Assembly: GCF_001194135.2 (NCBI RefSeq)
Contig: NC_068988.1
Location: 47,837,927-47,874,424 of the forward strand
DNA: 36,498 bases
Source of the DNA: Octopus bimaculoides
Lineage: Eukaryota
Direction: 5' to 3'
In this document: piece by piece, positions 1 to 36,498 of the stretch
Layout: each line of letters opens with the position of its first letter
How positions within the stretch are numbered: position 1 is the stretch's first letter
Position numbers and translations under genes: made by a program
Notes under the pieces: generated by a model
Seen by the model: the letters and a program-made list of their open reading frames with translations, nothing else
Told to the model about the DNA's origin: nothing
Databases searched by the model: none

Positions 1-51
<51 letters not shown>

Positions 52-479
52 TATATGTATGTATGTATGTTTATATACATATACATACATATACATACAT
101 ATATATATGCCTATGCACACACACATATATATATACATACACACATGCACATACCTAATAAAAAATCAATAAGCTTGGACCTACTGGTTTTCAAACGTTT
201 CTACAATCAATGGATACTGTGTATGCAAATAAATATTGCACACTACAGCGAAAAGTGCTGAATCCTTCTTTGCATAAATGGAAGTCTCTTTAATCCCCTG
301 ATTAAGGTAATCATAACATAAGACATGATTTTATTTACATTATATATGCGTGTATATATAGATATGTATATGTATATGTATACACGCACACACACATATA
401 TACTATTGAGAACAATTTGATTCAGTTCTATGCTACTTCAAGATGTTTAGGTCCCTAACAGGAGTGTGACTCTTTCAGG

Positions 480-543
<64 letters not shown>

Positions 544-713
544 TGTGTGTGTTTGTGTGTGTGTGCGTATATATATATATATATACACANNNNNNNNNNA
601 TATATATATATATATATATAAAATACTTTATTTTATTTATTCTCTCATACATTTCATCCCAAAAGCTGAGACAATGCTGGAGCACTGCCAGTGTAATCAC
701 CTTTTCAATGACC

Positions 714-744
<31 letters not shown>

Positions 745-830
745 CACGAACACACACACACATGCACACACACACATGCACACACAAACACACACACACA
801 TCTACTTATGTACACACAAAGAATCATTGA
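1..830. repeat. Compound (AT)n/(CA)n/(TG)n/(ATAC)n microsatellite tracts, including a 10-N gap at 590-599
   Basis: Dinucleotide and tetranucleotide runs read directly at about 1-150, 480-620 and 715-800; ORF-track peptides here are YI/CV/HT repeats. Confidence 0.95.
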
Positions 831-3800
831 GTCAAGAAAAGCTAGATGGTATATCAACTATGTATATAATACTATATTATAGACCATTTTACCAATCATT
901 TGTATACACAAGAATTACGAGAACCCAATTTTGGAACTCATCAGAAGTGTTGCTAGGAAAGTATGCCATGAGCTCTTTCCCATTATAGGTTAAGAAATTC
1001 CACCTCTAGTTTTCATATGTCATAAAAACACACAAACACATTGAAAATGTTATGAAAGAAACCCATGAAAGAAACTTATGCTTATTAGACTCATGTCTCT
1101 TGATAGGAATTAAAAAATGTCATCATTGTGCATGAGGTATATGTCTATAAACTGAGATTCAGGTTGGGTGTGGGAGGATGGTGGTGTTGATGTGTGTAGT
1201 GGGGAGAGTGGAGATATGATGAGTCAGTCTTACCACTATATGTGGACGTTCAAGTATGTATGTGTTTCTTCATATGTAATATTCTAGGTGTGGAAAGACA
1301 AATCCTAAGCTGGTGGTGATGAAAATATCCATGGTGGAAGCATTAACATTTATATTCATAGTTTGGCTTGCCAGTATCCAAAACCATGTTTATGAATATT
1401 AGAGCAGGATAGGAAAATTGCACTTCTGCTGCTCAGGTAAGTATCATGGGGAACAGAGTTCATCAGTACAATTGTTATCGTGTGCTAGACAGAGACTGCA
1501 CCTTCTAATGCTATTAAAGTATTGTTTACACCTCTCCAGTATTATCCACTTAATGCAATAATCTATGGCACTTACTTTCAACACCTATATATATGTATAT
1601 GCCTTGCTGATGTTAAAGGATGACTTGTGGTTGTTAAATTTAGTCATGAAGGCACCATCTGTATTTTCCTACAACACCCCAAAACTGTATATGATGCTTT
1701 CTTACCCCCGGCATCAGTGACCTTGCACTACACCTTCCAAAGCACCCAGTATGATGAGCACGAAGACTGATATTTTGAAACTCTTGTGTATGAAACTGAC
1801 TGGTAAAATAAGTTTATAATACTATATGCATGTGTGTATGTGGGTATCTGTATGATACACATACATACACACAAAGTATGTTATATCCAAAGATGTACTT
1901 GTGGAGTCAGCTTCCAGAAATTAATGCTGGCCATTTAAGCAGCATTTGCAGCCATCTGCAATGACAACATTACCAAGCTGCTTTGCATTATATAAAGAGC
2001 AAGCTCAAAATTAATGCCTTCACATAACCAAAACAGATCTTTTTATGGACGATCTTTTTAAAGACAATTCTTATTGATTAATTCATTTGAGAGTCTGGGA
2101 CTTCTAGAAGCACAGTTGCTTGAAGTATCAAACTCACAATACTTCTGATCGGTCAATAAGTGACATTACAAAGTGCTTGGAAACTTTCCATTAAAATATG
2201 GTTTGGTCCTGTTAAAATATTCCATGTAAAGGAAAGTCAAATCAGTCACAGGTCCCCAAGTGCTAATTGCAAATGAAAGATAGAATTCACTTAGTTCTCT
2301 ATCCAAATGAGTGAAGTTATTGAAAGAAGAGAGCCTTAAATGTGTTCATGTTTAGATCTATGATTTCTGTAGCCATAGTATTATTTCTATTTCATATAGA
2401 ATGGAAACAAATATATAAGAGAAATAAAAAATATAGAATTGAAATAATACACATATATAAAAATAAGAATGTGTATCTGTGTCTGCTGATATACATTTAG
2501 ACATGTCCAGCCACACATGTATATACACACACATATATTAGCTACAATTTTAAGGAAGTTGAAATGAGGATACAAGATTAAAATTTACAGTAGTTTCAGC
2601 TGCTGAATAAACAAAGTTATAAAAACTACAATAAAGAAAACATGTAAAAGATGTGTTAGTGAATCTTAGAAATGGAGATTAGTGATAGAAAAAATATTTA
2701 AAAAGAGATGAAGGGGAGATGAGAGTGAGGATAAGAGCAGTTTATTATATAACAAAATAAGATAGCACAGAAAGTAAAGTTAAAAGATTAACAAGTAAAT
2801 ATTTAAATACATAAATTATTATAAAACAATAAGCTGAATAAATTATACTGATATACAAAAGTAATTGAAGTGTGTACTGTTAAGCTTTAAAGAGAAATAA
2901 CAGTGATGTGTATTAATTGCTTGAATTATAGAATGCTCAACAGTAAGGCTGTGGTTTACTTGGTATGGAACATCCAGCAGACTTAGTTTGATATTCAATT
3001 TGCCAATCATGTTTGATTCAATTATAAAACAAGTGGGATTAAAACAGACCTCCTGTTTCACTGTGAGTGCTTATGCTTTCTTGACAATGAAATTAAAAAC
3101 CTATGATGTTCAAACTTGCTCATCAAAAGTTTAATATTGACAAATGGTTTCAAAGTTCTACAAAGAGCTCCCACTTCAGAGTGTTTGGTATGGCCCCAGG
3201 CAGAGGTGAACTCTGTTGTTGCACCTCTACATAATGTCAAAGTCAGTATTCCTTCAGGAGACAAGTTGGAAATTTCCTCAGTCATGACTAACTCATCAAA
3301 ATTGGGAACAGATACCATGATGTCATGACTAGCTCTAGGCAATCTTTTTTTAAGAAGAGTCACAGACTCTGATTTCAAGTCTTGGGCAAGTGAGGACCAC
3401 AGTGCAATCTTTAAGACATTGGGCTAATCATATGATAAGAAAAATTCTGATTACAGATACTTCAAATACTCAAAAGAATCTTCAATTCATTGGAGAGGCA
3501 ATGGATCCTGACCTGAAAAAAAAAAAAAAGAACCAATTGTGAAGCACAGGAATTAACAGGGAAAGCCCTATGTGCCACCTGGCATGAAGAAGCAAGAAGA
3601 AGAATATTTTCAAATCCAAACTTGTTGTTTTCGTCAAATGAAATACTCTACAATGTATATAATTTCAAAATGGCATATATAATAAAATAAAACTGAATGT
3701 TGGATGTCTGAAATAAGTTACAGTCGTAAAGTTGAAATTATTACTAAGAATATAATTAATATAACTAATATAATTAATATGATATAATTACTTTAAGAAT

Positions 3801-4684
3801 TTTGCTATGATGAATGTTTTGTCTTCCTCAGTGAAATTTTAAATTATATTATTTGAGAAATGTTCCCTTCAGTATTGCCTTTGATTTGCTAAATCCATTT
3901 GTAAAGCATGTCACTTGGAAACCATCGCCCAGAATTAGTATAAACGAGTTTGATAATATTATAATGCACTCCATTTTTATTTGAGACCTATAGGTTTTTA
4001 AGAAAATATTCCACGAGTTAAAATTAAAGGTGTCAGGACCTAATTTTATAGTAGAGGTTTCAAAGATCAGCTTAGAAGTGTAATGTTTTTAAATAGATAC
4101 ATGTATATGTACAATAATAAAACTATATATTGCATTATATAGTTTTATTATAAAAGAGTAAAAGAGTAAAATTATATATTAGTAAAATGGAATAAACTGA
4201 AATAAAATAATGTTAAGAATAAGATAAGAATTAGGAATTAAAAAGATCATATGTATGCATATAATATTGTATGTGATATTATATTTACAGTGAAGTGTTT
4301 AACTACTCATGCATGTATGGATGGAAGTTTTCTATAGTTCCATTTGTATGCATAAAACAAATTATACATCGTAAATCTTCCATGGAGCGATAACAGTTGT
4401 GTACTGAATATTCGAATAAATTGATATATGGGATTATTTTCAGTAGGGTGGAAGAACTGTTGGGCACTTAATTACTTTTTATATCTTTCAAATGGTTTAA
4501 AATATTTCAGCATGCATACTTGTTTATTTATACAGTCAGAGATTAATTCAGAATTACATCTCCTTTATTGCAGGTCATTTTTCTCTTTCCCTTTACTTCC
4601 TCTCAAGTACTCACCTTGTACATTTCCCCCTCTCTCTCAATGCATATACATATAATAAATAATAAATTATATATATATATATAT

Positions 4685-4793
4685 NNNNNNNNNNNNNNNN
4701 NNNNNNNNNNNNNNNNNNNNNNNNNNNNNNNNNNNNNNNNNNNNNNNNNNNNNNNNNNNNNNNNNNNNNNNNNNNNNNNNNNNNNNNNNNNNN

Positions 4794-4834
<41 letters not shown>

Positions 4835-4857
4835 TAGATAGATAGATAGATAGATAG

Positions 4858-4893
<36 letters not shown>
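4685..4893. repeat. Assembly gap (4685-4793) followed by (AT)n and (ATAG)n microsatellite
   Basis: N-run, then TATA and GATA repeats read directly. Confidence 0.95.
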
Positions 4894-4895
<2 letters not shown>

Positions 4896-6079
4896 TATGT
4901 ACATATCTTATGAACACATATTTTTTTCAACTAAACATCTCTCTCCTGCAGACATTACTCACACCCAGTTCTTTATCCACTTCTAACTTTTCTTTGCTTA
5001 ACGGTGGAACAAACTATTATACATAAGGCAAAATGCAGTGAATGTTATATGAGATGGGATGTTTGGTACAATGAAGTGGCAAACAGTTTGGCTACTTACA
5101 GATCTGTGGATACCAAAGTTTTATATCAGAATCTTATCCCTTTTTCACTCTACTAAGTAGTTTTTCGATTTTCGCATGGCATTATGTCTGACTTGTATTA
5201 TGTGACTCTATTTAGATCTTGTGGCATTGTGTTTGTTCTGTGCTGCCTGAAGCTGTAATTGGGCTGTATGATGTCTTTGTACTTTGCAGTGCCATGCTTG
5301 TGTTGCTGAAAAATATCAATGATAAACTGCCATACAGTGTATAATCCAGTGTTCTGAAGAACTGAAACGAAATATGCTATTTTGGTATAACACCAATGAC
5401 ATGGTTATACACTCTGAAACATACCTGTCCAAGTTGTCAATGAGATTGATGAAAAATAATAAATATCATAACCAGAGATCTAAAAGAAATCCAAAACACT
5501 CAGAAAGACATCTCAATCTGGGCCAAACAAAATAACTTCTGGAATGATATTGAAAACATCTCAAAGTACAAGAGGTCTAAATAACAATAGTATACATCTC
5601 AAAAGAATTTGGAAGATGTCATAGTACTTGTTTCAGTCTGAAACCTATTTTATCAGTGTCTATTAAAATATAAAGTTATGATTCGTAATGCAAAAATGTG
5701 CAACTCAACATGTTGCTTTATACATCAACAATCAAAACCACTGATTATTGCATACATAATCATGGATAAAGGGACGTTTCAACCACTAGAAGACAAAGTA
5801 GTCCACTAGTGCCACCAAATTTACAAAGCAGCCTATTTAGAGAAGATATTTCATGAAAGAAAGGTTACATGGCTAACAGAGATCTTTGAATGACACATGT
5901 AAGCTCAAAAGAAACTATGAAGTCATTTTGCCAAAACAAACTTTATAAATTATTTCTTCAGCTGGAATAAGAAAATCAATTGTTTATTCCAAATTTGTAC
6001 TACTTGGCATTCTTCATTCTTTATATAAATAATAGATATACTGCATATCAATGCTGTTCTCCAACTATTTCATCTCTCT

Positions 6080-6080
<1 letters not shown>

Positions 6081-6131
<51 letters not shown>

Positions 6132-6142
6132 ACACACACACA
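6081..6142. repeat. (CA)n microsatellite
   Basis: Direct reading. Confidence 0.97.
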
Positions 6143-7244
6143 ACAGTCTTTTACAGTTTTGTTCAAATTTCCTTCATGAAGCATTGGTTAAAGTGATAGT
6201 ACCAATAGTAGATGCTTTCTAAAGGAAATGGATATTCAGATCAAACCCAGAAAATTTGTGGCTACCTAATGGAACTGGGAAAAGTTCTATACATACAGGT
6301 GAGTGAAAGGTTTCTCATTTCTAAATAAAGTTTTCCAAGAGACGTTGACCTAAATAGCAGTGACAAAAAAAAAAAAACCTATCATCATCTATTCTTAATA
6401 GTTTCATACAGAGCTTTGTCTGAAAACTTGAGGTAACTTATTGCCACTTTCTGCAGTCAGGTCTAAGAATCCCACCAAATAAATACCATACCTGAGAAGA
6501 AACTCAAGAAAGTACCTGTTCAATGATTTGTTGCTCAATGACAGTAGAGTTTATTAAGATATCCTAATGATAAAAGCATACATTCTATTTTAGTGATAAG
6601 TTTGCGGTTTGTGAAAGAGTTGTTCCTATATTTAACATTTTATTCTCAAACAGTCTCATTTATTTCCTATTGTTATTCCTGAAATCAACCTTTTGCATAC
6701 ATTTTGGCAACACAACCTTATATTACATTCGTTTGTTACATACAATGTAGTTACAAGTTTTAAAGAAAATTATCCAGGGTGTCAACTGGTGTGTAATGAA
6801 CTGATGTCTAAAACAACTTCATCTATGGTTTCATGTAGTTATACTTTAAACAATTAATTAGATCCTCACATTTGTCAGAATCACTAATAAATTTGAATAC
6901 TTCATTAAATAGATAATTTTCGAAGGCATTTAAGCTATCAATTTAAGGAATATAGGCCATATATTTTTTTTAGTTCCAAAGAGGCTGACACCAATTGAAA
7001 AGGTATTGTGTTAAATTTCCCTGGATGCAAAATTTTCTCCGTGTTGAAGCTGTCTAAGGAATTTTCATTAGACATAACAATAAGAGTTTTTTATATGCTA
7101 AAAACTGTATTCAAAAACTAATGATAAATACCATCTCCCATATTAAGTAAAGGAATGACCTCACAAACACTGAAATATATCAATTATGAAAGAAGGTAAT
7201 ATCATTGTAATAGTAAACACAGAACTCAGATAAATTTTTCAGGC

Positions 7245-7530
7245 AAGGAAGTAAACGCCTTTGGGGTTTGGATAATTCACCTCTGGAAACATGGTGGTTA
7301 TGTTCATCATCCTTAAAACAAACGTTATTCAGGGACCTTTTGAGCATGATAGGCTATTCCACCTGAAGAAAATCCTTACTGGGCCCTACCTGCAAGATCA
7401 TGCACTGTATATCTTGATATAAGATCACTATCTCACACACATATAGTTGTGATGCATGTGCCTGGTAGACCCTGATCAGGTGGGTAGTCATGATGGGTAT
7501 ACTGAGCTTCATATATTTTACTTCAGCAAA
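7245..7530 (-). mobile_element. Fragment of an unclassified interspersed repeat (family X), inverted relative to the copy at 13079-13660
   Basis: Its reverse complement (…ccaggcacatgcatcacaactata…caggtagggcccagtaagg…ttttcttcaggt…gctcaaaagg…gtgaattat…) aligns by eye with about 13130-13385. Confidence 0.85.
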
Positions 7531-7913
7531 AGGTTGGAAATTTGGGGGATTTGCACAATGATGATGGTGGTGGTGGTGGTGATGGTGGTGGCGAGGAGGA
7601 AGAGGAGGAAGGGGCAGAGGAAGATGTGGAAGATGCAGAAGATATAGGGGATGATGAGGAGGAGGAGGAGGAGGAGGAGGAGGGTGGATGGGTGGGTTGG
7701 AATGGGGATGNNNNNNNNNNCTGCAAGATCATGCACTGTATATCTTGATATAAGATCACTATCTCACACACATATAGTTGTGATGCATGTGCCTGGTAGA
7801 CCCTGATCAGGTGGGTAGTCATGATGGGTATACTGAGCTTCATATATTTTACTTCAGCAAAAGGTTGGAAATTTGGGGGATTTGCACAATGATGATGGTG
7901 GTGGTGGTGGTGA
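7390..7913 (+). other. About 193-bp apparently identical direct duplication (7390-7582 = 7721-7913) across a 10-N gap (7711-7720); probable assembly artefact
   Basis: Both copies start ctgcaagatcatgcactg and read identically to the (GGT)n tract, then diverge into different purine microsatellites; the second copy starts exactly at the gap edge. Confidence 0.85.
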
Positions 7914-7994
7914 AGAAGAAGAAGAAAAAGAAGAAAAAGAAGGAGAATTTTATCTTAATTTCTTCACAATGTCAGAAATTTTGATGGGATGGGA

Positions 7995-8150
7995 GCTGGT
8001 CAGTTACATCAATCCCAGTATTTGACTGATGCTTTAATTTCATTCACCTGAAAGGTGGATGGGGAAAACTGACCTCAGCAGGATTTGAGCTCAGAATGTA
8101 AAGCAAACAAACCAAATACTGGACATCATTTTCAATGCTCTAACAATATG
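7995..8150 (-). mobile_element. Degenerate tRNA-derived SINE fragment (family B)
   Basis: Reverse complement contains tttacattctgagctcaaatcc…gaggtc, matching the 16957-17173 copy (tttacattctgagttcaaattcc…gaggtc). Confidence 0.65.
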
Positions 8151-8189
8151 TCCAGTTTAATAACGATGAGGATAATAAAAAAAATAACC

Positions 8190-8190
8190 A

Positions 8191-8237
<47 letters not shown>

Positions 8238-8316
8238 AGGAGAAGAAGAAGAAGAAGAAGAAGAAGAAGAAGAAGAAGAAGAAGGAAGACAAGGTGGAGG
8301 AGGAGAAGGAGGAGAA
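8190..8316. repeat. (GAA)n/(GGA)n polypurine microsatellite
   Basis: Direct reading. Confidence 0.95.
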
Positions 8317-8949
8317 AAATATACTTGGAGAGAAAGAATATATTCATTTCCTTGTTCCATGGCAATCGTTCAATATAATGTATTGGTTACAATAGGGCAG
8401 ACACAACAGTTTGAAAATAATGGTAAAGATGAGAAAAATATACAAAATGGGTACAGAACCCATCTTCCTGCACTGACTGATAGAAAAGTAAGACATTTAT
8501 ATTCAAAAAGGCCAGCAGAAGATAGCAACATACACACACACAAACAACACCTACATACATATACACACATACATATATACGCATACACACATACACATTC
8601 AGCTCTCTATATATATATATGATATATGTGTATGTAAATTTGTATACAGAGCTATATACACACATAGATACATGAATATTTATACATTCTAGCAAAAATA
8701 CACACACACACACACACACACATACACACATAAACATTCACTTACTTATATGCATATATGTATGAAAATTATATAGATACGTAGATATAATGTATTTCTT
8801 CATTGCCAACAAAGGCCCAACTATTAAATATACAAGCTGACTCGCTAAACATTATAATACGAACTGAGAAAATATTCAAATTTTTATGTGTCTGGCAAAG
8901 ATGTATTTAATTGAAAAAAATGTATATCATTGTATTGTAGACTGCTTTA

Positions 8950-9175
8950 CAATGATGATGATGATGGTGGTGATGGTGTTGCTGCTGCTGATGGAAATAT
9001 AAGCATTGATAATGATTATGATGATATTTCTGTTGAAGGCAATGATGATAATGCTTTCAAGTTTTGACCAATGATGATAAATATTGGTGATGATAATGAT
9101 GATGAATGGTGCTGATGATATGAATGATGCTGGTGAAGCAGATGATATTGGGAACATAAAATGATGATTTCTATA
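8950..9175. repeat. Degenerate (GAT/GGT/AAT)n trinucleotide low-complexity tract
   Basis: Direct reading. Confidence 0.85.
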
Positions 9176-9674
9176 TCATTGTTAGTAATAATAGTAGTAA
9201 GAATAGTAACGGTGTAACCTCATCTATCTTAGTGTTGTTTACCTATCTGTATCAGGAAATTGTTTCTTTTGTTAACTAACATATATTTTTTTATTCATTT
9301 ATGTTTTCATTGATGCTTGAATTCCTACCAACAGGGCTGTGAGCTTCATACTACCCCAATTAGCATCTTATAATGAGCTCATCATTATCATCATTTTTGT
9401 AATCATCATTGTTATTGTCTTCATTATTTTTAGCTTTACATCTACTTTCCTGTGCTGGCATTGACTGGATAGATTTTTCAGAAGCAGTGTTTTATAGCCT
9501 GACACTCTTCTTGACATCGACCTTTATAGTTTCTTAAAACAACATGCAGGAACCAGTGCACTCATTCTAAAACCAATATACACACTGTACACTGTTTGAG
9601 CTTCTGTTATGAAGATACCTCATAAACCGTTGGCTTCAATCTATCTATCATGAATATGAGTTAATTGTTTTATT

Positions 9675-10015
9675 TTGTGGTTAGAAAGCTTGCTTCCCAA
9701 CCACATGCTTTTGGGTTCAGTTCCACTGCTTGACAGCTTGTGCAAGTCTCTTCTCTTCTGCTATGGCCTTGGTCCAACTGAAACCTTGTCATTGAATTTG
9801 GTAGGTGGAAGTTCATGTCATATGTGTACATGTGTGGGAAAGTGCTTATCCTTCCTAACAGATAGGAAGGAAAACATTACCTCACTTAGAAACCAGTGGA
9901 GATTGGCAACAGGAAGAGCACCCAGCTGTAGAAAACCTGCTGCTACACAATTATTGCTGTACATATGTATGTATATTTTGTCCAATCTGTGCCAGCATCT
10001 AAATAGATGTTAAAT
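9675..10015 (+). mobile_element. Degenerate SINE with family-A-like head and a different (GAT-tail-family) 3' end
   Basis: Head gcttgcttcccaaccacatg…gggttcagttccactg…gcaagt matches 32557-32625; 3' part ttggcaacaggaagagcacccagctgtagaaaa matches ttggtgttaggaagggtatccagctgtaaaa at about 11805-11835. Confidence 0.7.
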
Positions 10016-10697
10016 GTTGATGTATTTTTTCTACAAAATATTTCTATGAATTTAATGACTTACCCAAATTTAGTGCTTAGTTATGCATTTTTTAGAGATG
10101 GCAAACATAAAATTATGTGATTGCTCAGTGAATGTCTTAATTAAAAAGCTGCAACTGATGAACAATGCTCTGTTCAGAGATACAGCTAGAGAAACCAGCC
10201 CATCTTCATAATCACTCGTTTTCATTGAGGAGCTAACATAGCTGATAGACCCCTCTCTCATGATGCTTTCTTTTCTTTTTTCTGGCTAATATGGTTTTTT
10301 CACATGCAAGAAAAATGTGAACCTTTTGTGAAGTAGAGCACTGGAAAAAACCGTCATAGAAAACAAGAATTTTATCATAGGTAAGATGTGATTCTTTCCA
10401 GAAGCCAAAATGAAAGCATCAGTTTTCAGGAGAACAAGTCTACTTTGATAATTATACATGATGGAGAATGGCCTTATTTCTCTACACGGCCAAATATAAG
10501 ATAGATACACTATATTTACTCCTTTTGTGAATATCCTGCAAGAAGTTGGATTTCAAATCCTAATGTTCTTGCCAATTAATTCAATCACATGATGGCATAT
10601 TTGCAAGTACAGTGTTTTTGCTGATGGTGTGGGTCTAGTTATATACAGCTAAATTTGCATCAACGACACAGATTCTATGAGGGTGCATTCAATATAA

Positions 10698-11016
10698 NNN
10701 NNNNNNNNNNNNNNNNNNNNNNNNNNNNNNNNNNNNNNNNNNNNNNNNNNNNNNNNNNNNNNNNNNNNNNNNNNNNNNNNNNNNNNNNNNNNNNNNNNNN
10801 NNNNNNNNNNNNNNNNNNNNNNNNNNNNNNNNNNNNNNNNNNNNNNNNNNNNNNNNNNNNNNNNNNNNNNNNNNNNNNNNNNNNNNNNNNNNNNNNNNNN
10901 NNNNNNNNNNNNNNNNNNNNNNNNNNNNNNNNNNNNNNNNNNNNNNNNNNNNNNNNNNNNNNNNNNNNNNNNNNNNNNNNNNNNNNNNNNNNNNNNNNNN
11001 NNNNNNNNNNNNNNNN
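10698..11016. other. Assembly gap (N-run)
   Basis: N characters. Confidence 1.
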
Positions 11017-11519
11017 TATATCCCTTCATCGGAGTCGGTGTGAGAAAATGGTTAAGCAATAGTTATTCTAGATAGGATATGAAATAGAGAGTGAAGTGGA
11101 GGAATGAAAATAGATGTGAGATATGCAGGGATATTGTATCTGTAGTTACATTATTTACGCAGAATGGTATACATATAAGATTCCTATACCTTGTGAATAA
11201 GTTCCAATAGTATTTAAAATTGGTCATTCCAAGCATAGAGTTTCTAAATGGTGTTATTGAATTGAGGGATACATAAAATATCCTGGAAAGAGCTGTAAGA
11301 CCTTCTATTTATAAATGTTCTGAAATCTTTCACAGCCTTGGATTTTTATCTCATTCTGTTAATTTTTTTTTTATATACACATGCTGATATATGGCCTACA
11401 TTGGACTCCTCATTCGCATAATCATCGAACCTGGAGCTTAACTATAGCCTGCCCAAAGCACTTACTCAGCATTACATGACACCTTTGGGTCTTATTGACA
11501 CTATTACTTCTCATAACCT

Positions 11520-11520
11520 C

Positions 11521-11607
<87 letters not shown>

Positions 11608-11728
11608 NNNNNNNNNNNNNNNNNNNNNNNNNNNNNNNNNNNNNNNNNNNNNNNNNNNNNNNNNNNNNNNNNNNNNNNNNNNNNNNNNNNNNNNNNNNNN
11701 NNNNNNNNNNNNNNNNNNNNNNNNNNNN
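11520..11728. repeat. (AT)n(GT)n microsatellite running into an assembly gap (11608-11728)
   Basis: Direct reading. Confidence 0.97.
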
Positions 11729-11769
11729 AATCACCTCACCTATGCTAATCATCTCGCCTGTGCTTGTGC

Positions 11770-11957
11770 CACAAAAAAAGCACTAAGTCCAATCTGCTGA
11801 GTGGTTGGTGTTAGGAAGGGTATCCAGCTGTAAAAATTATGCCAAAAACAGTCACAGAAGTCTGGTGCAGGACTTGGCCTAGCTAGCTCTTGTGAAATTG
11901 TCCCACCCATGCTAGCATAGAAGGCAGACATTAAACAATGACGAAGACGACAACGAC

Positions 11958-11991
<34 letters not shown>

Positions 11992-12063
11992 TTGGTGATG
12001 ATAATGACAGTGGTGGTGGTGGTGATGGTGATGATGGTGATGATGGTGATGATGATGATGATG
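11770..12063 (+). mobile_element. Retroposon 3'-end fragment with (GAT)n tail (LINE/SINE tail family)
   Basis: taggaagggtatccagctgta…cccacccatgctagcatagaa…cattaaacaatgacga followed by (GAT)n; homologous ends at 14590-14760 (+) and 23727-23985 (-). The partner LINE class (possibly RTE) is inference. Confidence 0.75.
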
Positions 12064-13078
12064 GTGAAAAAAATCATATGATGTTTTTAAATGAAAGGAA
12101 AAAACACCTGGGAGATAACTGCTTATTTTTTTTTAATTTTGCACTTTATATTAAAATAATGTCTGTAAAATATGTTTTAGATACCAGTGAACTATTTAGT
12201 TTACATTCAAACTTGAATAATATGAGTGATATGTCTATTTTATATCCAGCATCAAAGGATATCAGTGGAATATATATTTCACATCCAGCAGCCAGATATC
12301 AGTCAAATACTCATTCTCACACACAATATTAAAATATATCAGTGAAATATCCATTTTTATATTTGATATCAAAAGGATAGCAGAGAAATTTACCTTTACC
12401 CGATACGAATAGGATATCCATAAAATATTCATTTCATACCAAATGCCAATATATTGTTTAGAATGTTCTTAACTTTGATGTGAATGGTTGTCAGTTAATT
12501 AGTAGGTTAACAAATCATATCAAAACCAGAGGCTGGCTACTAATGATTTCTCTAAGTGAGTGCAAATTAGAAACTGTAAGAAGCATATATTAAGAGTGTT
12601 ACTGTTGTGTTTCAGTCACAGGTCAACCATGCTGAGAAAACCTATGATTTAAGGTATTCAATCCATGATCCTACCATCTAGAACTATACTATCTAATATG
12701 TCCTTCCTTTTTTTAAGATAATGAAGTGTGATTTGCTACTGTTTCTAGCAGGCTTAGAAGCTGTATAGTGGTTGTCTTGTGTAACAAATGTGGTATCTTG
12801 TGATACAGAGATAAGTGCTGAATGTGAAAAAGTTGCTGCTGAAACTGAAGAGAAATAAAGAATTATCATATGCTGAATGTGCAATATTCATTTGTAAGAG
12901 AAAGTATTGTGTAGACATGTGAGGGAGAGAGAGAGAAAGAGAGAAAAGTGAGTGAGAGAAAATATGAGTAAGAGAGAGACATGATGTAAAATGATCAAGT
13001 CATATTTCAACCTGTTAAGACTCATCGACTGTGTGAGAGTGGAGATGAACTGTATAGTAGATGCTTTTATTATAATTA

Positions 13079-13660
13079 TTGAGTGAGAGTGTAGCACATG
13101 CCACCAGAATGACACTGGGGCACAAATATATGAAACCCAATATATCCAGTATGACTATTTATGTGATAAGGGCACACCAGGCACATGCATCACAACTATA
13201 TATGTGCGACATGTTCATCTCATATCAACATAAACAGCATATGACTTTCCAGGTGGGGCCTAGTAAGAGTTTTCTTCAGGTTGAGTAGCTGATCCTGCTC
13301 AAAAGGTTTGTGAATAAGGTTTGTTTAAGGTTGTTGAACAAAACACTCGTGTTCTCAGAAGTGAATTATTCAACCCCCAAAGAATTCTTTTCAACACATA
13401 GCTACAATGTTCCACCACTACTTCTGCTTGTAATCAGAAATGCATATATTGTCAGCTACCAAGGGACATGCTCAACTGGTTAGGGTCAAACAACTGACAC
13501 GTAAATCTGTGTTATTGAGCAGAATATTTGTTGTAGCTCATCTTTTATTTCAAGGCAAAACATATATGTGGTAACACTTCCAATCAGTTAAGATCATTAA
13601 CCATGAGAACCAGTGCTTGGTATTGAATCAAGACATATATTATTATTATTATTATTTTAT
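13079..13660 (+). mobile_element. Unclassified interspersed repeat (family X) ending in (TAT)n
   Basis: Homologous to the inverted 7245-7530 copy; ends at tattattattattatt; no protein motif recognised. Confidence 0.7.
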
Positions 13661-13981
13661 TGTCTTTGCACATCGTCTAACACTGGAGATGTACAACAGT
13701 GTCAGCTGTTCCCTACCAGTGAACTAAGGTAACACCCAGAATATTGGAACAGTTAAAAACAGTGCTGTTTTCTGCAAGTGCTCTACCCTTATTGCAGCCC
13801 CTATTTGTTCCATGTACTTCTCAAGATTTTTACTCACTGTTCCAAATTACCCAGTGAATATATTGTGCAACTCTATCATACCTGTTGAGATACTCTGTAG
13901 GCGCAAGAAGACTGCACTTGGAGACAACACGATCAGTGGTTTCATTTTGTTGCTGACATATAAAACATGTTGGGAAGCTGC

Positions 13982-13982
<1 letters not shown>
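13645..13982 (-). mobile_element. 5'-truncated, internally deleted R4/Dong-like (RLE-type) non-LTR retrotransposon remnant
   Basis: Minus strand: CFICQQQNETTDRVVSKCSLLAPTEYLNRYDRVAQYIHW (C-x2-C-x8-[H>R]-x4-C knuckle plus the RHD-like/IHW segment), then in another frame GTVSKNLEKYMEQIGAAIRVEHLQKTAL (RLE C-terminus), a short 3' UTR and a (TAA)n tail. Confidence 0.85.
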
Positions 13983-14054
<72 letters not shown>

Positions 14055-14488
14055 ATTATTTCTTTTTATCTCAGGTTTTCTTGGAACTCCTGGAGTCTTG
14101 CATGTGTAGTGGGCTTGCTGCCTGCAGCCTATGGTACCATGCTATTTGTTATTTTCAGCTACCTATTGCTTTCCTGATTATTCTGACAGTATTTTACACA
14201 ATGTGCATGTAGTTCCAAATAATGTTGATTTTTGCAATGTATCTAGATTGTGGGGTATTTCTAATGTTTCCAGATGTTTTTTCAGGTCGTATGGTATTCA
14301 GCCCAATGCTCCAATGACAATAGGGACAAACTTTATGTTTGACTCTTGTAGCTGCCACAGCTTAGTGATCTCACTTCTCAGGTCTCCATATTTATCAACT
14401 TTTCTCTTTCTTTCATGATAATATGTTGATCTCCTAGCACTCTTGTTTGTCCATCCTAAAGGTTACTATATCCAGCCTTTGGTGCTCT
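13983..14488 (-). mobile_element. 5'-truncated R4/Dong-like RLE retrotransposon remnant with long (TAA)n tail (13983-14057)
   Basis: Minus strand, with frameshifts and stops: RLDIVTFRMDKQEC* / DQHIIMKERE / VDKYGDLRSEITKLWQLQESNIKFVPIVIGALG*IPYDLKKHLETLEIPHNLDTLQKSTLFGTTCTLCKILSE*. These are the RPD-like, K..KY and PIVIGALG motifs of restriction-like endonuclease domains. Confidence 0.9.
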
Positions 14489-14489
14489 A

Positions 14490-14765
14490 ACACCTTGTCT
14501 GTCTGGAAGTCAAAGACCCAGAAGAACACGTGCTAGTGCTATGTAAAAATGCTTGTGGAGGTGGCATATTAAAAGCATCTAGCACATGCTGTAAAGTGGT
14601 TGACATTAGGAAGGACATCCAGCCATAGAAGCCAAGCCAAATCAAACTGGAGCCTGGTGCAGCTCTCCAGCTCCAGTCAAACCATCCAACCCAAGCCAGC
14701 ATGGAAAACAAATATTAGAGGATGATGATTATTATTATGATGATAATGATTATGATGATGACGAT
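14490..14765 (+). mobile_element. Retroposon 3'-end fragment, (GAT)n-tail family
   Basis: taggaaggacatccagccatagaa…ccatccaacccaagccagcatggaaaac then (GAT)n; homologous to 11770-11960. Confidence 0.75.
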
Positions 14766-16623
14766 GACAATGATGACAATGATATGATAACAGTGACAGT
14801 GATGAAGATGATTACTACAAGGATGATAGGAGATAACTAAGATTATTTAGCTGCAATACTGAGCAGATGAAGCAATTATGAAGTCGCTGTGTAGTGGGCA
14901 TCTTTTAACTAATGCCACATTATATTGTTGCAAGTAGCATTTAATCCTCAAAAGATAGTTCACCAAGGTGAAAACATATAGTATAGAGAAGCACATCTAG
15001 CCATTGTATTACAATGAAATATTCGTAGAACATTTCCAGCTCTTATCTTCCCAGATCCCAGATTGGTCTATTGACTGACGTCTTATCCAGAAGAATAGAT
15101 ATCTTTCCATTACTAAAAATCTTGAATAATGTATGAGATCAAATAGATTGCTATAACATCTTAGCATGGCTCAAAAATTGATGCCAGACAAATGAACTAC
15201 AACAACCTCTACTGCATACATGTAATGCTCCTTCCCTTTATCCTTTCTACTGTTACTAAACAACCAATGCTCTTCTGAACTAGTGAATCACATGTCCCAA
15301 TTGATACAGGTTTCTCTCTTTTTCTCATCACCATACTGTTTCCTTTTAATGACTGCACTAACTTCTGTTTCCAATCTTTCTTCCAGAGAGCAGCAAATCC
15401 CTAGAAACTACTTTTATAAATAATTTCTTCCCAACAGATGTTGACTTACTGCTATTAAAACTGAACATAAACTTAAGACATTATGATATGATTTTATCAA
15501 GCTTGATGGGTCTACAAAGGACATGGATATTACCCCTTTCTCTTAGCTATGTCTTAAAAGCATCCAGCAATAGGAAAACTAAAAACAAAAAATACAAAAG
15601 AAAAACACAAAAATAAAGTTGCAAGCATATTTTCAACATCTGATATTCTTCGATGAATGAAGTAGTTAATATCTACTACCCAAAATGTGTGTGTGTGTGT
15701 GTGTGTGTACACAAGTATCATATCTACTTCATATTCAATATCAAAGAATACCAAAAAGTCACATACTTGAATTCCATTGTCAAAGGATATATTTGAATAA
15801 ATTTACATCCAGTATCAAAAAGATCAATAACTGTATTCACAAATAACAAATGATATCATTAAATTGGCTTAGATCTAATTTCAATAAGATATCGGCAAAA
15901 TATTGATTATTCATCAAATATCAAAGGATTTCACTGGATTATCTATATCTTATATGAAAGAATATCAGTAAATTACTTTATATCACACAAACATTGGATG
16001 ATTGATATCGCCAAATTAGAATATTACAATCAACTAAACAAGACATTTGATATCATACGCTACAAGTTAATTACATACGATATGAATTTCTCACATAGAT
16101 AGATATAACAGATTTATAGTAATGTTCTGTGAATTATTAGTTAGTAAGGACACCACCAAAAGCTTCATCCACATTCTGTAATTTATGAGACAATACACCA
16201 GAATGGTTTTATATGCAAGAATAAAACAGAAGAGGTAGTAGTTTTACTGATGTGATGATGGAGGCTGGCGTCTGATTGTAATAATACAGGTTTGATGGTG
16301 AACTTATTGACTGCTAGCGACTTGCTGTGGTATGGCGATAACTGCAGTAGTAAGTTGTGACTGTTGTGGTGATATATTGAGGTGTTTGCTGTTGTGGTAT
16401 AGTGAGGTCCAAACAAGTGCAATGATAACAGGTGGGGTTTAGTTAAGGCTGAAACGGTACCTGCTGAAGTTTAGATTTGACTATTGTGTGCCCTGGTTGT
16501 TACTGAAGAAATACGATATACCAATAGTAATGTGATGCATACAAGTTAGTAAGTTATTGGTTATGGAAGATGTAATAGTGTTCATGTAGTGATGAAATAC
16601 ATAGTGGTGTTGTTATGGTTGTG

Positions 16624-16735
16624 GGGGGTATAATTGTGACTGGGTGTAGTATGAATCAGCCCTTAACCAGGATAATTCAAACCTCATGGATCCCCCCTCT
16701 CTCTCTCTAGGTCTAAACAAAGTCAGTTTCTTTCA
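16624..16735 (+). repeat. Diverged local direct repeat, copy 1 (copy 2 at 18193-18315)
   Basis: Shared gggggtataattgtgactggg (16624 and 18193) and (CT)n-tctaaacaaagtca; both copies are followed by polypurine runs. Confidence 0.85.
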
Positions 16736-16956
16736 GAGAGAAAGAGAGGATGAGGAGGTGGAGGGGAGAAAAGGAAGAGGGGAAAAGAAGGTATAGTAAT
16801 GACTTGTGTGATAGGGATCATAGTGTTGTGTAAAGATGGTTACTGTAATAAGGTATGGTGATTATGTTCATGATGTGATAATTACTGTAGTTATATGTTG
16901 ATGACTGAAGGTGTATGATAGCAATCATAGTAGTAAGAAATAATTATTGTAGTCAA

Positions 16957-17173
16957 AGGTGGCGAGCTGGCAGGAATGTTAGCACACTGGGCAAAATACT
17001 TAGCGGTGTTTCATCTGACTTTACATTCTGAGTTCAAATTCCAAAGAGGTCAAATTTGCCTTTCAGCCTTTCGAGGTCAATAACTTAAGTACCAATTACA
17101 TACTGGGGTCAATCTAATTGACTGTCAACCCTCCCCAAAATGTTCACTCCTTGTGCCAAGAGTAGAAAAGAAT
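16957..17173 (+). mobile_element. tRNA-derived SINE (family B), near full length
   Basis: Head ggtggcgagctggcaggaatgttagc (A-box-like), B-box-like gagttcaaattcc, body gaggtc…aagtacc…ctggggtcaatctaattgact, end gtagaaaagaat; second copy at 7995-8150. Confidence 0.8.
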
Positions 17174-17257
17174 AACTGCAATCATAGTGATAACTGTAGA
17201 GCTGTAGCAGTGGCTGTAATGGTGTAGTGGTTTCTATTGTGGCATGATGGTCCAGAA

Positions 17258-18032
17258 CAAAGGTTCTCAACCATTTTTTATCTATTGTTCCCTTTGATAC
17301 TATCTTATTCTGGTTGACTCCCACAGCCATTCAATGCTTACAAATTATTTTTAATGAAACTTATTTTAAAATTCCTATTTTGTTTTTCACACATTAATTT
17401 GTGTAGGTTGAACGCTTTACTCTTTCACTCTTTTACTCTTTTACTTGTTTCAGTCATTTGACTGTGGCCATGCTGGAGCACCACCTTTAGTCGAGCAAAT
17501 CAACCCCAGGACTTATTCTTTGGAAGCCTAGTACTTATTCTATCGGTCTCTTTTGCCGAACTGCTAAGTTACGGGGACATAAACACACCAGCATCGATTG
17601 TCAAGCGATGTTGGGGGGACAAACACAGACACACAAACATATACACACACATACATACACATATATGCACATATACGACGGGCTTCTTTTCAGTTTCCGT
17701 CTACCAAATCCACTCACAAGGCTTTGGTAAGCCCGAGGCTATAGTAAAAGACACTTGCCCAAGGTGCCACACAGTGGGACTGAACCCAGAACCATGTGGT
17801 TGGTAAGCAAGCTACTTACCACACAGCCACTCCTGCGCCTATGTAAAATGTTAGAGAAAGAAACCCAGCTGTTTCTTGCAATACATACCAATACACACAT
17901 CTAAAGCGAAACATTTTTAAGGGCCCTCAAAATACTATCATGGCTCCCCAATTTACTATTTTGTTATATGGTCCCTGCTAAAATCTTATATGAACCCTCA
18001 GCGGCCATATGGACCTCAATTGAGAACCACTG
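17258..18032. mobile_element. hAT-like MITE interrupted by a SINE
   Basis: Imperfect TIRs caaaggttctcaa (17258) and ttgagaaccactg (ends 18032); degenerate 8-bp flanks gtccagaa / gtctaaag (5 of 8 match). CAGTGGTTCTCAA-type ends with 8-bp TSDs are typical of hAT/Charlie-like MITEs. Confidence 0.65.
17416..17840 (-). mobile_element. Full-length tRNA-derived SINE (family A)
   Basis: Minus-strand head aggcgcaggagtggctgtgtgg (A-box-like), gggttcagtccc (B-box-like), CORE-like ccttgggcaagtg, internal (TG)n-like tract, tail (AAAAGAGT)n; near-identical copies elsewhere in the window. Confidence 0.95.
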
Positions 18033-18334
18033 GTCTAAAGTGGTAAGTTAAAGGCTATTGTTATAGTAGAGACAGATGCAGAACTATAGTAGTTACTGTA
18101 GTGGTGGGATGATGGCTATAGTGGTGATAGAGACACTGTAGAGCTGTGATAGTGACTGTGATGCAAGTTGTTGTGATGGGGGAATAGTTTTAGGGGGTAT
18201 AATTGTGACTGGGAGTAGTAGGTACCTGCCCTTTACTAGGGTAATTTAAACATCGTGGGGCCCACCTTTCTCTCTCTCTCTCTCTCCATGTCTAAACAAA
18301 GTCAATTTCTTTGTGAGTAAGAAGGAGGGAAGAG

Positions 18335-18490
18335 AGGGGGATGGAGAGAGGAGGGGATGGAGAGAGGAGAGGGATGGAGAGAGGAGGGGGATGGAGAGAG
18401 GAGGGGATGGAGAGAGGAGGGGGTAGAGAGAGGAGGGGATGGAGAGAAGAGGGGATGGAGAGAGGAGGGGGATGGAGAGAGGAGAAGGAG
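18335..18490 (+). repeat. About 16-bp purine-rich minisatellite (GGAGAGAGGAGGGGAT)n, roughly 9 copies, within a polypurine tract extending to about 18705
   Basis: Direct reading. Confidence 0.9.
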
Positions 18491-18964
18491 AGGGGAAGTG
18501 AGGGAAGGGCGGAGGAGAGGAGAAGGGAGGAAGATGTGGGGACAAGGTGGTAGAAGAAGAAGGAAAGCTAGAGGAGGTGGAGGAGTTGGTGGAAGTGGAA
18601 GGAAAGGTGGAGGGGTGGAGGAGGAGGTAAAGAAGAAGAAGAAGAAGTAGAAGAAGAAGAGGAAGGAGGAGGAGGAGGAGAAGAAGAAGAAGAAGAAGAA
18701 GAAGAAACACATATTCCCTGCTTCAACTTTTCCTGCCACCAGCCATTCTCCAATTTTCCACTCTTGTGTCTTTCTCTCTGTCCTTTCCTCAATTTATTTA
18801 TCCACTCCCTTTGTGACATCCTGTACCTCTTTCATCAAGTGCTCATTCATGCATAACCATATTCTTTGGCACTATTATATCAAAGTTTCACTATGTACTG
18901 CTATGTAAAAAGAAAAAAAAAAGGGTAAATATATGGGAAGGATATAATCTCCAAAATAATATGT

Positions 18965-19403
18965 NNNNNNNNNNNNNNNNNNNNNNNNNNNNNNNNNNNN
19001 NNNNNNNNNNNNNNNNNNNNNNNNNNNNNNNNNNNNNNNNNNNNNNNNNNNNNNNNNNNNNNNNNNNNNNNNNNNNNNNNNNNNNNNNNNNNNNNNNNNN
19101 NNNNNNNNNNNNNNNNNNNNNNNNNNNNNNNNNNNNNNNNNNNNNNNNNNNNNNNNNNNNNNNNNNNNNNNNNNNNNNNNNNNNNNNNNNNNNNNNNNNN
19201 NNNNNNNNNNNNNNNNNNNNNNNNNNNNNNNNNNNNNNNNNNNNNNNNNNNNNNNNNNNNNNNNNNNNNNNNNNNNNNNNNNNNNNNNNNNNNNNNNNNN
19301 NNNNNNNNNNNNNNNNNNNNNNNNNNNNNNNNNATACATATATACTCATGAACATATATACATATATACTCATGAACATATATACATATATACTCATGAA
19401 CAT
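18965..19403. repeat. Assembly gap (18965-19333) followed by a 24-bp tandem repeat (ATATACATATATACTCATGAACAT), about 3 copies visible
   Basis: Direct reading; the 8-aa periodicity in the ORF track (MSIYVYMF) agrees. Confidence 0.9.
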
Positions 19404-19987
19404 GTACATGTCCTTTTTTCTTCATTTCTGTTTTCGAGCTGGAGAGAGAATTTTGTAATTAGGATTAGAATTAAAGATAAACAAAGAAAGAAGTTTTCTT
19501 TGTAAGTTATTTAAAAAAATAAATTAAGATTTCCCACTGCTAATAGATAAGTTTGTGGATTTTTTTTTTCCTTCTAATGTAATCTTGTGTATATATAGCT
19601 ATATTTCTACTATAATTAAGAAAAAAATGGCCTAGTGATTTGTGTCATCAGAAGTTCATCAGAAGTTCTATTGCTGGGCCATGTAGCTATATATGTTCTT
19701 AAGTAAGGCACAAATTTACACGCTCAGTTGGAAATGAGTATTAACATTTGCTGGAGGTTATTCTCACAAAGGACTGACATCTTGTGACGTGGAGAGTTTT
19801 CTATTTTCAGACACTTAAAACAGCACAGAAAGCAGGATTAATTCCAGTCCGTTAAGCTAAATTGTTGATTCAAGACAGATAGTAAATAACTTTTAACTAT
19901 TATGATTATTTTAAAATATGAAGATGATAACTGAGGAAGACAAAGGGAAGAAGAGTTGCTTCTTATGGTAAAATATTCTACATATAT

Positions 19988-20029
<42 letters not shown>

Positions 20030-20522
20030 GAAGGATTTCTAGCATTTCATGTAGAGCAGTTGGTGACTAGTGGACCTGTACACTGTTACTAAAAGCCAAA
20101 GCAACTGTTCTGTGTCATCGTGCCACAAAACTCTATTTAACTGAAAATACATTCTATAGAAAATGGAACAACAGTCAAATATTAAGTAGTGAGATTGTGT
20201 CTGCAAGGTATTAGAGCAACAGTGACAAACTGTATTTGTATAATAATAGAAAACGATGTCATTGTTATAGTTGTCATTGTTATTGTCGTCCTTGTCATCA
20301 CCGTTGGTGTTGGCAGCAACAGCAGCAGCAGCAGCATTGGTGTCAGCAGGACTGGCATTGACGTCATCACAGTAGTTGTAGTTGTAGTAGTAGTTGTTTA
20401 ACACTAAGTACACTTTTGAATGATTAGATTTAAGATCAAAGGCTTTCCAGCCACGACCATCACTCATTTTCAATAAAGAATCTGTTATCAGTGTATTCCG
20501 ATTTTTTTTAAATGTTAGGAAT

Positions 20523-20669
20523 AGGTGCAGGAGTGGCTGTGTGGTAAGTAGCTTGCTTGCCAACCACATGGTTCCGGGTTCATTCCCACTGTGTGGCACC
20601 TTGGGCAATTGTCTTCTACTATAGCCTCAGGCCGACCAAAGCCTTATGAATGGATTTGGTGGACGGAGA
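20523..20669 (+). mobile_element. 5' part of SINE family A (3'-truncated)
   Basis: aggtgcaggagtggctgtgtggtaagtagcttgc…ggatttggtggacgga matches the other family A heads. Confidence 0.92.
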
Positions 20670-20706
20670 TATGACCAAGGAAGCCATTCAAATGCANNNN
20701 NNNNNN

Positions 20707-20836
20707 GATGCAGAATTGAGAGTTTGGTTAGATCAATTTTTCGAGTCGAAATCGGGTGATTTCTACCAAGGAGGTATTGAAAATCTTGTTGAATGTTGAA
20801 AGGAGTTGTAAACAATAAAGGTGAATACATCATTGT
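20707..20836 (+). mobile_element. Mariner transposase C-terminal remnant
   Basis: DAELRVWLDQFFESKSGDFYQGGIENLVEC then, after a frameshift, KGVVNNKGEYII; matches the mariner C-terminal FF.SK..FY..GI..L..RW..V....G.Y pattern. Confidence 0.85.
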
Positions 20837-20840
20837 ATTT

Positions 20841-20896
20841 AAAAGGTTTAATAAAAGATAACAATTAATTAATTGTTATCTTTTATTAAACCTTTT
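20841..20896. repeat. Perfect 56-bp spacerless palindrome
   Basis: aaaaggtttaataaaagataacaattaattaattgttatcttttattaaacctttt equals its own reverse complement (checked base by base); centre at 20868/20869. Confidence 0.95.
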
Positions 20897-20909
20897 GAAA
20901 AATTTTAAT

Positions 20910-21230
20910 TTAATAAAACAGCAGGAACTTAGTTGCCAACCTAATAGTTTTCTCTTGTTTTACAATAAAATAGGATAATTTATTCTGGTCAAGCTTTATC
21001 ATTCTATTCTTTGAAAAAGGCTTAACCAACCTAATGCTCTTTTTCATACCACTCCTATTTTTGGCACATATTTCCAGGTCCTCAACAAAACAACTATGAG
21101 CTATACTGGTGATTTTGTCTTTCTGTGAACCAACCCTGTACTGTTCAAATTTCCTCAGCAAAAATTATTAGGGAATTATGGTGAGTATCAATGGTATTAC
21201 AGAGACACTGTCACCTTGAACTGTAACTTT
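20910..21230 (-). mobile_element. Reverse-transcriptase fragment of a non-LTR (R4/NeSL-like) retrotransposon, pseudogenised
   Basis: One frame: VQGDSVSVIPLILTIIP**FLLRKFEQYRVG…ITSIAHSCFVEDLEICAKNRSGMKKSIRLVKPFSKN. Contains the QGD.S motif and a degenerate (F/Y)xDD motif followed by the AKN…FS segment typical of RLE-clade RTs. Confidence 0.8.
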
Positions 21231-22376
21231 TGATACTAGCATAGAAAATAAAATCATTTATTGTAGTTAACTTCAGGAACATGGTTCAAGATGAAAGCTT
21301 TGTTTATGCATGAATGTATGTGTTATGCCTCAATGTAGAAAACACAAACAGATTCACATTTTAAACTTGGGAAAAGTCTTGCATATTTTTACTGTTTCAG
21401 TCACAGCTTATATTTGTAATGTGTAAATTCGCTGGTTGGTCTCTTTTTCTTAACACCCTAGTTTATCCAGATTGTCATTTAAACATTTACTCACAAAACC
21501 AAGTGCAGCAATTATTAATAGCTTTAAAACTTGATTTATAATCTCAGTATAAAAGCTGGAGGTTCCAAAACAGTTCCTCTTTCTCTTTGATTTTGAAAGA
21601 GATATTTACATCAGGAGGGGAGCTGACCTCTATGAAGGTACATACTTTTTCTTGTCATAGATAATAATATCTAGTCTGTTATGTTTACACTAGAAATATG
21701 TTCCATCAACATTCCTTGTGTTTATGTTTGAGTATGCATTCAATAATAGAGGGATTCTCTATATATATTCCAAAATAGCCTTTTTGTTTTTTCAAATGAC
21801 ATTTTATATTGGTTTTAGCTATGTCATGTTGCATAGAGAGGTAGTACCTTAAAGCCATCTTTTGGAAATCTACTAATCCCATGTAACTTGTCTTCCACAG
21901 AAATGTAACATAATCTACAATTTTGATTGGAACATGAGGCTCCCAGTGCTTCACCATCTCTTGTTTACTAGATATTACATAGCAATATCCTGTTCTTGGT
22001 TGGCAAATGCATAGCCTTAGAAGTGTTATGTGGCATTCATGAGCCCAAGAGAAGCTGCACATCATGTTGATACTAGTGTCTGCAATATCCGTGTATAGTC
22101 ATATTTTTGTTTTGATATGTTGAGTATTTCATATCCAGGTCGTCTTCGAGGTATGTATGTATGTATGTATGTATGTATGGTGTGTATGTATGTATGGATA
22201 TATGTATGTATGTGTATGTGTGTGTGTTTGTGTGCATGTGTGTGAATGTATGTATGTATGTATATAGATATATATGTGTATGCATGTGTGTGTTTGTTTT
22301 TGTGTGCATACATATATATGTATGTAGAGATATATGCATATATCAATATGGCTATTGTTATTACATTTTTCTTCAG

Positions 22377-22523
22377 CTAGTTTCAGTCACTGGACACATT
22401 GCCATGCCTGTGCTCTTTGATAAACTCAAAAGATTCTGCAATAGATTGGTGAATAGTTGCACAGAAGATAAAATGGAATCCAAGTCTGAAAATAAGGTTG
22501 AATTCATCGAAAGAAATGTATAA
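22377..22523 (+). CDS. Candidate terminal coding exon of an unidentified gene (LVSVTGHIAMPVLFDKLKRFCNRLVNSCTEDKMESKSENKVEFIERNV*)
   Basis: Polypyrimidine acceptor acatttttcttcag, 48 open codons of natural-looking composition, stop, and AATAAA at 22705. No homology recognised. Confidence 0.3.
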   Translation, partial: LVSVTGHIAMPVLFDKLKRFCNRLVNSCTEDKMESKSENKVEFIERNV

Positions 22524-23369
22524 AAACCGAGGAAGAGATTTATATAAAAGCAAAAAACAAAAAACGCCTATACAAATCAGACAGACACACAAATATAAAG
22601 AAGGAAAAGAATTTATAAGAATCTCAGCATGGGTAGTTTTTTTTTTTATTAATTGCACAACTCTAAAACAAATCCAAAACTAAAAAAATAGGGAAAGAAT
22701 GATAAATAAAATTTAAAAAAAATATTGCCAGGAATTAAAAAAACCCCAATTTTTTTTAAATAAAAAAAACGCAAAAAAAAATTAAAACCTCAACATAATT
22801 TTGTGAGTTTTTGTGTTGTTATTGTTATAATATGGGAAATTATAGCACACATTGAGATGATTGCTAACTGGATAAAGTCAATCCCTCATAGCTTAACAAT
22901 GTATGGTAACAAGAAGAAGGAAAAAAACAAGTGATTATATCGAATGCCTGTTGATATCCCATGTCCATAAAATGTGACACCTGTTCAATTTAGCTGGACA
23001 AGCTTACGGATATTGCAAATTGTGTTCACTTAATAGTTTTTGTTCATGAAGACATTCCTTATTCGTAAAGTCAGTGCTATGGACAACATGAAGCATTGAT
23101 ATATTAAAGAAGAAGTGAAGGTGTTTACCATGTTTGTCTTGTTTTCTATCTTTCTTTTTTGCATCTTTTTATATTTTATTTTATTTTACTTTATTATTAT
23201 TTCTTTTTCTTTTACAATCTCATCTTAAAGAAACACAGATAATGGAAATGTATTGCTATATGTACAGATGGCACTGCAATCATATGAAGAAAGAATATTG
23301 GCTACAAACATAGAGTTCTACAAAAGTATTGTGAGAAAATGAAAAAGAAAGAAAGGATACAAAATAATG

Positions 23370-23404
<35 letters not shown>

Positions 23405-23726
23405 TGTGCACATGTCAGTGTATGTGTTTATGTGTGTGTGAACACAGGCACACACATACACACACAGATAGACGGAAAACCTGAAATGAGTCAGAGGTGG
23501 CAGTGTCAATAGTATATTGACCTATAACTTGGATATTTACCAGTTCAAATCCTTTTAGTGCTGGTGAAAATGCTTTGAATCTCAATGATCATGTCAAAAA
23601 AGCTCTCTGCTAAAATATAGACTATAGAATATGCAAGTCAATAGCAACAAAACATTACTTACATCACACCTTTACCGCCTTTGAAAATGAAAAAAAACCA
23701 TTGAGAGTATGTACTCCTTCCTAAAC

Positions 23727-23985
23727 TATCATCATCATCATTTAAGGTCCATGTTCCATGCTGGCATGTGTGAGACAGTACCACAAAAGCCAGCTAGGCT
23801 GAGGCCTGCACCAGGCTTCTGTTACTGTTTTGGCAGGATTTATACAGCTGGATGCCCTTCCTAACACCAATCACTCAGTGAACTGAGTGCTTTTTATGTG
23901 ACACAAGCACAGGCGAGGTTAATTTTGGCAAGGTTTTTATAGCTGGATACCCTTCCGAACACCAACCATTTTACAGTGTGGAGAG
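23727..23985 (-). mobile_element. Retroposon 3'-end fragment, (GAT)n-tail family, with an internal repeat of the ctggat(g/a)cccttcc motif
   Basis: (CAT)n then ttccatgctggcatg; gctggatgcccttcctaacaccaa occurs at about 23848 and again at about 23942; it is the reverse complement of the motif at 11805-11835. Confidence 0.75.
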
Positions 23986-24499
23986 TTTTTCAAAGTTGGA
24001 ACAATGTTAACCATAAGTTTACATGATCAGGACCTAAAACAACAAAAAGCAGCATACAATAAACACAAATTAATATTAGTTTAATCAGAAGCTGTTTATT
24101 TTAACAACAGCAGGCTTTTTTAACCAGTGTAGATATTAACCAAGTCTGACATGCCTTGATTTATACTCTACAGGTGCTAAAATTTTACAGCCAGAGATTA
24201 CATGGTCCTTTGTTTTGAACTCACCACTACAATATTGGCACTTTGAGTCTACTCCACTTTTCATCACATTGACTTGGTGGTTCCAGGTCAATAGGCTCTG
24301 ATCTTGGACAGCTAAGATGAAACCTTTGCTCTCTGCTTTTAGTCTTGAGCTGCATAGCCACTGATAGGTGTACTCCTGGTCTACATCAGTTTACCTGCTA
24401 CAAACCGCATATTGGCCATGCAGAGGTTTTCGTTCCACCTATCAGCCAATTGTCCATATGCATTTTCCTCTGCCATTGACTTCACCTTCTTTGCACATT

Positions 24500-24504
24500 T
24501 ATTA

Positions 24505-24559
<55 letters not shown>

Positions 24560-24890
24560 TATTATTTTTATGGCTATTATTATTATTATTATTATAGACA
24601 TCGCACAGTATACAATATCATGAGGTTGTTCATTGAAGACATTGTGTCTCCCAGGAATCTGTACTGTTTGTCAGTTTACAACAAGGACTTCAGACAGACA
24701 GTACTTTACACAATATGCATGCAGTTCCAAGTAATGCCAACTTTTGCAATACATCAAGATTGTAGAGTATGTCTAAGATTTTCAGATGTTTTTTTTCAGA
24801 TTGGGTAGTATTGTACCTAATGCTCTGATGACAACAGGGATAACCTTTATGTTTGACTCTCTCATAGCTACCACATCTTAGCAATCACAA
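24500..24890 (-). mobile_element. 5'-truncated R4/Dong-like RLE retrotransposon remnant flanked by (TAA)n on both sides
   Basis: Minus strand: ESNIKVIPVVIRALGTILPNL / KKHLKILDILYNLDVLQKLALLGTACILCKVLSV*; (TAA)n tail at 24500-24594 and TAA repeats again at the 5' junction (about 24890-24907). Confidence 0.9.
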
Positions 24891-25629
24891 TTATTATTAC
24901 TATTATTGTTGTTGTTGTTGTTGTTGTTGTTGTTATTTCAAGATTTCAGAGACGTTTGGTCGTTAGTTTGCACAGTTTGTATCACCGCAGAAATGTTTTA
25001 TCAAAGAAAGCCTTTATTCGAATCTTGGTGATTCCAAAGTTAAATTTGGTTAAGTTTGAACTGAAGACAGTGAATATTTTGGCTGATAATTTACCAACTC
25101 TGTTGCAGCACTTCTCTTAAACATTATTGTTGTTGTTGTTGTTGTTGTTGTAAAACCATAATGATAATATCAATAACAACAACAAAAAAGAGTGAAAATA
25201 AAGGATATAACTTTAAAAAGTTAAAAGTGATAACAGAAACAAATCTTGAATTAAATCTAAAAAAAATTCAGATTCTGGCAACCGTTATGACAATTTCAGT
25301 TTCAGACTTTGAGCAATCATTAACAAACTCTATTGGTTGCTTAAGGCGATGTGTATCTTTAATTTCTATTTGCCTTCTCAACAATCAGTGTATTGTTACA
25401 TTTTTTCTTGTTGCTTCTTTTCTGATTTATATTTTTAAACTGTGTCTTCATTGTGAAAATATTGTACTTTTGTGAGGAATCGATGCAGCCAATGTTACAC
25501 TGAAAGTCAAGCATTTGTCAGTGTGTGGCTGTCCAACAGTATGTATGCGTATATGTGTAAGTGCAAGTGTGTCTATACATATATATATATATATATCTTC
25601 ATTTTTATACATGTGTATGTATGTACAGT

Positions 25630-26017
25630 GGAGACGCAATGGCCCAGTGGTTAAGGCAGTGGACTCACGGACATAAGATCATGGTTTCAATTCCCAGACC
25701 AGGCGTTGTGAGTGTTTATTGAGCGAATACACCTAAAGCTCCACGAGGCTCCGGCAGGGGATGGTGGCAAACACTGTTGTACTCTTTCACCACAACTTTC
25801 TCTCGCTCTTACTTCCTGTTTCTGTTGTGCCTGTATTTCAAAGGGCCAGCCTTGTCACACTGTGTCACACTGAATATCCCCGAGAACTATGTTAAGGGTA
25901 CACGTGTGTGTGGAGTGCTCAGCCACTTGCACGTTAATTTCACGAGCAGGCTGTTCCATTGATTGGATCAACTGGAACCCTCGACGTCGTAAGCGACGGA
26001 GTGCAATCAATAACAAC
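25630..26017 (+). mobile_element. tRNA-derived SINE (family C), full length
   Basis: Head ggagacgcaatggcccagtggttaagg (A box) and ggtttcaattccc (B box); 3' module shared with 28361-28545; ends in (AAC)-like repeats. Confidence 0.88.
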
Positions 26018-26233
26018 ATGTATGTACAAGTGCTTATATACAAAGCTACACATACACACACGCACACGCATGCACACACACGTATATATTATAATGTACA
26101 CACAGGGTGTGATATGTAAATTATCACCATTTTATATTTTTAATTTCCCGCATGAACATTATTTGGTTTTAATTTTGTCGAATACACAGTTTAGTAAGGT
26201 CAGTTGGGTACCATCCGTGAGGAGAACAGCACC

Positions 26234-26820
26234 ATGAAACAATTCCCTCTACCAGGGATTTTGAAACAACATGCTGTACTGCTTGGCCTTTGTGCCAGAA
26301 GCTCCAATACAAACATTTCAGAGTGTTTGGGTGTCAATCTTAGGACAGTGTATGTACCGAGAGTGATACAAATCCCAAATCCAGATAACATCATATCATG
26401 GTGTTTAGAGTGATCCCTAGTGATGGCGACATTATACCTCCATTCATCTTCCCACACGGCCTCACACTCATCAGAGGGGCCTACATCAAGTGCCTGGAAG
26501 AGGTAGTGCTTCCCTGTGTCAAGAGGGTCTCTGCCAGAAACCTTATGTGTGGTAACAGGACTCTGCATTCTGCCACACAAGCAGGAGAACCCAGTCATGA
26601 CTGTCAGACAATTTCTGCGATCACATCACCTCTAACATCTGGCCACCTAACTCCCCAGATTGCACCCCACTTGATTATTATGTGAGGGGTGCAGTTGAGT
26701 GAGAGACCAACAGAACTCCTTGTAATGCCGAAGATGAACTGAAGGCAAGGATCATGGCAGCATTCACCAACTTAAACAAGGAGATCGTCCAGAAGAGTTG
26801 CAGGTGCTTCTGAGGTCATA
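26234..26820 (+). mobile_element. Internally deleted Tc1/mariner transposase pseudogene, DD37D (maT-type)
   Basis: MKQFPLPGILKQHAVLLGL…LGVNLRTV, then MVFRVIPSDGDIIPPFIFPHGL…, then QDSAFCHTSRRTQS*LSDNFCDHITSNIWPPNSPDCTPLDYYV…ELKARIMAAF. There are 37 residues between the D at 26559 and the D at 26673. Contains stops and frameshifts. Confidence 0.9.
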
Positions 26821-26851
26821 CATACATACAAACAAAAATACATACATTCAT

Positions 26852-26997
26852 AGGTGTAGAAGTGGCTGTGTGGTAAGCAGCTTGCTTACGAACTACATAG
26901 TTCTGAGTTCAGTCCTACTGCGTGGCACCTTGGGCAAGTGTCTTCTACTATAGCCTTGTGAGTGGATTTGGTAGACAGAAACTGAAAGAAGACTGTC

Positions 26998-27082
<85 letters not shown>

Positions 27083-27292
27083 TGTGTATGTGTGTGTGTC
27101 TGTGTTTGTCCCCCCAACGTCGCTTGACAACTGATGCTGGTGTGTTTACGTCTCCGTAACTTAGCGGTTCAGCAAAAGAGACTGATAGAATAAGTACTAG
27201 GCTTACAAAAGAATAAGTCCTGAGGTTGATTTGCTTGACTAAAGGTGGTGCTCCAGCAAGGCCACAGTCAATTGACTGAAACAAATAAAAGA
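26852..27292 (+). mobile_element. Full-length SINE family A with expanded internal (TG)n (about 27001-27100)
   Basis: Head, body and tail match 32536-32940. Confidence 0.95.
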
Positions 27293-27603
27293 AGGAAAAA
27301 GTATACATACATACATGTATACACAGCTATAGCTATAGATACACAGACACACACATAATATATAGGTAGATAGGGCAAATCCCAGTTGCTTCCGCTTGAA
27401 ATGTATCTGCTTATTACATTATCACCGTCAATATGTATCCATTATTACTGTTGTATGTAAATCAAAATATATATTAAAGTGCACATAGTTATATATATAT
27501 ATATTTTATACTTATGAAAATAAACATATATCTACATGTATATACATGTATGTGCATATCATCACCATTTAACAACCATGTTCCATGCTGGCATATGTTA
27601 GAT

Positions 27604-27765
27604 CAGTTGGTTCCCAAAGTGGGCAGTATTACCCTAGGGGCAATAGAATATTCCAAGGGGGCATTGAAGAAAAGTGGGTCGATAATGGGGTAGCGATTCA
27701 TGTAAAAACAACAAAATGATGGGTTCATTAGGTTAAGTTTTATTTGTGAAATACAGTTGCTTTAG
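27604..27765. mobile_element. Possible hAT/MITE left-end fragment
   Basis: Begins cagttggttcccaaagtggg, resembling CAGTGGTTCYCAA-type TIRs; no right TIR found. Confidence 0.4.
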
Positions 27766-27887
27766 TTCTCATTCCTAAGGTATTTCTCAATGTTATTATT
27801 ATTATTATTATTCAGGTCACTGCTTGGAATCAAACATAGAATCTTGGGGTTAGTAGCCTTCACTCTTAACCACTACGCCACATGCCC
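27765..27887 (-). mobile_element. tRNA-like head with (AAT)n (SINE family D, or 3' region of the adjacent Penelope-like element)
   Basis: Minus strand gggcatgtggcgtagtggttaagag (A box)…gtttgattcc (B-box-like), then gacctg(aat)n. Confidence 0.75.
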
Positions 27888-27953
27888 ATGGGTAATTATG
27901 GAGTGAATTTTAAGGCTTATAAATTTAATATTTTCCTATCCTTCCTTAATATT

Positions 27954-28325
27954 CTATTCATATCCGCACTCGGTCTGCTTAGGAGGTTGTTGTGTCCTAA
28001 CATGTGCTGCTTCGTTTAGTTTCCGTATTTTCCAGTGGTGTTCTCTGTCTATTATTTTAACTTCATTGCACAGGGGAAGGTGGTCTCCATTTTTCCATAC
28101 AGGATCAGCTATACCTGATTTATCAATAACTCCGTGTGTCACAGCTTTGCGATGTTCCTCTACCCTTATTTTGAGGGGACAGCATGTTTTGCCTTTGTAT
28201 AACCTACCACAGCTGCATGAGATGGAGTACACGCAGTCCTTGGTCCTATTCTCTTCTATTGCTAGTTTTACTCAAAGGAGATATTTGCGAAGTGTTGTAT
28301 TACTCTTGAATAGAGTATGGAATCT
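27954..28325 (-). mobile_element. Penelope-like element C-terminal GIY-YIG endonuclease remnant
   Basis: FHTLFKSNTTLRKYLL*VK…TKDCVYSISCSCGRLYKGKT…LKIRVEEHRKAV…KSGIADPVW…HLPL…EVKIIDREHHWKIRKLNEAAH; this matches the PLE pattern VY.I.C.CG..Y.G.T…R..EH…KS…H…V.I.D.E…R…EA. Confidence 0.9.
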
Positions 28326-28360
28326 GTAGTTCACACTGAGTCATGTGACTGATTATCTTA

Positions 28361-28668
28361 CTGGCACTTTGTTGGTTACAATGACAAAGGTTCCAGTTGA
28401 TCTGGTCAACCTTACAGCTTGCTCATGAAATTAATGTACAAATAGCTGAGTACTCCACAGACACATGTATCTTTAACATAGTTCTCATTAAGATTCAGCT
28501 GAAACAGAATATAACAAGGCTGGCCCTTTTGGAATACAGATACTGACCAGGCTGGAACAATGTGAAATAAAGTCTCTTGCTGAAAGATGTTACACGCCAC
28601 TGGGAATCGAACTCATGACCTTATATTTGTGAGCTGAATACACAAACCACTAAGCCACGTGCCCTCAC
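28361..28668 (-). mobile_element. tRNA-derived SINE (family C-prime: different head, same 3' module as family C)
   Basis: Minus-strand head gagggcacgtggcttagtgg…gagttcgattccc, CORE-like gcaagagactttatttcac, then aagggccagccttg…gagaactatgttaa…tgtggagtactcagc…ttaatttcatgagca…atcaactggaacc. Confidence 0.85.
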
Positions 28669-29029
28669 TATGATTATGATTACTTTATTTAGTCTAGATA
28701 AAATTGCCACTAACCTAGAGCTCAACAGTAGCCTTCATGGATAAAGGACCCAACCCAAAATGTTATATTATTTCTTTTTGACAAAGAACAATTAATATAT
28801 TTCCATTTCATTTATATATTTATATTTTTGCTATTTCAAAGAATCAACAAAGAACAAATATAAAACGATACGAAGATGCACTAAGATATTTCTAGAATAT
28901 AAACAAAATGGGAAAACCAACATCATCACAATGTGAAGCAACTGAAAAAGAAAAAAGAATAGAAAAACAGAATAAATAACTGCTGACACAGTGAATGTTA
29001 TATGGGACAAAAGTATAGTAAAATTAAGT

Positions 29030-29066
29030 TGATGATGATGACGAGGAGCATGATGATGATGATGAA

Positions 29067-29114
<48 letters not shown>

Positions 29115-29145
29115 GATGATGACATTGATGGTGATGATGGTGGAT
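29030..29145. repeat. (GAT)n microsatellite
   Basis: Direct reading. Confidence 0.95.
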
Positions 29146-29319
29146 GAAATCATTTTCTAAAATATGGTTTTAAACATTAAGATCTCAGACAATTATTTTA
29201 AATACTTTTAATATATTTTTTTTACTTGCGGAGGGTGGATATTAGCATTTTTTTTTTTTACATGGTATAAATTTTGTTCATTTATTAGTATCGTGTGATC
29301 TCCCTCTTCCTCTCTTTCC

Positions 29320-29364
<45 letters not shown>

Positions 29365-29879
29365 NNNNNNNNNNNNNNNNNNNNNNNNNNNNNNNNNNNN
29401 NNNNNNNNNNNNNNNNNNNNNNNNNNNNNNNNNNNNNNNNNNNNNNNNNNNNNNNNNNNNNNNNNNNNNNNNNNNNNNNNNNNNNNNNNNNNNNNNNNNN
29501 NNNNNNNNNNNNNNNNNNNNNNNNNNNNNNNNNNNNNNNNNNNNNNNNNNNNNNNNNNNNNNNNNNNNNNNNNNNNNNNNNNNNNNNNNNNNNNNNNNNN
29601 NNNNNNNNNNNNNNNNNNNNNNNNNNNNNNNNNNNNNNNNNNNNNNNNNNNNNNNNNNNNNNNNNNNNNNNNNNNNNNNNNNNNNNNNNNNNNNNNNNNN
29701 NNNNNNNNNNNNNNNNNNNNNNNNNNNNNNNNNNNNNNNNNNNNNNNNNNNNNNNNNNNNNNNNNNNNNNNNNNNNNNNNNNNNNNNNNNNNNNNNNNNN
29801 NNNNNNNNNNATATATATATATATATATATATATAAATGCATATAGTGTATGTGAATATGAATACATTTATATGCATAT

Positions 29880-29917
<38 letters not shown>

Positions 29918-30334
29918 GCATGGATACATATGTACGTGCATACATATATACATACATGCTTGTATACATGTGTATATGCATGTAAATACATCAAAGCTAA
30001 AATATATAATCGTATGGTTGCATATTTCTCAGGGTGTGCGTGTATATCTATGAACATGTGTATAATGTAACGAGAATGTAACAAGAATTTTTGGCACGTG
30101 TGTATATATTTTTCTGTATAAGAATGGGAATAAAAACACACACAATTACAGACATAAACACAAAACAAGGATTTAGTTTAAAGCTAAATGTTTCCAGTAA
30201 ATACAAGTTTATGTATTGGCATATATTTATGTGCACACACACGCACACACACACACATGTAAAAATGCATATATATATATAAATACGGGTATCTATCTGC
30301 CACCTTCTCTCTCTCTCTCTGTCTATATATATGT

Positions 30335-30373
<39 letters not shown>

Positions 30374-30855
30374 NNNNNNNNNNNNNNNNNNNNNNNNNNN
30401 NNNNNNNNNNNNNNNNNNNNNNNNNNNNNNNNNNNNNNNNNNNNNNNNNNNNNNNNNNNNNNNNNNNNNNNNNNNNNNNNNNNNNNNNNNNNNNNNNNNN
30501 NNNNNNNNNNNNNNNNNNNNNNNNNNNNNNNNNNNNNNNNNNNNNNNNNNNNNNNNNNNNNNNNNNNNNNNNNNNNNNNNNNNNNNNNNNNNNNNNNNNN
30601 NNNNNNNNNNNNNNNNNNNNNNNNNNNNNNNNNNNNNNNNNNNNNNNNNNNNNNNNNNNNNNNNNNNNNNNNNNNNNNNNNNNNNNNNNNNNNNNNNNNN
30701 NNNNNNNNNNNNNNNNNNNNNNNNNNNNNNNNNNNNNNNNNNNNNNNNNNNNNNNNNNNNNNNNNNNNNNNNNNNNNNNNNNNNNNNNNNNNCACATTAT
30801 ATAATTTTCTACTGTCTATATGCATATATGTGTTTATACATATAGGAAAACATAC

Positions 30856-30891
<36 letters not shown>

Positions 30892-30895
30892 GTGC

Positions 30896-30932
<37 letters not shown>

Positions 30933-31050
30933 CATATGTGTATATGTACAAATGTACATATGTATATTTGTATATATATATATATATATATATACACATA
31001 CACACATACATACACACATGTGTATATGGGTGTATATTATACACACATTA
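29320..31050. repeat. (TATC)n/(AT)n/(TG)n low-complexity block with two assembly gaps (29365-29810, 30374-30792)
   Basis: Direct reading; the long ORFs listed here are N-run or microsatellite artefacts. Confidence 0.9.
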
Positions 31051-32535
31051 AGGCAAAAATTTCTTTTTTAGTCATAACATTTTTTTTAGTTCAACATTTT
31101 AACACTAAGATTTATTTGGTTCTTTCTATAATTGGAATGCTTGTACTTTTAGTGAGTACTTCCATCTTAAGAAAGATTTAAAATATTTATAACAATCATT
31201 GCTTTGCCCCAAGTCAGCCTTGTCTGAACAGACTTATGATCAAAGATATTTTACGATGATCATTTTTCTTCTCCTTAGACATAATATGTTCCAGAGTGCA
31301 TTACCCTATGTGATCTGTATTTAATACAGCAGATATTTTGTTGATATTTCTAATTACTGAAGTGATCATACAGCGGTTTCTTCCCACATGTAGCGCATGT
31401 ATAGTGTATATTATATATAGTATACTTAGCTATATTTGTTGTTTAAACTTTTAGCATTCAGTTTTTTCTATCAAATGTAATGCTTATTTATTCATATTGT
31501 TTTGAATTATTCATGTGTAGCAGAAGCATGTTCACTCTTTACTTTTAGCTGTCCACATTGTGCCTTTTTACCTTCAGGTACGCATTTTAGTTTATCGTGT
31601 AATGTTAAGTCTGTTTAACTTTATACGGACTGTCCACCCCTTAACATGATAGATTAGTCAAACTTCCTTACATCAGCTATTTAAGAGATGATTTTTCCCC
31701 CCTGATTCCTTAGCGGGGTGAGTTGGCTATGAGCGAGTTGTATCTCCAACAATGAAAGCCGTGTATTCCACCTTGCAGCTTCAGCAAGAAGCAATTTGTA
31801 ACTAGGATCTTTAACGCTATGTTTTGCACTTCTTCTAACATTTATCTTCAAATTTGCGAAATATTTTGAAACCATGTAATGTTTTTAACAGCATTCTAAT
31901 TGTTGCGTCAGTTGATGTATTCATGTTACCATCAGAAATAAATGTTGCAGGGCAGTCAATTTTAACTTGCATTTGTATTTTCTTATTGATATTTATCCAG
32001 ACTTACATTAACCAGAAGACATAACATTATCAGGGTTATGGCCTCATTGCATTCATCACTAAATGTGCATTATCTTGAAGCTTTGAGAATTTGATGTGAT
32101 TGCTTATTTTTAGAATGGCATTGTAACGTTATAAGGAAGGTCTGATAGATGAGATCTAACCAGAAAGAACATAAAACTGGTAGAATATTTGAGTGGATAT
32201 GGCTGCTTTTAATTCTAAAGGGTTACTTTCTGTCTAAGCTTCAAATGTTTATTAAATGAATAGTGCATCTAATATTATATTAGCTCACAAATACTTTCTT
32301 TTCAAAGCTACTAGGGCATGAACTGAGGAAGATTTGGCTGCTATTTCTAGTATGGAAAATTAAACAACAGTAACAATGATCATTAAGAATATGCATATAA
32401 AAGCAAAAGCTATGGAGTATTTTCAGTATTTTCTCGTCAGTTTTGTTTCAACTTCAACTGGAACTTTGGGACCAATATATTGTGAATGGAATTTTGTAGA
32501 CAAGCATAGCAAGGCAGACTGTCAAATAAATTAAT

Positions 32536-32940
32536 AGGCGTATGAGCGGCTGTGTGGTAAGTAGCTTGCTTACCAACCACATGGTTCCGGGTTCAGTCCC
32601 ATTGCGTGGCATCTTGGGCAAGTGTCTTCTACTATAGCCTCGGGCCGACCAAAGCCTTGTGAGTGGATTTGGTAGACAGAAACTGAAAGAAGCCCGTCGT
32701 ATATATGTATGTGTGTACGTATTTGTGTGTCTGTGTTTGTCCCCCCAACATCGCTTGACAACCGATGCTGGTGTGTTTACATCCCCGTAACTTAGTAGTT
32801 CGGCAAAAGATACCGATAGAATAAGTACTAGGCTTCCAAAGAATAAGTACTGGGGTCGATTTGCTCAACTAAAGGCGCTGCTCCAGCATGGCCACAGACA
32901 AAAGACTGAAACAAGTAAAAAGAGTAAAAAGAGTAAAAAA
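32536..32940 (+). mobile_element. Full-length, well-preserved SINE family A
   Basis: Head aggcgtatgagcggctgtgtgg, B-box-like gggttcagtccc, tail (GTAAAAAGA)n; retains many CpGs. Confidence 0.95.
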
Positions 32941-33354
32941 AAAGAAGAGAATATAAAAAAAAAACCTAGAATGATAACAGCATGTACTATGCTGTTGCAC
33001 CTGTTTTGGGGTCTCACGTTGTTTTGAGCAAACACGGATACACTTCTGTGCCTTAAACAATTGATCCAGTAGTGCATGAAAGATACAACAACTGAGGAGA
33101 GAAAGGGCTTTATTCTTGTACTTTGACTGGTATTTTAGTGAGGTTGGAAGTACAGGAGACAGTGGGATTTGAACACAGAGTGCAAGAAACTAGAATAAGT
33201 ACTTCAAGGTATTTTGTTTTATGAATTAATTAGTTTGATTATTCTCTACCTAAAACTGACTCACACAGGCATGCATGCGTGGAATGAGGCTGAATCCAAA
33301 GCAAGCTATTATCTGTACCTACTGATGGCCTAATTTCCTAAATAACAGATCATG

Positions 33355-33615
33355 TCCATGTGTGTGTGTATATGTGTGTGTGCATGTGTTTAGATGTGTA
33401 TGTATGTGTGTACATGTATGTGTGTACAGGTATGTGTGTGTGTGTGTGCATTTGTGTGTGTGCGTTTGTGTGTGTGCATGTGTGTTTATGTGTGTGTGTG
33501 TGCACATGTGTGTACCTGTGTGTTTGTATGTGTGTATGTGCATGTGTGTGTGTGCATGTGTGCATACATGTGTGTGCATGTGTGTGAGAGTGTGGGTGGG
33601 GGTGGGGGTGCATGC
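33355..33615. repeat. Imperfect (TG)n microsatellite
   Basis: Direct reading. Confidence 0.95.
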
Positions 33616-34672
33616 ACCCACATGCACATGTGCATATGATTATAAAATGATTTTATAGCACAACACCTTCTGGCAAGTATCACATTGAAATTGATGAACT
33701 AGAAACCCTGCAATTTACAACAAGATCTCTTCATGGCAATAACAGCAACACTAAGTTGAGATTTAGTAAAAGCAATAATTGAACCAAAAAATAGAAATAT
33801 GGCCATTCACATTAAAAAAATCAGCCAAAATATGTTAAAAAATTCAGCCAAAAAGATTTCCTGAAGAGAAAGTTAAGTAATTAGAAGTGAGAATTTTGAA
33901 ATAGAAATGGTGATTAAAAAAGGCCTGCCAACTGTAAATTGAAAAGCATATCCTATTTAAATGGCCAACAGGGCCATATTAAATGTCATGTGATGAATGC
34001 AGGTCTAAATTTAATTGCAGCATATATTATGATGGAATCTATACTTAAATTGTCAGTCCCCAAATTGTTTCAACTTAAAATTTTTAACTCTCTTTAGTCT
34101 TTACAGCATCAAACATTGACATGAAATAGAAATGAATTGATTGAAGCTGTTAGAAATACTCTCAATGAAAAATACTAATGATAATGTTAAGTCATGTTTT
34201 TTCTTAACTTTGTAAACATGTATGAAGTACATCATGTTGTCAAGTTGAAATAATTTATAGCAAATTAGGAATATGTATAAAGGAAAAAACTTCCAAGTGA
34301 AAAATCAGCTACCAAATATCATTAAATGTAACACTAACAATACTTGAAGTGCGAGAAAAAAGAAAAAAAAAACATGCTTCTTATTTAACCTTTAATGTAA
34401 ATTAAATTATTTAAATGCTTCACAAAATTAATGGTTCCAAACACTGAATAAATAAACAATTTAATTTTCATTAAATTCGTATTTTATTTTTCTTTTATTT
34501 AAAAATCTAACAATTATTTTGGAATAAATTTCAAATGCAAAGTGTAAGAACTATTATGGGAAAAAGGTAGTTATATGTATAAAACATATACTAATGCAGT
34601 AATGGTGTACTGAATATATTAGTAGTGTTATCTTATATATAAAATTCCTATCATATTAAATGTATATACAGC

Positions 34673-34716
34673 AGAGTTTAGGATTCCTGGCTTTCACCAG
34701 GTGACCTGGGTTCGAT
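34673..34716 (+). pseudogene. tRNA-Glu(TTC)-derived fragment (D-arm 3' half to T-loop); not a functional tRNA
   Basis: gtttaggattcctggctttcaccaggtgacctgggttcga closely matches the metazoan tRNA-Glu(TTC) internal sequence as I recall it (GGTTAGGATTCCTGG[C/T]TTTCACCCAGG…CCCGGGTTCGA). Anticodon stem cctgg/ccagg with a 1-nt-short loop; acceptor stem and T-stem 3' strand are absent. Confidence 0.75.
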
Positions 34717-34937
34717 AGGGGCTGTAGAGAACTTTGTGAGGAATCTGGATGGTCAGGAACAGGTGGTCCTGACCTGCATTAAAGGCTTGGATTGGGCTCC
34801 GCAGGTGGCTGCGGAGGTCACAGCAAAAAATTATTTCTACATGGTGATAGATTCCTTTACCAAGGATGAATACAATGATCTCTTAATGATCCTGGCTTGC
34901 GACTGCAGGCAGCAAGAGACTTAATCGGGGAGGTAGA

Positions 34938-35083
34938 GTAAGAAGTCTTAGTGCCTCGATTTGAACTTGGTGATTTGGGTAAGAGGCTTAGTGCCTCAAG
35001 TTGAATATATTTGGTGAATTTTTTTGATTGGTAAGAGGCTCAGTGCCTCAATTTGTAACTGTAAGAGGTTCAACACCTCATTT
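34938..35083 (+). repeat. Array of four GTAAGAGGY-N5-RCCTC-A-TTG hairpin units
   Basis: Units start at 34938, 34979, 35031 and 35061; stems are GAGGC/GCCTC (twice) and GAGGT/ACCTC; the first unit is degenerate. Confidence 0.85.
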
Positions 35084-35250
35084 GTTTTTTTAAAAAAGAA
35101 CAATGTTATCAGGAAGTAACAATCGGCGGGCATTGACTGCTTCCCCCACCAAACATCTCTTTTTCCATTCCATCATCATTATTGTGTCTGTGTCCAGCCT
35201 GCAAGCTTCCATTAGTATTATGCCTTTATGGCAAATGTAATGAAATAAAG

Positions 35251-35389
35251 GAGCCTGTTTCCCAACCGCATGGTTCCAGGTTCAGACCCACTGAGTGACA
35301 CATGGGCAAGTATCTTCTACTATAGTCTCAGGCTGACTAGAGCCTTCTGAGTGGATTTGGGAGATAGAAACTGAAAGAAGCCTGGCACA

Positions 35390-35424
<35 letters not shown>

Positions 35425-35935
35425 ATGTGTGTGTGTGCAGGTACTGGAATCAATCCATTCTTTTATTCTTTTACTTGTTTCAGTCATTTGACTGTGGCAA
35501 TGCTGGAGCACCGCCTTTTAGTCGAGCACATCGACCCCAGGACTTATGCTTTGTAAGCCTAGTACTTATTCTATCGGTCTCTTTTTGCCAAACCACTAAG
35601 TTATGGGGACGTAAGCATACCAGCATTACATGTCAAACGATGTTGGGGGGACAAACACAGACATCCAAACACACACACATATATATATGACAGGCTCCTT
35701 TCAGTTTCCGTCTACCAAACCCACTCACAAGGCTTTGATCGGCCCAAGGCTATAGCAGATGACACTTGCCCAAGGTGCCACACAGTGAGACTGAACCCGG
35801 AACCATGTGGTTGTTCAGCAAGCTACTAACCACACAGCCACTCTGGCGCCTATTCAACTAAAAATTCATCAGGGTGATGCTCCACTATGGCCACAGCCTA
35901 ATGCTTGAAGCATGTAAAAAATAAACGATAAAAAA
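35251..35935 (+). mobile_element. Older, degenerate SINE-A-like copy split by a younger antisense SINE A
   Basis: Head and body at 35251-35383, (TG)n, gtactggaatcaatccattc at 35441-35460, continuing after the insertion as aactaaaa…gatgctccactatggccacagcc; compare 32847-32900. Confidence 0.75.
35461..35851 (-). mobile_element. Full-length SINE family A nested in the older copy, with apparent TSD ATTC
   Basis: Reverse complement matches 32536-32940; ATTC at 35457-35460 and 35852-35855. Confidence 0.92.
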
Positions 35936-36235
35936 TAACACCCTAGTGATAGCAATGTGATAGTAGTAATGCTATGTAATATCAAATAGTGTCATCAACA
36001 TTTTTCTCTTCTCTTTCAAGTAGGTATCAGTGACATGAAACTTTTTAAAGCAATACCTTACAGTTAAATGCCTTTCTTGAAGCCAACATTTATGTCCTTT
36101 CTTCTGTCATGCAGAAATACAGTATACCCATTCTAATATGTAGGATATTCATGGTATATCATGATATAACAGTGATATAACAGTGATATGTGATATAACA
36201 GTGCAGTGATAGTATGTTATATACAGAAGCATTCT

Positions 36236-36470
36236 CTCTTTCTTATATTCTTCAACATGTTTCAGTCATTTGACTATGGGCATGCTGAGGCACCGTCTAG
36301 ATGAAGACATTGGCCCCAGGACTTTTCAAGCCTAGTACTTCTTTGCAAGCCTAGTAATTATCCTATCACCCTCGTTTGCTGAAAAACTGAGTTACGAGGA
36401 TGTAAACACACCAACATCAGGTGTCAAGTGATGGTGCAGGGAGAAACACAGACACAAAGACACACGCACA
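36236..36470 (-). mobile_element. 3' half of a degenerate SINE family A copy
   Basis: tgtttcagtcatttgact…ccccaggac…agcctagta…gtaaacacacca…aaacacagacac matches the 17440-17640 region. Confidence 0.8.
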
Positions 36471-36498
36471 CGTTTTTTTTAACTATATATATATATAT

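What the first reader, a model, noticed from the sequence alone, without database searches (positions are those of the whole stretch)
34673..34930. tRNA-Glu fragment fused to a GC-rich body with CAGGTG-containing hairpins: candidate undescribed structured RNA or SINE-like element
Seen: an abrupt switch from about 23% GC (my count, 34501-34680) to about 49% GC (34681-34920), starting at a tRNA-Glu(TTC)-like fragment that retains a B box (GGTTCGA, 34709-34715). The body has two perfect 8-bp stems: GGTCAGGA-acaggtgg-TCCTGACC (34751-34774) and CTCCGCAG-gtgg-CTGCGGAG (34797-34816). It also has CCAGG-tga-CCTGG (34697-34709) and TCCTT-tacc-AAGGA (34853-34866). CAGGTG occurs in the first three of these hairpins. 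Two perfect 8-bp short-loop stems within about 250 nt is hard to explain by chance. It matches none of the other SINEs in the window. Inference: a folded Pol III transcript or tRNA-headed retroposon, or an element inserted into a tRNA gene.
Basis: partly seen in the sequence, partly recalled or inferred. Interest (0 to 1): 0.75.

Follow-up and report, generated by a model that had tools for sequence, protein, structure and literature searches.

The report
Probable truncated tRNA-Glu-derived SINE copy
This stretch of an octopus genome is most likely one worn, front-truncated copy of a small mobile element (SINE) that began as a glutamate tRNA gene and carries two tight hairpins. That is an ordinary kind of sequence, and I could not confirm it because no octopus genome or read data could be searched.

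Summary
GC rises from about 0.24 to about 0.5 at 34673. Positions 34678-34715 match tRNA-Glu(UUC) positions 19-57 at 34/39 bases (alignment score 51; shuffles 13.3 ± 2.3). Two perfect 8-bp hairpins and three CAGGTG motifs are beyond chance (2/5000 and 0/5000 shuffles).

The "structured RNA" reading is weak.
- Only the 81-nt double-hairpin module folds unusually well.
- The whole + strand folds no better than shuffles (z about -1.6 to -1.7).
- The stronger signal is on the - strand, which points to DNA palindromes rather than a strand-specific RNA.
- Rfam and ARAGORN find nothing.
- Most of box A, the T-stem 3' half and the acceptor stem are missing.

The layout is head, then body, then a tail of four ~30-52-nt stem-loop units (34938-35092) ending in a T-run. 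This fits a 5'-truncated tRNA-derived SINE.

The protein databases proved blind to octopus repeats. About 40 kb of other cephalopod-like DNA held no second copy. The open 80-codon frame has no credible homologue.

Verdict: probably an uncharacterised, low-abundance SINE family member. Confidence is moderate and interest is low.

The parts
34673..34717 (+). tRNA-Glu(UUC)-derived head fragment, corresponding to tRNA positions about 14-58. It includes the anticodon-arm remnant CCTGG-CTTTCA-CCAGG (34686-34701, anticodon TTC at 34693-34695, loop one base short) and a box-B-like GGTTCGATAGG (34709-34719). Most of box A, the T-stem 3' half and the acceptor stem are missing.
   Evidence: 34/39 identity, score 51 against shuffles 13.3 ± 2.3; best box A candidate has 3 substitutions (CAGCAGAGTTT at 34669); no tRNA call by ARAGORN or Rfam; the head does not fold better than shuffles (z -0.39).
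34718..34930 (+). Body, 48% GC, with no similarity to anything reachable. It contains the only exceptional structure.
   Evidence: Searches show no similarity to other repeats in the window or to O. vulgaris locus L016. One search gives the composition (CpG o/e 0.35, as depleted as the background at 0.26).
34745..34825 (+). Double-hairpin module. HP1 is GGTCAGGA-acaggtgg-TCCTGACC (34751-34774). HP2 is CTCCGCAG-gtgg-CTGCGGAG (34797-34816). Each has CAGGTGG at its centre.
   Evidence: 2/5000 shuffles have two such stems. (z -2.72 on the + strand, -4.04 on the - strand). (HP2 also reads as a 12-nt imperfect tandem, GGCTCCGCAGGT/GGCTGCGGAGGT).
34682..34924 (+). Open frame of 80 codons plus a TAA stop, spanning head and body. 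Judged non-coding.
   Evidence: translation. (no word-sharing candidate). (six weak hits, E 1e-5 to 1e-3, summed over several matched stretches in unrelated proteins; three of them carry PD40 beta-propeller repeats). (no Pfam family even at E up to 10). (not on record as a called gene).
34938..35092 (+). Tail of four diverged tandem units of 41, 52, 30 and 32 nt. Each starts with GTAAGAG or GTAAGAA and carries a 5-bp stem-loop (GAGGC-TYAGT-GCCTC in units 2 and 3; GAGGT-TCAAC-ACCTC in unit 4, one compensatory pair change; degraded in unit 1). T7 runs lie at 35019-35025 and 35085-35091, the latter followed by A6.
   Evidence: units, spacing 40/52/30, T-runs. (the two 3'-most stem-loops dominate the fold of 35025-35092). 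(stem plus T-run pattern at 35065-35079).
35093..35247 (.). 155 bp of 39% GC sequence between the tail and the next SINE. Whether it belongs to the element is undecided.
   Evidence: neighbouring SINE copies all start at 35248; this stretch matches nothing in the window. (composition).

Best explanation
Positions 34673-35092 are one old, 5'-truncated genomic copy of a tRNA-Glu(UUC)-derived SINE (class SINE2) in an octopod genome.

Inferred mechanism, taken from what is established for tRNA-derived SINEs:
- A master copy is transcribed by RNA polymerase III from internal A and B boxes inherited from the tRNA.
- Transcription runs through a non-tRNA body to a T-run.
- A partner LINE's reverse transcriptase recognises the 3' stem-loop units and copies the RNA into a nicked target (target-primed reverse transcription).

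This copy stopped, or decayed, about 13-18 nt short of the RNA's 5' end. It has therefore lost most of box A and should be transcriptionally dead by itself. The two perfect GC-rich hairpins are a feature of the family's body, possibly for RNA stability or protein binding. They are not evidence of an independent RNA gene.

Shown here: the tRNA-Glu origin of the head, its orientation and position at the sharp 5' boundary, the non-random hairpins, the repeated stem-loop tail and the T-runs.

Inferred only: multi-copy status, retrotransposition, the LINE partner and Pol III transcription.
For: - The head is tRNA-Glu-like in the sense orientation, exactly where GC jumps.
- A box-B-like motif is retained.
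- The tripartite head-body-tail layout and the 420-bp length are typical of SINEs.
- The tail consists of four paralogous stem-loop units with one compensatory stem change between units, and ends in T7 followed by an A-rich stretch.
- The hairpins are beyond chance, so they were inherited as a unit rather than arising in situ.
- The element sits in a cluster of other SINE insertions.
- The host is an octopod, shown by relatives of window repeats in Octopus vulgaris. In octopods SINEs make up about 40% of the transposable-element complement (PMC8967140).
- tRNA-Glu-headed SINEs are documented in other molluscs: the Vhc_1 SINEs of bivalves (PMC4758252).
- There is no protein homology, no Rfam family and no tRNA call.
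Against: - No second copy was seen in the 36.5-kb window, in 20 kb of O. vulgaris chromosome, or in 20 kb of an ENA contig of unknown organism that carries a relative of the window's ORF. The abundant octopus SINEs occur 4-8 times in the same DNA.
- The only target-site-duplication candidate (AATGTATATACAG at 34659-34671 against AATGTTATCAG at 35102-35112) is matched by 18-28% of random pairs.
- The 3' boundary is not marked by a return to AT-rich sequence.
- A T7 run inside the tail (35019-35025) would stop Pol III before the last two units.
- tRNA homology ends abruptly after the T-loop, which could equally be a junction between two unrelated fragments.
- No partner LINE tail was found.
Confidence: 0.55

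Rival explanations
1. A patchwork or another class of mobile element. One option is that the 45-nt tRNA-Glu piece is a leftover of one element (or a tRNA retro-pseudogene) cut off by a second, unrelated insertion. The other is that the whole block is a fragment or solo LTR of a non-SINE element carrying a tRNA-like promoter, such as a Helenus-type TRIM, or a DNA-transposon or MITE fragment whose palindromes are protein-binding sites.
For: - tRNA homology stops abruptly at 34716-34717, before the T-stem 3' half.
- The strongest folding signal is strand-symmetric, as for DNA palindromes.
- There is no significant target-site duplication.
- Helenus elements with tRNA-like LTR sequences exist in molluscs (PMC10886601).
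- The locus is a pile-up of insertions.
Against: - There is no second LTR-like copy within 34 kb upstream or 1.4 kb downstream.
- No terminal inverted repeats flank the block.
- The head lies in the sense orientation exactly at the 5' edge. That is expected for a SINE and would be coincidental for a patchwork.
Confidence: 0.17
2. A single-copy locus. A decayed tRNA-Glu pseudogene remnant lies next to unique GC-richer DNA that serves the host. That DNA could be an exon of a Pol II transcript or lncRNA, or a regulatory module built from E-box (CAGGTG) and AGGTCA-type hexamers.
For: - No other copy is seen anywhere reachable.
- There are three CAGGTG motifs (0/5000 shuffles) and three AGGTCA/TGACCT hexamers.
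- The + strand carries many 5' splice-site-like motifs (3 CAGGT, 4 GTAAGA), against 2 CAGGT and no GTAAGA on the - strand.
- An 80-codon open frame ends where the GC-rich body ends.
Against: - The motifs are not independent, because they are all parts of the same palindromes and repeat units.
- CpG depletion equals the background.
- The frame has no homologue.
- The chance of an 80-codon open frame in 49% GC sequence is about 0.1 over six frames (my estimate).
Confidence: 0.13
3. A functional Pol III-transcribed structured non-coding RNA gene of a new family. It would have a tRNA-type internal promoter, a two-hairpin core and a T-run terminator.
For: - A box-B-like motif is present.
- T7 runs at 35019 and 35085 could terminate Pol III.
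- The hairpin module is beyond chance.
- There is one compensatory change between tail units.
Against: - Box A is largely missing: the best candidate has 3 substitutions in 9 specified positions.
- The whole-transcript fold is at shuffle level on the + strand.
- The head, the 3' body and the tail each have z between -1.2 and +0.2.
- There is no Rfam match.
- CpG decay is like neutral DNA.
Confidence: 0.05
4. A protein-coding (terminal) exon using the frame 34682-34924, followed by a 3' UTR.
For: - The frame is open for 80 codons and has an AG at 34680-34681.
- It shows a weak resemblance to PD40 beta-propeller repeats.
Against: - The six HMMER hits are summed over several matched stretches in unrelated proteins and are not credible.
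- There is no Pfam hit even at E up to 10.
- No word-sharing protein was found among 5.8 billion clusters, a set that does contain annotated Octopus vulgaris proteins.
- Part of the frame is read from a tRNA-derived sequence.
Confidence: 0.03

Closest known systems
tRNA-derived SINEs (SINE2), in particular the tRNA-Glu-headed Vhc_1 SINEs of pteriomorph bivalves (Matetovici et al. 2016, PMC4758252)
   Same: A tRNA-Glu-derived head in the sense orientation at the 5' end, an unrelated body, a separate tail, a length of a few hundred bp, and a mollusc host.
   Different: No V or other highly conserved domain could be recognised. The consensus sequences are not held as text, so this comparison could not be run. 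Neither multi-copy status nor target-site duplications could be shown: copy number was untestable and the one duplication candidate is at chance level. The tail is a set of ~30-52-nt stem-loop units, not a short tandem repeat or a recognised CR1 tail.
Octopus SINEs OK, OR1 and OR2 (Ohshima & Okada 1994), and the abundant tRNA-Core and tRNA-Deu SINEs of octopus genomes (PMC8967140)
   Same: The same host group, the same general architecture, and location in a cluster with such SINEs.
   Different: There is no sequence similarity to the two abundant SINE types present in the window or in O. vulgaris locus L016. By my recollection the classical families derive from tRNA-Lys and tRNA-Arg, not tRNA-Glu. 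This was not checked, because the 1994 paper is not held.
Ceph-SINEs of squids and cuttlefish (Akasaki et al. 2010; motifs quoted in PMC5786205)
   Same: Cephalopod tRNA-derived SINEs with a distinctive body.
   Different: The quoted Ceph-domain motifs are not in the element in the sense orientation. CCTCCAGCTATGGGTTAAATAGT is absent even with up to 3 substitutions. CCTTGGGAAAG occurs only with one mismatch, on the opposite strand, inside a palindrome.
Helenus TRIMs (Kojima 2024, PMC10886601)
   Same: Small non-autonomous retroelements whose repeats carry a tRNA-like Pol III promoter. They are present in molluscs.
   Different: Helenus needs two LTRs with a primer-binding site and polypurine tract between them, or a solo LTR with 4-bp target-site duplications. 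There is no second LTR copy in the window.

Membership tests
Functional tRNA gene (tRNA-Glu) | Cloverleaf with acceptor stem, D, anticodon and T arms, detectable by tRNA finders | tested here: not met
   ARAGORN finds 0 genes. Rfam's tRNA model gives no hit at E up to 10 on 91 nt. Only tRNA positions about 14-58 are recognisable.
tRNA-derived SINE (SINE2) | 5' head derived from a tRNA, in the sense orientation | tested here: met
   34/39 identity to tRNA-Glu(TTC) positions 19-57, score 51 against shuffles 13.3 ± 2.3. It lies at the 5' compositional boundary.
tRNA-derived SINE (SINE2) | Internal Pol III promoter: box A (TRGCNNAGTGG) and box B (GGTTCGANNCC) | tested here: inconclusive
   The box B core GGTTCGA is present, and GGTTCGATAGG differs at the last two specified positions. 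The best box A candidate has 3 substitutions. This is consistent with a 5'-truncated dead copy, but the copy itself lacks a full promoter.
tRNA-derived SINE (SINE2) | Many dispersed copies in the genome | not testable with these tools
The protein databases are blind to octopus repeats, as the control shows. One copy was seen in about 77 kb of available DNA.
tRNA-derived SINE (SINE2) | Target-site duplications flanking the insert | tested here: inconclusive
   The best candidate, 34659-34671 against 35102-35112 (11 matches, 2 gaps), scores no better than 18-28% of random pairs.
tRNA-derived SINE (SINE2) | 3' tail shared with a partner LINE, or an A-rich or simple-repeat end | tested here: inconclusive
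   A tail of four stem-loop units ends in T7 followed by A6. No LINE with a matching tail is in the window, L016 or L017.
SINE superfamilies with conserved central domains (CORE, Ceph) | Presence of the domain's signature sequence in the body | tested here: not met
   The Ceph motifs from PMC5786205 are absent in the sense orientation. There is no similarity to the window's CORE-like SINE.
SINE superfamilies V, Deu, Nin-DC, Meta | Presence of the domain's signature sequence in the body | not testable with these tools
   The consensus sequences are not held as text.
Helenus/TRIM (tRNA-bearing LTR element) | Two LTR copies within about 1 kb with a primer-binding site and polypurine tract between them | tested here: not met
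   No second copy of any part of 34601-35120 exists in the window. A solo LTR cannot be excluded.
Known structured RNA family (Rfam 15) | Covariance-model match at or near the gathering score | tested here: not met
   There are no gathering-level hits in the window. Only sub-threshold chance hits (E at least 1.2) appear in three focused scans.

The most novel reading that the evidence does not exclude
The block represents an undescribed octopod-specific Pol III RNA or SINE family. Its two-hairpin CAGGTGG module and repeated tail stem-loops would be kept by selection on structure, for example as binding sites for a reverse transcriptase or a host protein. Copies could then have been recruited as regulatory or RNA elements.
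Probability: 0.07. Interest if true: 0.5.

Novelty: new member of a known kind. Interest (0 to 1): 0.2.

Why it matters
If the SINE reading is right, this is one more lineage-specific tRNA-derived SINE in a genome already known to be flooded with SINEs. It would be useful for repeat annotation and for avoiding false tRNA or ncRNA calls, but it changes no concept. It would matter more only if genome-wide copies or orthologues showed that the two hairpins co-vary. That would give a SINE body with a selected RNA structure, a long-standing puzzle about SINE "bodies".

Tried and rejected
1. Copy number and expression from reads. The look-up of sequencing runs and read laying were both closed, so nothing was obtained. 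The read-laying run used Logan run accessions that the look-up of encoding contigs had reported.

2. Finding copies through translated frames.
- The search for homologous proteins on the 80-aa frame found nothing.
- A control using an ORF from an abundant octopus SINE also found nothing. These negatives therefore say nothing about copy number.
- The full HMMER scan gave only chance hits to unrelated proteins with several matched stretches.
- Three exact-ORF look-ups were not on record.

3. Pattern scans of public collections.
- The metagenome scan gave 6 hits in GC-rich contigs, with no similarity to the element beyond the pattern itself.
- The viral scans gave no hit for two patterns, and nine hits that matched only the 18-mer itself.
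- The GTDB genome scan gave none.

4. Octopus DNA reached indirectly. 20 kb of O. vulgaris chromosome OX597819.1 and 20 kb of an ENA contig are not syntenic with the window and hold no copy.

5. Literature.
- No paper text contains any of six 15-18-mers from the element.
- Supplements with SINE consensus sequences are not held.
- The octopus genome paper is not held.

6. Ideas considered and dropped.
- Similarity of the tail to the MIR/CORE core (20/25 matches, but z only 1.7).
- A Ceph-domain motif found on the wrong strand.
- Box-A-like and box-B-like motifs inside tail units 3 and 4. Their spacing is too short for a tRNA, ARAGORN is negative, and the units are paralogues of each other.
- A Helitron 3' hairpin, because no CTRR end is present by inspection.
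- A poly(A) signal at 35241. By eye it appears to lie in the decayed head of the next SINE; the aligned copies themselves begin at 35248.
- The target-site-duplication candidates TGTTATC and TGAATATATT are at chance level or lie inside the tail.

Full report
**What is there**

The window is AT-rich (33-35% GC overall; 23.8% in 34000-34672). GC rises abruptly to about 0.5 at 34673.
- GGTTCGA at 34709-34715;
- the perfect 8-bp hairpins at 34751-34774 and 34797-34816;
- the 5-bp hairpins at 34697-34709 and 34853-34866;
- three CAGGTG motifs.

**The tRNA likeness is real and specific**

Positions 34678-34715 align with tRNA-Glu(UUC) positions 19-57 at 34/39 identities with one 1-nt gap in the anticodon loop. 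The local score is 51, against 13.3 ± 2.3 (maximum 24) for dinucleotide shuffles. Glu-UUC is the best of eight tRNAs tried.

By eye the likeness may extend to 34673 (AG-G of the D-loop). Upstream of that the sequence is ordinary AT-rich flank.

What is missing matters:
- The first 13-18 nt of the tRNA are absent. The best box A candidate has three substitutions.
- The T-stem 3' half and the acceptor 3' strand are absent.
- ARAGORN finds no tRNA in the window.
- Rfam's tRNA model finds nothing, even in a 91-nt search.
- The head does not fold better than shuffles (z -0.39).

**Are the hairpins more than chance?**

Yes.
- Two perfect short-loop stems of at least 8 bp occurred in 2 of 5000 dinucleotide shuffles of 34673-34930.
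- Three CAGGTG motifs occurred in none of the 5000.
- Of only three GC-rich perfect 8-bp hairpins in the whole 36.5 kb, two are here.

The signal is confined to an 81-nt module, 34745-34825. It scores z -2.72 on the + strand and -4.04 on the - strand.
- The whole reader interval scores z -1.59 on the + strand (14/200 shuffles as good) and -3.90 on the - strand.
- The 420-nt block scores -1.71 on the + strand and -4.83 on the - strand.
- The head, the 3' body and the tail are each at shuffle level.

The + strand is G/T-rich, so its shuffles fold well through G-U pairs. The asymmetry therefore marks Watson-Crick palindromes in DNA. It is not evidence for a + strand RNA structure.

The CAGGTG copies are not independent. 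All three sit in a recurring CAGGTG(R)-CCTG-type palindromic motif, and one was created inside the tRNA part by a 1-nt deletion and a C-to-T change. AGGTCA/TGACCT hexamers (34702, 34770, 34815) belong to the same palindromes.

**The block is longer than reported**

Downstream of 34930 lie four diverged tandem units at 34938-34978, 34979-35030, 35031-35060 and 35061-35092.
- Each begins with GTAAGAG or GTAAGAA and carries a 5-bp stem-loop.
- Units 2 and 3 have GAGGC-TYAGT-GCCTC. Unit 4 has GAGGT-TCAAC-ACCTC, so a C-to-T change in one arm is matched by a G-to-A change in the other. Unit 1 is degraded.
- T7 runs lie at 35019-35025 and 35085-35091, the latter followed by A6.
- The next 155 bp (35093-35247, 39% GC) match nothing.
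- From 35248 onwards come copies of abundant SINEs that recur through the window and in Octopus vulgaris.

**Coding?**

An 80-codon frame (34682-34921, TAA at 34922) is open. I judge it non-coding.
- The word-indexed search found no candidate.
- The exhaustive HMMER scan of 1.84 billion representatives gave six hits at E 1e-5 to 1e-3. All are summed over several matched stretches in unrelated proteins, three of which carry PD40 beta-propeller repeats.
- Pfam finds nothing even at E up to 10.
- An open frame of this length in 49% GC sequence is expected about once in ten such blocks (my estimate).

**Comparative evidence: what I could and could not get**

- No tool searches eukaryotic genomes.
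- A control showed that the protein collections do not contain ORFs from even the most abundant octopus SINE. The negative results therefore say nothing about copy number.
- Pattern scans of metagenomes, viral contigs and GTDB genomes gave only chance matches.
- A repeat-borne ORF of the window (27954-28232) has 81-83% relatives in Octopus vulgaris and elsewhere. This identifies the host as an octopod. It also gave 20 kb of O. vulgaris chromosome and 20 kb of an ENA contig. Neither is syntenic with the window, and neither holds a copy of the element. The abundant SINEs, by contrast, are present there at 84-90% identity.
- The element shows no similarity to those SINEs.
- The best target-site-duplication candidate is not significant.

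**Interpretation**

The anatomy is that of a tRNA-derived SINE: a sense-oriented tRNA fragment with a box-B-like motif at a sharp 5' boundary, an unrelated body, and a tail of repeated stem-loops ending in a T-run. The whole is 420 bp and lies among other SINEs.

The host supports this reading. SINEs dominate the octopod transposable-element complement (PMC8967140), and tRNA-Glu-headed SINEs are known in other molluscs (PMC4758252).

I therefore read 34673-35092 as a 5'-truncated, CpG-decayed (o/e 0.32 against 0.26 background) copy of a low-abundance tRNA-Glu-derived SINE, at confidence 0.55. Pol III transcription of a master copy, LINE-mediated reverse transcription through the tail stem-loops, and multi-copy status are all inferred, not shown.

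The rivals are:
- a patchwork or another element class (0.17);
- a single-copy locus with host function (0.13);
- a live structured Pol III RNA gene (0.05);
- a coding exon (0.03).

The reading "an element inserted into a tRNA gene" is rejected, because the tRNA's 3' remainder is not downstream.

**Comparison with known families**

The element is not a tRNA gene and not in Rfam. It lacks the Ceph motifs quoted in PMC5786205 in the sense orientation, and it shows no CORE likeness. It is unrelated to the abundant octopus SINEs. There is no LTR pair for a Helenus-type TRIM (PMC10886601). Membership in the V, Deu, Nin-DC or Meta superfamilies could not be tested, because the consensus sequences are not held.

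**Verdict**

This is most likely an ordinary SINE copy of an uncharacterised family. Interest is low unless genome-wide copies show covarying stems.

Noticed in passing
window 27954-28232 (-): A 92-aa ORF with a GIY-YIG-like look by eye has 81-83% relatives in Octopus vulgaris (an NCBI 'Hypothetical predicted protein' on chromosome OX597819.1) and in ENA and Logan contigs. It is probably part of a Penelope-like or other repeat. There is no Pfam hit. It identifies the host as an octopod.
   Followed up: partly
window 17420-17836, 32542-32933 (-), 35459-35843; also 35248-35437 and its copies at 32559, 17817 (-), 20546 and 9687: Two abundant SINE-type repeats. One is a unit of about 415 bp that is 84-90% identical to O. 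vulgaris L016:1543-1956. The other is a shorter CORE-like unit ending in (TG)n. They often lie adjacent to each other.
   Followed up: partly
window 25628-26004: Another repeat family, with three copies (83-90% identity) in the 20-kb O. vulgaris locus L016.
   Followed up: no
window 35093-35247: A 155-bp stretch of 39% GC between the element's T-run and the next SINE matches nothing in the window. It is unclear whether it belongs to the element, to another old insert, or to the original target.
   Followed up: partly
window 34673-35092 (+): 5' splice-site-like motifs lean towards the + strand: 3 CAGGT and 4 GTAAGA on the + strand, against 2 CAGGT and no GTAAGA on the - strand. If the block lies in an intron in the sense orientation, it could offer cryptic donor or U1-binding sites.
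   Followed up: no
window 35036-35046 and 35067-35077: Tail units 3 and 4 contain a box-A-like GGCTCAGTGC and a box-B-like GGTTCAACACC (1 mismatch), followed by a T-run. The spacing is too short for a tRNA, ARAGORN is negative, and this is probably chance within paralogous units.
   Followed up: partly
window 26200-26685: Overlapping ORFs on both strands look by eye like a decayed Tc1/mariner transposase C-terminus. There is no Pfam hit.
   Followed up: partly
window, several places (for example 4700-4800, 10700-11000, 18900-19330, 29400-29830, 30380-30790): Runs of N (assembly gaps), usually next to (TA)n or (TG)n microsatellites, show that the source is a gapped short-read scaffold.
   Followed up: no
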